Source: a virus (lineage: Duplodnaviria; Caudoviricetes). Taken from it: 64,000 bases of DNA. Positions 1 through 64,000 of this stretch are shown here, piece by piece. Location of the stretch: the IMG/VR virus record IMGVR_UViG_3300047160_001275, positions 12,250 through 76,249 of that record, one strand, 5' to 3'. Each line of letters begins with the position of its first letter. Within the stretch, counting starts at the first letter, position 1. The position numbers and the translations under genes were made by a program. The notes beneath the pieces are model-generated. The model searched no databases. It was given only the letters and a program-made list of their open reading frames with translations, and was not told the DNA's origin.

Positions 1-651
1 CGTCTCAGCCGGGGCGGCCAGACGGATCGCCCCGCCCTGCGGCGCTGGCCCCGGCATGGTCATGCGCGGCTTCTTGACCTCGGCCTTGCGCCCAGGCTCA
101 GCCAAAAACAGCCGTTGCAGAATCGCGCTTTTGGCGTCGGGAGCGACGAACTTCGACAACAACGCTGTGAACATCCCCTCGCAGCCGTCCTCGCCCCAGT
201 ACGGTAAACCGCTCACCCATCTGAGGCACGCGGGCCAGATGTCCATCCGCAAGCCCCGCTTCTTGAGGTAGCGAGAGGCGAGGTCGGTGCCGTCCAGCAT
301 CCTGGCCCGATACCACAGGGCCTGCATGTCGGCCTTCTGCATCTCCTGGGTGACGAAGCTCGGTTTGCGCCCGTCGAACCGCGCCCTCCCGATCACGCTC
401 TCGACCAGTTTCACCGCCTCGGTCCAATCGATCTTCTTCCATGTCATCACCAAATCCAGGCCCGAACCGTGGCCGCAGTTGTTGCACCACCAATCGCCGT
501 CGCCCTTGAAATTCGTGAACCGCCACCTGTCGACGCCGCCGCAGAACGGGCATGGGCCGTTGCGGCGGCTGTTCAGGAAACTGCGGTCGAACCCCAGCGC
601 CCCCAGAATCGACTCCCACCGACCGTGGGTCCGGTCAACGACGCTGTCCAT
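1..651 (-). CDS. DNA primase with N-terminal zinc-binding domain (P4 alpha-type), 3' end runs off the window
   Basis: Not in the ORF track because it is open to the edge. My translation from ATG at 651: MDSVVDRTHGRWESILGALG...GPCPFCGGVDRWRF...WWCNNCG...YLKKRGL. CPxCGGxDR plus CxxC zinc ribbon; overlaps the helicase stop. Confidence 0.85.
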   Translation of the reverse strand, partial: MDSVVDRTHGRWESILGALGFDRSFLNSRRNGPCPFCGGVDRWRFTNFKGDGDWWCNNCGHGSGLDLVMTWKKIDWTEAVKLVESVIGRARFDGRKPSFVTQEMQKADMQALWYRARMLDGTDLASRYLKKRGLRMDIWPACLRWVSGLPYWGEDGCEGMFTALLSKFVAPDAKSAILQRLFLAEPGRKAEVKKPRMTMPGPAPQGGAIRLAAPAET

Positions 652-2137
652 GCGCTTCCTTCCCCTTGGCGAACGCGATCTTGCGCGACTTGATCCACAT
701 CAGGGTCGGCCATGTCGGCGCGCGCGGGGCGTCGTCGTTCCACGCCCACGGCGGCCATTCTCCGAACCGGTTCCGGTAGCTCGCCGTCGGCCATTTCTGG
801 TTGTGGAGCTTGTCGGCCCCATACCAGCGAAGCTCGGCGTAAAAGGCCCGCCGCTCGGCTCTGGTCCATTGCTTGTCGCCGACCTTGACCGTCGGCTCCT
901 TGCCGACCTCGTACAACTCGCCGTTGACCGTCCTGACCTTGGAGGCGCGCTTGAACTCGTAGCCGCACCGGCACATCGTCGCCGTCGCCGGGACGATCTC
1001 GCCGCACCTTGGGCACTCTCTCGGCCTCGGCAATTCCGGCGGCTTCTTCTCCTCCGACCCCTCGGCGGGCTTGCCGCCGCGCAACTCCGTGCGCCCGATC
1101 TCGGTCACCAGCCCCAATTCGAGCGTGGCGTTCGAATGGTCCAAGATCAGCAAATGATCCTTGCCCTCGGCCTTGCGCAGACCCCTGCCGATCGCCTGCA
1201 CATAGAGAATCTCTGACTTGGTCGGCCTGACGAAGCTGATGCATCGGACGTCCATGTCGACGCCGTGGGTCATCGTGCCGACCGAGCAGATCACCTCGAT
1301 CTGTTTCATGTGAAACAGGTTGCGGATCGCCGCCCGCTCCTCGCGCGTGGTGTTCATGTCGACGTAAGCCGTCTTCACCCCGGCGTCGCGGAACTCGTCC
1401 GCCAGCTTTCCGGCATGAGCCCTATCCACAGCAAACAGCATGGTCGGCCTGCGATCAGCCTTCTCCAGCCACGTCCCCACCACGTCGGCGGTGATCTGCT
1501 TCTGGCTCATCCGCTCGCTAAGCTGGCCCTGGTTATAGTCGTCGGCCACCATCTCGATGCCCTTGAGATCGGGCTTGGTCGGAGCGAAGCAGCGGAAATC
1601 GCACAGATCCCCAGCCTTGATCATGTCGCGGATGGTCGCCGGGATCAGCAGATCGTCGTAATATTTGGCCATGCCCTTGGCCCAAGGAGTCGCCGACAAT
1701 CCAACGAAAATCTTCCGCTCGTCCTCCTCCATCCACTCCAGCACCGATCGGTACATGAGATGGCTCTCGTCGACGATCACGAACTCGACCTTCGGATTCT
1801 CGCGCTTGCCCAAGGTCTGCACCGAGCAAATCTGGATCGGCGCATGTGGACGCTTGAGCGGGTGATCGGCCTGCATCACCCCGATCTGCTCCGGGTCGAT
1901 GCCGTTCTGCTCGAACCGCTCGATCGTCTGGTCGACCAGCGAAATCAGCGGCACCGTGAACGCGGCCCTGTTCCCCTTCTCCAACGCCGAGGCGATCATG
2001 TGCGCCGCAATCACCGTCTTGCCCGCCGCTGTCGGCAACTGAAGCTGCGGACGTTTCTTGCCGCCGCGCACCGACGCCCGCATCATATCAAGCGCCTTGG
2101 CCTGAACCGGGCGAAGCGGGAACAGACCCTCGCTCAT
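635..2137 (-). CDS. Superfamily II DEAD/DEAH-box helicase (RadD/YejH-like) with C-terminal zinc finger
   Basis: LRPVQ, PTAAGKT (motif I), DESH (II), SAT (III), QAIGRGLR (VI), CPRCG...CRCG. Start moved to MSEGLF at 2137. Confidence 0.9.
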   Translation of the reverse strand: MSEGLFPLRPVQAKALDMMRASVRGGKKRPQLQLPTAAGKTVIAAHMIASALEKGNRAAFTVPLISLVDQTIERFEQNGIDPEQIGVMQADHPLKRPHAPIQICSVQTLGKRENPKVEFVIVDESHLMYRSVLEWMEEDERKIFVGLSATPWAKGMAKYYDDLLIPATIRDMIKAGDLCDFRCFAPTKPDLKGIEMVADDYNQGQLSERMSQKQITADVVGTWLEKADRRPTMLFAVDRAHAGKLADEFRDAGVKTAYVDMNTTREERAAIRNLFHMKQIEVICSVGTMTHGVDMDVRCISFVRPTKSEILYVQAIGRGLRKAEGKDHLLILDHSNATLELGLVTEIGRTELRGGKPAEGSEEKKPPELPRPRECPRCGEIVPATATMCRCGYEFKRASKVRTVNGELYEVGKEPTVKVGDKQWTRAERRAFYAELRWYGADKLHNQKWPTASYRNRFGEWPPWAWNDDAPRAPTWPTLMWIKSRKIAFAKGKEAHGQRR

Positions 2138-2373
2138 TGTTCTTCCGCCCACTCCAAGAGCTTGCGCGCCAGCTTGGCCGCCTCTCCCCTGGCGAGCGTC
2201 ACCAGACGCCTGCCACGGCTGCCGCCATGACGAATCACGAACTCTCCGTCATCATCGCAGAACGTCAGCAGATCCTCCGCGTCCTCGCTGTCGAGGATTT
2301 GGTAGATCACCCACTCAAAGTTGTTCGGCTTGCGCTTGCGCGTGCTCCCAGAGCCAGGCGCCCTCTCCCTCAC
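2134..2373 (-). CDS. hypothetical protein
   Basis: 79-aa ORF coupled to the helicase start by an ATGA overlap. Confidence 0.55.
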   Translation of the reverse strand: MRERAPGSGSTRKRKPNNFEWVIYQILDSEDAEDLLTFCDDDGEFVIRHGGSRGRRLVTLARGEAAKLARKLLEWAEEQ

Positions 2374-2402
2374 TCATTGCATCCCGCCTCGGCTGACGTC
2401 GC

Positions 2403-2678
2403 TCATTGCAGCGTCTCGCCCTCATGCCGATCGGCGTGCGTCTCGGAGTAAGCCCCGTGCGCCGCATTGACCACCGACTGGCGTGCGGACTCGATCCACT
2501 CGGAGACGTCTTCGATCTCCACCCCCCGTTGCACCATCGCCGCCATGAATCCACCCATCTCAGCAGAGAAATGAACGGCCGCCGCGCGCGGATTGCGCTT
2601 GTCGTAATAGCGCTGGGTCGCCTTGATGATCTTGCTCGCCGTCTTATACGCCCAGCGCTTGGCCTTCTTCTTGTTCAT
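2403..2678 (-). CDS. hypothetical protein
   Basis: 91-aa ORF in operon orientation with overlapping start/stop. Confidence 0.6.
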   Translation of the reverse strand: MNKKKAKRWAYKTASKIIKATQRYYDKRNPRAAAVHFSAEMGGFMAAMVQRGVEIEDVSEWIESARQSVVNAAHGAYSETHADRHEGETLQ

Positions 2679-2866
2679 TGCTTGCCGCTCCAGCCGTTGT
2701 CAGAAATCCATTGCGCCTCTGGCGTCAGCTTGGCCTTGGGCAGGTCAGGCGGCCGGTTCCATCTGGGCGCGCACTCCCGGAAATGGGCCAAGCGCGGCGC
2801 AGCGTCCAGCGTCACCATCTCGCCGCAGTGCGGGCACCGCTTGCGCCCCCATGTCCTGCTGGTCAT
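2675..2866 (-). CDS. small CxxC (CPHC) protein
   Basis: MTSRTWGRKRCPHCGE, GGAGG upstream of the start, coupled to the next gene. Confidence 0.5.
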   Translation of the reverse strand: MTSRTWGRKRCPHCGEMVTLDAAPRLAHFRECAPRWNRPPDLPKAKLTPEAQWISDNGWSGKQ

Positions 2867-3579
2867 CCCCGGTCCTCCCATTGCTTGATCTGTGGCCCGT
2901 CTCCCGTCATGCCCACACGGCGTCGATCCGCCAAGTTCTGCTTCCCCAACGTGGCCTCCCATAGCCTCATCCACCCTAGAGCCTTGGCAGCCGAAGCCGC
3001 GAGCGAAGCGAGAAAGGAAGGAAGCCCTGTACCGTCGGGTTCCACCGCGCTCCGCTGTGCCAATGCCCTAGACAGCATCGGCACCAAGGCCCCGCATCAG
3101 TGAGAGAGGACGCTATCAGGTCGCCCCGTGACGTGGGGCAAGGCGCTTGGCTGTGGGTACGTCGCCCCTCACAAGGCTACTGTGCCGCCAATATCCTGAC
3201 CTGTTTCGCTCCTTGCCAACTGCGGGAATTGAACGGGAACCGCCGGGTCAGCGGGCCTCTCTTCGCCACGATGCGCGTGGCCCTGCGCCTCGACCCATTG
3301 CCCGCTCCACAGACGCAGGCTACCGGCATTCCGGTCGTGGCTCTGGCGTGGCTTGGACGGGAGGAGGACTTGGGGATCGGCTATTTCAGCGCCGCCGGTG
3401 GCGCGTCTCAGGCGGGCATTGGCGACCCCATGCAGAAGCTGAAGCCGCAAGCGCCTTGACGGGGCCGGATCTTTTTGCTTAAGTTTGCGTCAGGCGACGC
3501 CATCTGAAGCTCGCGGCATTCGAGTTTCGTGGCGGTAGGGGGGTTGGTTCCACGGCCGACCTCCCCGCCACTTCCATTC

Positions 3580-3609
3580 ATATCGACTCATGTCCGACCG
3601 AGAGTCAAG
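3580..3609 (-). promoter_or_regulatory. putative sigma70-type promoter, CTTGAC-N18-CGATAT
   Basis: Close to the rhizobial CTTGAC-N17/18-CTATAT consensus; lies upstream of a ~500-bp poorly coding segment and the replication genes. Confidence 0.4.
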
Positions 3610-3629
3610 ACAGTAGTCTGACGAAATTG

Positions 3630-3998
3630 TCACGCCCCGCGCCCCGCCGTCATTTTGTGATGCAGGTCGCAGTAGCGCGGCTCCCGGTCGATCGGGCAAG
3701 GCGCGCAGCAATAACGGAAATCCTCACCCTTGGGGTCGCCGAAGGGATAGCGGCACTGGTCTGGCTCGATCGACAGGATCGCCAGCCCGGCGGCCGAGAC
3801 GGTTGTGAATAGCGGGGATAAGTCAGTCGGCCGGGGCGGCAAAATTGCGGTCGCGCTGAGGCCTAGCCTCCATATCTTCCCAACGATCGCCCCATACGAC
3901 CGCTGCATCATCACGGCGATCATCGTCGCCTGGAACTCGCCCACGAGGCTCCTCAGTTCCGCGATCTCCGCCTCGGTCCACAGATCCTCCCTTGGCAC
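3630..3998 (-). CDS. gcrA: GcrA-like cell-cycle transcription regulator
   Basis: N-terminal WTEAEIAELRSL...SYGAIVGKIWRLGL HTH; C-terminal ILSIEPDQCRYPFGDP...FRYCCAP...YCDLH. Confidence 0.8.
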   Translation of the reverse strand: MPREDLWTEAEIAELRSLVGEFQATMIAVMMQRSYGAIVGKIWRLGLSATAILPPRPTDLSPLFTTVSAAGLAILSIEPDQCRYPFGDPKGEDFRYCCAPCPIDREPRYCDLHHKMTAGRGA

Positions 3999-4281
3999 CC
4001 TTGGCCCTCAGCAATTCGCGCAGCACATCCTGCGCCTGTTCATCGTTGCTGATTCGGGTTAACAGCAGCAAGATCTTTTCCAGCACCAGCGTCTTCCGTC
4101 CCCAGACTGGGGCCCCGGTCCGCCATTGAGGATCAACCTTGGCCCAGCCGCGCGCCGAGGCGCAACGCATGGCGATCTCCTCGTCGAGGACGGCGATCAT
4201 CTCGGCCAAGAGAACCTTGCCTTGGCTCTGCGCCGACAGGAGAGCCACGTCGACCTCGGCGCGCGCTTCGTCGTCGGTCAA
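3823..4281 (-). CDS. hypothetical protein
   Basis: 152-aa ORF coupled to the upstream gene; C-terminal part overlaps the gcrA-like gene. Confidence 0.45.
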   Translation of the reverse strand: MTDDEARAEVDVALLSAQSQGKVLLAEMIAVLDEEIAMRCASARGWAKVDPQWRTGAPVWGRKTLVLEKILLLLTRISNDEQAQDVLRELLRAKGAKGGSVDRGGDRGTEEPRGRVPGDDDRRDDAAVVWGDRWEDMEARPQRDRNFAAPAD

Positions 4282-4532
4282 TGGACAGACACCTGGGACA
4301 GTTCCAGCCAGCCCTCCCGCAGCCCGATCCGAGTCAGCGACAGCGACGTGGTCAAGAGGATCTTCTCGTCCAGCTTGGCCGCCTCGACCACCGCCATGGC
4401 CAAGGCGGCGCTTAGCAGCATGTGCCGGTGGTCCTCGTCATCGACATGGGCGGCGATATAGGCTTGCGCCAGCCGGATCATCCGGCTCGCCACGGTCGCC
4501 ACGATGTCTCTGTCAGGGGCGTCGAGCGGCAT
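4278..4532 (-). CDS. hypothetical protein
   Basis: MPLDAPDRDIVA..., start overlaps the upstream stop. Confidence 0.5.
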   Translation of the reverse strand: MPLDAPDRDIVATVASRMIRLAQAYIAAHVDDEDHRHMLLSAALAMAVVEAAKLDEKILLTTSLSLTRIGLREGWLELSQVSVH

Positions 4533-4723
4533 CAGGATTCCGCGAACTCTGGCGTGAGGGGGCGCACATGGACCTTGCACTCCTCGCCGTGCATCTCCTG
4601 CGCGGCCAAGTGGTAGCCCTGAATGTTGAGCAGGCGGTTAAGGAGCGGATAGAGGGCGCGGTCAAGCAGCAGCGGGCGGTCCACCTGCATCGCCGTCTCG
4701 ATCACTTTCTCTAGGCTGGTCAT
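4532..4723 (-). CDS. hypothetical protein
   Basis: MTSLEKVIETAMQ..., GGAG upstream. Confidence 0.45.
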   Translation of the reverse strand: MTSLEKVIETAMQVDRPLLLDRALYPLLNRLLNIQGYHLAAQEMHGEECKVHVRPLTPEFAES

Positions 4724-5723
4724 CTCCACTGGCGGCCTCCAAGTCCAACGGCGCCTCGGCGCCATAGGCGTCCCAGCCCGCGCGCCGCTGGCGGGCGTAG
4801 AGTTCGATCTTGGGAACAGTTGGGAAGTAGTCTTCGACCAACTGATAAAATTCCTCTGGCTTCTCACTGTGGTCGCCTTGGTTGGCGTCGAACGCCGACG
4901 GCCATTGCCTTCCCTGCGCAGGCGCAGGGGGCTTGCCGCGCACCCCAACCAGCAGGAGTTCGTGAATGTTTCGGAACCAGTAGCCTAAGCCTTCGCGTTC
5001 CTTTAGCCACACGCAATGGCTGCGATAGTCAAAGCCCCATGCGGCCATGACGTCGAGGGCGGCGTGGAGCATGGGAACCGTGGCCCACAGGAACAGGACA
5101 CAGTCGTCCGCGCTGATCGACGCAATGTCGCGATCCTTGATCGCCCTCAAGGGTGATGTGGCATAATGGTTTTCAGGAGCCCTGTCCATCCCCGTCTCGT
5201 CCGACCAGGGAATGAACTGCCACGGCGGATCGGCCATGATGACGGCATAGCGCTTGGTCGGCAGGGCCAAGACCCGCTCGGCAAGGGCGGCCTCATGGGC
5301 GGCTCGGCGGGCCTGTTTCTCAGCTTTGGTGGTGCCATCGAGAGCGTGGTTGGCGCGCTTCTGAGCTTCCAGCACTCGCTTCTCGAAATCCTCTTGAGCC
5401 AGCTTGCTAAGGCTTTGCCAGTCGTGGGATTGAGCCTTAGTGACTCCAAGTTCCTTGTTGCTGGGCAAAGTTCGTTCTCCCGAACTATGCTCGCCTCCCC
5501 GCCTCTCGCCAAACTGTCGAATCAATTCTCCAGCCCGCCGCTCCGCGCGCATCCGAATGTCGGTGGCGTCATTGAGCATCTGCCGGTCTCTGGCCTGCTT
5601 GGCGTAAGCCTGATAGGCGACCATCTTGTCGCGGATGTTCTTGACCTCGTCGACTCGCCTCACCTCGGCGAGGGCTGACTTGGCGGCGTCGTACAGGATG
5701 AGTTGAACAGGCTCGTCGTTCAT
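4662..5723 (-). CDS. MT-A70-family N6-adenine methyltransferase with N-terminal helical domain
   Basis: YAVIMADPPW, LFLWAT, GLGYWFRNIHELLLVG, HSEKP, IELYAR. Confidence 0.9.
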   Translation of the reverse strand: MNDEPVQLILYDAAKSALAEVRRVDEVKNIRDKMVAYQAYAKQARDRQMLNDATDIRMRAERRAGELIRQFGERRGGEHSSGERTLPSNKELGVTKAQSHDWQSLSKLAQEDFEKRVLEAQKRANHALDGTTKAEKQARRAAHEAALAERVLALPTKRYAVIMADPPWQFIPWSDETGMDRAPENHYATSPLRAIKDRDIASISADDCVLFLWATVPMLHAALDVMAAWGFDYRSHCVWLKEREGLGYWFRNIHELLLVGVRGKPPAPAQGRQWPSAFDANQGDHSEKPEEFYQLVEDYFPTVPKIELYARQRRAGWDAYGAEAPLDLEAASGDDQPRESDRDGDAGGPPAAA

Positions 5724-6241
5724 GTCAGGGCGAAGCTCGCTGCTCGATTGGCGAAATGGCTGCACGCGAAGTCGTACAAGGCGACCGCGTCGGCCATGTC
5801 GGTATCGTAGCAGTCCTTGGCGATGTAGCCCAGCACTTGCGCCGTCTTGACCACCATTTCCTTATCGGCGAATCCGTTGCCGCAGAAATGCTTGCGGATG
5901 GTCTGGACCGCCGGGGCGCGCACCGCCGTCTCCTGCAAACCGCAGACGGCGCGGATCGCCCCATGCATCAGCACGGCCGCGTCGCGGGTGTCGGACGACG
6001 TCCTGCCCTTAAGCGCCCCATGCGGAATGTAGGCTTCGACCGCCACCAGATCGATCGCGCCCGTGTCGGCCCCGCCGATGAGCAGCTTCTCCAGCCATAG
6101 CGCGAGGCGCGGGATCGCCTCCTCGATCCGCTCATCCTTCTGGCGCAGCTTGAACACGCCGATCTCAGGCTTCGCTTTGCCAGAGAAGCCGAGCGCCCAG
6201 CCGACCCGGTGTTCGGCTGGGTCAAGCGCCAGGATACGCAT
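5720..6241 (-). CDS. RuvC-like Holliday junction resolvase
   Basis: ILALDP (catalytic D), VAVE, DMADAVAL. Confidence 0.75.
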   Translation of the reverse strand: MRILALDPAEHRVGWALGFSGKAKPEIGVFKLRQKDERIEEAIPRLALWLEKLLIGGADTGAIDLVAVEAYIPHGALKGRTSSDTRDAAVLMHGAIRAVCGLQETAVRAPAVQTIRKHFCGNGFADKEMVVKTAQVLGYIAKDCYDTDMADAVALYDFACSHFANRAASFALT

Positions 6242-6397
6242 CGAGCCTCGTCAGTCCGACAACCCACCACGCGCCCATGTCCAAGCTCGGCGAGGATGCG
6301 TTCGCGGCCAATGCCATACCGGCTGCCGCCCCAAATCTTGTCTGGTGGCCCCACCAGCCAAGTCTAACTTTGAGCTTGGCAAGTTCAACACGCATCG

Positions 6398-6652
6398 TTA
6401 TTGCGCCGCCACCGCGTCAAAGAGGTCCGCCTGGAGCCCGAGCGGGCGCTTGAGCCACGCCGCCACCCGGATCTGCAACTCGACGCGCTCACGCGGCTCC
6501 TCGCCTTCCTGTCGGCGCAACCAGAGCGCATAGGTCCGCTCTTCGAGAGAGAAGCCCTCGATCTTCATCGGGTCCATATCGCCTGCGGCTCGCCGGAAAT
6601 CCTCAAGGCGGTGGGCTGCATCTCGGAGTGCAGGCGGGAAGGCGTGAGCCAC
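6398..6652 (-). CDS. GapR/DUF2312-like protein, paralogue 2 (start uncertain)
   Basis: C-terminal half aligns with 6738..7064: MKIEGF...YALWLRR...QIRVAAWLKRPLGLQADL vs MKVEGF...YALWIRK...QLKVAEWLGKPLGFQAAL. Confidence 0.5.
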   Translation of the reverse strand: MAHAFPPALRDAAHRLEDFRRAAGDMDPMKIEGFSLEERTYALWLRRQEGEEPRERVELQIRVAAWLKRPLGLQADLFDAVAAQ

Positions 6653-6737
6653 GTTGCGCTACGGCGCAGCCGGAACGCCTTGATCAGAACTACCGCCGCC
6701 TCACGCGCCAACGTGGGGGCGGCTTCCTCAACATAAG

Positions 6738-7064
6738 TCACTGCGCCGCCAGATCCAAGGCGGCCTGGAACCCCAGCGGCTTGCCGAGCCACTCGGCCAC
6801 CTTCAGTTGCTGGGCCAGCCTTTCCTTGGCGACCTCCTCGCCTTCCTTCCTGATCCACAGCGCATAGTCGACCTCGGGCCGCATGAACCCCTCGACCTTC
6901 ATCTGTTTGCGGTGAACCCGAATCGCCGCCACCGCGCCGTCCTTGGCGTCGATCAGCTTCTCAAGCCGCTGGAGGTTGACGACGAACAATCTGGCCTTTG
7001 CCTCGTCGTCGAGATCGTTGCTTATCACCGGCCGCAATTCCAACGACGCCTGCTTTCTGGGCAT
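6738..7064 (-). CDS. GapR/DUF2312-like nucleoid-associated protein, paralogue 1
   Basis: RLEKL...AIR...K.EGF...LWIRK...WLG spacing matches the GapR pattern RIERL...DIK...KG.GF...IRLRK...ALG; by-eye alignment only. Confidence 0.55.
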   Translation of the reverse strand: MPRKQASLELRPVISNDLDDEAKARLFVVNLQRLEKLIDAKDGAVAAIRVHRKQMKVEGFMRPEVDYALWIRKEGEEVAKERLAQQLKVAEWLGKPLGFQAALDLAAQ

Positions 7065-7263
7065 GATCGATCTCTCCTAAGAAGTCGTTGGGCGTCACCT
7101 CGCCTGCCGTGAGGGTAAAAATACGCATAGCGATGTCGCGGCGAACCGGCCACCAGTCGTCCTGCCGACAGCGCCACACCTGGGTCGTCCTGACCCCCAT
7201 CTGCCGCGCCACCTCGGCGAGGGTCAGATCGTGCGCCTCCATCCACCGGCCGAACGCATTCAT
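6961..7263 (-). CDS. Cro-like XRE-family HTH regulator
   Basis: LTLAEVARQMGVRTTQVWR HTH and LTAGEVTPNDF; first gene of the leftward operon at a divergent intergenic region. Confidence 0.7.
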   Translation of the reverse strand: MNAFGRWMEAHDLTLAEVARQMGVRTTQVWRCRQDDWWPVRRDIAMRIFTLTAGEVTPNDFLGEIDHAQKAGVVGIAAGDKQRSRRRGKGQIVRRQPPAA

Positions 7264-7313
7264 GACGGATGACGCTAGCATGACACAAATTTTCACGCCA
7301 GCGTGTCTTTTCA

Positions 7314-7344
7314 CTTGCGCGTTAAAAACGAACGTCTATATATT
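7314..7344 (+). promoter_or_regulatory. putative rightward early promoter, CTTGCG-N16-CTATAT
   Basis: AT-rich divergent intergenic region 7264-7375 upstream of the recombination operon. Confidence 0.4.
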
Positions 7345-7375
7345 CGGTCCTATTAAGAGTTTCGCCGAGGGCAGG

Positions 7376-7684
7376 ATGAAAGAGATCACGATCGTCGCCT
7401 ATGAAAGCTGGGACGGCGAGGTGTTCAAAACGCGCGCCGCCTGCGAGGCGCACGAGGCCAAAAGCATCCACAAGCGGATCGTCGGCTTGACCGAGGAGCA
7501 GTGCATCAACGCGATCAATCGCGACGACTGCGAACTGGCCGAGGTGTTAGAGAAGGTCGGGCTGATGATCAGGGCGGCTAGGCGGAAGGCTGGCGACCTC
7601 AAGCGCCCGCCGCGCGCCCAAAGCCCGCCCAAGCTCGCGTCAGCGACTCCGGTCAACGGAGCCACCGAGGGGGCGGCGCTATGA
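7376..7684 (+). CDS. hypothetical protein
   Basis: MKEITIVAYESWDGEVF..., GAGG upstream, coupled to the next gene. Confidence 0.65.
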   Translation: MKEITIVAYESWDGEVFKTRAACEAHEAKSIHKRIVGLTEEQCINAINRDDCELAEVLEKVGLMIRAARRKAGDLKRPPRAQSPPKLASATPVNGATEGAAL

Positions 7685-8646
7685 ACATCCTGCCATGGAA
7701 CGGCAAGCCCATAACAAAGCCCGGCTTCTACTCCGGGGTGCCGATGACCAAGTACCACAGCGGTCGGCTTTGCGTCGGCCCGTCCCTGTCGTCGAGCGGC
7801 CTGCGCAAGATCTTCTACCAGTCGGAGGCCCACTTTTTCGATTCCTGGCCGCTCAACCCCAATTTCGACCGGGACGCCCACAAGCCGAACGAGGGCATGG
7901 TGTTGGGCCGCGCCGCTCACCACTTGCTCCTGGGTCAGCCCGCCTTCGCGCGCGAGTTCGTCATCACCCCGCAGATGGCGGCTGACGCCAAGGGCGTCTT
8001 GAAGCCCTGGTCTTACCAACTGACCAGCGCCAAGGAATGGAAGGCGCAGCAAGAGAAGTCGGGGCTGACCGTGCTCACGGTCGAGCAGGCCGAGGCGGTG
8101 ATGGCGATGGCCGAACGCTTAGGGCGGGAGCCGCTGATCAGGGCTGGCGTCCTCAATGGCTACAGCGAGATCACGCTCGCGTGGCAGGATCGGGACAGCG
8201 GCGTGTGGCTCCTGGCGCGGCCCGACGTGATCCCGACCGACGATGATTTCTGCGATCTGAAGACCACCCGAGACGTGGTCAGCTACGGCAACCTCGTGCG
8301 CGCGATCGGCGAGCACGGCTACCATTGCCAAGCGGCCCTGACCGGCGAGGGCTGGCGGGTGCTGGAAGGCAAGCCGATGAAGAGCTTTTCGTTCTACTTC
8401 GTCGAGAGCCGCCGTCCGCATTGCGCCAGGATGGTGACGCTCAAGGCCGAGGATCTCGATCTCGGCTGGCGGCAGTGCCGCTCGGCGCTGAAGCGATTTG
8501 TCACAGCGATGAACTCTGGATCATGGCCGGGGCCAGGCGGATTGCAGGAGGCGGTGCAATACGTGGATCTCTCGGAGGCCCGCCGCCAAGGGATCGAGAG
8601 CGAGCTTAGCCAGCAAGGCGAGGCCAAGGAACGGAGGGCGGCGTGA
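7681..8646 (+). CDS. RecE/exonuclease VIII-like PD-(D/E)XK nuclease (DUF3799-like)
   Basis: SLSSSGL, GRAAHHLLLG, ARPD, DLKTT, GYHCQAA. Confidence 0.85.
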   Translation: MNILPWNGKPITKPGFYSGVPMTKYHSGRLCVGPSLSSSGLRKIFYQSEAHFFDSWPLNPNFDRDAHKPNEGMVLGRAAHHLLLGQPAFAREFVITPQMAADAKGVLKPWSYQLTSAKEWKAQQEKSGLTVLTVEQAEAVMAMAERLGREPLIRAGVLNGYSEITLAWQDRDSGVWLLARPDVIPTDDDFCDLKTTRDVVSYGNLVRAIGEHGYHCQAALTGEGWRVLEGKPMKSFSFYFVESRRPHCARMVTLKAEDLDLGWRQCRSALKRFVTAMNSGSWPGPGGLQEAVQYVDLSEARRQGIESELSQQGEAKERRAA

Positions 8647-8977
8647 GCCAGCGCGATCCAACCACATGGAGCGTCCACCCAGTCGGCTGCGGCGACGATA
8701 AGTCATGGCTATTCGAAATTGAGGACGACATCGGCGTGACGCTCGACGTCTGCCCATGCTGCGGCGACAGGGCTGACCAGACCGATGGCCGACGCCATCG
8801 TGCGCAAGCTCAACGGCGGGGCGCTAAGCTGGATCGCTCTTTTGGATGAGAGAGAGAAATGGCGGTGACGGATGCGAGGCCAAAGAGCGGAGGGCGGCGT
8901 GAGCGATTACAACAAGCCAGACTACTTGGTATGCGAGGATTTCATCCCCTCCGCGCGCAAGGAAAAGGACAAGGACA

Positions 8978-10084
8978 ATGGCTGAGCAGGGTGACCAGCG
9001 AGGCGAGGATCTGCGCGCCGAGAGAATCGAGAGCCGCGTCAACGAGGAGCGGGCCAAGTCGATATCGGTCTCCCTCGGCGGCGGACTGGACATCGCCGAT
9101 ATGGCGCAAGTCTTTGAATACGCTAAGGGCATGTCCCTCAGCGGGCCGATGGTTCCAGCATTTTGCCGGAACAGGCCGTGGGTCTGCTTTGGGATTTGCG
9201 TCCAAGCGATCGAGTGGGGGATCAGCGCCTTTTCGCTGGCGCGCGGAGCCTATGAGGTCAAGGACAACCGGTCGGGCGAAACAACGGTCGCGTACACGTC
9301 CCAAGTCCTGCACGCGGTGTTAGAGAAACGAGCCCCGATCAAGGAGAGGCTCGACGTCCGCTACGAGGGCGAGGGCGACGATCTCGTCTGCATCGTCACC
9401 GGCGCCTTCAAGGGCGAGGAGAAGGCCCGTGAATGGAGGTCGCCGAAGCTGGGCGAGCGGCGGCCGGAAAAGATCAAGAAGCGCAGCCGCTATAACGATG
9501 GCGAGGAATATGAGGTCATCCCCGGCAGCCCGCTCTGGTATTCCAAGCCGATGGTGCAATTGTTTTATGACACCAGCCGGGACTGGGGAAGAGTGTTCTG
9601 CCCCGATGTCATCATGGGCGTCTATGACCGCGACGAGATGCAGGAGCACGGGTTCGAGCCGACTGCTGGCTCGACTGGGACGCCGCCAGACGACGGCGGT
9701 CTCGGCGAACGGCTGAGCGCGCGGGCGATCTCGCAGATGGGGTTCGCCCCGGCGCACGTCGTCGCCAACGCGGTTGACGAAGCCAAAGCCAAGGCCGATA
9801 TGTCACAAACAGCGAGCCATCAGGTAGCTTCCCCAAGTCCTGATGCCGTTAGCGGCGAGGTTGAGACTCCTTCTCCCTCGCCGCGCCTTTCTCCAGATTC
9901 AGACGCGCCGCCACCCGAAGCCGCAACGACAGGCGGCGGCGCTACCGACGAGTCTATCCCCATGGAGTCGTCGGGGCCGCCGGTCGACAGTGGCTCGCCC
10001 GCCGCGAGTCGACCGGCGGATGCTTCAACACGTCCCAGCCATAGGGTAAGAAGAGGCCGTGAGGAAGGGGCTAGGCTGGTGTAA
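8978..10084 (+). CDS. RecT-family single-strand annealing protein
   Basis: SPLWYSKPMVQLFYDTSRDWGRVFCPDVIMGVYD motif, low-complexity C-terminus, position after the exonuclease. Confidence 0.7.
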   Translation: MAEQGDQRGEDLRAERIESRVNEERAKSISVSLGGGLDIADMAQVFEYAKGMSLSGPMVPAFCRNRPWVCFGICVQAIEWGISAFSLARGAYEVKDNRSGETTVAYTSQVLHAVLEKRAPIKERLDVRYEGEGDDLVCIVTGAFKGEEKAREWRSPKLGERRPEKIKKRSRYNDGEEYEVIPGSPLWYSKPMVQLFYDTSRDWGRVFCPDVIMGVYDRDEMQEHGFEPTAGSTGTPPDDGGLGERLSARAISQMGFAPAHVVANAVDEAKAKADMSQTASHQVASPSPDAVSGEVETPSPSPRLSPDSDAPPPEAATTGGGATDESIPMESSGPPVDSGSPAASRPADASTRPSHRVRRGREEGARLV

Positions 10085-10127
10085 TTGCTAAGGATAGTTG
10101 CAACCAATAAGTTGTTCCGTGAACGTT

Positions 10128-10553
10128 ATGGATAAGATCGCCGACAACCGGCAATGGGTGCTCGACAAGCTCAAGCACGAGCCCGTCATCGCTTGCGGCG
10201 GTTGCACCCGATGCTGCTGGAACAAGGCGGTGTTTCTCTATCCCGACGCTGGCGACAATCCGCTCCTCTACCAAACGGTCGAGGCGTACAACCCATATTG
10301 GGGCGGTCCTGGCTTCAGGCTCGACCACAAAGCAGACGGCTCATGCGTCTACCTGACAGAAGCCGGATGCGGTATCCATGCCAATAGGCCAGCAGCGTGC
10401 CGCGCCTATAGTTGCGTCGAGCAGGTGGAAATGTGGAGCCGAGCCGAGATCCGGCGGCTGAAGAGGGATAAGAAATGGCGACCGGAGGACGACGAGGGCG
10501 AGCGCCGTCTAAAGCTTCAGAGGACGTCGGCGCCACTCCCAGACCAAAGCTGA
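10128..10553 (+). CDS. YkgJ-family cysteine-cluster protein
   Basis: CGGCTRCC...CVYL...CGIHANRPAACRAYSC. Confidence 0.8.
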   Translation: MDKIADNRQWVLDKLKHEPVIACGGCTRCCWNKAVFLYPDAGDNPLLYQTVEAYNPYWGGPGFRLDHKADGSCVYLTEAGCGIHANRPAACRAYSCVEQVEMWSRAEIRRLKRDKKWRPEDDEGERRLKLQRTSAPLPDQS

Positions 10554-10924
10554 CCCCGACCCAGCGGCTGGCCTTGTTCGAGGTCCACCGGGGGATCTGC
10601 GCCATCTGCAACAACAAGATCGAGGGGTCGTTCATCTGCGAGCACATGCGGGCGCTGGGTCTCGGCGGCAAAGCCAGAGGCGATAACCTCGTGGTGGCCC
10701 ACACCCGGTGCGCCGAGCTTAAGACCAAGGCCGACCGCGCCATGATCGACAAGGCCAAGGCGCAGAAGAAGGCGCGCCACGGGATCAAGCGACACGCCGC
10801 CCCGCTCAAGAGCCGCAACGATCTGCCGACGAGCGCCCAAGCCGAGAAGCGGGCCAAGGACCGCTTGCCGCCGTCGGAAGGGCCGACCAACCTTCAGCGC
10901 CGCTATGGGATCATCGAGAAATGA
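10475..10924 (+). CDS. HNH endonuclease
   Basis: CAIC...CEHMRALGLGG...DNLVVAHTRC. Confidence 0.8.
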   Translation: MATGGRRGRAPSKASEDVGATPRPKLTPTQRLALFEVHRGICAICNNKIEGSFICEHMRALGLGGKARGDNLVVAHTRCAELKTKADRAMIDKAKAQKKARHGIKRHAAPLKSRNDLPTSAQAEKRAKDRLPPSEGPTNLQRRYGIIEK

Positions 10925-11226
10925 CCAACGAGATGCGCGCTTTCATGGAGAGGCGCGACGCCGCGTTCCGAAACCCCACGCTGGAGACCGCGCGCGGCCT
11001 ATTGCCTGAGACGATCGTCGTGGGGAGGGTAGACTCGCCGCTCGCCGCGCTGCACAAGGCGAGATTGCAATGGCTGGAGGCCACCGACGCCATGCTGGTC
11101 GAGTCGAAGAAGTGGCTGGAGGATCACGGCTATATGCCGTCATGGAGGGGAGCGCCGCCGATGACCCCGCTCCAGCGGGATGTCGATCGGATGCGGCTTG
11201 GCAAGCCGCCGCTGAGGGGCAAGTGA
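10921..11226 (+). CDS. hypothetical protein
   Basis: 101-aa coupled ORF. Confidence 0.6.
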   Translation: MTNEMRAFMERRDAAFRNPTLETARGLLPETIVVGRVDSPLAALHKARLQWLEATDAMLVESKKWLEDHGYMPSWRGAPPMTPLQRDVDRMRLGKPPLRGK

Positions 11227-11474
11227 GAACGGAGTGGGCGTGGTTCCTCTTGCTGATCGCCTTCTTGCTGACGGTGGTCGCCCTCATGGCTTACGCCGCA
11301 CCGGCCGAGGCCCATTGCTACAGCGTCTGGAAATACCCTTACCCGCAGCGGTGCGGGATCTATGCGCGGGCCGACAACGCCCGCGTGTGGTATGTGGAGA
11401 TCACCAAATTCCCCGCCGACTGGGAAAGAGACGAAGCGGTGGCCAAGCTGAAGGCTATGCTCAACGGACATTGA
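11223..11474 (+). CDS. small exported/membrane protein
   Basis: GTG start, hydrophobic N-terminus ending AAPAEA, then HCYSVW...QRC. Confidence 0.55.
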   Translation: MRTEWAWFLLLIAFLLTVVALMAYAAPAEAHCYSVWKYPYPQRCGIYARADNARVWYVEITKFPADWERDEAVAKLKAMLNGH

Positions 11475-11697
11475 CGAGCCTCGCCTCGTCGCAATCCATC
11501 GGGACAAAGACGCCGGTAAACCGAGCCCTGACGTAGCAGAGCCGTGGCTGGTCTTGCTGCTGAAGCGCCCGCCGCAAGAGCAGCACCCCGCCGCCAGGAA
11601 GCGTGATCGCCTCGTCGTTGCCCCCGGCGTCAATCACCTGCGGCCGGTCAACGTTGCAGCCGCTAAGCAGAGCGGCGAGGACGATTATGGCCCTCAT
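11461..11697 (-). CDS. putative lipoprotein
   Basis: MRAIIVLAALLSGC lipobox; last gene of the late operon. Confidence 0.55.
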   Translation of the reverse strand: MRAIIVLAALLSGCNVDRPQVIDAGGNDEAITLPGGGVLLLRRALQQQDQPRLCYVRARFTGVFVPMDCDEARLVNVR

Positions 11698-12067
11698 AGA
11701 CGTAGCCTCCTCGTCCCGCTTGCAGCCATTTCTGGACGCTGGTGGTGGTGACGCTGAGTTCGACCCCGATCGCCTCATGGGTCCAGCCCTGATTGCGAAG
11801 CTCGATGATCCTGGCCATAGTGGCTTCGGAATAGCGCGACGCTTTCCTGCTGCGATGTCGGCGCATCTTCGCCTCTCCTTGCAGCCTCCCCCGCTTGCAG
11901 CCGCACGATTGCGTCCATCCCTCCCGCAAGGAGGTCCACCTCGCCACCTTCCGTCCGCCGCAGTCGCAGCGGGCGACGACGAACATTCCGAGATCTTCCT
12001 CGACTGTCAGACGACCGAAGCGGACGCCGATCAGGGACGGATGCTTCCGCCGCACACCAGCGTGCAT
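11663..12067 (-). CDS. HNH-associated zinc domain fused to an HTH (no nuclease core)
   Basis: RFGRLTV...CDCG...LREGWTQSCGC followed by IIELRNQGWTHEAIGVELSVTTTSVQKW. Confidence 0.55.
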   Translation of the reverse strand: MHAGVRRKHPSLIGVRFGRLTVEEDLGMFVVARCDCGGRKVARWTSLREGWTQSCGCKRGRLQGEAKMRRHRSRKASRYSEATMARIIELRNQGWTHEAIGVELSVTTTSVQKWLQAGRGGYVYEGHNRPRRSA

Positions 12068-12312
12068 GGGCCGCTGCCGGGCGGGTGGCCGGGTCCGATC
12101 GCCGACCTCACCATGTCGCAATTTTCGTGGACCGGGATGAACCTTCCCGAAGTCGTCACGATCAGGCACCCCGTTCCGTGCGCCCAATGACCGGCCGAGA
12201 ACGTCCTCGGGTCGCGGATCGAGGTGATCTCGTTCGGATTGATGTCGACCCTGTGGCTGCCGTCAGGGGTCGAGAACTGGGCTAGCACGAGGGCGACGGT
12301 GAGCAGGCTCAT
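12031..12312 (-). CDS. small exported Cys-containing protein
   Basis: Signal-like MSLLTVALVLAQ; four Cys. Confidence 0.5.
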   Translation of the reverse strand: MSLLTVALVLAQFSTPDGSHRVDINPNEITSIRDPRTFSAGHWAHGTGCLIVTTSGRFIPVHENCDMVRSAIGPGHPPGSGPCTLVCGGSIRP

Positions 12313-13216
12313 GGCCGAGGTTCCAGTAATGACGCGCTCCCTCCCGCAGGGAGGCGAAGCGGAAATCAGGGACGATTTCCATGAGCTTATGGGTGTCGGC
12401 TTGGGTGAAGCTTTGATAACGTGGCCGCCACCCGTCAGGGAACGGCGCGACCTCCAGCGCCACGCTCTGGCTCGCCTCCTCCATGCAGATCTTGGCGACG
12501 TCGACGAAGCTCACCGCGACCCCGGTGCCGACGTTGTAGACACCAGGCGGAAATGGGCCGCCGGTCAGGAGATCGCACGTCAGGCGAGCCACATCGTCGA
12601 CATAGACCCAGTCGCGTTTGTAGGCGTCGCTGCCCTTGAGGAGACGGATCGGGACGCCAAGACGGATGGCGTCGAGGCACTTGCTGACGAAACTCTTCAT
12701 GTCGCGCTTGTGGGCCTCGCCAGGCCCGTAGACGTTGAAGAGCCTCAAGCCCGCCCATAGCGGCGGCGCGGGTCTGAGCTTGGCCAGCGCCTGATCGGCG
12801 GCGAGCTTGCTGGAGGCATAGGGGCTAAGCTCCGAGAGAGACGCCGGATAATCCTCCCGCTGCTCCTCTCGCCGCCCATAGACCGAGGCGCTCGACGCAT
12901 AGAGGAACGGCCAGCGCCGATCGGCGCACAGGGTGAACAGGTCGATCGTCAGGTTGGTGTTAGTCTCGAACAGCGCCGCCGCGTCGTTGTCCAGGGTCGA
13001 GGTGCGCGCCCCCATGTGGATGACAGCGGTGTCGCGCGGGCAGGCGGACAGGAAGTTGAAGGCGTCGCGCGGGTCGATCAGCGTGTGCTTGAGGCGCTTA
13101 CGGTCGATGTTGGCCCAGCGCCGGTCGATGGACGCAATCGGGCCGAGGCCGCGGCACCGGAGCGCGCGGACGATGGTCGAGCCGATGAAGCCTGCGCCTC
13201 CGGTGACGACGTACAA
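12263..13216 (-). CDS. hldD: ADP-L-glycero-D-manno-heptose 6-epimerase
   Basis: GGAGFIGS, YASSASVYG, YASSK (YxxxK), LFNVYGPGEAHK, RDWVYVDDV, YQSFTQAD; TTG start after GAGAGGA. Confidence 0.85.
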   Translation of the reverse strand: MYVVTGGAGFIGSTIVRALRCRGLGPIASIDRRWANIDRKRLKHTLIDPRDAFNFLSACPRDTAVIHMGARTSTLDNDAAALFETNTNLTIDLFTLCADRRWPFLYASSASVYGRREEQREDYPASLSELSPYASSKLAADQALAKLRPAPPLWAGLRLFNVYGPGEAHKRDMKSFVSKCLDAIRLGVPIRLLKGSDAYKRDWVYVDDVARLTCDLLTGGPFPPGVYNVGTGVAVSFVDVAKICMEEASQSVALEVAPFPDGWRPRYQSFTQADTHKLMEIVPDFRFASLREGARHYWNLGHEPAHRRPRASPVLDP

Positions 13217-13662
13217 GCGATCCTCTCGATAAGCTGGGTGGTGCTGATCCGGTTGACCAAGGGGACGAACTCGACCCTGTCGACATGCTCAGCCCCAACG
13301 ATCGTCTTGCCCTTCCAGTCCGCGCCCTTGAACAGGACATCGGGGGCGATCCCGGCGATCAGAGGATCGAGCATGTCCTCGCTGAACACGATCACCGCAT
13401 CGACCGGCTTCAGCGCCGCCACCATTCGCGCCCGCTCATTGGCCGAATAGATGGGGCGGCCCGGCCCCTTCAGCGCCCTGACCGCCGCATCGTCGCTGAT
13501 GCCGACGATCAGCCGCCAGCAATGCGCCTTGGCGTGGACGAGCATCCCCACATGGCCGAGGTGGAGGAGGTCAAAGACTCCGTTCGTCCAGCCTATCGTG
13601 AGATTACTTTCACGCCATCGAGCCACGCGCCTCGCCAGCGTCGCTTGGGTGTCGATTCTCAT
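13078..13662 (-). CDS. hldC: heptose-1-phosphate adenylyltransferase (RfaE domain II / HldC-type)
   Basis: TNGVFDLLHLGH (HxGH), VRALKGPGRPI, KGADW, ISTT. Confidence 0.88.
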   Translation of the reverse strand: MRIDTQATLARRVARWRESNLTIGWTNGVFDLLHLGHVGMLVHAKAHCWRLIVGISDDAAVRALKGPGRPIYSANERARMVAALKPVDAVIVFSEDMLDPLIAGIAPDVLFKGADWKGKTIVGAEHVDRVEFVPLVNRISTTQLIERIACTSSPEAQASSARPSSARSGAAASARLRPSTGAGPTSTVSASSTR

Positions 13663-13865
13663 CGCGCGAACGCGCCATGCAGATCTTCCTCGGCCGCCCG
13701 TCTGTAGCTTCTTCCGTCAATCCTTATCAGTCGATAACCCTGATCGTTGACCGCCCCAGCGTCATTGCCTGCTGGATTGCGGTTAGAGGCGGTAGCGATC
13801 CACGTCCAATTGCCGGTCTCAAGTTCGTACAGAAGCAGTTGCTTCAGACGCACCGCCGTCAACAT
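13659..13865 (-). pseudogene. internally deleted HNH-AP2 homing endonuclease remnant
   Basis: N-terminus LKQLLLYELETGNWTW...GYRLIRIDGRSY joined directly to the typical C-terminus YRRAAEEDLHGAFAR; HNH core absent. Confidence 0.6.
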
Positions 13866-13877
13866 CCTCGCCCCCTT

Positions 13878-14867
13878 TTAGTGAAGCCGATGGAGAGATT
13901 CTTCTCTCTCCACCGCCCGACCTTTTTTGCCAGCGTTGCCTGCGTGTCGATCCGCAATGGCTTTGACCTCGTCCAGCGTCACCGCCGCCGTGCCCGCCCT
14001 GGAGACGGCGACCGCTCCCGCCGCGTTGGCGAACAGCGCCGCCTCCATCACGCTTTGACCAGATCCCAGAAGGACCGCCATCGCAGCCGCAACCGTATCC
14101 CCAGCGCCGACAACGTCAACCGCGTCGATCTCCAGCGGCGGGATCGACAGCGCCCCGTTGCCGTCGGCGAGCATCATGCCGTTCGCGCCGCAGGTCAGGA
14201 GAACGTGATCAATCTCGGTCGCCTCGCGCAGCGCCATGGCCGCCGCCGCCGCCTCGAACTCGTTGCTCGGCGGGGAATGGTGCAAAGCTTCGCCGATCTC
14301 CTTGAGGTTGGGCTTGATCAGGGTCGCGCGCTTCCAGCACGGGGCCATCGGCGTCTTGGTGTCGACCACGGACGGGATCGAGCGTTTGCGCGCCTCCTCG
14401 ATCACGGCCTTGGCCACCGCCGGGGTGACGCCGCCTTTGGCGTAATCTGAGACCACAACCGCGTCCGGTTCGTCCGCCTTGGCGATCTCGGCCAGGATCA
14501 GCATCTCGGCGGCCTCGCTGAGGGCCTCGGTCCGCTCGATGTCCATGCGGAACACCTGCCCGCCATTGACCAGCATCCGCTGCTTGACCGTGGTGACCCT
14601 TCCCTCGCAAGAGACGAGGCATGGCGTGATGCGCTCGGTCATGGCCAGCGTCTTGTTGAGGCTCGCGCCGCTGTCGTCCTTGCCGATCGCCGCGATCAAG
14701 GTCGCGTCTTGACCTAGCGCGGCGACGTTCATCGCCACATTGGCGGCGCCGCCTGGCATGACCATGCTGGCGAAGGGCATGAAGATCGGCGCAGGCGACT
14801 CCTGGCTCTCCCGTATCTTGCCGTGGATGTAGAAGTCGATCATCACGTCGCCATAGACGAGGATCAC
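13878..14867 (-). CDS. hldA: heptose-7-phosphate kinase (RfaE domain I / HldA-type, PfkB family)
   Basis: GDVMID, ESPAP, GGAANVA, SDYAKG, IKPNLKE, DVVGAGDT. Confidence 0.88.
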   Translation of the reverse strand: MILVYGDVMIDFYIHGKIRESQESPAPIFMPFASMVMPGGAANVAMNVAALGQDATLIAAIGKDDSGASLNKTLAMTERITPCLVSCEGRVTTVKQRMLVNGGQVFRMDIERTEALSEAAEMLILAEIAKADEPDAVVVSDYAKGGVTPAVAKAVIEEARKRSIPSVVDTKTPMAPCWKRATLIKPNLKEIGEALHHSPPSNEFEAAAAAMALREATEIDHVLLTCGANGMMLADGNGALSIPPLEIDAVDVVGAGDTVAAAMAVLLGSGQSVMEAALFANAAGAVAVSRAGTAAVTLDEVKAIADRHAGNAGKKGRAVEREESLHRLH

Positions 14868-15457
14868 CGCGCCCTCACGATCACCGCCTGGGTGGTTTGC
14901 TGGCGGTTGGCGATCAGGTGGCCGAGGACGGTGAAATGGGTGGCCATGTAGCCCTCGAACTCATCGAAGCTCCACTCCCTGACGTGGCTCTTGTTGATCG
15001 GCGGCCCTAGCCTCAGATCGCGCGGCAAGCCGTAGAGGTCGCGGTCCGGGGTCGAGATCACCGCCAGTCCGTCCTTGCGCATCAAGGACTTGATGAACGT
15101 GATCGTCTCGTTGGCGTCGACCACATGCTCGATCACATCGGCGCAGAGCACGAGATCGGCCTTGGCGGTCGCGCCCGCGTCGATCGAGCACCACATCCGG
15201 TCGGGGTGCTGGACTCTGAGCCAATCGACGATCTCGGGCGTCTCAAAGCCGAGCGTGTCGTAGCCGCCGAGCATCGTCACGAGCTTGAAGCCTGAGCCAC
15301 AGCCGACATCGAACACCGTCCGCCATTGGTTGGCGGCCATCAGCGCCTGGGCGATCAGGTAGACCTCCCGCTGCCACTCGTCCCGCAGAGCGCGATCGTC
15401 CCACGGTTCTGGGTCAGTGCGATGACGGTAATGGTCGGGCAGGCAATACGCGCCCAA
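14864..15457 (-). CDS. class I SAM-dependent methyltransferase
   Basis: VFDVGCGSG, DLVLCADVIEHV, VISTPDR, HVREW. Confidence 0.85.
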   Translation of the reverse strand: MGAYCLPDHYRHRTDPEPWDDRALRDEWQREVYLIAQALMAANQWRTVFDVGCGSGFKLVTMLGGYDTLGFETPEIVDWLRVQHPDRMWCSIDAGATAKADLVLCADVIEHVVDANETITFIKSLMRKDGLAVISTPDRDLYGLPRDLRLGPPINKSHVREWSFDEFEGYMATHFTVLGHLIANRQQTTQAVIVRAR

Positions 15458-18400
15458 TCAGGCCGCCTTGGCCGCCAGCCCAATAAAACTTAGGTCAGGC
15501 TCGCCAAACGCCTCGCGCGTCCAGCCGCTCCATGAGCGTAGGAACGGGGCTAAGGCCGTCCTGCGGTTGTCCCAGGCCAGCCTGAAGCTGTCGCAGGCGT
15601 TCCAGTGCCCAGGCCCGCGCTTGAAATGGCCGCCCTCCTTGGTCATCGGCACCCCAGCCAGGATGATCCGGTCGTAGCCAAGCTGACGCGCCACCGCCAC
15701 CGCGAACAGTCCGCTTGAGCCGCGCCAGTCGTCGGCGACGTCGGTGATCCCGGCAAACGGGTGCCTTCTATCGCCCTTGGTGTGCGCCCACACTTGGCTC
15801 GGCGGCAAGCGTCGGGTCCGCGCCCGCGCGCTCAGCCAGTCCTTTGCCTTGTTGGGATGGAGGGTGACGCCGACGCAGTCGCCGTCGAACTCACTGATCA
15901 TGTCGTTGATCACGAACCATGTCGCCTGGACGCCGTCGAGCAGGGCGCGGGTCTGCTCGACCTCGTGCAGGACGTCGCCGCCGCCTCCGACCACCACCGC
16001 GATAGGCTTCGTTAGGGCTTGTCCATCAAAGTTGCCGGTCTGTTCCCGTCTGGTTCCTGATTCGGCGGCGAGACGCGGATTTAATTCGGCGGAAATTCGG
16101 GCGGCTCCCGGCTTGGCCGCCTCGAACGCCATCGACTCGATCTTGTTGAAGACGTCGCCGATCACCTTGCCGTGGCCCTCGACGCCACGAAGCTCAGGAT
16201 GGGGGCTTTGCCCGACCTCCCGCTCGCAGAGATATGAGAAACCAGCGTAGCGAAGCAGGGACGCCATCACGCTCACCGTCCACGCCATCTGGTGGCCATG
16301 TGAGAACAGGATCGCCTTGGCCGCGCCATGGGCGGAAGCCTCGCCGCTCCATTTCTTGGTGAACTCGAAATACGCCTGATCGTCGCAGGCCATGATCTTC
16401 TCGATGCTCGGCACCGTCACCCGCAAGATCCCGCCGGGGGCGAGCACCCGGAACGCCTCCTCGAAAAACCGGATTGCCTCGTGGCAAGAGACGTGCTCGA
16501 CGCAGTGCTCGATGAAGATGTAGCTCGCCGAATTGTCGCGCCATGGCAACGGGCGGGCGATGTCGACGTCGGAATCATGGTTCTCCCAGCCGGGGAGCTT
16601 GTTGTCGCCGCAGCCGAGGTTGAGCTTGATCAGGGCCGTCCGCGAATCGACGCGGGATGAACTGGAAAGGGGACTGACAGCCTCCCGGCCCACCAGCGCC
16701 GCCTCGACGAACCGATCGTAGCAGAAGACATCGTTATGGCAGTGCGTCACCCAGTCGAGATCGAGCGCAACGACGTTGGCGTTAGTGATTTGATGCTTGT
16801 CGCCGCGCCAGCCTTTGATCGGCAGCATGTAGAGGTTGGGATCGCCGACGATCCCGCGCACCACCACCTCAGGGGTTGGCCTGACCTCCCGGTGCGGCCA
16901 ATCGTAACGCTGGGTGAACTGGTTCCGTTTCACCCAGTCGACCGAGAAGGCCATCAGCCCCGTCTCGACCCATCCGGCGAAGTCGCGCTCCATGCCGCTG
17001 ACCGGGATCGACGCGACCGGCTTGCCCCATTTGACCATGTCGGCGACGAGGTTGCGCACCGGCAGGCGCAGGAGCGAGTCGCCCTCGATATGGGCGACGA
17101 ACTCGTAGCCGCGTTCGACCGCCAGATCGAGCCCCTTGGTGAACGCCCGTCCCCAGCCGTCGCGGCCCTTGCGTGAGAGATGGCCGACGTTGTCGCCGAA
17201 CTGGAACACCTCGCAGCGCGGTCCATTGCTTGGCTGGATAATCGGCAGAGGCGAAGCGCTGTCGACAAGTAGGAAGTCGCAGTCCGGGTTGAGCGCGCGG
17301 TGCAGGAAGAGCCACTGCACCGTCAGCTTCTGCCGGTCGGCCGAGTCGACGTAGGTGGTGCCGAAAATCAGAGTGCGGGAGCGAGCGCCGCCTTCTGGAG
17401 GGGGTGCCGCGCCCGCTCCCTCCGTCGGTCCCGCAGCGGGGGTCGTCTTCGGGAGCGACGTGCGCCATTGCGCGGCAAACTCCCTCACCCTGTCAAGCGC
17501 GGGCGGCAGGTCGATCTTCTTGTCGCCGCAGTCGTGCCGCTCGGTGTGGCAGTCGCACGGCTGGATCGGGTCTATGCCGAGAGTCGGCGCAAGATGCGCG
17601 CCTGCCCGCTGAGTCGTCCGGTAGGATTCCCGGCCGCCATAGACGCATATCGACGGCGTTCCGACCGCCTGAGCCAAGACCGGGGCAAATCCGGCATTAC
17701 AAAAGACGATGGCAGCCTGTTTGAATAGCGCAGCCATGCTCTGGAACGTGAGTTCGCCGCCATGGAATTTCAGGTCCGCTTCTGGTTCCGGCCCGACGAT
17801 CCACTCCTCCCCCGGCTGGAGGTCGGCGATCGACACCACGAAATAGCCATCCTTCGCCGCCTTGTAGAGCGTCTCGTAGCCCTCTGGGTCTGGGTTGCGG
17901 TTGGCGCTGTTCCATTCTCTTCTCAGGACGATGGGCCGATAGACGAGGAGTGGCTTCCCTCCGGTGTCGAACGCGGGCGCTCGCCATGAGCCGGGAACCG
18001 GCAGCGAAAAGTCGAGCGGCTTCAGGTGGTCGACCGGATGGCCCTGCTCGCTGATCGCCCCCGCCATCGCTTGAAGAATCGTGCCGTAATGGTCGATGGC
18101 GGGCTTCTTGTACCACAATTTGATGTGATGGGCGGACGCTGGCGCAGCGGGAACGACCCCGAACAGGCCCCGCTCGCGCGCGATTGTCTTGGCCTGCGCT
18201 CTAAGCCTTGTGTCCTTGAAGATCAGGTGCAGCCGGTCGCCGATCAGGTCATGATAGACATGCCAGTGCGAGGTGTGCAGCCACACCTCTTCCCGCTTCA
18301 TCAGTTCCCGCAGGATCGCCCGCTGGTGGAGGTTGTCGCCGATGCCATACATGCCGTCGATGACCACCGCGCCTCCGGGGCGAGCCATATCGGCTCGGTG

Positions 18401-18565
18401 CTCGGAGATCTCAAGTTCGTGCGGCGACCGATAGAGGGCCTGGACCAACGTGTACGGCAGGTCGACCCCTTGGATCGCCTCCCCCGGCTTGACCCGCACC
18501 TCCAGTCCAAACGAATCGTACACGATTCGCGTCGCTCGGCTATTATTTCGGAGGTCATACAACAT
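15458..18565 (-). CDS. multidomain glycan-modification protein: capsid-protein-like N-terminal domain, GT9-like, GT-A-like, SAM methyltransferase, DUF115/MAF-like
   Basis: GMYGIGDNL and ELTFQSMAALFKQAAIVFCNAGFAPVLAQAVGTPSICVYG (GT9-like); LLVDSASP...NVGH...AHIEGD (GT-A-like); LNLGCG...EHCVEH...RVLAPGG (MTase); AVVVGGG...SSGLFAVAVARQLGYDRIILAG (DUF115-like). Start set at MLYDL. Confidence 0.75.
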   Translation of the reverse strand: MLYDLRNNSRATRIVYDSFGLEVRVKPGEAIQGVDLPYTLVQALYRSPHELEISEHRADMARPGGAVVIDGMYGIGDNLHQRAILRELMKREEVWLHTSHWHVYHDLIGDRLHLIFKDTRLRAQAKTIARERGLFGVVPAAPASAHHIKLWYKKPAIDHYGTILQAMAGAISEQGHPVDHLKPLDFSLPVPGSWRAPAFDTGGKPLLVYRPIVLRREWNSANRNPDPEGYETLYKAAKDGYFVVSIADLQPGEEWIVGPEPEADLKFHGGELTFQSMAALFKQAAIVFCNAGFAPVLAQAVGTPSICVYGGRESYRTTQRAGAHLAPTLGIDPIQPCDCHTERHDCGDKKIDLPPALDRVREFAAQWRTSLPKTTPAAGPTEGAGAAPPPEGGARSRTLIFGTTYVDSADRQKLTVQWLFLHRALNPDCDFLLVDSASPLPIIQPSNGPRCEVFQFGDNVGHLSRKGRDGWGRAFTKGLDLAVERGYEFVAHIEGDSLLRLPVRNLVADMVKWGKPVASIPVSGMERDFAGWVETGLMAFSVDWVKRNQFTQRYDWPHREVRPTPEVVVRGIVGDPNLYMLPIKGWRGDKHQITNANVVALDLDWVTHCHNDVFCYDRFVEAALVGREAVSPLSSSSRVDSRTALIKLNLGCGDNKLPGWENHDSDVDIARPLPWRDNSASYIFIEHCVEHVSCHEAIRFFEEAFRVLAPGGILRVTVPSIEKIMACDDQAYFEFTKKWSGEASAHGAAKAILFSHGHQMAWTVSVMASLLRYAGFSYLCEREVGQSPHPELRGVEGHGKVIGDVFNKIESMAFEAAKPGAARISAELNPRLAAESGTRREQTGNFDGQALTKPIAVVVGGGGDVLHEVEQTRALLDGVQATWFVINDMISEFDGDCVGVTLHPNKAKDWLSARARTRRLPPSQVWAHTKGDRRHPFAGITDVADDWRGSSGLFAVAVARQLGYDRIILAGVPMTKEGGHFKRGPGHWNACDSFRLAWDNRRTALAPFLRSWSGWTREAFGEPDLSFIGLAAKAA

Positions 18566-18599
18566 GGGGATCTTAGGCGGCGATGTTGTCTGATGGGAT

Positions 18600-18785
18600 G
18601 TGTTTCGGTCGTTGGACCATCCTTCGTTTCTCCCACACCATAGCTTTGAGAATTTCCTGTCCGACATGGGGACAAAGCCAAGCCTGAAACACAGCATCGA
18701 CCGTATCGACAACGGCGGCCATTACGAACCATCCAATTGTCGTTGGGCTATGGTGTTGGAGCAAAGACGCAATCGTAGGTCTTAA
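18600..18785 (+). pseudogene. HNH endonuclease C-terminal fragment, antisense to the late operon
   Basis: [35 protein letters not shown]...EQRRNRR. Confidence 0.75.
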
Positions 18786-20473
18786 CCGCGAGGACGGACA
18801 GTCACGTTGCCCGCAACTCGCACGACCGGGCGGCCGTCATCACGCCGCTCAAGTCGTACAGCATCGCGTCCTCTTGTCTTCGCCTTGGCCGACTGCGGCT
18901 GCGACGGCGGCCCCTGGTCGCCATGCAGGCTGGGGTCGGGCTTATAGGCGACGATGGTCTTGTGCGGGATGAAGTCGCCGGTCGGCGAGGCTTGGCCTTC
19001 GTCGCTGAGCGAGCCCCGGTTCTCGCCGTTGATCCACTTGTTCGAGCCGTGCAGGAGGATCAGCGGCTCACCCAAGGCATGCGCCGTCACGCGGGGGTCG
19101 ACCGGCTTGCCGTCGGCGTCGACGAACAGCCGCCGGTTGGCCTCGCTGGCCGGATCGAGGATCTGGCCGGTCCACATCTGGAACTCCGCCATCTCGACCC
19201 GATAGATGTTGTCGACGTATTTAGGCTGGGCCGGGAAGCCCATCGGCTGGTCCTTAGCGGGCACCGACGGGTCGGTCAGCGTGTACTTGGGCAGGACGCC
19301 CGTGTCATAGTAAGCGCCGCCAGGGGTGCGCAGGCGCAGAAGTTGTGCTTGGTCCTGGCCGAGCAGGGTGAAGGCGTCGTCGGTGATGACCGCGTTCAGG
19401 TCGTCGGGATTTCCGGGCCAGTTGCTGTCGAGGTCGTAGCCGGTGAGGTTCTTGTCGTCGAAGGCCATATAGAGGTGCGACGCGGCGTCGACATAGGTCC
19501 AGTTGGGGCCGAATGGCTCACCCAAGATCGTGCCGTGGGTCTGAACCGTCGCGAGGTCTACCGAAACCAGAAGATGGTGCCACTGGTTCGGCGTGACGTT
19601 GATCCCCAGGCTGTAGATCGACCCGGTGGCGTTGAGCACGGTGGAGGAGATGTCGACGTAATTGAACACCGGGTCGACGACCACCGTAGGGCAGTTCGGA
19701 AAATCCACCCAATGGGTGTTGTCGGAGACGGTCCACGCTGGGCCGATCTGCTCGCTCACGAGCCCGAGGCCGGGATAGTGCCACTGCTCAACGCGGGTGC
19801 CGGTGAAGAAGGCGGCGCAAGGATCGTCAGGCGTGCCACCCGTCCCGCCAAAGTACACGCTGACCACGCAGGGAGGGCCGTAGCCGTACTCATAGCCCTG
19901 CGTCATGCTCCTTAGCTCGTACTGGAAACCCTCCACCGTCGCCTTCTGGCCGGTCTCAAAATTGACCCACAATTGCCCACCAGTGTTGACGCCGATGAAA
20001 GTCGGAAAGGTCGGATCGCCCAGACCGGTCGGCTCGGTGTCGTAGACCGTCCACATATCCGGCGGCTCAGTGACCGGCTGCAAATAGGCGCTTGGGTTAT
20101 AGACGTAGGTGCCTTGGGCGATGTTGTTGACCGTATCGACAGCCTCGATGGTGACGGAGTTGTCGACGCCGCAGTTCGCCACCCCCCAAGTGTGGGTAAC
20201 CGAGGCGACGACCTGACTCGGCGTCCCTTGGTAAGGCGTCTGAGCCTCGCCCTCCTTCCCCATCGTCACCAGCGGGATGACTCCCACCATAGGCGGCGGG
20301 TTGGCCGGAAACAGGTTGGCGGCGCTCCAGGCGTTATAGTCCGCATTGACCTGATCGAGCGCCGATTGCGGGATGCGGAACCAGAGCGAGATGATCGCCT
20401 GAGTGAAGTCGGGAATGCCGTCGGGCAGGTTCAGATAGCCCACGGGCTCAGGTGTCCTTGGGGTAGAACTCAA
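18782..20473 (-). CDS. tail-associated protein with a split LamG/concanavalin-like domain
   Basis: ISLWFR...[11 protein letters not shown]...MAEFQMW...RRLF; position in the tail module. Confidence 0.55.
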
Positions 20474-21242
20474 CCGCGAGCCCCGTGCTCCACGCCACGT
20501 TGACGATGGTCTGGAGAGGGTCGAGCCTGACCAGGGTCGCGTCGTCAGGCGATTGCTGAAACAGGGCGGCGACCGTCTTGTTGTTGGTCAGGACGTAGGT
20601 CATGTCCTGGCCCCTGTCGCCGGTCAGGACGTCGGCCCCGATCCTGAGCTTGAAGCTCTTGCAGCACTCGACGTCGACCTTCTGGCTTGAGTCCTGCTTG
20701 CCGCTCTGGAGCGCCGTCTGGTAATCGTCCCAATTGACCGGCCCCTGCGTCATATCCAGGCCGCCTTGGGAAGGATCGCCGCCGAGGTCGTTGTTGACCA
20801 CCCGGATCGGCGACACCTCGCGCACCTGCGACGGGTCCATCGTCTGGTCGCCGGGATCGCCGTCCTTCGGCACATTGTCGAAGGTGTAGGCGCGGACGAC
20901 ATGGGTGGCCGGGCCGCCCTTCTTGCTCGGGTCGTCGTCGCGATGGTCGATCTTCAGCTTGTCGACGATCCAGACCTGAACAAACTGGCTCTTGTCGTCG
21001 GGGTTGTAGACCTTGCGCTCGTCGGTCTTGCGCACCGGATTCTCTTGCCCGGTGTCGTCCTGAGCCTCGTCCTTCCATTGCTGGACGTAGAGCGTGTCCT
21101 GCGCCGTGGCGCCGCTCGGCTGGCCGCGATACTGGAACGCCCATTGGTCGATCCGCAGGATGTCGAGCCAGACGTCCTTGTCGGCGACGTTGCCCTGGTC
21201 GTCGGTCTGGTAGATCCGCTTCACATGGGCCTTGCGCACCAT
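20448..21242 (-). CDS. hypothetical tail-module protein
   Basis: MVRKAHVKRIY..., 264 aa, coupled to its neighbours. Confidence 0.6.
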   Translation of the reverse strand: MVRKAHVKRIYQTDDQGNVADKDVWLDILRIDQWAFQYRGQPSGATAQDTLYVQQWKDEAQDDTGQENPVRKTDERKVYNPDDKSQFVQVWIVDKLKIDHRDDDPSKKGGPATHVVRAYTFDNVPKDGDPGDQTMDPSQVREVSPIRVVNNDLGGDPSQGGLDMTQGPVNWDDYQTALQSGKQDSSQKVDVECCKSFKLRIGADVLTGDRGQDMTYVLTNNKTVAALFQQSPDDATLVRLDPLQTIVNVAWSTGLAVEFYPKDT

Positions 21243-21253
21243 GTCCACGGGGG

Positions 21254-22012
21254 TCAGATCCCCACCGCCAGCGCAGCCCCACGCGCGCGGATGGTCATGG
21301 CGACGGCGCTGGCCTGCCCGTTCGCTAGCCCTGCCGCCGTCGCCGGGGAGATCGCCGCCGCATTGGCCGCGCCGCCCGCCATACCCGCGCCCGCGAAGGT
21401 GTAGATCCCGCTCGGCCCGGCCGAGAAGCCGCCGGGCACGGAATAGGCGAAGGCCGTCGCGCCGAAGTTCGCCGTCTCGGTGGTCGGCGACGAGGAGGCG
21501 TTCTGGAAAGCCAGACCGGCAAAGGCGACGTTGGTCGGAAATAAGGCTGAAATGCTGATGCCGCCCGTGTTGGTCGCCGGGTTGGCGGTCGAGGAGGCGT
21601 TCCAAAGCTCGTTGTTGGTGCGGAACCAGATCGTCGAGTCGGTGAGGTCGACCGCGACGCAGCGAGTGGCGATATAGACGCCGCCGCTGGGATAGGCGGT
21701 GAGATTGGAAATCGCGACCCCGGTCGACGTCCCGTTGACCCAGATCCCGCCATTGGCGTACACGGTGGCGCTGCCCAGCGCGCTGGCCAGCGGCGAGCCG
21801 ATCAGCGACGCGGTCATGGCATAGACGCCGCATCCAGTGACAGAGCCCGCGCCGCCCCAACTGAACGCGACCTCGAAATAGAACTTGCCCGACGACTGCC
21901 CTTGGGTCGACCGCACCGCCGTCGACCCGTCGGTGGTCGCGCCAGCGGTCAGGTTGCCGTTCGAGAGGACAACGCCGGGGGCGGCGTCGTTCGGATTGAG
22001 GGCGGTCGTCAT
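21254..22012 (-). CDS. SPRY-like beta-sandwich virion protein
   Basis: LNPNDAAPGVVLSNGNLTA...SSGKFYFEV...ANFGATAFAYSVPGGF; paralogue of the N-terminus of 37155..38954. Confidence 0.6.
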   Translation of the reverse strand: MTTALNPNDAAPGVVLSNGNLTAGATTDGSTAVRSTQGQSSGKFYFEVAFSWGGAGSVTGCGVYAMTASLIGSPLASALGSATVYANGGIWVNGTSTGVAISNLTAYPSGGVYIATRCVAVDLTDSTIWFRTNNELWNASSTANPATNTGGISISALFPTNVAFAGLAFQNASSSPTTETANFGATAFAYSVPGGFSAGPSGIYTFAGAGMAGGAANAAAISPATAAGLANGQASAVAMTIRARGAALAVGI

Positions 22013-22449
22013 CAGCCTTCGGTGATGGTGGTGCCGGTGGTCAGTTGCGGCGGCGTGCCGACGGTGATGACGATGTTCGGCGTGATCGGCCCGCGATAGA
22101 GGATCATGCTGGCCCCGCTCGCCGCCACCCCGAGCGAGAAGTAGACCAGTGTCTGCCCCGCCCCACTGGTCGGCGCGGGGAAGTTAACCGCCGCCGCCAG
22201 GGTGACCGAGGCCCCGGAGACGGTGAACCCCGCCGTCGACCGCGCCACCGCCGTTCGCGCATAGCCGCCGTAGGTCGCCTCGCTGGCCGTCTGGTCGCCG
22301 CCGACGCCAGGATCGGCGGTGTGCAGCGCCAATTGATAGCTGGTCAGCGGGCTCGCCGTGACGTTCTGGGCAATCCCCGCGATCGTAGTGCCGTTAAAGA
22401 TGAGGAGAAGCAGCGCATTGTCAAAAGCGTTCGCCTTGCCGCCAGCCAT
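22012..22449 (-). CDS. virion structural protein (tail-fibre-associated)
   Basis: LALHTADPG...EATYGGYARTAV...FPAPT pattern common in phage structural genes. Confidence 0.6.
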   Translation of the reverse strand: MAGGKANAFDNALLLLIFNGTTIAGIAQNVTASPLTSYQLALHTADPGVGGDQTASEATYGGYARTAVARSTAGFTVSGASVTLAAAVNFPAPTSGAGQTLVYFSLGVAASGASMILYRGPITPNIVITVGTPPQLTTGTTITEG

Positions 22450-22458
22450 GATGGTCCC

Positions 22459-23478
22459 CTAAGCGTAAGCCTGTCCTACGCTATTGCCATAGACGGTGGC
22501 GCCGTTGTTGAAGCTGAGGAGGACAACGACGTCCTTGCCATTGGGCGTCAGCACCGGCTTCAGGCCGCCGGGAAAGAGTACGCCAGCCCCGCTCCAATCC
22601 CAGGTGTAGCCGCTGGTGTTGACGATCTCCAGCACCAAGCGGGCGGCCTGCGCCCCGGTCGGCCAGCCGGTAATGGGATTGGTGGTGACGTTGCCGGTGA
22701 CCGAGAACCGCTGCCACTCGCCGTTGGCCCGGCTGATGGTGACCGCGCCGTTGGCGGCGATCGGCGCGGCGCACGGCAGATCGACCGCCGACACGTTGGC
22801 CCATTTGGTCCCGTTAAAGACCAGCGGCTGGCCGACTGCGGGCGAGGAGACGAGGACGTCGGTGAGCGAGGCGAGCGTGCCCCCGCCGCCGCTGGAGACG
22901 ATGACCCCGTTGGTCCAGTTGGCGCCGGCCCACATGAGGACGTCGCCGGTCACTAGAGGCGAGGCGATCGAGACGTCGGTGAGATCTTCCAGATCTGGCT
23001 GGCCCCAAGTGGTCGAATAATCGACCGCAGACGCCTTCATCAGGAACGAGCCGACGGGGCCGCCTGGCGGCAAAGCGACCGACGGCTGGTTGAGGATCAT
23101 CTGATAATAATTGTGGCCCGCGCCATCGTTCGCGCCTGGATCGAAGGCCGCCGCCGAGGTGTGGTTGACCAAAACCACATAGGCCGCGCCGTTCTCACTC
23201 ACCACGTCATTGGCGAGGTAGGAGGTGTTCGGCGCCCACGCGCCCCGGAAGTTCAGGGTCGCGACCGGCAGTTCGTAGGGGCCGAGCAGGGTGTGATCCG
23301 ACAGCGCCACATACATCAGGTTGCCAGTCACCGTGATGTTGGCGATCCCGACCCCTTGCACGGCCTTGGCGGCGATGTCGCCCTGCGCCTGCCAGAAGTT
23401 CCCGTCCACCTCGGCGGCGGTCAGGTTCGCGCCCTTGCCTGGCCCCCACGCGCCTGGGGTGCGGTAAATGTAAGCCAT
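22459..23478 (-). CDS. tail fibre-like protein
   Basis: KGANLTAAEVDGNF N-terminus, FRGAWAPNTSYLANDVV carbohydrate-binding-like motif, LEDLTDV/LASLTDV repeats. Confidence 0.65.
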   Translation of the reverse strand: MAYIYRTPGAWGPGKGANLTAAEVDGNFWQAQGDIAAKAVQGVGIANITVTGNLMYVALSDHTLLGPYELPVATLNFRGAWAPNTSYLANDVVSENGAAYVVLVNHTSAAAFDPGANDGAGHNYYQMILNQPSVALPPGGPVGSFLMKASAVDYSTTWGQPDLEDLTDVSIASPLVTGDVLMWAGANWTNGVIVSSGGGGTLASLTDVLVSSPAVGQPLVFNGTKWANVSAVDLPCAAPIAANGAVTISRANGEWQRFSVTGNVTTNPITGWPTGAQAARLVLEIVNTSGYTWDWSGAGVLFPGGLKPVLTPNGKDVVVLLSFNNGATVYGNSVGQAYA

Positions 23479-23484
23479 CGAGGT

Positions 23485-23718
23485 TCAGCCCGCCGACGTC
23501 GCCAGTTCCACCGCCGACATGTCCATGTACGACGTGATGGTGAGCGAGGCCGAGCCGCCGCTGACCTGAAGCGGCGGCAACTGTCCCGACGAGGTGCCGC
23601 CGAACCCAGGCTTGACGATCACCGGCTCGTTGGTGGCAAGGTTGAAAGCGTTGAGCACGGTCTGGGCGAGCGTGTTCTGCGGCAATTGGTAGGGCCTGAC
23701 ATTGTCTTCCCACGCCAT
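23485..23718 (-). CDS. hypothetical tail-module protein
   Basis: 77-aa ORF in the operon. Confidence 0.55.
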   Translation of the reverse strand: MAWEDNVRPYQLPQNTLAQTVLNAFNLATNEPVIVKPGFGGTSSGQLPPLQVSGGSASLTITSYMDMSAVELATSAG

Positions 23719-23721
23719 TGG

Positions 23722-26700
23722 CTATCCTCCTGTGGACGGGGCCGAAAGGTCGATGGTCTTAGGGATCTGAAGATCGGTGGTGGTCACCACATAGGCCGCG
23801 CCGAACGGCCCGTTGGTCAGGGGCTTCATCACGAGTTCGTACCACAAGCCATGGCCTTGCTGAAGTTGCTTGATCACCGCCTGCTCGACCGCGTTGGCGA
23901 TTGCACCCCAGTCGGTCTGCGGGACCGAGATGCTCTCCGACGCCGTGCCGCCGATCGCCGAGACCGGCCCGCTATAGGTCGAATGGGCCGCCGCGACCGC
24001 CTGCTTCACCGTGGTGTTGATGATCTCGTTATAGGCGTCGACGTTCAAGCTATCGAGGGTCGAAGCGGTTCCGTGCCAGGCGCTGATCAAGATCAGATCG
24101 TTGGGCGAAGCCGGAAAGGTCAGCCCGTCGTCGGTGACCTGCTCGACCGGCGGCGCATAGCCCATCGCCCCTGGCGGCTCCTGAAGCGGCGGCGGGATCG
24201 GATCGGAGACATAGCCGCCGCTGACTGGGGGCGCTGGCCACCCCGATGGCGGCCCATTGCCAGGAGGCGCCCCCCCGGCCGGGATTGCGCCCTGCCCTGC
24301 GGGCGGCGTTGGAGCCACAGCGGCTATTGCGCCGTCATAGACCTGATAGTCGAGCACATAGCCGTCGACCACGTATTCCGGCACGCCCTCGACCGCAGGG
24401 CTCGACGGCGAGGACAGCGTCATGGCCGAGGGAACCCCCGGCGCATATTGGCCGATCGAGCAGCCGAGGGTGACGTTGGCGGAAACGCGGCCGGTATCGC
24501 CGTCAGCGATCAGCTTGTAGGCAATCACCTTGCCATAAGCCTGAGCGCCCGGCAGTCGAGCGTCGGCGATGCCCGCGCTCATCCGGCAGCTAAGCTGCGC
24601 CGCCTGCTCGAACCGCGTGTCGAACGAGATCTGCACCGCCCGTGCGCGTTTGCGCAGATGCGCCCGCGCCCGCATCATCATGTGCTGGAGCGATTGCTGG
24701 CCACGGTCGGACGGGAAGTAGGATCGGGCTGGCGTCATCCCAGGCCAGCCGCCGATCGGCACCGTCACCAGCCCGATGTTCTGCCAAACGACCGTCCCGT
24801 CCGTCGTCTGCGAGCCGTAGTTCTCGTTGAAGGTGGTGCGGAACAGGCCCGTCTGCCCGCTCTTCACGCACACGTACAGGAACATGCCCGACGGATTGAT
24901 AAAGGTCTGCATCACCGCCTGGGCGCTCGCCGTGCTCGTCCCCGCTAAGCCGAGAGACGACGGCGTGGTGCCGCTCAAACCGCCGATGAACCCTGCTTGC
25001 GTCACTTCGTACATGGCCGCGCCTGGGCCGCCAGCGCCGTCGGTCAAGACCTCGAACGTGGTCACGGCGGTCCCGCTCGGCGGATAGTTGAGCGAGCCGG
25101 GCTTGAGCATCGAGTTCATATCCGCCACCCCGGAGAGCGGCTTCGGCAGCACCATCGCGCCCAGCGGCACATTGGCGCTTCTCACCCAGTCCTGCACCTG
25201 CTCGACCGGCTGGCTCGCGCCGAGCGAGGTCCAAACGACCGTGCCGTCCGCCGTGGTCGCGCCAGAGACATTGGAGAACAGAGGCTCGACCAGTCCCGTT
25301 GTTCCCGCTGTAGTGCAGATCTGGCTTGAGGTCTGGCCGGGCGCCAGCGGATTGTCGGGGAAGACCATGGTCCCCAGGCTGACCGGCTGCCCCGCCACGC
25401 TCGACCAGTTGAGCAGATTGGCCACTGGCATCGACAGGTCGCCGGTCTTCAGCGTGATCTGCTCGGTGTCTTCGGTGACCAGCGGATCGATCAGGATCGG
25501 CTGGACGTCGGCCTTGAGGGTGAACTCCAGTTGCTCATTGCGCTTGCGGTTGGGCTCGTAGACGAGGGAGAGCGTGGCGACCGACTGCTTGCCCAGGAAG
25601 TCCAGGGCGTAGGTCCGCCAAGTGACGAAATGGGACTCCTCATGCAGCGGCTGGTTGGTCGGATCGGGATTTCCGCCCGCATCGACCGTATACGGGTTGA
25701 TGATGCCGGGGACCGACACCGAATAGGTGACGACCATGTTGCTGTTCGGCGGCAGCGAAGTGTAGTCGGACACGATCGACATCGTGTCCCCTTGCTCATG
25801 GTGTTTGGCGGTGTTGCGCCACTCGTAGTGGACTGTCGGCGCGCCTCCAGCCATCTGCGCCAGCATCGACGCCGCTATGCTGGGGTCTCGTTCTCCTGCC
25901 CACGAGATCGCCGCCGAATAGCCGCCGCCAAGCCCAGACCCGCTCTTCGGCCAGTCGCCGACAAAGCTGTCGCCGCCGAGCGTCGGATAGGACCATGAGC
26001 CGACGTTGAAGAAGCCACGATAGCGTTGCTCCCAGGTCACCTCGGCCTTGACGTTGACCGCGACCAGCGGGCTTTGCAGGAGCCGCATCTGGACGCTGTC
26101 GTAGAAGACATCCTGGGTATGGAAGGAAACGACCGCGTCCTCGCCCAGCAAAATGTCGGAGACGCTGACCTGATTTGTGATCCGGTCGACATGATAGAGG
26201 GCCGACCAGCCCTCAAGGATGGCGTCGGGATCGTCGCGCTTGGACGGCTCGAAGAAGATCGGATCATATTCCGGCAGGATCTTCAGCGACTCGGCGACTT
26301 GCTGCTTCTGATAGATGTAGTTCGGCGCGCGGGCGATGAACTGCATCTCCACCACATTGGCCAGGATCGAGGTCGGGATGCCGACCAAGCGGCCGAAGAA
26401 CAATGGCTGCGCCGGTCCCGCGTCGCGGGCGTAAGAGAGCCAGAACCAATAGTTGCGGGACGGATTGATCAGGCCGACACGCGGGTTCTTGACCTGAAGG
26501 GTGAGCTTGGGGATTTGCCCTTCGTCGTGCTCGATGGTGAATGAGAAGACGTTCTCGTCGAACCGCGCGTATGACTGGCTCCAGGCGGTCGCGGTCTGTG
26601 GCTCCCATGCGGTGTAGAAGGTGAGCCCGGCGGTCGACCCTGGCGCGATCCACGCCATAACCTTGATGGCGTCTTGCGCCTGCGCCCGCTCGGCCACGGC

Positions 26701-27231
26701 GACTTTGGTGTGAACGACGACCGAGAGGTGGTCGGACGCATTCGCCGCGTGTTCCACCACCACAAAGGCTTTGTAGGCGAAGATCGTTGGATGATCGGCC
26801 GCATGGGACGCCTCAACGACGGCGACATGGCGAACGATCGCGCTGTTCAAATGATCGGCGGCGGATGCGGCGTCGGTCTGGGTGAACGTCCAGCGGGTGG
26901 GAGAGGCCGGATGGTCCTGCGCCGTAGCACGCTCTACGACAGACAGAAGGGCGCGAACGGTGACGCCGACGATATCAGCAGCGGACGCCGACTCATTCAG
27001 CGACTGGCGCGGGATATAGACGCCGATGCTGTCGACGGCGGTCGCTCTCTCGGTGAGGCTGACCGACCAATGGGCGGGGACGTGGGCGTCGAGCGTGTCG
27101 ACGGCATGCGCCGTCTCGACGATCGCCGATGACGGGATGACGACGGCGTCGACGGCATGCGCCGTCTCGACGATCGATACGGAGACGGGCGGAGGCGGGG
27201 CGACGCCGAGTCCTGGCAGGAACCCCGTCAT
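23722..27231 (-). CDS. large tail-tip / central fibre protein
   Basis: 1169 aa after the distal-tail-like gene; N-terminal ExAxAxD repeats; internal TxDGTVVW modules. Confidence 0.7.
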   Translation of the reverse strand: MTGFLPGLGVAPPPPVSVSIVETAHAVDAVVIPSSAIVETAHAVDTLDAHVPAHWSVSLTERATAVDSIGVYIPRQSLNESASAADIVGVTVRALLSVVERATAQDHPASPTRWTFTQTDAASAADHLNSAIVRHVAVVEASHAADHPTIFAYKAFVVVEHAANASDHLSVVVHTKVAVAERAQAQDAIKVMAWIAPGSTAGLTFYTAWEPQTATAWSQSYARFDENVFSFTIEHDEGQIPKLTLQVKNPRVGLINPSRNYWFWLSYARDAGPAQPLFFGRLVGIPTSILANVVEMQFIARAPNYIYQKQQVAESLKILPEYDPIFFEPSKRDDPDAILEGWSALYHVDRITNQVSVSDILLGEDAVVSFHTQDVFYDSVQMRLLQSPLVAVNVKAEVTWEQRYRGFFNVGSWSYPTLGGDSFVGDWPKSGSGLGGGYSAAISWAGERDPSIAASMLAQMAGGAPTVHYEWRNTAKHHEQGDTMSIVSDYTSLPPNSNMVVTYSVSVPGIINPYTVDAGGNPDPTNQPLHEESHFVTWRTYALDFLGKQSVATLSLVYEPNRKRNEQLEFTLKADVQPILIDPLVTEDTEQITLKTGDLSMPVANLLNWSSVAGQPVSLGTMVFPDNPLAPGQTSSQICTTAGTTGLVEPLFSNVSGATTADGTVVWTSLGASQPVEQVQDWVRSANVPLGAMVLPKPLSGVADMNSMLKPGSLNYPPSGTAVTTFEVLTDGAGGPGAAMYEVTQAGFIGGLSGTTPSSLGLAGTSTASAQAVMQTFINPSGMFLYVCVKSGQTGLFRTTFNENYGSQTTDGTVVWQNIGLVTVPIGGWPGMTPARSYFPSDRGQQSLQHMMMRARAHLRKRARAVQISFDTRFEQAAQLSCRMSAGIADARLPGAQAYGKVIAYKLIADGDTGRVSANVTLGCSIGQYAPGVPSAMTLSSPSSPAVEGVPEYVVDGYVLDYQVYDGAIAAVAPTPPAGQGAIPAGGAPPGNGPPSGWPAPPVSGGYVSDPIPPPLQEPPGAMGYAPPVEQVTDDGLTFPASPNDLILISAWHGTASTLDSLNVDAYNEIINTTVKQAVAAAHSTYSGPVSAIGGTASESISVPQTDWGAIANAVEQAVIKQLQQGHGLWYELVMKPLTNGPFGAAYVVTTTDLQIPKTIDLSAPSTGG
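27097..27176. repeat. two exact 29-bp direct repeats (27097-27125, 27148-27176), in frame
   Basis: GTCGACGGCATGCGCCGTCTCGACGATCG twice at 51-bp spacing; encodes the (S)IVETAHAVD repeat. Confidence 0.9.
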
Positions 27232-27235
27232 GGGC

Positions 27236-27721
27236 TTAGATCTCTTCTAAGCCAAGCTCCCAGCTATACAGCGCGGGATATTCGCTGAACGACGACGTGA
27301 TCTTGGACACCATCATGGTCAGCACCGGCCGGTAATAGGTGATGGTGCCCTGAGCGCGCGGCGAACCAGAAACCGCCGACCGCTGCGGGATCGCGCCTTG
27401 CGGAAAGGAAAGCTCGCAGGCGCACTCGACCTCGCATTGCTCGCCGAGCCACGCCCCGTCGAGGCACGGGCTTTCGCCGTCGCGGCAGGTGACGGTCGAA
27501 TGGTACTTGCGGAACCGTGGATCGGCGACCGATCGCATCCAGCCATTGACGTCTCGCCGTAGCCACGCGCTTCCCTGCCCGCCCGCGCCAGAGATCGGCT
27601 CCAAGGTCTGGGTGATGCCGCGCGCCGAATAGGGGGTGAGGGTCACCGCCGTCGAGCCAGACAGCGGGATCAGCACCAGAAGCGTGCCCTGCGGCAGGAG
27701 AAGCGGGGTCACGAGTACCAA
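27236..27721 (-). CDS. distal-tail-like protein
   Basis: Directly follows the tape measure gene; assignment by position only. Confidence 0.55.
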   Translation of the reverse strand: MVLVTPLLLPQGTLLVLIPLSGSTAVTLTPYSARGITQTLEPISGAGGQGSAWLRRDVNGWMRSVADPRFRKYHSTVTCRDGESPCLDGAWLGEQCEVECACELSFPQGAIPQRSAVSGSPRAQGTITYYRPVLTMMVSKITSSFSEYPALYSWELGLEEI

Positions 27722-30700
27722 GACGGACGGGTGCCCGTCGACGTGAGCTTGGCGCCGATGGCGGAATTGGTGATCGCGTCCATCACGCCCTGGCTGGCGG
27801 TAACCCCGAACTCGCCGCCGTCGGTGACCAGATTGAGGCTGTAGCTGGGGGTCGCGCCCATCCGGCCGAGGCTGCTCATGGAGCCGCCATAGAGGTCGGC
27901 GGTCGGCACCAGACCTTGAGCGAAGCCCATCTCGGCCTGCATCGCCTGCCGGGCCGCCATGGTGACGCCAGGCTGACGCATCGCCAGCGCCATCATCGAG
28001 CCAGAGAGCGAGATGTCTCGCGCCAAGGCGGGGTTCAGCGCGAGCGCCCCGGCGATGCTGAGCGGCGGGCCGCCAGCGCCCTCGCCAGCCGCCAGCGAGG
28101 TTAGGCCGGTGTATTGCTGCGACACTGCCCCAGGAGCCAACGGAGAAGCTCCAGAGAAGCCAAAGAACGGGCCGCCTGCGGCGAACCGGCCAGCGTTGAG
28201 CGCGTCGAACAGGCCGATCCCGTAGCGCGACACCGCCCCGCCGCCCATCAGGTATTCGCCGTTGGAGACCAGCGCCGGAACGAGGCCGCCGCCGCCGTAA
28301 AACTCGCCCGCCTCATAGCGCCGCGACCAGCCGAAACCCGCCTCGCTGCCTCCGGTCACCGGATTGAGGGAGCGCAGCCGACGCTCCCAATCTGGCATGG
28401 TTGCCTGCGGTCGCTGTGCAAGCGACGCCCAATACTGCCACCATGCCGCCGCTCGCTGGGCCGCCTCCAGCCTGCGCTTGGCCAGAGTTCCTTTCGGCAC
28501 GCCGAGACGATTCTCTTCTGCGGCGTCCTCGGTCGCCTGATCCGGCGCGCCTGCGCCGAAGCCAGAGAACGAGCCGAAAGCTCCCAGCGTCGGCTGATTG
28601 GGGAAATTGGGATCGGGGCCGATGACAGGGATCTTATTGATTACAGACACGCCTGGCATATTGCTGGTGTAGTCGATCACACCGCCGCCCTGGAAGCGGC
28701 GGCCGTTGAGCGCATTGAGCAACGGCAACCCGATCCGCGCCGTCTGAGCGGCGTTGATCACGTACTCGCCCGCCGACAGCATCATCGGGATCGAGTCCGA
28801 GGTGCCCGATCCCGGACCGACGATCAAGCCGCCTGCCGCCTGTCCAGCAGGCCCAGTGCCGTGGGGCTCCTCTGGTGTGACCCCGGTCGCGCCTTCCGGG
28901 TTCACCTGCTGCGGGATGGCGCCGCCGAAGCCATGCGGGCCGATGGTTATCGATTGGTTGATCGTATTCAGAATCCTATCCAGCGCCTCCAGCCCAGTCG
29001 CGGCCCGTCCCGCAGCGTCTCCGAGCCGCTTCAGGTCATCGGTGGCGGCGGGCATGGCCGCTAGGCCAGCCTTCACCTGTAGGATCTGCGACTGGAGATC
29101 GGCCATGGCGGCGGCGCGGCCATAGGCGCTGGATGGCTCATAACCTCCCAGCATGGTCTCCGCATACCGCCGCCGGATCGGCTCCAGTTCTGGGGCGACC
29201 TCGGTCATTTCAGGACCGATGGCGCGCAGCTTGCTCAGGAGTTCGACCGGAGCCATCCCGCCGAGCACGCGCGGGGTCAGGCCGAGCGCCTCGAACATCC
29301 TGAGCGCCGCCTGGGTCGACGGGCCGGGAGCCGCCCCTTCCTTTTCCTCTGGCACGTATTGACGGATGAACTGCGCCAACGCCGAGAACGGTTGGCCCTG
29401 AAATTGAGTGTTGGCGATGTCGAAGACGGCGGCGCGCAAGGTTTCAGGCCGCGCCGTCTGCAAGATGCCAGGGACATCGCCGCCCCGGATCATTTGCTCG
29501 ACCGGGCCAAGCTGCCGTCCACGCAAGTCTTCGGCCGCCCGCTCCGCTGCCCGCTCCCCCCTCTCCATCTGTTTGATCAGGTCGCGGGTGGCGTCGATAT
29601 TCTGCCGCGTCGTGTCGGCATTGCGCTGAAGCTGTTCCGCGAACGCCTGCGGTCCAGGCCCTCCGGTCGGGCTTAAGCCCCTCCCCTGATACTCGCGCGC
29701 CTTCTCTCCTTCTTCGACCGCGCGCTCACGGGCGGCGGTGGCTTCTCGCGACTGCAACGCCGCCGATTGAAGGTCCAATTGGTTAAGCTGATATTGCAGG
29801 TACTGCGCCATTTCCGGGTTGTCAGCGCCAGCCACCCGCATCTGGGTCTGGACTTCGCGGATCTGCGCCCGCTGCTCGGCGATGGCCGCCGACTCTGGCC
29901 GGAACTTCTCAAGCTCCTGCGCTTGCAGCCGCTGCTCCTCGGCTGCGTGCTCGCCCTCGATCGTCGCCTTGGCCTGGGCCTCGGTCGCCGACTCGATCGC
30001 GTCCTGAAGGCTGCGCTTGGAATCCGCCACCTTGCGGTCGGCGGCGACGATGGCGTCAGTCGCAGCCTCCGTCTCGTCCGCCGCGTCACGCTGGGAGCGG
30101 GCGATCTCCTGCATCGAGGCGCGGGACTCGGCAGCGACGCGAGCGTAGGCGCGCCCCAAGACCTCGACATGCGCGCCATGGCTGGCGAAATTGACCGCCA
30201 GCGCCGCCATCTGCTCGGCGGATATACCCGCCGTTTCCGCCATCTCGCGGAACCCGCCGACCAGTTCCTTGGCGTTGCGGGCGGCGATCTGCTCGGCCGT
30301 CTCGACCGCCGCCAGACCGGCGATGATCGCGGTGATCGGGCTGGCCAGCGCCGTCAGCGCCCGCGCCATGAACCCGATTGCGCCGCCAGCCTCGGTGGCC
30401 GCCGTGGTGATCTTGACGAAGCCTTCGGCGACCTCGGCCAGAGACCCCGCCTCCACGCCCTCGGAGATGATCTTCAGCGACTCGCCGAACTTCTTCATCC
30501 CCTCGCCAGCCTGGGTGGCGCTCTCTCCGGTCTCCTTTAACTTTTCCGGCAACCCGCGAAGGAAGCCGAGAATGCCGCTGAAAGCCCCGCCGCCAACGCC
30601 GCCTGCCGCACCGCCGCCCCCGCTCACCATGGCTTGCAACGCCTGGGCGACCGCCGCCGTGCCCGCCTGATGCGCGGTGGGCTCGTTCAGCGCTTGCCGG

Positions 30701-30984
30701 ATCGCGGCCATCCCGGCGCGATGGGCGCGTTGCGTGTGCTCGACGAAAGCCTTGCCGTATGCCTCCCCGTGCCGAGCCCCTTCGCGTTGAAGCGCCTCCC
30801 CAATTGGGGACATTCCTTTGACGATGTCGTCAGACTTAATCGCCTTCGAGACATCGATCTGACCGAGCGCCTGCTCGACCCCTTGCTTGATCTTCGACCC
30901 GGTTTGCGACGCCTTCTGAGCGACGTCCGAGTCGTCGTACTGGACTTTGATCGTAAAGACGTCGCTGGTGTCGTCGTCAGCCAT
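27709..30984 (-). CDS. tape measure protein
   Basis: 1091 aa, Ala/Gly/Glu-rich helical; GPGSGTSDSIPMMLSAGEYVINA C-terminal motif; synteny. Confidence 0.85.
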   Translation of the reverse strand: MADDDTSDVFTIKVQYDDSDVAQKASQTGSKIKQGVEQALGQIDVSKAIKSDDIVKGMSPIGEALQREGARHGEAYGKAFVEHTQRAHRAGMAAIRQALNEPTAHQAGTAAVAQALQAMVSGGGGAAGGVGGGAFSGILGFLRGLPEKLKETGESATQAGEGMKKFGESLKIISEGVEAGSLAEVAEGFVKITTAATEAGGAIGFMARALTALASPITAIIAGLAAVETAEQIAARNAKELVGGFREMAETAGISAEQMAALAVNFASHGAHVEVLGRAYARVAAESRASMQEIARSQRDAADETEAATDAIVAADRKVADSKRSLQDAIESATEAQAKATIEGEHAAEEQRLQAQELEKFRPESAAIAEQRAQIREVQTQMRVAGADNPEMAQYLQYQLNQLDLQSAALQSREATAARERAVEEGEKAREYQGRGLSPTGGPGPQAFAEQLQRNADTTRQNIDATRDLIKQMERGERAAERAAEDLRGRQLGPVEQMIRGGDVPGILQTARPETLRAAVFDIANTQFQGQPFSALAQFIRQYVPEEKEGAAPGPSTQAALRMFEALGLTPRVLGGMAPVELLSKLRAIGPEMTEVAPELEPIRRRYAETMLGGYEPSSAYGRAAAMADLQSQILQVKAGLAAMPAATDDLKRLGDAAGRAATGLEALDRILNTINQSITIGPHGFGGAIPQQVNPEGATGVTPEEPHGTGPAGQAAGGLIVGPGSGTSDSIPMMLSAGEYVINAAQTARIGLPLLNALNGRRFQGGGVIDYTSNMPGVSVINKIPVIGPDPNFPNQPTLGAFGSFSGFGAGAPDQATEDAAEENRLGVPKGTLAKRRLEAAQRAAAWWQYWASLAQRPQATMPDWERRLRSLNPVTGGSEAGFGWSRRYEAGEFYGGGGLVPALVSNGEYLMGGGAVSRYGIGLFDALNAGRFAAGGPFFGFSGASPLAPGAVSQQYTGLTSLAAGEGAGGPPLSIAGALALNPALARDISLSGSMMALAMRQPGVTMAARQAMQAEMGFAQGLVPTADLYGGSMSSLGRMGATPSYSLNLVTDGGEFGVTASQGVMDAITNSAIGAKLTSTGTRPSWYS

Positions 30985-31597
30985 TGCGGGTGGCTTTCAT
31001 CTTCGCCTTGAACAGGAGCGGCAGCTTCTTGGCCGCCGCCAGCGAGATCGGGCGCAGGTGGAATTTTTGCGGGATGGTCACCGACTCCTTGCCGAAATAT
31101 TTCGGCTGCTTGTCTTCGGCGCTCAGCAAGAGCGGCGCGAGATAGCCGCCAGCGAACCGGCCTGTCGTCGGATTGCGCTTCTGCCCGCGCCAGCCAGCGC
31201 CGCTCTGACGGGTGCGATCGACCCTAAACAACCGGCCGGGATAGTCGCGCGCCCAGATTCCCTGGGCGTCCTGGGCGAACGGCAGCGGTATCCACAAGAG
31301 CGGCTTGCCTCGGATGACCGCCCCGTACTCGAACACGGTCCAGTAGGGCACGTCCTCAATCACGTCGATCTTGACCTGCCCGCCGCCCTCGGAGATGTCG
31401 GCGTGAAAGCCGTCGATCCAGCGCGAGCCGAACCTGCCCGCCCGCTCGATATCGGCGCGGCCCTCGGTCTCGATCTCGGTCGCCACATCCTTGGCCGAGG
31501 CGCGCAGGGCGTCACGGCCGCGCTTGCCCCATCGGTTCGAGGCGCGCTTGAACACCTCGGTGATCTGGTTGTCGTCGACGTAGATGCGGACCTTCAT
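30977..31597 (-). CDS. HK97 gp10-like tail completion protein
   Basis: ALRASAKDVATEIE...YWTVFEYGAVI. Confidence 0.55.
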   Translation of the reverse strand: MKVRIYVDDNQITEVFKRASNRWGKRGRDALRASAKDVATEIETEGRADIERAGRFGSRWIDGFHADISEGGGQVKIDVIEDVPYWTVFEYGAVIRGKPLLWIPLPFAQDAQGIWARDYPGRLFRVDRTRQSGAGWRGQKRNPTTGRFAGGYLAPLLLSAEDKQPKYFGKESVTIPQKFHLRPISLAAAKKLPLLFKAKMKATRNG

Positions 31598-31823
31598 GTC
31601 TGCCGCTCGATCTCGTTGAGCCGCTCCTTGACCGACTCGGCGGCGCCCCGCGCGCCCAAAGCCGCCGTGTGGATGGCGAACGCCTGATCGAGCAGCCTGC
31701 GCCGGTCGGCGAAGAACATGGTCGCCGCTAGCTGGCGGGGGGTGAGTTCCCAGACTCGGTCGTCGAGGGGTGCGCCGCAGGCGGCGGCGGCGTAGGCGAT
31801 CTCGTACCCTGGCCCCTTGAAGG
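31594..31823 (-). CDS. tail assembly chaperone gpT-like segment (-1 frame relative to upstream gene)
   Basis: VWELTPRQLAA motif in the -1 frame overlapping the 3' end of 31728..32213; 5' boundary uncertain. Confidence 0.45.
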
Positions 31824-32213
31824 AGCGACGGTGAGATGCTCCATCAGCGCCCCCAGGCGCGTGACGAAAGGGCCGAAGCCTCTGGAGAAGGTGAGCTTGA
31901 GCGACTCCGTGATCACGTAGCTCTGATCCTCGGCGGTGAGGTTCTCCTCGGCCGACTTCTCCGCTTCGGAATCGTTGTGGTTGCCGCAGGCAGAGGCGAT
32001 CCACGCCGCGATCGCGCCCGGCGTCGCCTTGAGCGCGTCGGCTGGCGACAGGTTGCCGCCGATGGACATGGTGGCGAGCGGCGGGAACCGCTCCAGATGA
32101 TCGCAGATCTCGCGCGCCGACAGTCCCTGAACCCTGAGTCCTTGCTCGCCGCCGTCGATCGGCACCAGCGCGGACTTGCGCCGCAGGTCAGAGAGGCTGA
32201 TCGGCTCGGTCAC
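31728..32213 (-). CDS. tail assembly chaperone (gpG-like)
   Basis: GTG start overlapping the tube-protein stop; lies between the tube and tape measure genes. Confidence 0.65.
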   Translation of the reverse strand: MTEPISLSDLRRKSALVPIDGGEQGLRVQGLSAREICDHLERFPPLATMSIGGNLSPADALKATPGAIAAWIASACGNHNDSEAEKSAEENLTAEDQSYVITESLKLTFSRGFGPFVTRLGALMEHLTVAPSRGQGTRSPTPPPPAAHPSTTESGNSPPAS

Positions 32214-32818
32214 GGGTGGGCGTTGGGCGAGTAGAGCCAGCCGAATTGGCCGCTCGTCTGATCGAACAAGACGTCGCCCTCCATGTCGATCGCCGACCAT
32301 GTCCCGGTGCCCTCCGAGATCATCTGGAAGGCGGCGGCTGGCGACAGCAGCACCAATGGAAACACCGCGTTCCATTGCGGCCCGACGCTCGACGTGTCGG
32401 TGAAATTGAGCGAGGCGTAGTATTGTGGGTTGGTCATCAGGTCGACCGAGCCGGTCGCCGACTCCAGCGGGAAGCCCAGGCAGTACATCGCCATATTCCT
32501 GACCGTGGCCTCTTCAAGGCTCATGGTCAGTTTTGCATCCAATTGCGTCACCACCGTCAGATCTTTCTTGCGAATGCCGACGCGCGACGAGTAGTGGTCG
32601 AGGCGGGTGACGTTATTAATGAACGTGAACCGCGTGCAGTTGCCCATGTCTTGATAGGTCGACTCGCCTTGCAGCCTCATCGACAGATAACCTCTGCCGA
32701 CCCTGTAGTTGCCGACATTGGGCGAGGAGCCGGTCGGCAGGTTCATAGGCATCACGCCGGGGCCGCGCGGAGTTCCGCCTTGGTCGATACCGGCGACATT
32801 GATTGCAGGCGCAGCCAT
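32210..32818 (-). CDS. major tail tube protein
   Basis: NYRVGRGYL...DMGNC...LDHYSSRVG...LEEAT; synteny. Confidence 0.75.
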   Translation of the reverse strand: MAAPAINVAGIDQGGTPRGPGVMPMNLPTGSSPNVGNYRVGRGYLSMRLQGESTYQDMGNCTRFTFINNVTRLDHYSSRVGIRKKDLTVVTQLDAKLTMSLEEATVRNMAMYCLGFPLESATGSVDLMTNPQYYASLNFTDTSSVGPQWNAVFPLVLLSPAAAFQMISEGTGTWSAIDMEGDVLFDQTSGQFGWLYSPNAHP

Positions 32819-32892
32819 GGGTCATTGCTCCTTCGGGAGGGCGCGCGGGAGCGTCCCGCCACGCGGGGTGAGAGGGGTTCAGGGTGGGAGGA

Positions 32893-33405
32893 TCAGCGGC
32901 CGGTCAGAACTTGCGGCGGCTGCCAGATATAGTGGAAATCAATGAATAGCTGGAGTTCGCCGCGCAGCAGGCGGCCGGTCGCCATGTCGGTCTGGCTGCC
33001 CCGGTAGACGATCTGGCCCGACGTAGTCAGCATCGACACCAAGGTTGGGTCATTGACTAGATGCGCCAGCACCACGTCGCGCCAGCCGCTGAGTTCCGGC
33101 CCGATCGGGTCGTCCTGGCCGTCGAGGGTCAGGTTGGTGGCGTCGTCGCGCTCCCGGCAGATGACGAAGATCTGCGGCTGGAGGCGGAAGATCGCGGGCG
33201 TCATCTGCACGCTCTTGAGCGGCGGGATATTGGAGACGATGTCCTCGCGCCCGTCCAAGACCACGATCGCGGGCAATTTCTCGTCGCCCATCAATCCTCG
33301 GTCGCGATAGACGCCCATGACCCCGGAGATCGAGCCCAGGACGGCGACGATCTGCGCCAGGATCTGCTCGCGGGTGGCGATGGCCTGGGCGGCGAGAACG
33401 TTCAT
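32893..33405 (-). CDS. tail terminator-like protein
   Basis: REQILAQIVAVL...LPAIVVLDG; position before the tube gene. Confidence 0.6.
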   Translation of the reverse strand: MNVLAAQAIATREQILAQIVAVLGSISGVMGVYRDRGLMGDEKLPAIVVLDGREDIVSNIPPLKSVQMTPAIFRLQPQIFVICRERDDATNLTLDGQDDPIGPELSGWRDVVLAHLVNDPTLVSMLTTSGQIVYRGSQTDMATGRLLRGELQLFIDFHYIWQPPQVLTGR

Positions 33406-33548
33406 GGCATTGTCGAACAATGACCGAGCGCACGCCCATCCGAGATGAGACTGGACTCCAGTTCGAACGGTGGACGGTCCTCAGATTCTCGCACAAGAAT
33501 CATCGGCTTCAGCCTTACTGGTTACGTGATTATTGCTTTTAGACATCG

Positions 33549-33720
33549 GAAGCAACATTCGCAGGCGACCGCTCTGAAAAATCTGCGCTGATCTAGACAA
33601 TCTGCGCTTCTCTTTCTTCCTGCCTCGCCGAGGCTCGTTTCACGCGCGGCTTGCGCTGCGCGCCAGAGCGTTCCTCTCCGCAGGCTGTCGCCGCAGAGCT
33701 TGCGGCGTAGAGTGAGAGAT
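33549..33720 (-). ncRNA. predicted TnpB omegaRNA scaffold plus ~20-nt guide (TCGCCTGCGAATGTTGCTTC)
   Basis: Established rule that the omegaRNA derives from the tnpB 3' end and right end, with the guide from flanking DNA; right end inferred at ...TTTTTCAGAGCGG (GG at 33570-33569). Boundaries approximate. Confidence 0.5.
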
Positions 33721-34771
33721 TGACCGCCGCGTTGACGTCGCGGTCAGCCTCGAAACCGCAATCGGCGCACTCAAAAATCTCTGCGCCGCGAGCCAACGTC
33801 GCCTTGACGACGCCGCAGCAAGAACAGGTCTTGCTCGATGGATACCAGCGGTCGACCATCACCATGGTCGAGCCGTAGAGCTTGGTCTTGTAGTCCAACT
33901 GGCGGCGGAACTCGTGAAAGCCGCCGTCCATAACCGAACGCGCGATGTTGCCGCTCGCCATGCCGCGCACGTTGAGGTCCTCGACGCCGATCGCCTGATA
34001 GGTCTTGGCCAACCGAGTGGTCAGTTTGTGGGTTGCGTCGCGCCGGATGTTGGCGATACGAGCGTGCAGGCGCGCCAGACGACGCTTGGCCTTCCTGAAA
34101 TTGGCCGAGCCGCGCCGCTTGTGGGCGAGCGCTTTGTTGGCGCGACGAAGCCGTTTCAGCGCCGCCTTGTGCGCCTTCGGCCCTTCGATCTTCTCTCCGG
34201 TCGACAGCGTCGCCAGCGTGCGGCAGCCGAGATCGACGCCGACGACGGCTTCCGGCTGCTCGACTGGCTGGATGTCGTCCGTCTCGATCATGATCGAGGC
34301 GAACCAACGGTCGGCCTCGCGCGCCACCGTGACGCGCTTTAGAGCGCCGCTGAAGCGGACGCTCTCGCGCATTCTGACCCAGCCGATCACCGGGAGCTTG
34401 ATCTTTTCGCCGTCGCAACGGAACGTCCCGACCTCGTTGGCGGCGCAGAACGACGCCTTGCCGTCCTTGCGCTTGAACTGGGGATACTTGCCGCGCTTGG
34501 CGAAGAACGCCTTGAACGCCATGCCGACGTCGATCACGGCCTCCTGCGCAGCACACTTGGTGACGTCGAAATACCAAGGGAATTGTTCACGCTTGAGCGC
34601 GTTCAATTGCCGCCGCAATGAGACTTCGGACGGTTTCAAGCCGAGCGCGTACTGACGCTTCCATTCGCCCAAGGCCCAATTGTAGGCGTGGCGAGCCGTT
34701 CCGGCAGCACGAGCGAAATAGACTTCCTGTTCTGCGTTAGGTGCAAGTGCGATCTTATGCGCCAACAGCAT
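33593..34771 (-). CDS. tnpB: RNA-guided endonuclease TnpB (IS607-associated type)
   Basis: AHKIALAPN HTH, GVDLG (RuvC-I), VEDLNV (RuvC-II), SSKTCSCCG...CADCG zinc finger, DRDVNAA (RuvC-III). Confidence 0.95.
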   Translation of the reverse strand: MLLAHKIALAPNAEQEVYFARAAGTARHAYNWALGEWKRQYALGLKPSEVSLRRQLNALKREQFPWYFDVTKCAAQEAVIDVGMAFKAFFAKRGKYPQFKRKDGKASFCAANEVGTFRCDGEKIKLPVIGWVRMRESVRFSGALKRVTVAREADRWFASIMIETDDIQPVEQPEAVVGVDLGCRTLATLSTGEKIEGPKAHKAALKRLRRANKALAHKRRGSANFRKAKRRLARLHARIANIRRDATHKLTTRLAKTYQAIGVEDLNVRGMASGNIARSVMDGGFHEFRRQLDYKTKLYGSTMVMVDRWYPSSKTCSCCGVVKATLARGAEIFECADCGFEADRDVNAAVNLSLYAASSAATACGEERSGAQRKPRVKRASARQEEREAQIV

Positions 34772-34982
34772 GGCCGTTCGCTTCGCTGAAAGCCTCGATC
34801 AATTTCTTGGTCTTGTGGGAGCGCGCCCCATAGAGCCGCGCCGAGAACACCGTGATGATCTCCAGCACGTTGGCGGCGAGGAACAGGTTCCAGACCGCGC
34901 GGCATTGCCCGCCGATCCGCGCCACAGCGCCAAGCCCGCCGCCATAGAGCCGTCCCTTCGCCGCTTGCATGACGGTGGTCAT
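34755..34982 (-). pseudogene. chimeric ORF: TnpB-like N-terminus fused to IS607 TnpA C-terminus
   Basis: MQAAKGRLY...GQCRAVWNLFLA (OrfB HTH-like) joined to VLEIITVFSARLYGARSHK (IS607 TnpA C-terminus). Confidence 0.7.
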
Positions 34983-35008
34983 GCGAACAACTCGCGCAAG
35001 CGGAGCTA

Positions 35009-35398
35009 TTAGCGACGAAGTGAGAGCTTCCAGAACACCAGAGTGCCCGCTGGCTTGATCGGCTCTGGGCGGACGATGATGCGCAGGTTCTCATCCTCGA
35101 CCGGGACATCTCCGAGCGGCTGCAAGAACGTAATCAGCCGGTCGAGGTCGTGATCAGGCGGCGGATTGATCGGGGCCAGAAGCGCCATCCTGACCAAGGG
35201 ATCGGCGAGGCCGCCCATCATCTCGCGCGCGTTCCAGCGGCGCAGGAACACCCTGACCCAGCGGTCCTGGGCGTTGAGTTGGCCGCCCCGACGCAGGATC
35301 GCAGGCTGTCCGTGCTGGGCGATGATCGCCGCGCATTGCTGCGACAAAGCCCAGTAGTTGAACGGCGCGGCGGGGTGGGGGATCGGCAGCGGGATCAT
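35009..35398 (-). CDS. head closure protein
   Basis: IIAQHGQPAILRR...; follows the DUF4054-like gene. Confidence 0.6.
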   Translation of the reverse strand: MIPLPIPHPAAPFNYWALSQQCAAIIAQHGQPAILRRGGQLNAQDRWVRVFLRRWNAREMMGGLADPLVRMALLAPINPPPDHDLDRLITFLQPLGDVPVEDENLRIIVRPEPIKPAGTLVFWKLSLRR

Positions 35399-35769
35399 AC
35401 CAGGCCTACCGCCGGGATCTTGAGCGAGCAGATCTCAAGGAACCGCACGCCGAACGGAGTGGTGGCGAGGTCGGTGTGATCGGCCAGGGTGGGCGGCGGC
35501 ACCGTCTCGTAGCTGTAGGAGATCTCGCCGCCGACGCTGACCGAGCGCAGCACCTGCCCCGCCCCCCCGGCCAGGGTCTGCATCGCCCGCATGACGATGT
35601 GGGCGACATAATAGAGGAACGCCATCAGATACCAGTCATCGAACACCGACGGGTCGACCGAGAGGTTGGCCTCCTCGATCGCGAACTCGATCAGGGCGTC
35701 CTCGACATTGCGAAAGACGGGGAAGCGGATCTTGACCGAGGCTGCGGTGATGGCGTTCGGCAGACTCAT
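35395..35769 (-). CDS. DUF4054-like head-tail adaptor
   Basis: KIRFPVF...YYVAH...SVGGEISYSY...TTPFGVRFL. Confidence 0.75.
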   Translation of the reverse strand: MSLPNAITAASVKIRFPVFRNVEDALIEFAIEEANLSVDPSVFDDWYLMAFLYYVAHIVMRAMQTLAGGAGQVLRSVSVGGEISYSYETVPPPTLADHTDLATTPFGVRFLEICSLKIPAVGLV

Positions 35770-35805
35770 GGCGTCGTCTCCATGATTCGGGAACAAAGCG
35801 CCGCG

Positions 35806-36774
35806 TCATTCCACATTATACGGAGGGCCGCCTTTGTATGGATGTCCTGCCGGAAGGTTAGCTTGCATCCCCCACTTCCAAGCGAGGTAGCCTTCGAGCT
35901 TCTGGCGGTCGGCGGTTGTAACGCCAGCGCATGCTATCGCTTCGCCATAAGTGCCGGAAGTAAACGGATGCCCATAGGCCGTGCCAAACCGAACCTGATC
36001 GCCAGTGGACCCGTAAGAAGTTGCGCCAGCTGGCTGGCTATTCGTGACAACTGTTCCATTGTTACTTTCAACCAGCGCATCGCTCGGACGATCATAATTG
36101 CGGATAAACACAACTGGGGTAGTCGTTTGCGGAAATGCTGAGCCTAATGCTGCTTGCGTGGACCCATCTCCGATATAAACCCCCCCGCTTTCATCGTATA
36201 TTGGGTCAGCGTTGTACGGAGAGGCAGACAACACTTGGGAAAACAATCCACCATGAAAATTGACGGTGTTTGCCGTAACCACATAGGCGCAGCTTACGGC
36301 AGTGGGGAATTGGCCAGTGGGAATAGATAATTGCAAGTAATTGTTCGTTCCATTGAACGTCAGCGCCGGATAGCCGTTCAGCCCCGTTGCATTATAGGTT
36401 GGCTGGTAAGCGGCAGTCCCCTGCACGGCGTTGTAGCCATGCCCGCTCTGATCGTTCCATTGCGATACAGTCAAACCATTGAGGATAATGCTCGATGTAT
36501 TTTGTGCGTCGTACCAAGCAACGAGGTTAGACATGAGGGCAGGTGTCCAAGCCGCTGCAAAATGCTCATAGTCCCACAACGCCCTAACCGGATCGAGATA
36601 GGCGGCCTTGGAGAACACCGGCTGACCGAGCGCCGCCTCGATGTGCCTCATGGCGTCGACTGGGTCCAGATAGGTGTGCGGCGGGAACAGCATCGGACTG
36701 TTCAACTGGATCGCAATCTGTCTCATCGTCAGCGCCGGATCGAGATAGCTATATTGGGTGAACGGAACGATCAT
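35806..36774 (-). CDS. lectin/LamG-like virion protein with three N-terminal YLDP repeats
   Basis: LVAWYDA...VSQWNDQSG...QPTY...RQKLEGYLAWKWG; visibly lower GC than the flanks. Confidence 0.7.
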   Translation of the reverse strand: MIVPFTQYSYLDPALTMRQIAIQLNSPMLFPPHTYLDPVDAMRHIEAALGQPVFSKAAYLDPVRALWDYEHFAAAWTPALMSNLVAWYDAQNTSSIILNGLTVSQWNDQSGHGYNAVQGTAAYQPTYNATGLNGYPALTFNGTNNYLQLSIPTGQFPTAVSCAYVVTANTVNFHGGLFSQVLSASPYNADPIYDESGGVYIGDGSTQAALGSAFPQTTTPVVFIRNYDRPSDALVESNNGTVVTNSQPAGATSYGSTGDQVRFGTAYGHPFTSGTYGEAIACAGVTTADRQKLEGYLAWKWGMQANLPAGHPYKGGPPYNVE

Positions 36775-36781
36775 GGCCGCC

Positions 36782-37147
36782 TCACGCGATCATCGCCAAG
36801 GTGACCGCCATCATCCCTTGCGTCACCGTGGCGCGGTTGCCGTTGACGTCTTGGATCGCGGCCTCGTGGTAATAGTTGCCGGGCGGCAGGCTGATCGTGT
36901 CTGCGCTCGCCAAGTGAACGATGAACTGGAGCGGCGACGGCAGGATGGTGATCTGGCCGAGGGCCGTGCTCGCCTTCAGGATCACCTCGCCGCCCGAGGC
37001 GAGGCTGGTCGGCACGGCGAAGTTCTGCTCGAACGCCGCCCAGGTCACCGTCGCGCCGGTAAGCGAGATCTGATCGGTCGGGTCGAGGTTGAAGACGACG
37101 TCCATGTCATCCCCCTGCGGGACGCTGAAGTCCTGAATGGCGGGCAT
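36782..37147 (-). CDS. BppU N-terminal-like adaptor domain protein
   Basis: QGDD...LTGATV...ADTISLPPGNYYHEA. Confidence 0.55.
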   Translation of the reverse strand: MPAIQDFSVPQGDDMDVVFNLDPTDQISLTGATVTWAAFEQNFAVPTSLASGGEVILKASTALGQITILPSPLQFIVHLASADTISLPPGNYYHEAAIQDVNGNRATVTQGMMAVTLAMIA

Positions 37148-37154
37148 TGAAGCC

Positions 37155-38954
37155 TCAGATGGCTGAGATCGATGGCCGGTCGCGATCGGCGCGCAGGCCG
37201 ACGGGGGCGCGTGAGGCGGCGACGAACGCCATGTCGCGGTCGGCGCTGACCGAGATCCGGCGCGCGTTGACGCCCGTGCGGTGCTGAGTCGCGCTGATCA
37301 GATCGGGGGCGATGGCTGCTTCCGCCGCCGCGATCACCCCGCGCCATGTCGCTCTAGGCAAGTCGCTGGCGGAGGCCGCCTCGATCAGAGCCTGATGGTG
37401 GTTGGCGACGGCGGATGGCGCGTCGATGGCGAGAGCGTGCTCGTCGCCGCGCTCCAGCCATACCGGCGGCGGCGGAATGGCGAACAGGTCGATGGCGCGG
37501 GCGGTGTCGGCGACCAGCGCGTTAATGACCCGCTGCGCCGACACCACGTCGCCTGCAACGGACCCCTCGACTACCGATGGGTTGATGGTCCTCGTCGCCA
37601 GCGGAGATCCAGAGGCCGCCGCAAGCTCATTGACCACAACGGCGTGCTTGGCCGCAGTCGTCGGCTGATCGATCGCCGACGCCATCTCGACCAGGGCGGG
37701 ACGCCATGCCGACGGGCTGATTTGCGGATGGTCGATGGCCGCCGCCGCCTCGGCCGCCATGCCCGTGAAACCAGCGATGAGCAGCGAATGGTCGATGGCC
37801 GCCGCCGTCGCGCTCAAGCCCGCCACGCCCTTGAAGCCGCCCGTCGGGTGGTCGATGGCTGAGGCTGGCGCAGTCAGAGCGGCGACGAAGCTCGCCTTGA
37901 GCGATTGCACCGACCCCGCGACCGCCGCCTCGGTGAAGCTGACCGGCCACGTCGGGCCGGTGGGGAGCAGCGCCGCGATCCCTTCCTCGCGTTTGTGCTC
38001 GATCCTGAGCGCCCGCGCCTTGCCCGTGCGTGCGCCGAAGAACTTGGGAGCCTTCTTGTCCTTGCCGGTCTGGCTGCCCTTGCCGGTGGTGGCGGGAGGC
38101 GGCGGCACGTAGACCGGCGGCCCCGACGTCTCGATCAACGCGGCGCCAGGCAGGAACGAGTTGACCGACTGGGTCTGGCTGAGGGCGACGATCCCGAAGC
38201 TCGGAGCGCCCGGCGTCACCACGCTCTGGCTCTTGGACGGCGCTCCGACCACGTTGACCGAAGCCCACACTTCGACCGCGCACTGGGTCACCTGCATTCG
38301 CGGCGGTTGTGGCGCTGCCCAGATCTCGGTCGCCGCCTGGGTCACCTGCATCTGGGTCGGCGGGGGGACAATCGAGTCCCATGACGAAAAGCCGCTTGGA
38401 ACCGGGTAGGCGAACGCCGTCGCGCCGAAGTTCGCTACGACTGCGCTGCCGGAAAGGAAGGAAGCAAAAAACGGATATGCGCTCTGCCCACTGAAACCTG
38501 CGCCAGAAAGGCTTATGCCCCCGGTGTTGGTCGCCGGATTAGCGGCGCCCGAATTATTCCAGTTGCCGCCGTTGATCCGCGCCCAGAAGGTCAGGTTGAC
38601 GAGATCGACGGCGATGGAGACGACTTGCCCCGTAGCGAGAGTTACGCTCACAGCCCCAACGATGGCGTTGTTGCTGACGATGTTGCTGGGCGGCTGAACT
38701 AAGCAAGAATGCAGGCAATTCTGGGTGTTCAGGATTTGGGCCGCCGTTGCGACGCCAATGTCGATGATCGCGCCGCCGCTGCCGCCACTGCCAAGCGTCA
38801 AAGTCGCTTCAAAATAATATTTGCCCGCAGCGGCGGCAGCGGCGGGGTAGCCCCGAACGCCGCTGTCGGTCGAACTCGACATCGTCGCTGTCAGGTTGAA
38901 GTTGCTGAGAACGACACCGCCAGATAAATCAGCCGAGTTCCAAGTCGCAGTCAC
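37155..38954 (-). CDS. SPRY-like domain plus repeat-shaft fibre protein
   Basis: WNSADLSGGVVLSNFNLTA...GKYYFEA; C-terminal AxAIDHP repeats. Confidence 0.65.
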   Translation of the reverse strand: MTATWNSADLSGGVVLSNFNLTATMSSSTDSGVRGYPAAAAAAGKYYFEATLTLGSGGSGGAIIDIGVATAAQILNTQNCLHSCLVQPPSNIVSNNAIVGAVSVTLATGQVVSIAVDLVNLTFWARINGGNWNNSGAANPATNTGGISLSGAGFSGQSAYPFFASFLSGSAVVANFGATAFAYPVPSGFSSWDSIVPPPTQMQVTQAATEIWAAPQPPRMQVTQCAVEVWASVNVVGAPSKSQSVVTPGAPSFGIVALSQTQSVNSFLPGAALIETSGPPVYVPPPPATTGKGSQTGKDKKAPKFFGARTGKARALRIEHKREEGIAALLPTGPTWPVSFTEAAVAGSVQSLKASFVAALTAPASAIDHPTGGFKGVAGLSATAAAIDHSLLIAGFTGMAAEAAAAIDHPQISPSAWRPALVEMASAIDQPTTAAKHAVVVNELAAASGSPLATRTINPSVVEGSVAGDVVSAQRVINALVADTARAIDLFAIPPPPVWLERGDEHALAIDAPSAVANHHQALIEAASASDLPRATWRGVIAAAEAAIAPDLISATQHRTGVNARRISVSADRDMAFVAASRAPVGLRADRDRPSISAI

Positions 38955-40477
38955 GTCAACACCTTAGGCCCGACCTGGAGGCTATTGACTGCGGACGCGG
39001 TCCACCCCGCCCCAGTGTTCGGGTCGTTAAGATAAGCGCCCCACACCCACCCAAAGGAGGTGTTCAACAAAGTCTGCCCGTTGGGGGCCTGGACTGTCGT
39101 CGCGCTGCTCTTCAATTGCACCGTTCCAGTGCGCGAGCCCGCATCGCCCTTCTGCGCGAACCCACGGGCAGTGACGCCAATAATGGAGGCGGGTGTGAAC
39201 CCTAGCGGGGCGACGCCATAGAAGTCGGCGTCGCCGGGGGTCGAGTCGTAAACAAGAGTCGTCGCGCCGTCTTGCTGCGGCTCGCTGCAAAGAAAGGCGT
39301 TTAACGGCGTGAGCATGGCCGCAAGCTCGCTGCCGAGCACGTTTGGGGCTTGCAGAATCGCGCTGGCCCCTGTCGATGGCAACGACCCGGTGTACGTGTA
39401 GCTCTGGCGATAAACGCCGGGGTCAGTGGCGGCGCCGTAGACGCTGATCGACACGTTCCCGTTGAGCGCGACAAAGTATTTCGTCCCCACCGTGATCGTC
39501 GGCGGGGTCGCGAACGTGAAGATGTTGTTGCCGATAATCCCGTTCACGAGGACCGAGGTCGTGCCGTTCGTGAGGAGATTGCCCGGCCCGCCGCCAGTCC
39601 CGGTCGCATCATAAAGGCCGCAAACCGCATTTCCCGTGAAACCGGCGGACGAGCGGATGATGATCGATTGGACGGGGCCGAAGATCCCGACCGGCGCGGT
39701 GAAGGGCATGAATTGAAGGACGTTCCCGGCCGGGCCGGTCGCATTGCTTTGCGGCGGGGTCAACTGGAACTGGAGCGAAGACGGAGACTTGCTGAATTGC
39801 ACGCCCTGATCGCTAACCGGCATCCGCGTGTAACAGCGGATGTCGCCCACCCATGGAACCGAGGACGGATCGGAGCGCCAGAGAAGGTCGTCCATCACTG
39901 GGCCGACGGGGAAGCCGTTGTAGCCAACCACAAGCTTACTGGCGTAATTGTTCGTGCTGCCAGCCCGCGTGTTCAATCCGGTCGCCGAAAAGCTGTTGGC
40001 GGTCGCGCCGTTGGTCCTAACCGCGAACGAACCCGTGGCGTTATTGACAACCACCTCGAACTCGAACGCGTACCACGTGCTGGCTATCGGGATCGCGTTG
40101 GCGTAAGTCGCCAGCGTCGCGCCGCCGATGCTGCCGGATTGGAGCAGCACCGTGCCGTCCAGCCGAAAGTAGACCGTGCATTGGTTGGTCGCGCCGTCGG
40201 CGAAGGTAAAGTATGGCCCGGCGCCGGTGTTCCCGTAATTCTGGTTTATGTTGATGGCGACGACAACGTGGTGAACCGCATCGTTGGCTCCGCTTGATTT
40301 TGTGAAGCATGTCCCTCCGTTGTTGCCAAAGTACCAACCCCGCCCGACGCCAAACCGCGTCGTGGCGCTAACACCTCCGTTGTTGCCGCCTGCGCTTCCT
40401 GAGTCCCAGTATGCTGCGGCGGCGTCCGCAGTCGCCGCATAAAGGTCGAATCCGTCCCCGAACATCTGCATGGTCAA
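38951..40477 (-). CDS. virion fibre/lectin-like protein
   Basis: MFGDGFDLY...WYAFEFEV...DDLLW...WVGDIRC; Ser/Thr/Gly-rich. Confidence 0.6.
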   Translation of the reverse strand: MTMQMFGDGFDLYAATADAAAAYWDSGSAGGNNGGVSATTRFGVGRGWYFGNNGGTCFTKSSGANDAVHHVVVAININQNYGNTGAGPYFTFADGATNQCTVYFRLDGTVLLQSGSIGGATLATYANAIPIASTWYAFEFEVVVNNATGSFAVRTNGATANSFSATGLNTRAGSTNNYASKLVVGYNGFPVGPVMDDLLWRSDPSSVPWVGDIRCYTRMPVSDQGVQFSKSPSSLQFQLTPPQSNATGPAGNVLQFMPFTAPVGIFGPVQSIIIRSSAGFTGNAVCGLYDATGTGGGPGNLLTNGTTSVLVNGIIGNNIFTFATPPTITVGTKYFVALNGNVSISVYGAATDPGVYRQSYTYTGSLPSTGASAILQAPNVLGSELAAMLTPLNAFLCSEPQQDGATTLVYDSTPGDADFYGVAPLGFTPASIIGVTARGFAQKGDAGSRTGTVQLKSSATTVQAPNGQTLLNTSFGWVWGAYLNDPNTGAGWTASAVNSLQVGPKVLT

Positions 40478-40483
40478 CCAAAC

Positions 40484-42421
40484 CTAATAGATTCCTGGGT
40501 CGAGGTAATAAACCATCGAGGGCCGGGAAAATTTCGGGTAACAATAGAGATACCCGGCCAGTCCAGGCTGCGGCGACGACAGGGTGAGCGTCATCGAAAA
40601 CCGGCAGCCCGCCCTGAAGGTCGCGGCGCCGTCGGTCACCGGGACGCCGTCGACCGCCGACGCATAGCCCGGCTCGCTCGACGCGCTGGTCCCCGCCGTG
40701 ATGCAGAAGAACACGCGCCCCGGATTGCTCGCCGTCTTGATGACCTGCCCCACGGTGTAGGCGGTCGAGTTGGCCCTCAGCGGCGCGCCCGTGTCCCAGG
40801 CCGAGCCGTCGGCGGGCAGGGCCGTTGGCGACGCCAGCGACAGCACCCCGCCGCGCGCGTAGGAGGATTGCGGGGTCGAGGACGAGCCGAGGTACTCGAC
40901 GTCGAACCACGCCTCGGCGTTGGTCGGCACCCGCGTGTCGTTGGCCACGCCGAAGATCGAGACGTTGCGGTTGGCCCCAGTGACCGTGTTCCAGACCGCC
41001 AGCGGGATGGCGTTGTAGACAGACATCCAGTTGACGGCGTTGGCGCTGGTGGCGACCTGATGCGAAACCGCGACCCCGCCGTCGGCCGCCCCGCCCGTGC
41101 GGACGACCGTGGTCGACGTCGTCTCTGTGGCGAGACTGGTGTGCCGTTCGTTGCGGTAGGCGGCGCCGCCGCTGTCGCAGCGGTTGAGGTCGATCACCAG
41201 ACTGTCGGGCATAGCGGAGTCGCCGCCCCGATAGACGCTGGCCATGGTGGATGAGAGCTTGCAATCCTTGAACACGATGTAGCCAAAGGGCACGCTGGCG
41301 TCGTAGTTGTTCGGCCCGACCAAAGGGGTGCTGCTGACCACGTTGGTGCTGAGGTCACAGCCCTCGATGACGGCGTTCACCTGCTGACTGCTGCCGCCGA
41401 ATATCTCGTTGGCGGAGCCGCCGATTGATCCGGTGATCGAACACCCCTCCAGCCTGACCGAGCCGAACAGCGTGAACACGTGCCCCGCATTGCCCAAACA
41501 CTGCAAGCTGCAATTCCTGAACGTGATCAACCCGCCGCAATTGTTCTGGTCGCCGAGGCCGTAATTGTATGGATTCGTGTTGGCGGAGCCCGATCCAACG
41601 ACACACTGCTCAAATATGACGCGCGATCCCTGCGCGTTCCCGACCGACCCGTTGTTTCCGCCGCAATATGCGGTCACCCCGTAAACGTAACTGTTAAACG
41701 CTCCGGTTGCTGTGCTGTACCAAAACGGCGTCCCATTGTTGGAATAAAATGTCGCCCCCGGTTTCAAATTGGCGGACGTCAATGGGAACGCCGCCGTATG
41801 ATCGACAGAGAGCAGTCGCGTGGTTAGCCCATACGCCCAAGTCGTGGTCCAAGGCCCTTCGTTATGATCGTCGCCGACAAATATCGTTACGCCATTATTT
41901 CGCGTCCAAGTGAACTGGAAAACATTGTTCAAGCTATTGATCGGAGCCGCCCAGCGCGCCGTGAAAGCGCTGATCGCGCCGACGCAGGTCCAGACCGCGC
42001 TGGCGTCTGTCGTCGTCGATCCGGCGGTCGTGTTCCAGGCTGGCTCGGCCCCCGTGCCGCCAGCCCCGGCTGTGGTGCAGATGAAATAAGATGTCGCCGC
42101 GACGTTCTTGATGAACTGCCCGAGCGCCGGGGTCTGGCTCGCCAGCCAGGAGTTGCTGTTGGCGCTGTCGCCGTTCGGCGCAGGCTGAGCCGAGCATTCC
42201 TGCCACACCGGGCCACCCGTCTCGGTGGTCTTTGCTCCCTGCCCCGTGCTCCAAGTCGGCTCAGTCGAGAGCGACGTTCCGGCCGTGATGCAGATGTTGC
42301 AGCGGTTCGACGCAGATCCGCGAACAATCTGCCCGACCGTATAGGCGTGAGTCGCCGCCCATGCCGCGACCGCAGTGTAGGCGACCGAATCGATGTAGAT
42401 CGCGCTTTCGGTGTAAGCCAC
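40484..42421 (-). CDS. virion fibre protein with repeated carbohydrate-binding-like modules
   Basis: WAATHAYTVGQIV / WLASQTPALGQFI / RANSTAYTVGQVI followed by C.TAGTS...EP...TxD modules; lower-GC central domain. Confidence 0.65.
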   Translation of the reverse strand: MAYTESAIYIDSVAYTAVAAWAATHAYTVGQIVRGSASNRCNICITAGTSLSTEPTWSTGQGAKTTETGGPVWQECSAQPAPNGDSANSNSWLASQTPALGQFIKNVAATSYFICTTAGAGGTGAEPAWNTTAGSTTTDASAVWTCVGAISAFTARWAAPINSLNNVFQFTWTRNNGVTIFVGDDHNEGPWTTTWAYGLTTRLLSVDHTAAFPLTSANLKPGATFYSNNGTPFWYSTATGAFNSYVYGVTAYCGGNNGSVGNAQGSRVIFEQCVVGSGSANTNPYNYGLGDQNNCGGLITFRNCSLQCLGNAGHVFTLFGSVRLEGCSITGSIGGSANEIFGGSSQQVNAVIEGCDLSTNVVSSTPLVGPNNYDASVPFGYIVFKDCKLSSTMASVYRGGDSAMPDSLVIDLNRCDSGGAAYRNERHTSLATETTSTTVVRTGGAADGGVAVSHQVATSANAVNWMSVYNAIPLAVWNTVTGANRNVSIFGVANDTRVPTNAEAWFDVEYLGSSSTPQSSYARGGVLSLASPTALPADGSAWDTGAPLRANSTAYTVGQVIKTASNPGRVFFCITAGTSASSEPGYASAVDGVPVTDGAATFRAGCRFSMTLTLSSPQPGLAGYLYCYPKFSRPSMVYYLDPGIY

Positions 42422-42423
42422 GG

Positions 42424-42894
42424 CTAGCCGCCGATTTCCTCGAACGTCACCCCGCCGCTGAGATGCACAGCGGGCGAGAAGGCGGTCAGAAGCTCGAACA
42501 CGTAAGCCGCGCCCGCCGGGATGACGTAAGGCTCGTCCAGGGCGTCGTCATAGCCGTTGTAGAGATGCGCCCCGTCCTCCCACAGGATCACCGCCGTCGC
42601 CGAGGTGGTCGCCTTGGCGGTCGAGTTGCAGCGAATGGTGGCGGTGGTCAGCGGATCGCCGGGGTCGAGCGATCCGACCTGCGGCGTCGAGCCGCCGCTG
42701 CCATGAGTCACCGTGGCGGGCAGGTAGCGTTCCCTGAGCGCGAACATCTGCGCCGCCGGGATGTTGTTGTCGGTGCAGCCCACCCACCGATGCAACACCC
42801 TGATCATCCTGGGCGCGACCGGCGAGATCTCGACGAGGTCCGTGAAGGTCGAGCAGGCGATCTGTTCGAACGTCACGCGGCCGATGCGGCTCAT
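42424..42894 (-). CDS. hypothetical virion protein
   Basis: 156-aa ORF in the operon. Confidence 0.6.
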   Translation of the reverse strand: MSRIGRVTFEQIACSTFTDLVEISPVAPRMIRVLHRWVGCTDNNIPAAQMFALRERYLPATVTHGSGGSTPQVGSLDPGDPLTTATIRCNSTAKATTSATAVILWEDGAHLYNGYDDALDEPYVIPAGAAYVFELLTAFSPAVHLSGGVTFEEIGG

Positions 42895-42974
42895 GAGCGA
42901 TAAATCCTGTTATGGATGATGTTCTGGATTGTCCGATTAGTCAGCGGTAAGTAATTGATATTATAAATAAAATT

Positions 42975-43571
42975 TCACATGCTTGTTGAATAACTGACAG
43001 TTACGGTGTCACCCGAGCCGACGGTCTTCGCCCCGCCGGAGAAGGTGCCCGCGCTCCACAGCACGCCAGCGGCGCTGTCCTTGGTCGCGGTCGCCCCGGT
43101 GCCGTAAAGGACGAAAGCCCCCTCCAGCGTGCCCGCGCCGGTCATCGAGTAGGAGAGGTTCGAAGACAGCGCGATGGCCCCGCCCGAGGCCGCCGCCCAG
43201 GCGCAGGTCTGCCGGTTGCCCGAATACGGCGGCGCGTTGGTCCCGCCCGCCTCCTTCCATTGATTGGTGCCGTTGATCTGCGCCCCGGTGTCGCTGGCCT
43301 GGGTCTGGGTCCAGCCGACCGACGAGATCAGCCCCATGAACGGGCCGATGACGGTGTAGGCGGTCCCGGCCAGGAAGGTGCCGAACGCGAGGTTCTTGCC
43401 TTCCGTACAGACCACGTTCGAGATCTCCTCGAACCATTTGATCGCGCCGTCAGGGCCATGGCACCAGATCTTATAGACGCCACCGGCGTGCGCCTGCTCC
43501 TCCATTCCCGCGCGACGCGCGACCGTCGCGCCCACCGCGTCAGCGGCGGCGGCCTTGGCTTTCATGTTCAT
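42975..43571 (-). CDS. hypothetical virion structural protein
   Basis: KWFEEISNVVCTEGKN...YSGNRQT...GAFVL...LWSAGTF...VSYS pattern common in phage structural genes. Confidence 0.65.
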   Translation of the reverse strand: MNMKAKAAAADAVGATVARRAGMEEQAHAGGVYKIWCHGPDGAIKWFEEISNVVCTEGKNLAFGTFLAGTAYTVIGPFMGLISSVGWTQTQASDTGAQINGTNQWKEAGGTNAPPYSGNRQTCAWAAASGGAIALSSNLSYSMTGAGTLEGAFVLYGTGATATKDSAAGVLWSAGTFSGGAKTVGSGDTVTVSYSTSM

Positions 43572-43586
43572 GTCCTTCGATGAGTC

Positions 43587-43647
43587 GCGGATCGTCCCGC
43601 TTGGGGCCGTTACCGGCGCGTTTACGGGCTTAGGCGGGACGACCCGC
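43587..43647. other. intergenic stem-loop
   Basis: GCGG-A-TCGTCCCGC ... GCGGGACGA-C-CCGC inverted repeat between capsid-proximal genes. Confidence 0.45.
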
Positions 43648-43679
43648 TTCTTGGCTGGTCATGCCAAGCCCGGTGGTTC

Positions 43680-44006
43680 TCAGCGCGGCGAGCGCTTGAC
43701 GTGGCCGTGCGGCTCTGGCGCAGGCTCAGGAGCAGCGTCGGCAGGAGGGCTGACGAATGGGCGCAGCGGAGCGAACTCCGACTCGAACTCGCCCTCGAAC
43801 GGCCCCTTGTCCGTATATCGGACCTCTTGACCTTCGGCCGCCTTCGCCGCGCCCTTGAGCAGGAAAGCGAGCAGCGGCCGGGGGAGCACGATCTCCTTCG
43901 TCTCGCCCGGCCCGATGCGGTACTGCTCCATGCCGTCAGGGCCGCCGTGGATGACGCGCGGCGCGGGTGTGACGTTGGCGACTTCGACTCTGACCAAATC
44001 TGGCAC
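43680..44006 (-). CDS. small capsid-associated protein downstream of the major capsid gene
   Basis: VEVANVTPAPRVIHGG...RIGPGETKEIVLP, Pro-rich tail; synteny. Confidence 0.65.
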   Translation of the reverse strand: MPDLVRVEVANVTPAPRVIHGGPDGMEQYRIGPGETKEIVLPRPLLAFLLKGAAKAAEGQEVRYTDKGPFEGEFESEFAPLRPFVSPPADAAPEPAPEPHGHVKRSPR

Positions 44007-44016
44007 ACGCTCCTCC

Positions 44017-44961
44017 TTAGATGCCGTCAGTGTAACAGAACGCGCCAGGCCGCCGGATCTCGGTCGAGCCGATCCTGAACACGCCGGGGATGTCGAACGT
44101 CATCGGCCCCGTCTGCCAGACCGAGAAGAACCGATGCGGCATCGGGATGTGCAGCTTCACGATCTGCGGGTCTCTCCGATAGGTCACCATTCTCGCGGTG
44201 CCGCCGATCCCCATCGTGTCAAGGTTGATGGTGGCCAGGATGGTGAGGTCTTGGCCGGTGGTTTGCTTGTAGAGGTTGTACTTCTGCAAGTACTCCAGCG
44301 CGTTGCCATAGGTGTTAGGCACGCGGGTGTTGGCCAGAAGCTGGAGGTTGGCGATCGGCAGCAGCACCGTGTCGGCCATCTCGACCGTCAATGACCCCTG
44401 ATAGACCTGGGTCAGAGAGTTCTGGACGTCGGCGATCATCTGATCGGCCGTCTTGTTGACCCACAAGGACGATGAGCCGGTGCCGGTCGCTGGCGCAGTG
44501 ACTTGCTGGACGAGGGCGTTGTTGAACAGGCCGGTGACATTCTTGCGCTTGTCGCCGACGCGGGCCATCCGGTCGACGAACTCCTCATAGGCGCGTCTGG
44601 CCGCCGCCGCCCTTTCGGTCGACAAGTTGAGGTTGGGGATCATCATCGCCTGCCCCAGTTCCTCAAGCGTATAGCGGTAGCCGATCGCCGCCATCTCGAT
44701 CGATTGCTCGTATTTGTTGCGGTTGATGTCGGCGACCGGCATGGCGGTTGCGTAGCCGTCGTACCAATCGGCGTTGCCGACCTTGTCGACCGAGTAGTAA
44801 GTGACGCTCTTCGCCCATTCGGACGCCGAGCTATCGATCGGGATCAGCCGTGTATAGAGAATATCCGGGTACTGGATGCGATAGACTTCCGGCTCTATGT
44901 GAGACGTTTGAGAAACGAGGAACCCAAACGCTTGTTGGGTGTCGTACATAGGGAATCGCAT
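44017..44961 (-). CDS. major capsid protein (DUF2184 / encapsulin-like HK97 fold)
   Basis: FLVSQTSHIEPEVY...YPDILY.RLIPI...IGYRYTLEELGQA...GDKRKNVTGLFNN. Confidence 0.9.
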   Translation of the reverse strand: MRFPMYDTQQAFGFLVSQTSHIEPEVYRIQYPDILYTRLIPIDSSASEWAKSVTYYSVDKVGNADWYDGYATAMPVADINRNKYEQSIEMAAIGYRYTLEELGQAMMIPNLNLSTERAAAARRAYEEFVDRMARVGDKRKNVTGLFNNALVQQVTAPATGTGSSSLWVNKTADQMIADVQNSLTQVYQGSLTVEMADTVLLPIANLQLLANTRVPNTYGNALEYLQKYNLYKQTTGQDLTILATINLDTMGIGGTARMVTYRRDPQIVKLHIPMPHRFFSVWQTGPMTFDIPGVFRIGSTEIRRPGAFCYTDGI

Positions 44962-45069
44962 AGCTGTCTCCTCGCCCGCCGTTGCGCCATGCGACGTGCC
45001 TAGTCTTGAGATTTAGTTGTGGGGAGGAAGAGAAGCCCGCTTAGACCATCGCGGACGTAGTACGAACGA

Positions 45070-45606
45070 TCAGGCCATCGAGGTCAGACGAATGACCGCC
45101 AGACCGTTGAAGTTGATTTGCGGCTGCGACGAGTTCGGCAACGAGGTCATCCAGATCGAGTCCTCGATCAGCACCGCATTGGCGATGCCAGAGCCGCCAA
45201 GCTGGCCGGTGACCGAGTTGAAGTAGGCCGGGTTGCCCGACGCCACATTGCCGAGCGGCTGGACCCAGATGTCGCCGAAGGTTTGCACCGGCACCGTGTC
45301 GGTGTCGTAGAACGTGTCGATCTTGCGCGATGCGCCGCTGGGAAGCGGCGTGGTGGCGACCGCCAAGACGCTGGAGGCGTGAGTGATGCCGACGAACGCG
45401 CCGCCAGAGAGTGCGCCCAAGGTGCAGCCCTTGTCGCTCTTGTAGCCCTGACACACGGCCAAGCCGAACCCGACGCCGTTGCCGGTCGGCTCCTCAAGGA
45501 TGCGCGGATCGAGTTGCGGCTGGCCTGCGGTCGAGGCGGTCATGCCGTTCTGGGCCACGGTTTCGTATTGCTGATAAGTCGTTTGGGTGGGTGCCGGGAC
45601 GATCAT
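45070..45606 (-). CDS. capsid decoration/cement protein
   Basis: VGFGLAVCQG...GDIWV; directly upstream of the capsid gene. Confidence 0.7.
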   Translation of the reverse strand: MIVPAPTQTTYQQYETVAQNGMTASTAGQPQLDPRILEEPTGNGVGFGLAVCQGYKSDKGCTLGALSGGAFVGITHASSVLAVATTPLPSGASRKIDTFYDTDTVPVQTFGDIWVQPLGNVASGNPAYFNSVTGQLGGSGIANAVLIEDSIWMTSLPNSSQPQINFNGLAVIRLTSMA

Positions 45607-45686
45607 CGCCCGTCTCCTTTCTCTTCAGGTTGTTAGGGAGATTTCTTGCTTTCGCGCCTCATTTCGAGGAGCGAGAAAGCTGGAAA

Positions 45687-47795
45687 TCAGTTGCGCCGGT
45701 CGGCCATTGGGGTCTTGTAGTCGTCCTGAATGCGCTTGCAGTACTCGTCGTAAGCGATGTCCTTGTCGGTCATCTGCACGCCGCTCTGATAGAAGCCAGC
45801 GCTGCGGCGGACGCCGTCCGACATGCCGTCGGCCATCCTGCGCACGCCCGATGCTTGCGCCTGGGCGGGGCCAGCGACTGCAAGATTGAACGCGCCGAGA
45901 ACCTGGGCGTCGTCCCAGCCGTCGATGAGCTTCTCGCCGCCCATCGCCGCCGCCGCGACCGCACGGCGGATCTCCTTCAGGCTCTGGGTTCCAAACTCAT
46001 ACGAGTCGCCGAGAACCTTGCGCGCCTGCGCCTTGACGGTGTCGCGGTCGCGCAGGATCTGCTCCTGCCGCTCCTCGCTGAACTCGGAATCCCTGAGCTT
46101 CTTCTTCAGGAGCGCAATCTCGCCGTCGCGGGCGGCGATCGAGTCGCGATAGCCGCGCTCCTTCTTCTCACGCGCCTGCTCAGCCGCCACCGCGTCTTGA
46201 TCGCGGGCGTCGGTGTCGTCTTCGTCATCGTCGTTGTCGTCGCCGCCATTGCCATTCTTCTTCTTGAACGGCGTGGCCTTCTTGCCGCCGAAGTTCTCGG
46301 CCTGATCGGCCACAAACTGTTCGAGGATCGACGCCGAAGCGCCATCGGAGACCTGCACCGGCAGGCCCCGGATCATCACCGTAACCATGTTCTCTGCTCC
46401 TTCCACGCCGCCATCGGCGTCTCCAGTTTCACCCAGTCCAGGCTCGCCCAGTTCGCGGGCGCGGCGGTTGATCAAGGCGCGGGCTGCCGCTGGGTTCTTG
46501 GCCCGCCCAATCGCCTGCTTGGCGTTAGCGAGATCGGCCTTGTTCTTGATCGGAAAGCCGCCATGCGGCAGCGCCTTGCCCTGCTTGGCGAGGCTCTTGC
46601 GTTCTTCTTCGCTGACGTCGCGGTCGTAGACCGCGGCCTCCGGGTATTTGGCGAAGTAGGCTTCCAGATCGGCGTCGCGGGTTTGCTTGCTCTTCGGCTG
46701 CCAGCGCTGAGCCTCGGTCGGCTTGCGCCAGCCGCGTGGGCCGAGCGGGCCTTCGTAGGAGTCAGGCTCACGCTCTGGCTCTTGGCCGGGCTTGCGCCAG
46801 CCGCGCCGGGCCAAATAGCCTTCAGAGGTGTCTGGGCTGGCCTTGGCTTCCTTCTCCCGCGCCGCCCAGGTGCGCTTCCGCGCCTCCAGCGCCGCCGCTC
46901 GCGCCTCCTCGCTCCAGGCGTCGTCGATGTCCGCGTCGCCGCCTTGGGTCGGCCGCTCGCGATAGCCGCAGGACGGGCATTCGTTGGCGTCCATCATCGC
47001 GCCACAGTTCGGGCACGGGCTCTTGGTCACCCCGTCGCCGAACCGTAAGGAGCGCCCGCCCCTGGCCACCGGCACCAGGGCGTGATGATTGGCTCTGATG
47101 TCCCGCTGCACCCCGTCATAAGCCTCGCCGTCGGGCGTCTGGCCTGGGGTCCAATCAATGTCGGTGGTGTAGCCGACGCTGAGTTCACGAACCCCGTTCT
47201 CGTAAGCCTCGATCGCCGCCGCGTCGGTCAGCATCAGCGGCACCCGCACATACTCGCCGTCCCTGACCACGTCGGAGCCAGAGAAGCCCTTGGCCACCTT
47301 GGCCCACGTCTTGGTGTCGACCATGCGCGACGGATGGGTGAGGGTGATCGGCTTGTTGGCCATCGAGTGCATGGCCGAAGCCGAGAACACTTCTTCCGGC
47401 GGACGATAGAGGGTGACGAAGTCGCGATCCCTCAGCCCGACCTCGCGGCCCCGGTAGCGCTGGGTGCCGACGCGGGCCACCAGCGCCTCGCACACCATGT
47501 AGCCGTCGCTAGTTCGCCTAACGTCGTCGAGCAGCGCCACGTCGTCGAGCAGCACGTCGCGGGTCCACATCTGTCCCTCCTGGTCGAGCAGGGCGTCGGC
47601 GGCGTGGGGCGGATGGGCCTGCCGCCACGCCGAGGACTTCTTGCCTCGGAGCTTGCCTTGCTTGGTTGCGGTCGCAGTGCCGGGCTTAAGGTTTCCGGCC
47701 TTCTGCATGGCTGCGGTGGCGATGGCCCAGGCCGAGGACTCGGAATGGCCCTTGGCCTGAATCTTCTCGGCCGCCTTGTGCAGGATGACGGGCAT
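45687..47795 (-). CDS. DUF2213 prohead protease/scaffold with inserted modules
   Basis: ARVGTQRYRG...RPPEEVF...KPITLTHP...ELSVGY...NHHALVPVARGG; extra N-terminal peptide, CPNC..CPSC, DAWSEEAR, and GKALPHGGFPIKN modules. Confidence 0.88.
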   Translation of the reverse strand: MPVILHKAAEKIQAKGHSESSAWAIATAAMQKAGNLKPGTATATKQGKLRGKKSSAWRQAHPPHAADALLDQEGQMWTRDVLLDDVALLDDVRRTSDGYMVCEALVARVGTQRYRGREVGLRDRDFVTLYRPPEEVFSASAMHSMANKPITLTHPSRMVDTKTWAKVAKGFSGSDVVRDGEYVRVPLMLTDAAAIEAYENGVRELSVGYTTDIDWTPGQTPDGEAYDGVQRDIRANHHALVPVARGGRSLRFGDGVTKSPCPNCGAMMDANECPSCGYRERPTQGGDADIDDAWSEEARAAALEARKRTWAAREKEAKASPDTSEGYLARRGWRKPGQEPEREPDSYEGPLGPRGWRKPTEAQRWQPKSKQTRDADLEAYFAKYPEAAVYDRDVSEEERKSLAKQGKALPHGGFPIKNKADLANAKQAIGRAKNPAAARALINRRARELGEPGLGETGDADGGVEGAENMVTVMIRGLPVQVSDGASASILEQFVADQAENFGGKKATPFKKKNGNGGDDNDDDEDDTDARDQDAVAAEQAREKKERGYRDSIAARDGEIALLKKKLRDSEFSEERQEQILRDRDTVKAQARKVLGDSYEFGTQSLKEIRRAVAAAAMGGEKLIDGWDDAQVLGAFNLAVAGPAQAQASGVRRMADGMSDGVRRSAGFYQSGVQMTDKDIAYDEYCKRIQDDYKTPMADRRN

Positions 47796-47797
47796 GG

Positions 47798-48130
47798 TCA
47801 GAACTCCACGGGAACGAAGAAGCAGCGGAGCGTCGGATCGCCTGCGATGTAGCCGAAGAACAGCCAGTACTCGCCGTCTTGGCTCGGCAGGGCGAAACGG
47901 TTCGGGATCGGGTGCGGGAAGATGTCGACCACCCAGTCGCCTGCGCCGTTGCGGTGAACCTGCTCAGGCTTGAGGTGATGCGCGTCCGTCTGGCCGCAGC
48001 ACGCCGCCTTGACCCAGCCGGGAACGATCGCCCCATCGGCCCATTGGTCGTGGCCGAACGCCGATGTTGAGACTAACGCGAAGAACGCCGAAATAAATAT
48101 TTTCGCCTTCGTAAGTCCTTTGCCCGTCAC
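47798..48130 (-). CDS. small exported Cys-containing protein
   Basis: Signal-like FISAFFALVSTSAFG followed by HD...ACCG...LRCFFVP. Confidence 0.6.
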   Translation of the reverse strand: MTGKGLTKAKIFISAFFALVSTSAFGHDQWADGAIVPGWVKAACCGQTDAHHLKPEQVHRNGAGDWVVDIFPHPIPNRFALPSQDGEYWLFFGYIAGDPTLRCFFVPVEF

Positions 48131-48181
48131 ACCAGCCCTCGCGCAAGTCCTTTATGTTATCTCAATTCCACAAACCGCGAT

Positions 48182-48209
48182 TTGCATTTGGCGAACTAAT
48201 GCTTATATT
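48182..48209 (+). promoter_or_regulatory. putative sigma70 promoter TTGCAT-N16-TATATT
   Basis: AT-rich stretch upstream of the only plus-strand intact gene in the late region. Confidence 0.5.
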
Positions 48210-48264
48210 ACAGACTCGAGGCGATAACCCTCGCATGCTGTTTGACAACCAAAGGGAAGCAACT

Positions 48265-48630
48265 ATGAAGAACGGAATCCACCCGAACGCCAACCTGTCG
48301 AAGCTCAAGAAGTTGCTTGGCGCGAACTTCCGCTATCGGCTCGATCCGAAGGCGGCGACACAGGAGGAAAGGGACGAGGCGCGGGAGAAGGCGCGCGACG
48401 ACTATCGCAATGCGCTCCTACAAGGCGATCAGAAGCACCAAGAACTGGTCGCCGCCGCGAAGGACGCCAAGGAGCGAGCCGGAAGGCTCATAGCCAGATC
48501 GAGGAGCTACAAGATCACGGCTGGCACGGTCGATCAGGCTGGGAGCTTCGGCTTCTTCAGCGTGAGGGCCGAGGGCGACACCTGGGCGCAGATCGTGGAG
48601 AAACTGGACAGGACGGACAGGCGAGCCTAA
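48265..48630 (+). CDS. moron-like hypothetical protein
   Basis: AGGGAAG then ATG; own promoter and terminator; antisense to the late operon. Confidence 0.65.
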   Translation: MKNGIHPNANLSKLKKLLGANFRYRLDPKAATQEERDEAREKARDDYRNALLQGDQKHQELVAAAKDAKERAGRLIARSRSYKITAGTVDQAGSFGFFSVRAEGDTWAQIVEKLDRTDRRA

Positions 48631-48701
48631 GCTCCCAGCGGTCCTCAGATTGGACTGCACTGGAAGCGAATTAACCCCCTCTACTACTTACTCTCGATGA
48701 C

Positions 48702-48735
48702 TGGCGGCCTCGTCAAAGGGGCCGCCTTTCTTTTT
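48702..48735 (+). terminator. rho-independent terminator
   Basis: GGCGGCCTC-GTCAAA-GGGGCCGCC stem-loop followed by TTTCTTTTT. Confidence 0.7.
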
Positions 48736-48892
48736 GCCCGAACACCTTCTCCAGCCGGTCGCGCGCAAGCTCGACCCGCCGCGCGGTGTCGGTCATCCGA
48801 TACGCCCGCCACGCCAGCAGCCACGCGCTCACCGCAATGAGCGCCGCCACCGCCGCCAACGCGACGGCGATGGCGGGCAGCCAATCGTTCAA
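48713..48892 (-). CDS. small single-pass membrane protein
   Basis: Not in the ORF track. My translation from TTG: MNDWLPAIAVALAAVAALIAVSAWLLAWRAYRM...KERRPL. Confidence 0.45.
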   Translation of the reverse strand: MNDWLPAIAVALAAVAALIAVSAWLLAWRAYRMTDTARRVELARDRLEKVFGQKERRPL

Positions 48893-49278
48893 CGGCGGCC
48901 AGGAAGGTCCGGCTCAAGGCCCGAGCCTTCGTAAGGCACGAACACCATGCACTTGTAGTAGGGCGAGTAGGCCCAGAAGCCCCTGGCCCCGACGATCTCA
49001 ACGCCGCCTTGCGCTGGGCGAGAACGCATTACGGGCTCATTGTCATCGGCTCGAGGATGACCCTGACGACTGGCCATGATAGGGAGCGCCATGATGACCC
49101 ATGAAGACGCCCATGAAGACGTGATGATGCTGTTCGACATGGAGGAGCCCGAGGCGCTCCTGGGCGAGCATCCTCCACGCCAAGCCCGGCTTAATGTTGT
49201 GAGATGACTTTCCGGCTTACGGTGCGAGGATCAACGGCCGACATTCTGCGCGCCCAGATGACTCTACCTCATGGAAAT

Positions 49279-49430
49279 GGCGGCAAGGTTTTCACGCCTC
49301 GCCGCCTCGTTTGGTCGCTGCCGGATGGCGAGGGATTCGACCCCCTCGCCTTCACCGCTCGCATCGGGGCGCGCGCCGAATTTGGACGGGTCTTCGTCGT
49401 CCCAGATTCAGGGGGCGGCGAAGCCCGTCC
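49279..49430. other. cluster of three stem-loops (candidate structured RNA)
   Basis: Hairpins at 49279-49306, 49327-49350 and 49384-49430. Confidence 0.5.
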
Positions 49431-49458
49431 GAGCCGCGGCAGATGCGCTGCCTTTCGC

Positions 49459-50007
49459 TCACGCGGGCGGCGTCGGGGCCGAAGGAGTCGGCACTTCCGT
49501 GCCTTCCGTCGGCACGATGATCACCGTCCAACCGGTGCGCAGCGTCCATACGGGCTTAGCCTCCCAACCCTTGATCGGCTCGGGCGGCGTCTCGCCTGGA
49601 GGCAGCGGATGACCGGCGACGGGCGGATAGCCGCTGCCCGGAGGCAGTTCGACCCCCGGAGGCCCCCAGATCGGGAACGTCGGCTCCCCCGGCGATCCGC
49701 CGCCCGGAGGCTGTCCGCCACTCGGCGGCTGGCCGGGAAAACCGGGCCAATAGATCGGCGGCGTCGGTCGCGGGTCGGTTGGCCCCCAAATGCCGGGAGG
49801 CTGGCCGCCTTCCGGCGGATAGCCGCCCGGAGGCACGATCGGATGGGCCGGGAACACCGGCTCGCCGGGCTCCGGGGGCGGCACGATGGGACCGCCGCCG
49901 ATGCCCAGCCCCAGGATTGAGGCTTGGCCGGTCAGGGTCACCTTGGTCGGTTTCTTCTGGGCGTGGTCCCATAGCACGCCGTCGATTTGAATAGGCACTG
50001 ACGCCAT
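49459..50007 (-). CDS. Pro/Gly-rich repeat protein
   Basis: GGGPIVPP, PAHPI, PPGIWGP, PPIYWP, PIWGPP motifs. Confidence 0.7.
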   Translation of the reverse strand: MASVPIQIDGVLWDHAQKKPTKVTLTGQASILGLGIGGGPIVPPPEPGEPVFPAHPIVPPGGYPPEGGQPPGIWGPTDPRPTPPIYWPGFPGQPPSGGQPPGGGSPGEPTFPIWGPPGVELPPGSGYPPVAGHPLPPGETPPEPIKGWEAKPVWTLRTGWTVIIVPTEGTEVPTPSAPTPPA

Positions 50008-50008
50008 T

Positions 50009-50329
50009 TTATTTCGCTCCTTTGCTGGATGTCGCAGTCGGCGGAACGAGCATTCCCGGCGGCGGCTTGGGTGTCTCTTCCGGCGGCAGCACCGGAATAT
50101 AGATCGGATGCTCGGGATGGGCGTCGGTCGGCGGCGTCCACCCTTCCGGCGGCTTCTCCCCGCCGTTCGGCGGCGGCCCCGGGATGTAGATCGGCGGCTT
50201 CGGCCATGGGCCGGGCGGACCCCATATGCCCAAGGGCGGCTCGCCGGGACCGGGAATGATCGGCCCGCCGCCGATGCTCAGACTGCCGTCATAGATCTCG
50301 CCCTTGATGACTATGGGCTTGCCTGCCAT
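50009..50329 (-). CDS. Pro/Gly-rich repeat protein (paralogue)
   Basis: GGGPIIPG, PLGIWGPP, PPIYIP, PEHPIYIP. Confidence 0.7.
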   Translation of the reverse strand: MAGKPIVIKGEIYDGSLSIGGGPIIPGPGEPPLGIWGPPGPWPKPPIYIPGPPPNGGEKPPEGWTPPTDAHPEHPIYIPVLPPEETPKPPPGMLVPPTATSSKGAK

Positions 50330-50463
50330 CCTTAATCTCCTGCGATGCTGAGTTAACCCTTAGGTGCGGGGATCGCCCATGGGTTGAGCGAGTGCAGCGT
50401 TACGCTCCTCCGCGCCCACGCGCTAGAGCCTTATGCCAAAATTTCATGTCGCCCTGCTGACGA

Positions 50464-50850
50464 TCAATGACTCACGATCGTCACGTCGGCCGTCCCGCTT
50501 AGGACCACATACAACCCGACATGGTACGCCCACGGCGTGCTGCCGGTGATCCCCGCGCCGTTCTTCGACACGTCCAGCACCCCTATCACCGCGCCGGTCG
50601 CATCGACCCCGTCATAGACCCTCAGGCTGCCGCTGGTCGCGGCGGTGTTGACCGCGATGCTGCTGATCCAGCCCGAGCCGGTCTTGATCAGCGTCGATCC
50701 CGCCGCGCTCAGGTGAGTCAGCGTCTGGCCGTTCGGATTGGGCGCGAGCCACACCGGCTGGGCGTTAGCCGGATTCTCGGTCGGCGGCCGAGGCTGCTGA
50801 GCCAAAGCGGGAGAGGCCAAGAGCGCCAGCGCGAGACCGAGCCGTCTCAT
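50464..50850 (-). CDS. exported protein with phage structural-like beta domain
   Basis: Signal peptide MRRLGLALALLASPALA; TLIKTGSG...YDG...GLYVV. Confidence 0.6.
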   Translation of the reverse strand: MRRLGLALALLASPALAQQPRPPTENPANAQPVWLAPNPNGQTLTHLSAAGSTLIKTGSGWISSIAVNTAATSGSLRVYDGVDATGAVIGVLDVSKNGAGITGSTPWAYHVGLYVVLSGTADVTIVSH

Positions 50851-51095
50851 CCGGTGACGAGCCCGCAAGCCGCAGCCAGACCGTCGGGCGACCAGTGCGG
50901 ATCGGTGATGCCGCGATCAAGCGGGCTCAGCTTGCGGAACGCGTTGAGCCCGGAATAGGCGTTCAACTGCTTCTCGGCCCGCGTCGGGTCGAGCACGCTC
51001 CACTTGTCCAAGATCACCGAGCCTGCCTGGGCGTTGACCGCCTGCATGATCGCCAGCGGGCTCTTGGCCTTATGCGGGTCGAGCGGGTGAGCCAT
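50847..51095 (-). CDS. hypothetical protein
   Basis: 82-aa coupled ORF. Confidence 0.55.
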   Translation of the reverse strand: MAHPLDPHKAKSPLAIMQAVNAQAGSVILDKWSVLDPTRAEKQLNAYSGLNAFRKLSPLDRGITDPHWSPDGLAAACGLVTG

Positions 51096-51098
51096 CTC

Positions 51099-51695
51099 TC
51101 ATCTCCTCACATAGATGTCGTTGTGAGTGCAGCGCTGCGCGAACTCATAGCCCTGCGGCTCCAGCACGGAGCAGATCGCCTGAGACTCGGCGTCGCACAT
51201 CGCCTCGACGCAGATGACCATCGGCCCGTTGATCTTGAGGTTGGCGGTCTTCAGCACCGGCAGGTCCATGCCCTCGATGTCGAGATCGAGAAAATCGGGA
51301 TAGACGCCGCCCCAGTGCGCGTCGACGATCGCCCTCATCGTCGTCAGCTTGACCGTTTCCTGGCTGGTGACCGGGGCGTAGCTCAGAAGCCGCCCCTTGA
51401 CCAGCGAGTTGCAGCCCCTCGTCTCGGTCGAACGATAGAACGTCGCCTCGCCCGGCGCGACAGAGATCCCTACGCACAGGTTGACGTCGTCTGGCCGGTG
51501 CTTCTGAAAAAGCTCGATCGCCTCATGATCGGCGTCGACATTGATGCCGCGCGATCCCCGCTCGTAGAGCAACGCGGTGTTGGAGATCTCGAACGGATGG
51601 AAGCAGCCGACGTCGAGATAGCCAGGCTTCTCCACCCCCAGCTTCTGGAACAGGTCGACGAGGATGATGTCCTCGCCGTGCTGGGAATAGCCCAC
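51099..51695 (-). CDS. FkbM-family methyltransferase
   Basis: YSQHGED, YLDVGCFHP...SNT, LDLDIEGMD...VICVE. Confidence 0.88.
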   Translation of the reverse strand: MGYSQHGEDIILVDLFQKLGVEKPGYLDVGCFHPFEISNTALLYERGSRGINVDADHEAIELFQKHRPDDVNLCVGISVAPGEATFYRSTETRGCNSLVKGRLLSYAPVTSQETVKLTTMRAIVDAHWGGVYPDFLDLDIEGMDLPVLKTANLKINGPMVICVEAMCDAESQAICSVLEPQGYEFAQRCTHNDIYVRR

Positions 51696-51699
51696 GCTT

Positions 51700-51894
51700 T
51701 TAGGCGGGACGGCGCGGGGGCTTGGGGGGCTTGGAGTGCCGCGCCGTCCCTTCCCTACGGCGAGCTAGCGCCGCAGCCCGTGCTTCGATTCTCCCTTGCG
51801 GGGAAAGCCAATTCTTCGCCCCGGTCTCCAGATCCATCTTCGAGAGATCGACCTCGATCGTCCCGTCGGGCTTCTGAGTCACCCAGTCAGGCAT
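51700..51894 (-). CDS. hypothetical protein
   Basis: 64-aa ORF overlapping the MuF stop. Confidence 0.45.
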   Translation of the reverse strand: MPDWVTQKPDGTIEVDLSKMDLETGAKNWLSPQGRIEARAAALARRREGTARHSKPPKPPRRPA

Positions 51895-54800
51895 GCTGGC
51901 CCTTCACTTCTTTCTGCACCGCAGCAATCATCTCTTCCTTGGTCGCCTCGCGCTCTGCGCCGATCGGCACCCAGCCGACGCTCGGCGCTTGGCGGTGATA
52001 GGCGTCCCACTTCTTCCACGCCGTGCCCGCGACCACCACCTCCTGCTCGCTCGCCGTGTTCTTGCCAAAGGCGGGAACCGACAGGATCGCGGTGCGCGGC
52101 GCGTTCAGCCTTATCACCGTCCGGTCGCTGCCGTCCCAGTTGTTGGCGATATGGTCGGCGACCGAGAATGAAGCCAGCCCGTTCTTCTTGATGTCCACCT
52201 TCGGCATCAGCCGGTACTTGAGATTGCCCACCGCAACCTCGATCTTCGCCGCGATGTCGGTGATCGCCTCCGGCAGGGTGACGCTGCGGTAGAGGTTCAG
52301 TTCCTTCATCCCGGCGTGGTCAAGCAGGTACTGCGTGGTCTCCCACTTGGCCCGCGCCAGAGCCTTGATCCCCTCATAGCCGCCGATCAGCGGATAGTTG
52401 GTGTCGGCCCACTCGACCACGTCGTGGCGGTCGATGCTGTAGTGCGCCCCGCCGCTCTGCAACCGGCCGCCCAATTCCTCGCTGGCCGCCAACTGCAACA
52501 ACTGGCCGCCCTTGGTCGACGAGGCGTCCAGCCAATCGCTCCACAGGAAGTCGTCGGCCAGCACGACCATGCCGGTGGGGTTCTTGATCCCGCCCGGCTT
52601 GATCAGCCCGCGTTGGTCGAGGATCTCGCCAGCCCGCCGGTTGAACAGGGCCTTGGCGATCCGCTGGGTGTTGACGTAGTCCATGCCCGAAGTTGCGTTC
52701 AGCGGATCAAGCTTGGCGGGCCGGGTGATGCGCCCCCAGTCCGCCTGCTTGAGGCTCGGCATCTGGTTCATGGCTATGGCGAACTTGTCGACGTCGTCCT
52801 TGTCGTCCCAATCCTGATTGACGCTCTCGGTCGCGTACTCGCCGAGATAATCTGGGGGGTCCATCTGGTCGATCCGCTCGTCCACCACCTCATCCATCGC
52901 CTTCTTGAGAGTCGCGACGATCTTGTCGCGCATCGCGGGCGTCAGCAGCTTGGCGTAGTCAGGCTTCTCGAACCCCTCGAACTGCGGCTGATCGCCGCCC
53001 ATTCTGGCTCTGATCGCGGCGCGGATCGCGCCTTCGGCCCAGCGGAACTCCAGTTCGCCGCCGTGGTGGTCGTAGCGCGCCTCCAGCGCGTTCAGAATCT
53101 GGTCCTTGCCCAGCGGCAGCGGAGCGAGCCCGCCCTTCTCCCACTGGCTCGGCTGCGGCAAGTGGTCCTCGTCCGACGTCTGCGGCTCGAACAGGTCGTT
53201 GAGCGCCTCCGTCGGCCATTGGTTGTCGGCCTGATGGTTGAACTCGTCGGCCAGCAACTCATAGGCGTCGGCCTTGGCCGATTCCTCCTGCCAGGAGTTG
53301 ATCTGATAATCGAGTTCCTGCTGGTAAGCGTCATGCTTCCAGTTATCCGCGACCTCGTCCTGCTGCTGACTGGTGAGATCGGCCCAGGTCGTCCGCGCCC
53401 CGCCGCCGGTCTCGACCTTCCCGGCCTTGTAGATCGCCTCGGCGTCCGCCTCGACCGTCGGCTTCGCGGCCTGCCATTCCCGCTCCAGCCGCGCCGCCGT
53501 GTGCCGGTTCCAGGCGTCGCCGCCGACGTCCACCACCGCAGGGTCGAGACCCGCCACGTCGATTGGTGGCGAGGGAGCCGTGTCATCGGCCTGCGGCCCC
53601 GCCTTCCGGTCCTCCTGCCATTGCGCGAACGCCAGCCTGAAGCCAACCAGATCGACCGGCTTGCCCGACGGCATGAACTTGTCGAGATTGGCGCTCATCC
53701 ACCGGTGCATCTCGGGGGCGGCTTCGGGGTGCGCCTTCTCAAACTTGTCGGTAGCCGCGTTGACCGCGTCGATTTTGGCCTTGTCGTCCCCGCTCGGCCC
53801 GAACTGCTGGAACCCCGCGCCGGTCTTGGCTACCTGCTCAGCCAGCGAACCGCTTTCCCCCTTCGGCGCGAACTGCCCGCCCTTGCCGCCCTCGGCCCCG
53901 GCAGGCTCGTGCAGCGGGTTGAAGTCAAGGATCGCGTCGCCGAACATCCCCACCGGGGCGAACAGGCAGCGGCAGTTGGGGTGGGCCGGAATCAGCCCGC
54001 GCGCCACATTGATGCGGTACGGGCCGTTGTCCGCGATGTCCTCGCAGACCTTGCACACCTTGTCGTCCTGCGCCGTCAGGACGTCGACCTCTAGCGGTGC
54101 GCGCCGAAACGCGGCTTCCGCCCGCTCGGCCCTGGCCTGCAAACCCTCGATCGGCAGGTAGCGCCTGAACCGCCCGGTGCGCTTGCTCCTGTATTTCTCG
54201 CGCATCTCGGCCGGGCCCCGCGCAGCCGCAGGCGACGGCGTTGGAGGCGGCGGCCCAGCCTGCCCGATCAGCCGCTCGGCCAGAGCCGCCTGCCTCACCG
54301 AAATACCGCGCAATCCGGTCGAGGCTAGCATGAGATCTCTAGCAAGCTGGCTGGCGTCGGCCGGGAGCCTGCTCCGCGCCTCGCTCAATCGGCTGATCAG
54401 ATCGGCCTGCCTCTCGGCCCCGATGTCAGGCTTGAACCACGGCTTGTTCGCCGTCTCGCGGATCAGCCGCGCCAAATCCTTGTCGCTGGTGCGCGCGTCG
54501 TCGAACAGGGCGTCCTTCACCCCATAGAGATCGTCGAGGGCGTCGTGCGCGAGGGCCGCTGACCACCGATGATGAAGCCTTTGCCAGACGGCTCGACCTT
54601 CTTGAACCGGGGATCTTGCAATAATGCCTTCGTATTCTCTTCGTGCGTCGTCCCGCTGCTCCCGGTCGGTCCCGTCTTCCTTGTGGGCGCCGATGAACTC
54701 GGCCCGCCCGTCCCGCCAGTGGATGTCTGAGCCATATCTCTGAGCCGCCTTCGCAGTCGCATCCTTAAGAGAGCCGTCTGTGTCGACCACATGAACCACG

Positions 54801-55954
54801 GCTCCGTTCGACGTGGGCTCCAATGTATGGAACGCCAGCCCGTCCGCCAGTAGGTTCTGATGTATTTTGCCCAGATCCCCTTTGGCCGGGAACGAGTACA
54901 TGTGGGCATTGGATTCAGGCCCCTCTTCCTCGCGGAAGATCAGCACCGCCTTCTGATCGCCGAGATGGCCCTTCATCGCCCCGGCCAGCTTCAGGCGATC
55001 CCAGTCCTCGCCGTCGACCTCGGTCATCAGGCTGCGTTCGGCCCCGTCCGCCCAAGCCCCGATCACCTGCGACGGGTAGCCGGTCATCCCCAGTTGCTGG
55101 TCGACGTCCTCGCTCGCCTCGGCGAACTTGCGCTCCCGCCTGGACAGCGGCGCTGTCGCTTGCGGCCAGTCCGACTGCCCGACATTGGGCGACACGAACT
55201 CGTAGCCCTCGGCGGAAGCCTCGGCCGTCCAGCGCCCGTGCGGATCGCGCGCCTCCGAGGGATCGAAGTCGAACATGGCGTCGAGCATCTTGTGCTCGCT
55301 CACCGTGCCGACCCATTGCACCCCGGCGTCCTCATAGGCGTCCAGGGTCGCCTGAGTGAACGCTTGCGTCAGCGCATGCTCGGCCAGCATCTTGCTGCGT
55401 TGAAGCCCGACGCCCATCTCGCGATCAACAAGCGCGGCGATCTGCGACGCCTGCCCACGGGGATGTGACAGGAGCCAGGCCGAAACGAGGGAAGAGACAT
55501 CCCGGCTGGCATCGTCGCAGACGCTCGCCAAGGACGCGACGCTGGCGTCCTTGCAAGCCTCACTGGAGCGCGGCCTCTTCTTGCGTTCGACGTATGACGT
55601 CTGGCTGACCGGCGGCCCGGCGAGGCTCTGGTAGTCCGCCACATAGGCGTCATGCACGCCCGTCGAGGCCCTCGCCCCGGCCGCGTCGACGTACGGCGCA
55701 AGCCATGAGCCATCGTCTCCCAGCACGTCGCTGGTCAACCGCTCGCTGAGCCAGCGCTCGAACAGCGCGGCCCTGTCGTCAGACGCCATGACCATAGCTC
55801 TCGGCCCTAAGCCCAGAGCGTCCTGGCTCACGATCGCACGCTTGACGTTCCGCGCCGCCTTGGTCCAGCGCCGCGCCATCTCGCCCTTGAGATAGACCCG
55901 CAAGTCCTCCAGCCCCATCGGGTCGGGCTTGGCGTCAAGGAACGGCGCGTTCAC
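51887..55954 (-). CDS. MuF/SPP1 gp7-like head morphogenesis protein with internal insertion and C-terminal ART-like domain
   Basis: RSKMLAEHALTQAF...; VLTAQDDKVCKVC...IPAHPNCRC (MuF core); C-terminal LYRS / ASFS / EQEVVV. Confidence 0.8.
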   Translation of the reverse strand: MNAPFLDAKPDPMGLEDLRVYLKGEMARRWTKAARNVKRAIVSQDALGLGPRAMVMASDDRAALFERWLSERLTSDVLGDDGSWLAPYVDAAGARASTGVHDAYVADYQSLAGPPVSQTSYVERKKRPRSSEACKDASVASLASVCDDASRDVSSLVSAWLLSHPRGQASQIAALVDREMGVGLQRSKMLAEHALTQAFTQATLDAYEDAGVQWVGTVSEHKMLDAMFDFDPSEARDPHGRWTAEASAEGYEFVSPNVGQSDWPQATAPLSRRERKFAEASEDVDQQLGMTGYPSQVIGAWADGAERSLMTEVDGEDWDRLKLAGAMKGHLGDQKAVLIFREEEGPESNAHMYSFPAKGDLGKIHQNLLADGLAFHTLEPTSNGAVVHVVDTDGSLKDATAKAAQRYGSDIHWRDGRAEFIGAHKEDGTDREQRDDARREYEGIIARSPVQEGRAVWQRLHHRWSAALAHDALDDLYGVKDALFDDARTSDKDLARLIRETANKPWFKPDIGAERQADLISRLSEARSRLPADASQLARDLMLASTGLRGISVRQAALAERLIGQAGPPPPTPSPAAARGPAEMREKYRSKRTGRFRRYLPIEGLQARAERAEAAFRRAPLEVDVLTAQDDKVCKVCEDIADNGPYRINVARGLIPAHPNCRCLFAPVGMFGDAILDFNPLHEPAGAEGGKGGQFAPKGESGSLAEQVAKTGAGFQQFGPSGDDKAKIDAVNAATDKFEKAHPEAAPEMHRWMSANLDKFMPSGKPVDLVGFRLAFAQWQEDRKAGPQADDTAPSPPIDVAGLDPAVVDVGGDAWNRHTAARLEREWQAAKPTVEADAEAIYKAGKVETGGGARTTWADLTSQQQDEVADNWKHDAYQQELDYQINSWQEESAKADAYELLADEFNHQADNQWPTEALNDLFEPQTSDEDHLPQPSQWEKGGLAPLPLGKDQILNALEARYDHHGGELEFRWAEGAIRAAIRARMGGDQPQFEGFEKPDYAKLLTPAMRDKIVATLKKAMDEVVDERIDQMDPPDYLGEYATESVNQDWDDKDDVDKFAIAMNQMPSLKQADWGRITRPAKLDPLNATSGMDYVNTQRIAKALFNRRAGEILDQRGLIKPGGIKNPTGMVVLADDFLWSDWLDASSTKGGQLLQLAASEELGGRLQSGGAHYSIDRHDVVEWADTNYPLIGGYEGIKALARAKWETTQYLLDHAGMKELNLYRSVTLPEAITDIAAKIEVAVGNLKYRLMPKVDIKKNGLASFSVADHIANNWDGSDRTVIRLNAPRTAILSVPAFGKNTASEQEVVVAGTAWKKWDAYHRQAPSVGWVPIGAEREATKEEMIAAVQKEVKGQHA

Positions 55955-56282
55955 CCGCTTCGCTCGGTATCTGGCGGATCACGTCCTTGTCGTCATGCGG
56001 CGTCGACGCCTCAAAGATCGTCCCCGCCTCCAGGCAATGCACCCGATGGACGCTGCGCGGCTTGACGTCCAAGGTGTCGCCGGGGCCGAGCAGATGTTTC
56101 ATCCCGTCCAGCGTCACCTCGAACTTGCCCGACAGCACGATCCAGCTTTCGTGCTTGAACCGGTGATAGTGCTCGCTAGCCCACGCGCCCTTGTCGAAAT
56201 GCAGCGACTTGCCGGTGTAGCGCTCGGTTTCCGCCCACACCTCCTCATGGCCCCACACCTTGGGCGCCACCCGCGCGATCAC
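55935..56282 (-). CDS. cupin-domain protein (sugar isomerase-like)
   Basis: PKVWGHEEVW...SEHYHRFKHESW...HRV...EASTPH. Confidence 0.8.
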   Translation of the reverse strand: MIARVAPKVWGHEEVWAETERYTGKSLHFDKGAWASEHYHRFKHESWIVLSGKFEVTLDGMKHLLGPGDTLDVKPRSVHRVHCLEAGTIFEASTPHDDKDVIRQIPSEAGERAVP

Positions 56283-58309
56283 GCGCGCCGTCCCGGCCTG
56301 ACCCCTTCGATGGTCTGGCCCAGATACGGATTGGCCTTGTCGAGAGCGAACGCCCGATGAATCAGATCCGACACGTCGTCGTCGGACTCGGCGTCGTGAG
56401 TGGCAGGCGCGTGATGCCGCAACCCCTCCAGATAGACGTGCGCCTCGCGCAACGCCAACTGCCCTTCGCCGACCGCAACCCCGACCCGGCCGATCGCGCC
56501 CTTGCGCATGTCGCCGACCGCAAACACGCCAGGGATCGAGGTCTCCAGCTTGGCGTCGGTCTGCACCCGGCCAGCCGGATCACGCTTCACCTTGCCCTCC
56601 AGCCAGCCGGTCTCTGGCACGCTGCCCAGGAACACCCCCAACGCCTTGGCGGGCACCACCCGCCCATGGTCGGTCTCGACGCTGATCGGATCGCCATGCG
56701 CGTCCCGATTCATCTTGGTCACCGTATCGCCCTCGATCACCGTCACCTTCGGATGGTTGCGCAACGCCTCGACCTGATAGTCGCTCATCCCCTTGGTGAT
56801 CAGCGATCGGGAGATGAGGGTGACGTGCTTGGCCTTGCTGGCCGCGCCCAGCGCCGCCTGGGCCGCCCCATTCGAGCCGCCGACCACCACCGCCTCGCCG
56901 TCCTTGCACGCCTCGGTCAAAGCCTTGCCGTCGCCGACGATCACCCCAGACCCTTCCGATCCGGCGAACACCGGGTGGCGGAACTCCACCCCGCCCGCCA
57001 GGATCACCGTGCGGCTGTCGACGTGCTCGCCATTGCTCAAGGTCAGGTGCTTGATCCCGGTCGCCGGGTCATAGTCGATGCCGGTCACCCGCTGGCCGAG
57101 CTTGGTTTCCGCCCCCAGCCGCGTCGCCTGGGCGAACATGTCGCTCGTTAGCTTCTCGCCGGTCACCCCCACCGGGAAGCCGGGGAAATTCTCGATCCGG
57201 CTCGAATACTTGGCCTGCCCTCCAGGCGCGGCGTTGCTCTCCACCACCAAAGTGTCGAGGCCCTCAGCGCCGCCGAAGATCGAAGCCGCCAATCCGCCGG
57301 GGCCTGCGCCGACCACGGTCACGTCACGCGGCCCTCCCGGCAGCCCGATCCCTTCCGGCCCGCCAGGATCGGCGTGCAGGCCGTGCATCTGGTGGACCAA
57401 AGCCTCAAGCTCGTCGATCTTCTTCTGCGCTTCCGGCGAGTCTGGCCTGTCGACATAGGTCAGTAGCTCATTGTTGACCTTGGCCCACTGGTCCTTGAGG
57501 CGATGGAACTTCTCCACGTCGCCGGGCGCCAAGCCATAGCCGCCCGACGTCCATTTGCCCGCCGGATCGCGTGGCTCGTCGGGGTCGAAGTCGGAGATCT
57601 CGCGCGGATCGAAGTCGTCCAAGGCGTCGGCGAAATCCTGCAAGCCAGCCAACACCGTATCCTCGGCGTCCGCCTGCCCGCGCCAGTCGACCGGACGCTC
57701 GCTCAACTCAGGCAGCTTGGTGATCTCGTGATAGTGGTCGAGCACCGCATGAGTCGCGCTCTTCAAGATCTCGTGCGCCCGCTCAGGCGTGAAGCCATGC
57801 TTTTTGGCCAGATGCCCGATCGCATATTTGACCACCTCGTGGCCGAGATAGCCAGCGCCCCAGGCGAACGCCGCCGGAATGCCGAGATGCGCCACCCCCA
57901 TCGCCGTGGCAGCGCCGCCGATGATCTCGATCACATGCGCCGACACCTCGCCCAGGACCGCGTGATGCGCCACCCCCTCGGCGTGATGGGCGACGAAATG
58001 CGCAATGGCGTTGGGGATGGCGTGCGCGACCCCAGGATGAGCTAGGAGCGCGTCGACCGCCGCCTGATGAGCGATGAACGCCGCCGAGGTCGCCGCCGCC
58101 TGCGGGATGAACCACGCCGTCATCTGGGACCAGTCATGCTCGCCGAACTCGCTCTCGGCCGAAGACCCCTCGGCCGTGGTCCATTCGCCCCGCTCGTTGC
58201 GCGGCTGGTCGGGATCGTAATCCTCTAGCTCTTCGTCCTCTGGCTCTAGCTGCTCGGCCAGTTCCTCTTCTTCATCGGGGTCGAACCAGATCCGCTTGAG
58301 CGCGGTCAT
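56279..58309 (-). CDS. tagged protein with C-terminal thioredoxin-reductase-like FAD oxidoreductase domain
   Basis: GAGPGG, APGGQA...SSRIENFPGFP.GVTG, ETSIPGVFAVGD; two DxDPxxPRxxxGxW tags; no CxxC. Confidence 0.8.
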   Translation of the reverse strand: MTALKRIWFDPDEEEELAEQLEPEDEELEDYDPDQPRNERGEWTTAEGSSAESEFGEHDWSQMTAWFIPQAAATSAAFIAHQAAVDALLAHPGVAHAIPNAIAHFVAHHAEGVAHHAVLGEVSAHVIEIIGGAATAMGVAHLGIPAAFAWGAGYLGHEVVKYAIGHLAKKHGFTPERAHEILKSATHAVLDHYHEITKLPELSERPVDWRGQADAEDTVLAGLQDFADALDDFDPREISDFDPDEPRDPAGKWTSGGYGLAPGDVEKFHRLKDQWAKVNNELLTYVDRPDSPEAQKKIDELEALVHQMHGLHADPGGPEGIGLPGGPRDVTVVGAGPGGLAASIFGGAEGLDTLVVESNAAPGGQAKYSSRIENFPGFPVGVTGEKLTSDMFAQATRLGAETKLGQRVTGIDYDPATGIKHLTLSNGEHVDSRTVILAGGVEFRHPVFAGSEGSGVIVGDGKALTEACKDGEAVVVGGSNGAAQAALGAASKAKHVTLISRSLITKGMSDYQVEALRNHPKVTVIEGDTVTKMNRDAHGDPISVETDHGRVVPAKALGVFLGSVPETGWLEGKVKRDPAGRVQTDAKLETSIPGVFAVGDMRKGAIGRVGVAVGEGQLALREAHVYLEGLRHHAPATHDAESDDDVSDLIHRAFALDKANPYLGQTIEGVRPGRRA

Positions 58310-60669
58310 TTGACGATGCTCACGTCGACCACGAACGGATGCTGCGGCGTCTTGCGGCCCAGCCTCGGCACGTTGCCCAGATGAATCACCTCCTGATTCG
58401 GCGCATGCACCCCGTCGATCCTGAACTTGACGCCCCTAGGCAGGATCACCTCATGCTGCTGCATGCCACTCTTGAAATCCTGCGAATGGCGGAAGTTGGT
58501 GCCATGCGTGTCGAACGCGCTCTGGCCTTTCTCGGCGTGGATGTGGAACACGATGTGCTCGCCAGCGTGCGGCCCAAAGGCGTAATCGTAGGCGACCGCC
58601 TGCTTGGTGGTCGCCGAAGTGAAGCCCTTCATCTGGACCACCTTGCCCAGCGCCTGGGTCAGCGTCTTGGACGACAGCTTCTTGTTGCCCATCAGCCCGC
58701 GATAAAGCAGCGTGTCATTCTGGAGCTTCGATCGCCGGATCGCCTTGTCAGTATCAGCGACGCCTCTGGCGTCGGCCTGCGACATGTACGACTTGCCAGT
58801 CCCCTGGCCGCGCAACGCTCGGTTCCAGCGCTTGTAGCCTTCCTCGGTGTACTTGCCCAAGCCCTTGATCTCGTCCCTGCTCAACGGCCCGCCGTGCAGC
58901 TTGGAGAGCTTGCCGACCGTGTCGCCCTTGCTGAACGATCCGCCGCCGCCCGACGTCCATTCGCCCTTGGGATCGCGCGGCTCGTCGGGGTTGTAGTCCT
59001 CGAATGCGGCGTCCTTGCCAAACCGACCGCCCCCTTGCTGCGGCATCGGCGACGGCGGCAGCGCCCGTCCAGGCGGGGCGCGAATCGGCAACCCTGCCTG
59101 CTGCATCTGCTGGGCGCGCATCATGTGGAACGGGTTGGCCTCGAACTGCCCCTTGTTCATCATGCCGGGAGGCGGGGTCGGCAATTGCCGCATCTGCTGC
59201 TGCGGCTCTTCCGGCTTCAGCCCGAACTCGTCAGCCGCGTCGTCCCACCCCGGATAGATGTCGTCCTCGGAGATCTGCGACGCCACCGACTGCCGGAACA
59301 TGTCGTCGTTGAACAGCCCCAGCGACGAATAGACCTGCGTCGTCTGCGCCTTCTGCAACTCGGCCTGCGCCTTCTCGGCAGGCGTCGGCTTGTACAAAGG
59401 GTTCCAGATGTAGTCGATGTCGGGGTCGTACTTGCCCAACGCCGACGATTGGATCGCCACGTCAAGCGGGTGCATCAGCGGCTTGTAACGGGTGCGCTGA
59501 TCGGCCGCGATCGAATCGTAATAGTTGCGAATGTCGACCTCGCCGCCGCTCGACCCCTTGGCGTCCAAGCCGCGCGCAGGCGCTGACCCCATCGCCCGGC
59601 TCTGCGGAATGCCGCCCGCCGCGCACACGATCTGCATCACCACCCGAATAAGCTCAGGCGTCGAGCCGAAGCTGGTCTGAATCCGGTTCCACTCTTCTTC
59701 CTTGTCGAGCAGGAGGGTGTTGATGCTGCTCTTCGCCGTGTTGGCCAGGGTGAACCGCTGCAACAGCTTGTTGGTCAGTTCCGGCGTCGACATCTTGCGC
59801 GACAGTTCCGGCAGCTTGACCACGTCCATCTTGGCGTCGTTGATCATCGAGGCGAGGCCGCCGACGATCATGGCGAAGTCGGAGAGCGCATCCTCGACCG
59901 TCTGCAACACCGAGTCGCCCCAGCCGCCGCCCATCGGCGCGAGCCGCCAGTCGGGCAACTCGTTGCCGTAGAACTCGATCACCCGCGACGGGTGGATGTA
60001 GACCGGGTTCTGCGCCTCCACCCACTGCCTGCTCTTGTCGCCCCCAGGCGGGTCCTTGCCGTATGAGACCGGCGGCGGCGATGCGCCGAACCGGCCCGCA
60101 GGATCTCTGCCGAAGCCGCTGACCGGGATTTGGCTCCCCGGCCATGCGCCGCCCTGTTCGCCCATGAAGCCGAACATCGGCGTCGCGATCTGATAATATT
60201 CCGGCCGCGTGTAGTACGGCGAGTTGACGTTGTAGATGCGCGGCCCGGCGTTCAATTCGTAGCGATTCAAAACGACCACAAACTCCAAATCGTCCTTGCC
60301 GATGTCCTCAAGGTCAAGCTCATCCTCGGGCTGGCCCTGGTCGACCCCCATCACCAGAGCCGCGCCGCCGTAGAGCCGCGCGCGGATCAACGCCATCTGC
60401 ATCTTCTTCTGGACTTGCAGCTTACGCTCACACGCGCCGATCGCCGCGATCTGCTTGTCGTTGGCCTGCCACGCCCGCCATTCCTTGGTCGCGTCCTCGG
60501 CGGGGGCGTCGACGATGATCTTGGCCAGCCAGTCAGAGCGATACATCGTCTCCAAGACGCTCCGGTCCAGTAGCTGGAGCATCCACTGGTTGCCGGTGCG
60601 CGGGTCTTTCTGCGTCCCCAGGCCAGAGACGAAATTGACCAGCGTGTCGCGCAGGGTGATGAAGCCCAT
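58306..60669 (-). CDS. DUF1073 portal protein fused to a C-terminal VIP2-like ADP-ribosyltransferase
   Basis: Portal: YRSDWLAKIIVDAPAED...ARLYGG...IHPSRVI...WGDSVL. ART: KYTEEGYKRWNRALR...LYRG...FTSAT...QHEVILPRG.KFRI. Confidence 0.88.
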   Translation of the reverse strand: MGFITLRDTLVNFVSGLGTQKDPRTGNQWMLQLLDRSVLETMYRSDWLAKIIVDAPAEDATKEWRAWQANDKQIAAIGACERKLQVQKKMQMALIRARLYGGAALVMGVDQGQPEDELDLEDIGKDDLEFVVVLNRYELNAGPRIYNVNSPYYTRPEYYQIATPMFGFMGEQGGAWPGSQIPVSGFGRDPAGRFGASPPPVSYGKDPPGGDKSRQWVEAQNPVYIHPSRVIEFYGNELPDWRLAPMGGGWGDSVLQTVEDALSDFAMIVGGLASMINDAKMDVVKLPELSRKMSTPELTNKLLQRFTLANTAKSSINTLLLDKEEEWNRIQTSFGSTPELIRVVMQIVCAAGGIPQSRAMGSAPARGLDAKGSSGGEVDIRNYYDSIAADQRTRYKPLMHPLDVAIQSSALGKYDPDIDYIWNPLYKPTPAEKAQAELQKAQTTQVYSSLGLFNDDMFRQSVASQISEDDIYPGWDDAADEFGLKPEEPQQQMRQLPTPPPGMMNKGQFEANPFHMMRAQQMQQAGLPIRAPPGRALPPSPMPQQGGGRFGKDAAFEDYNPDEPRDPKGEWTSGGGGSFSKGDTVGKLSKLHGGPLSRDEIKGLGKYTEEGYKRWNRALRGQGTGKSYMSQADARGVADTDKAIRRSKLQNDTLLYRGLMGNKKLSSKTLTQALGKVVQMKGFTSATTKQAVAYDYAFGPHAGEHIVFHIHAEKGQSAFDTHGTNFRHSQDFKSGMQQHEVILPRGVKFRIDGVHAPNQEVIHLGNVPRLGRKTPQHPFVVDVSIVK

Positions 60670-60672
60670 GGC

Positions 60673-60894
60673 TCAGCCGTAACGGATGAGATGGACCGGC
60701 TCGCCCAGCAACAAGCCGATGAACATCGCCAGGGCAATTAGCGCCACCACGGCGACATAGAGCCTCTGCACGATCATCGGCGCTGGCCAGCCCAAGGCCG
60801 TCAGCACCCATTGGATGACCGCGCCGACCAGAATCAACGCCACCACCGCGATGATGATGTTGATCAGCCCCAGGAGCACGCCAGTCAGGCTCAT
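60673..60894 (-). CDS. small two-TM membrane protein
   Basis: Two hydrophobic helices separated by GWPAP. Confidence 0.65.
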   Translation of the reverse strand: MSLTGVLLGLINIIIAVVALILVGAVIQWVLTALGWPAPMIVQRLYVAVVALIALAMFIGLLLGEPVHLIRYG

Positions 60895-61118
60895 GGCGCG
60901 TACCGCCATGTCAGAGCCTTCACGCACCACATCTGGGCGGTCATGCTCTCGCGGATAGCCTCTATGAAGAGAGCCTCGTGCTCTGGGCCGTTGGCCTGCG
61001 CCATAAGCTCATGGCACAGGTCGATGATCTCTGCGAACTTGGTCTTGACCCTGTCGACGTCGGGGTTGGCGCTCGGGTTGAAGTCCAAGCCAACCGCCTT
61101 CTGTCCATAAGTGGTCAT
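60891..61118 (-). CDS. Acb2/Tad1-like helical-hairpin protein (putative signalling-nucleotide sponge)
   Basis: VGLDFNPS...VDRVK.KFAEIIDLC...AQMWCVKALT pattern; recognised from memory. Confidence 0.6.
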   Translation of the reverse strand: MTTYGQKAVGLDFNPSANPDVDRVKTKFAEIIDLCHELMAQANGPEHEALFIEAIRESMTAQMWCVKALTWRYAP

Positions 61119-61342
61119 GGGATGGCTCTAATATTTAGGGTCTTGGCGGCTTCGGCTTTGGCCTTGGCTTGCCCTTCGATGTCTTTCCCATCGCGTTCCG
61201 CCTCTCTCGCCTCGACCTGCTTGGCGAACTCATCGCACACGTCTTGGAGCAACGCGGCCAGATCCTGACGGTCGCAACGATCGGCCCTGCTGTTGCGCAG
61301 GAACCAGAACGCCATTTCGATGCATTTCGAGTCGATGGCCAT
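61115..61342 (-). CDS. hypothetical protein
   Basis: MAIDSKCIEMAFWFL..., coupled. Confidence 0.55.
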   Translation of the reverse strand: MAIDSKCIEMAFWFLRNSRADRCDRQDLAALLQDVCDEFAKQVEAREAERDGKDIEGQAKAKAEAAKTLNIRAIP

Positions 61343-61451
61343 CAGTCCATCACCCCGCGCTCTGTCGTAAGCTCTAGGAACCACCACCAGATGGCTATGG
61401 ACGCGCCGATGACAGCCATGGCGACGGCGAACAGGCTCACGATCAGAACCG

Positions 61452-61736
61452 TCAGGCCGCGTCCTTCGCCGCCATCGCCTGCTGGACCTGATCCAAAGCT
61501 TCGACCATCTGGACCCATCGGTCAGCCTCATTGCGGTCGCTGGCGTGGATAGCGATTGTGGTCTTGTGCTCGGCGATCCGCTTGAGCACGGCCAGCATCG
61601 CGCTTGGCTCGTTGGCGTCCAAGAGGCGGCCGAGCATCGCCTCAATCGCCAGCCGCTCAGACGGCCTCAGATCGAAGCCCCGCCGAGGGCCGATGTGTTG
61701 CTCGATGTCCTCGAACTTGTTGAAGGCCACCGGCAC
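61452..61736 (-). CDS. hypothetical protein
   Basis: 94-aa ORF downstream of terL. Confidence 0.55.
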   Translation of the reverse strand: MPVAFNKFEDIEQHIGPRRGFDLRPSERLAIEAMLGRLLDANEPSAMLAVLKRIAEHKTTIAIHASDRNEADRWVQMVEALDQVQQAMAAKDAA

Positions 61737-61793
61737 TCAGAGCGTCCCAGCCTTCTTGCGCTGCTCGTACTGGCGATCGGCCCTCGATGGCAT

Positions 61794-63149
61794 TCACCCC
61801 ACCCAAGACAGAGTCGAATCGTATTGTGACCCGGTGATCATCAGTTCGCTCAACGCCCACACCAGCGCGTCGACGCGATCCGGCGAGCCCTCGCCCATAT
61901 AGCCGTCGGTCGCCATTTGCGTCATCTGGTCTTCTAGGAGCGGCATGTCGCCGACATGGGACACCAGGGAGCGCTCATAGAGGGTCGCCACCGGCTCGGC
62001 CCGCTGGATCTTGCCGCGTGAGGCGACGACCTCCTGATAGGCGACATATTCATTGGCCCCGGCAGCCATCTTGATCGTGTGCTCGACCATCGCGCCGCCG
62101 AAATTGCGTTCTGCGACAATGCGATCGGCGTCGAACTCGCGATAGGCGTCTATGGCCCGTCGAGCCCAAGCGGCAGGGGATAGCTTGCAACTACGATCAG
62201 CCAGCACATAGCCTCGACCATCCACGCCGCGACCAGCCACCACGATGCCAATAGAAGAGGAAGCCACATCGCTCATCGTCCTCGCGCCTGACGGATCGAT
62301 CGCCACCACCACGCGGGCGAGATCGGGAACCGGAGATGGCGCGTTGGCCCTGGCGTCATCGATCATCGTGCGGGTCCAAAGCGCGCCGGGCAAATCCTCG
62401 ATGATCTCGGCGTTGATCTCCTGGCGGCCGACCCGCGTGCCCTCCAAGGGCTTGATCACCTCGTCGTAATAAACTTGGTTAAGGTTGACCCGGTTGTCCC
62501 AGGTCGAGCCGACGGTGAGGTGGGTCGATTCAGCTTTCGCCAGCCGTTTGATCAGCGGAATCGGCCGTGGCGTGGTGGTGACGATGCCCCTCGGCTTGCC
62601 CTCGCGCATGCCGAACAGCATGTTGGTCCAGCCGTCCTGGGCCCGCCGAGCCTTGGCTAGCTCGTCCCACCAGAAGAAAGAGCCCGAAGCGCCGCGCGTC
62701 ACTTCGGGGTCCTCCGCCGAGAACAGGAGGGCTCGCGCGCCATTCGGCCATTTCAAAACGGACTGGCCGGGATGGTAAGAGGGCCTGTGCTCGGGCGGTC
62801 CGACGTTGAGGAACCCACTCTGCCCCTCGATCGAGTATTGCCGCATATCGAAGGCGGTGTCGGCGACGAAGCTCATCACCCGAGGGCAGTGTGGCGCGGC
62901 GATGAGCGGCGTCGGGCCCCGGATCATTGCGGCGATGTTCTCGACCGCCGTGCGGGTCTTGCCCCAACCGCGCCCGGTCATGATCATCCAGATGAACCAG
63001 TCGCCTTCTGGCAACTGTTGCTCGGGGCGACCCCAAAAGCCCCAGTCCCAGGTCAGCGCTTTTGCCTGCGTCTCAGTTAAGCCGTCGAGGATCGCGTTCC
63101 TCTGCGAGGCGCTCAGCAATGCCAGCGATCCTGCCTCGGATAAGCTCAC
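61794..63149 (-). CDS. terL: terminase large subunit
   Basis: GRGWGKTR (Walker A), FWWDE (Walker B), VTTTPRP, VVAIDPS, SPDRVDALVW. Confidence 0.95.
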   Translation of the reverse strand: MSLSEAGSLALLSASQRNAILDGLTETQAKALTWDWGFWGRPEQQLPEGDWFIWMIMTGRGWGKTRTAVENIAAMIRGPTPLIAAPHCPRVMSFVADTAFDMRQYSIEGQSGFLNVGPPEHRPSYHPGQSVLKWPNGARALLFSAEDPEVTRGASGSFFWWDELAKARRAQDGWTNMLFGMREGKPRGIVTTTPRPIPLIKRLAKAESTHLTVGSTWDNRVNLNQVYYDEVIKPLEGTRVGRQEINAEIIEDLPGALWTRTMIDDARANAPSPVPDLARVVVAIDPSGARTMSDVASSSIGIVVAGRGVDGRGYVLADRSCKLSPAAWARRAIDAYREFDADRIVAERNFGGAMVEHTIKMAAGANEYVAYQEVVASRGKIQRAEPVATLYERSLVSHVGDMPLLEDQMTQMATDGYMGEGSPDRVDALVWALSELMITGSQYDSTLSWVG

Positions 63150-63615
63150 GCGCCGAGATCTCCTCCACCTGCACCGGACCGCCGTCCTTGCCCTGTAGCT
63201 CTAGCACGCTGGGCTCCTTCCACCCCATCTGGGTCTTGGCCCAGAACTTGGCGGCCTCCACTGTCGCCCCAGTATGGGTGGACGAGGTCGCCGCCGAGAG
63301 CAATTTGCCAGCCACCGCCACATCAACGGTTTCTTTGCCGCTCGCCCATTCGGCGCGGTAGTATTTGTCAAAGGTGTCCCGGCTTATCCCCATCAACTCG
63401 ACCGTCATGCCGATGGTCTTGCCGAGCGCCTTGCAGATTTTGGCTAGGTTGCGGGCGGCTTCAGTCGGCACGTGGGCAGGCCGCCCGCCCACGTCGCGCG
63501 AACCGCCGAGGCGGCGCTTCGGCTTGCGGGCGGGCTTGGGCTTGGGCTTGCGCCGTCCGCCCGCCAGCAGCGGAGCCTGCTGCAAGACGGTGTTCTCCGG
63601 TTTCTTTCGCGGCAC
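63073..63615 (-). CDS. terS: terminase small subunit
   Basis: HVPT...GISRDTFDKYY HTH...AAKFWAKTQMGWKE...ELQGKDGGPV; directly upstream of terL. Confidence 0.8.
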   Translation of the reverse strand: MPRKKPENTVLQQAPLLAGGRRKPKPKPARKPKRRLGGSRDVGGRPAHVPTEAARNLAKICKALGKTIGMTVELMGISRDTFDKYYRAEWASGKETVDVAVAGKLLSAATSSTHTGATVEAAKFWAKTQMGWKEPSVLELQGKDGGPVQVEEISARELIRGRIAGIAERLAEERDPRRLN

Positions 63616-64000
63616 GCTGCACCTCGCTGAATGTCCGCCCGCTGCCCTCATGCACCGCGTCGCGCCCGGTGAACGCCTGCCAGCGCAGCACCGACACGTC
63701 GATATAATCCGGCGAAATCTCAAGCGCATGAATGGCGCGGCCGGTCATTTCGCCCGCGATGATCGTGCTGCCTGAGCCGCAAAACGGCTCATAGACCGCT
63801 TGGCCGGGGGAAGAGTTGTTCTCGATCGGGCGACGCATGCATTCCACCGGCTTCTGGGTCGAATGCCCCGTCTCGCTCTTCATCGGCTTGTCGATCCGCC
63901 AGACCGTCGTCTGCGTTCGATCTCCGCTCCAATGCCCGGTCTTGCCGTTGCGAACCGCGTACCAGCATGGCTCGTGCTGCCAATGATAGTCGCCTCGGCC
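63461..64000 (-). CDS. site-specific DNA methyltransferase (N6_N4_Mtase), 5' end beyond the window
   Basis: YHWQHEPCWY...VW.IDKP...HSTQKPVE...VYEPFCGSGSTIIA...ALEISP.YIDV; frame open to the edge. Confidence 0.9.
   Translation of the reverse strand, partial: GRGDYHWQHEPCWYAVRNGKTGHWSGDRTQTTVWRIDKPMKSETGHSTQKPVECMRRPIENNSSPGQAVYEPFCGSGSTIIAGEMTGRAIHALEISPDYIDVSVLRWQAFTGRDAVHEGSGRTFSEVQRAAKETGEHRLAAGSAAGGRTAQAQAQARPQAEAPPRRFARRGRAACPRAD

Follow-up and report, generated by a model that had tools for sequence, protein, structure and literature searches.

Does a phage portal gene that appears to continue into an ADP-ribosyltransferase (ART) encode one protein, and what could an enzyme placed there do? 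The question is raised by an uncultured soil phage (Duplodnaviria; Caudoviricetes), of which a window of 64,000 nucleotides, corresponding to positions 12,250 to 76,249 of the IMG/VR record IMGVR_UViG_3300047160_001275, was analyzed. The gene is an open reading frame whose 787 codons are interrupted by neither a stop nor a frame break in the translation of the window. Within it, a DUF1073/Phage_portal_3 portal is followed by a P/Q-rich linker, by the junction tag DYNPDEPRDPKGEW and then by a PF03496 ART (Table 1). The first-pass annotation had proposed such an in-frame fusion and had delimited a region, 58306-59000, that corresponds to aa 557-787, i.e., the tag and the ART. This fusion is borne out by the open frame and by PF06381 and PF03496 matches both above their cut-offs, and the motifs quoted at that stage (LYRG, FTSAT, QHE, the tag and the Q/P-rich linker) were all found.

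Table 1. Coordinates of the portal-ART gene, its parts and the associated head genes in the window.
Feature	Position	Strand	Remarks
Whole portal-ART gene, 787 aa	58306..60669	(-)	uncultured soil phage, 76,249-bp viral record
Portal core, PF06381 / DUF1073, aa 39-445	59335..60555	(-)	Pfam E 1.8e-80
Post-portal segment and P/Q-rich linker, aa 446-556	59002..59334	(-)	contains PPPGMMNKGQFEANPFHMMRAQ
Junction tag DYNPDEPRDPKGEW, aa 558-571	58957..58998	(-)	similarity to closest portals stops around tag
ADP-ribosyltransferase domain, PF03496, aa 596-756	58402..58884	(-)	R657, S685, Q738-x-E740
LYRG, aa 655-658	58696-58707	(-)	
FTSAT, aa 683-687	58609-58623	(-)	
QHE, aa 738-740	58450-58458	(-)	
C-terminal ART extension, aa 757-787	58306..58401	(-)	last strand common to P0046 and P0003
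ATGA overlap, portal-ART stop / start of next gene (tagged flavoprotein)	58306..58309	(-)	translational coupling
TerL (PF03237/PF17289)	61794-63149		adjoins portal-ART gene
MuF polyvalent protein, separate gene, 1355 aa	51887-55954		
Head maturation protease (DUF2213), scaffold-like extension	45687..47795	(-)	candidate cargo-releasing enzyme in the prohead

The portal part is nearly complete with respect to its profile. Its match to PF06381 Phage_portal_3 reaches 270.8 bits against a cut-off of 33.8 and extends over profile positions 3-356 of 357, and the same core corresponds to the phrog_146 portal (E 1.4e-99). No other portal was found in the record, which is 100% complete according to CheckV and yields a single PF06381 match and no PF04860 match. 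Portals of Aminobacter, Rhizobium and Pseudomonas phages share 33-37% identity with it, confined to aa 1-500. Between the portal core and the tag, the PPPGMMNKGQFEANPFHMMRAQ stretch is conserved in the closest portals; the linker (aa 486-556) is made up of 35% Pro and Gln (14 P and 11 Q in 71 residues). Homology among the portals breaks off at aa 555-588, and past this point their cargo domains are not the same.

The Pfam check called for in the first-pass annotation matched PF03496 ADPrib_exo_Tox with 50 bits against a cut-off of 23.4 (E 2.9e-13; profile positions 16-178 of 196), and the family scored 53.3 bits in a six-frame search of the genome. An AlphaFold2 model of the domain (pLDDT 75.3, pTM 0.73) has an ART fold: the matches listed by Foldseek in the PDB are all ARTs, with a probability of 1.00 and TM scores of 0.50-0.57, the rmsd of 7-10 A being due to the inclusion of low-confidence loops. 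The top matches are Lmo0066, CPILE-a, C3bot1, VIP2, CDTa, iota and Plx2A, with E-values of 1e-8 to 1e-7 and TM scores of about 0.55. The portal and VIP2-like identities assigned earlier thus agree with the Pfam matches and with the predicted C3/VIP2/iota fold. A search for close relatives of the ART domain found none.

The catalytic R, S and [Q/E]xE of relatives have their counterparts in LYRG, FTSAT and QHE, and the R-S-[Q]xE triad that had been put forward is retained. When the domain is aligned with 11 ARTs that form fusions with other portals or head proteins, R657, S685 and E740 fall in invariant columns. The position of Q738 is occupied by E in 27 of 32 related domains, and QxE occurs in three of the 32. 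QHE is aligned with QYE of C3larvin, and QxE is a functional variant among C3-type enzymes; its presence suggests an acceptor other than arginine. The domain would catalyze NAD-dependent ADP-ribosyl transfer. A dead or decaying enzyme, serving as mere bulk or as a structural plug on the portal's inner end, is quite unlikely. Such decay would fit the Q that replaces the usual first glutamate and the loop before QHE, which is longer than in relatives and modeled with a pLDDT below 50 at model residues 156-163, but neither R nor S nor the essential second E has been lost, QxE is active in C3-type enzymes and the frame is intact with native codon usage. The gene product is the phage's single portal protein, whose C-terminus runs on through the linker and the conserved junction tag and ends in a mono-ADP-ribosyltransferase of the C3/VIP2 type that is intact.

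That portal and ART are two genes, or come from two genomes, joined by an assembly or sequencing artefact is highly improbable. In favor of an artefact, the record is a metagenome assembly and the cluster of the portal-ART protein has a single member. Misassembly, flagged as a risk in the first-pass annotation, is countered for part of the locus: two Logan contigs assembled from soil runs other than this one span 58413-59049 and 58869-59019 with 0 differences and thereby bridge the tag-ART junction. The junction between the ART and the next gene is likewise bridged by contigs from other runs with 0 differences, and 59103-59280 is also covered, but 53 linker bases (59050-59102) fall outside this coverage. 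Against an artefact also stand the uniform GC3 along the frame (portal 0.883, linker 0.877, ART 0.865), the fact that, as far as the tag, the linker has homologous counterparts in the closest portals, themselves extended into cargo, and the existence of many independent portal-ART proteins.

The architecture is far from isolated. Among 63 extended portals of the same clade, 32 carry Acb1 and 18 carry PF03496, and Nudix, TopoIB, PBECR3, His_Phos and CDO are found in a single case each. Among the related cluster representatives listed, 127 of 149 are at least 620 aa long, and so long enough to hold an extension. The ESM Atlas contains clusters of portal-MuF-ART, MuF-ART and protease-ART proteins. 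Fusions of ARTs and other effectors to portal and MuF proteins were described by Iyer, Burroughs, Anand, de Souza and Aravind in 2017 (PMC5512222) and by Iyer et al. in 2022 (PMC9503650), and the novelty implied at first for the portal-ART fusion is not supported in view of these counts, clusters and papers. In the accessible text of both papers, these effectors resemble the present case in that an enzyme is joined C-terminally to a head protein in a phage of the terminase-portal type, is encoded by a packaging-module gene and is predicted to be packaged in the head and injected. They differ in being predictions from comparative genomics without experiments, and in that the phage here has three adjacent cargo carriers; the combination of a PF06381 portal, the tag DYNPDEPRDPKGEW and a QxE ART is not singled out in that text. 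The gene also agrees with the definition of polyvalent proteins as given in the accessible part of PMC5512222, an effector being fused to a portal and encoded among virion and packaging genes. Portal-fused enzymes are thus widespread in metagenomes and already described, and this phage is a good example rather than a new principle.

The three carriers (the portal, a free tagged flavoprotein and MuF) lie side by side in a head module that runs in the order TerL, portal-ART, tagged flavoprotein, cupin and MuF polyvalent protein, then protease and capsid. The tag is found near the N-terminus (aa 32) of the free-standing flavoprotein, a protein of 676 aa encoded directly downstream of the portal-ART gene, and also precedes inserted modules of the MuF protein; it was searched for in the capsid protein and the protease and not found there. 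Cargo modules of the two neighboring genes are fused directly to portals in other metagenome proteins (e.g., P0010, P0146, P0021, P0075 and P0104). As judged from these comparisons, the cargo behind the tag is swappable, and the placement of the tag on the flavoprotein and MuF modules fits a loading signal, a processing signal or both.

Portals of solved structure have their C-terminus facing the interior of the capsid. Incorporation of the portal ring during procapsid assembly would therefore be enough to bring the enzyme inside the head, in up to 12 copies and with no need for a separate packaging signal. As the head matures, the extension would most likely be cleaved within the linker/tag region, and the DUF2213 head maturation protease encoded by the genome is a candidate for this cut; we know of no cleavage specificity established for DUF2213 proteases. 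Once freed, the ART would exit together with the DNA and, like T4 Alt, modify components of the host by ADP-ribosylation during the first minutes of infection. We give an even chance to this reading of an ART loaded in the head, freed and injected with the DNA. We infer packaging, cleavage, ejection, copy number and target, and the same holds for the placement at the DNA exit, the some 12 copies per virion and the roles in host takeover, anti-defence or DNA modification put forward in the first-pass annotation. The general idea of a virion-associated ART, already present in the first-pass annotation, is in line with the PF03496 score, the C3/VIP2/iota-like fold and the adjoining TerL gene.

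T4 Alt is a similar case, being an R-S-E type ART, a virion component and active immediately on infection. It is, however, a free, arginine-specific protein, which enters the head by means of a capsid-targeting sequence at its N-terminus, and this sequence is cleaved by the prohead protease. Here, the motif is QxE, and loading would take place by covalent fusion to the portal. There is no N-terminal targeting peptide, since the ART lies within the polypeptide of the portal; a conserved tag precedes it. The match to the Alt-like phrog_802 is marginal (E 4.5e-5, with no stretch passing by itself). As an ART tethered to the portal cannot be injected, the analogy with Alt needs a cleavage step.

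In a rival reading, which is doubtful but deserves weight, the ART stays covalently on the portal and is never injected. It would act in the producing cell, late in infection, as part of unassembled portal subunits, or in the head at the portal crown, where terminase, portal, phage DNA or host sensors of the packaging machinery would be modified. No cleavage site is demonstrable, and 2H/Acb1-type fusions of the same clade, among them its commonest cargo Acb1, lack the tag and could act from a cytoplasmic pool of portals; cargo of this kind may thus not need to be released in every case. QxE, moreover, occurs among non-arginine ARTs. The accessible text of Iyer et al. 2022 (PMC9503650) raises the possibility that such ARTs counter immunity aimed at portal or terminase. 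Against this rival stands the long flexible linker combined with a junction motif, shared with free-standing and MuF-borne cargo, which resembles a processing or loading signal more than a permanent structural connection. By sequence and by fold, the matches fall in the protein-modifying C3/VIP2 group, in a comparison with solved structures in general rather than with pierisin/scabin-type or DarT-type DNA ARTs specifically. It is very unlikely that a QxE ART tethered to the inner portal crown ADP-ribosylates nucleic acid instead of protein, be it the phage DNA during packaging or ejection, or its leading end; if it did, this would amount to a portal-coupled anti-restriction DNA mark. A more probable reading than such a mark takes the DPxxPRDxxGxW tag as a signal of general use for loading and processing, with enzyme cassettes interchangeable among portal, MuF and free-standing genes in many phages.

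Variable C-terminal domains behind a conserved junction are a hallmark of polymorphic toxins (PMC3482391, PMC5576092), and the virion could, as with MuF toxins, bring a killing ART to competitors or non-immune cells, an immunity protein protecting the lysogen or producer. In MuF polymorphic toxins such as the EFV MuF-ART of Enterococcus faecalis (Jamet et al. 2017, PMC5576092), a conserved head-protein N-terminus likewise precedes a variable C-terminal toxin or enzyme, often an ART, and the gene adjoins the portal and terminase genes. Membership in this class was rejected, the N-terminus here being a portal and MuF a separate gene. Lmo0066 of Listeria monocytogenes (PDB 8za7) is the best match among solved structures both by sequence (E 0.0078) and by fold (E 1.3e-8), and it is the toxin of an ART-ARH toxin-immunity pair; it differs in being free-standing and paired with a cognate ARH immunity protein. 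Macro and ARH genes, which would point to immunity or to a regulated ADP-ribosylation cycle, were not found anywhere in the record, and the gene downstream encodes another tagged cargo protein, not a small immunity protein, although an immunity protein of an unrecognised kind may be present. As the commonest alternative cargos (Acb1, Nudix, TopoIB) are also anti-defence or DNA enzymes and not toxins, this toxin reading is unlikely.

C3bot1, C3larvin, Plx2A and VIP2/iota/CDTa resemble the domain in their PF03496 family and its predicted fold, but share 15-20% identity with it and are secreted toxins whose targets are eukaryotic Rho or actin. The ART studied here lacks a secretion signal context and belongs to a structural protein of a phage; it must hence have a bacterial or viral target. 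Assignment to the C3-like asparagine-specific class was rejected, the likeness being confined to the motif: the domain forms the C-terminal end of a phage portal protein and is not a secreted single-domain exoenzyme acting on Asn41 of Rho GTPases, which bacteria, to our knowledge, do not have.

Three adjacent cargo carriers and a common junction tag make this phage a clear example of portal-borne enzymes, in a portal clade whose extensions are dominated by Acb1, an anti-CBASS enzyme, and by ARTs. Such enzymes would constitute a widespread and experimentally untouched route of phage proteins into the next host.

The region that the first-pass annotation had described as a portal protein fused to an ADP-ribosyltransferase (ART), at 58306-59000, is the final 231 codons of a 787-codon minus-strand ORF (58306-60669). 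The portal does continue in frame into the ART, as a single ORF carries two Pfam domains, PF06381 and PF03496, the latter scoring above its curated cut-off. The motifs LYRG, FTSAT and QHE were each found where they had been reported and, with all of them and both domains in place, the earlier observation is therefore confirmed. The linker ends in a junction motif (pattern DPxxPRDxxGxW), hereafter the tag. Against PHROGs, the fused protein, hereafter portal-ART, matches phrog_146 portal (E 1.4e-99) and, weakly, Alt-like and exoenzyme-type ART families. The sequence record, an IMG/VR viral contig of 76,249 bp from a soil metagenome, represents an uncultured phage and has a CheckV completeness of 100%. 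It holds one match to PF06381 and none to the portal family PF04860, and the fused gene is therefore the only portal found in it. The capsid protein and the portal have distant relatives in Rhizobium, Aminobacter and Pseudomonas phages (capsid protein 47% identity, portal 32-37%).

Features of the portal-ART gene, of its neighbours and of the nearest viral-contig relative (aa, residues of the encoded protein)
Feature	Position	Strand	Details
Phage_portal_3/DUF1073 (PF06381)	aa 39-445	-	Pfam E 1.8e-80
Inter-domain segment, ~110 aa	between portal and ART	-	second half P/Q-rich: 14 P and 11 Q in 71 aa
Tag DYNPDEPRDPKGEW	aa 558-571; 58957-58998	-	followed by a Gly-rich stretch
ADPrib_exo_Tox (PF03496)	aa 596-756	-	Pfam E 2.9e-13; score 50 bits, curated cut-off 23.4
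ART motifs	LYRG aa 655-658, FTSAT aa 683-687, QHE aa 738-740	-	located in the ORF translation
Flavoprotein, 676 aa	56279-58309	-	ATGA: start overlaps the portal-ART stop; acidic N-terminus, tag aa 32, His/Ala-rich hydrophobic segment, tag aa 242, PF07992
Small cupin protein	55935-56282	-	between flavoprotein and MuF genes; PF07883 E 5e-11; phrog_7851 'cysteine dioxygenase'
MuF-type polyvalent protein, 1355 aa	51887-55954	-	PHROG head-morphogenesis matches at aa 8-213 and zinc-ribbon region aa 626-668
DUF2213 head maturation protease	45687-47795	-	phrog_530, E 1.7e-74
L002 portal tail	behind the portal	+	Gly-rich linker, tag DFDPDQPRDPAGKW, ~200-aa domain, short-form tag DFNPNHDPKTGQF, Gly/Ala/His-rich hydrophobic domain

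It is very improbable that the portal-ART join is an assembly artefact. Indeed, Logan contigs, assembled independently from other soil runs, bridge the tag-to-ART junction with zero differences (58413-59049 and 58869-59019), and others cover the ART stop with the start of the next gene (58131-58410) and 59103-59280, also with zero differences. Cover is shallow in these low-depth soil runs and leaves out 53 linker bases (59050-59102) and some other bins, a gap that, because of the low depth, is no evidence of a break. The uniform GC3 along the ORF (portal 0.88, linker 0.88, ART 0.87) also speaks against an artefact. So does the linker, whose sequence as far as the tag has homologous counterparts in the closest portals, and these too run on into extra domains. 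One contig of the Logan set X4, joining 19- and 24-base matches across 58097-58639, most likely comes from another organism. A separate ART translated from an internal start was also set aside, the in-frame ATG/TTG codons at aa 493-604 having no convincing upstream Shine-Dalgarno.

The catalytic residues R657, S685 and E740 stand in invariant columns when the portal-ART domain is aligned with 11 ART domains of other portal- or head-linked proteins (12 rows). A profile derived from this alignment recognised 32 ART domains among 153 related proteins, with R, S and the second E kept in 32/32. The first residue of the [x]xE motif is more variable (ExE 27, QxE 3, DxE 1, TxE 1). QxE is thus in the minority without being unique: besides the portal-ART domain, it occurs in two of the related metagenome proteins, P0092 and P0066 (first domain). 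In C3-type enzymes, QxE accompanies non-arginine acceptors. By phmmer against PDB sequences, the nearest solved relatives are Lmo0066 (a Listeria ART toxin, 8za7) and C3larvin, whose QYE aligns with the QHE of portal-ART. By analogy, portal-ART may act on another target than most portal-borne ARTs do, QxE being a pointer only. The loop ahead of QHE exceeds that of the nearest relatives by ~13 residues, and model confidence is low there.

AlphaFold modelling of the tag and ART was unusable from the single sequence (pLDDT 35.6) and reached a pLDDT of 75.3 and a pTM of 0.73 with the 12-sequence alignment. All Foldseek PDB matches listed for this model are ARTs, namely Lmo0066, CPILE-a, C3bot1, VIP2, CDTa, iota-Ia, Plx2A, Vis, and Certhrax (E ~1e-8 to 1e-7, probability 1.00, TM 0.50-0.57). 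Thus, alignment, profile, and modelled fold lend computational support to an ART fold with an intact NAD-binding/catalytic set. The fusion is well formed and probably active, and an inactive ART domain is improbable. A word-index search with the ART alone or the C-terminal 288 aa gave no free-standing relatives of 117-375 aa, its sole notable match being a 1070-aa Zeta-toxin/ART protein with four tags; this result is weakly informative because the index requires shared 5-mers. A tblastn search of 50,697 phage isolates with the ART returned one weak match (Bacillus phage S4-3, 31%).

Extended portals are common among the relatives. When 1.84 billion cluster representatives were searched exhaustively with HMMER, 7,266 portal relatives were retrieved; among the best 150 of these, 127 of the 149 others are at least 620 aa long, i.e., they bear an extension. 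For the closest portals, the alignment stops near the tag, between query residues 555 and 588. The cargos, or enzyme domains behind the portal, were scanned with Pfam in 63 extended portals of 620-1000 aa. Acb1, an anti-CBASS 2H phosphodiesterase, is found on 32 of them and PF03496 on 18 (6/18 also match PF01129), with one each of Nudix, bacterial topoisomerase IB, PBECR3, histidine phosphatase, and cysteine dioxygenase. The Acb1 end of those 32 scanned DUF1073 portals displays a tagless join (…DAAPRTLYVRRDVLN…HVT…). Cargo is swapped among the closest relatives: P0013 bears Acb1, the portal of P0010 is joined to a thioredoxin-reductase-like flavoprotein, and P0008 has its ART a long way downstream. 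ESM Atlas clusters include Portal_Mu-MuF-ART (54 and 50 members), MuF-ART (114), Phage_min_cap2-ART (70), and DUF2213-protease-ART (64).

None of the 50,697 phage isolate records covers at least 80% of the portal-ART protein, so the fused form is mostly metagenomic so far. Portal fusions to PBECR, 2H, and InPase domains have been catalogued, with packaging and injection proposed (Iyer et al. 2017, PMC5512222); the portal-Acb1 type is termed there 2H-portal fusions, and no paper on portal-Acb1 fusions under that name was found in the library searched. A literature search on portal C-terminal processing with ARTs gave nothing usable. Portal-ART belongs to a large class that is described computationally and experimentally unexplored.

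The strict tag pattern occurs three times within the window, at aa 560 of the portal and at aa 32 and 242 of the next gene product, the flavoprotein; the MuF protein has a close variant, DFDPSEARDPHGRW, at aa 229-242 and a looser one near aa 690. In portal relatives, the tag or a short form (FNPNHD..G.F) closes the linker and recurs between successive cargo domains, with four copies in P0003 and two each in P0010, P0062, P0117, and P0130. In the tagged part of the family, it stands before every cargo module, and a cargo protein that is free-standing has it at the N-terminus; 2H/Acb1-type portals have no tag, their cargo being joined directly. From this distribution, the tag is therefore a cassette-boundary marker in part of the family. 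It could serve for processing or for loading, or be just a conserved recombination junction as in polymorphic toxins. The tag is in neither the capsid protein nor the protease of this phage, its region has no match among PDB sequences, and a literature search for its written forms found no paper naming it. The idea of near-identical DNA copies was discarded, the copies being only 61-78% identical; members of the repeat families show 61-71% identity to their reference copies. The most alike copies, 57548-57598 and 58954-59004, share 40 of 51 bases (manual count), of which no more than 13 match in an unbroken row.

Modules of the neighbouring genes are themselves found on portals, as revealed by BLAST of the portal relatives against the window's three cargo-bearing proteins. 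The thioredoxin-reductase-like domain of the flavoprotein gene (PF07992, E 3.7e-34) sits directly on P0010 (66% identity), P0146 (50%), and P0153 (41%), and P0007, P0011, and P0130 have the His/Ala-rich segment again at their C-terminal end. The MuF insert (aa 230-470) is fused to P0021, P0033, P0105, P0115, and P0152, and the MuF C-terminal 550 aa to P0075, P0104, and P0128. Pfam has no match whatever on the MuF protein. Its C-terminal end (LYRS / SFS / EQE) resembles a second, different ART, unrecognised by PF03496 and our own ART profile. The nearest viral-contig relative, L002 (IMGVR_UViG_3300037200_000067), encodes at 411-3656 a 1081-aa portal, 54% identical up to the tag, on which Pfam recognises the portal domain only; its last domain is like the hydrophobic segment of the flavoprotein gene.

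The cupin may be another head-associated enzyme, because cysteine dioxygenase (PF05995) is the cargo of one of the 63 related portals. The DUF2213 protease begins with ~70 extra residues, contains a zinc ribbon (CPNC/CPSC) and two copies of an RGWRKP segment, and has a long C-terminus that is scaffold-like. Proteases of this kind can also be ART carriers, as in the 64-member cluster in which DUF2213 is fused to PF03496. Between terminase and portal, a 75-aa ORF (60891-61118, minus strand) matches the Acb2/Tad1 hairpin domain below threshold (PF24729; E 6.4e-4, 20.3 bits against a cut-off of 27) and has no PHROG match.

A competitive toxin of the MuF-toxin kind is a less likely function and a rather doubtful one, as no Macro, ARH, or obvious small immunity gene is present in the record and the cargos of the clade are mostly anti-defence or nucleic-acid enzymes. 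The main rival explanation, itself unlikely, is that the ART stays on the portal and acts from the late cytoplasmic pool of portal subunits or inside the head, where it would modify DNA, the proteins of the packaging machinery, or host factors that sense these proteins. The 12 copies per virion put forward initially would hold only if the extension is kept on every subunit. The most likely reading, which we hold with about even confidence, is a head-loaded ART severed in maturation and leaving with the DNA for early host modification. The ART would be carried into the procapsid by the inward-facing C-terminus of the portal, and its extension would be cut off in maturation, the phage encoding a DUF2213 head maturation protease. 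T4 Alt is a functional parallel for such an early-acting ejected ART. The ejection protein of the phi24B preprint is a free polyvalent protein and not a portal fusion as here. Exiting with the DNA, the ART would modify host targets early in infection.
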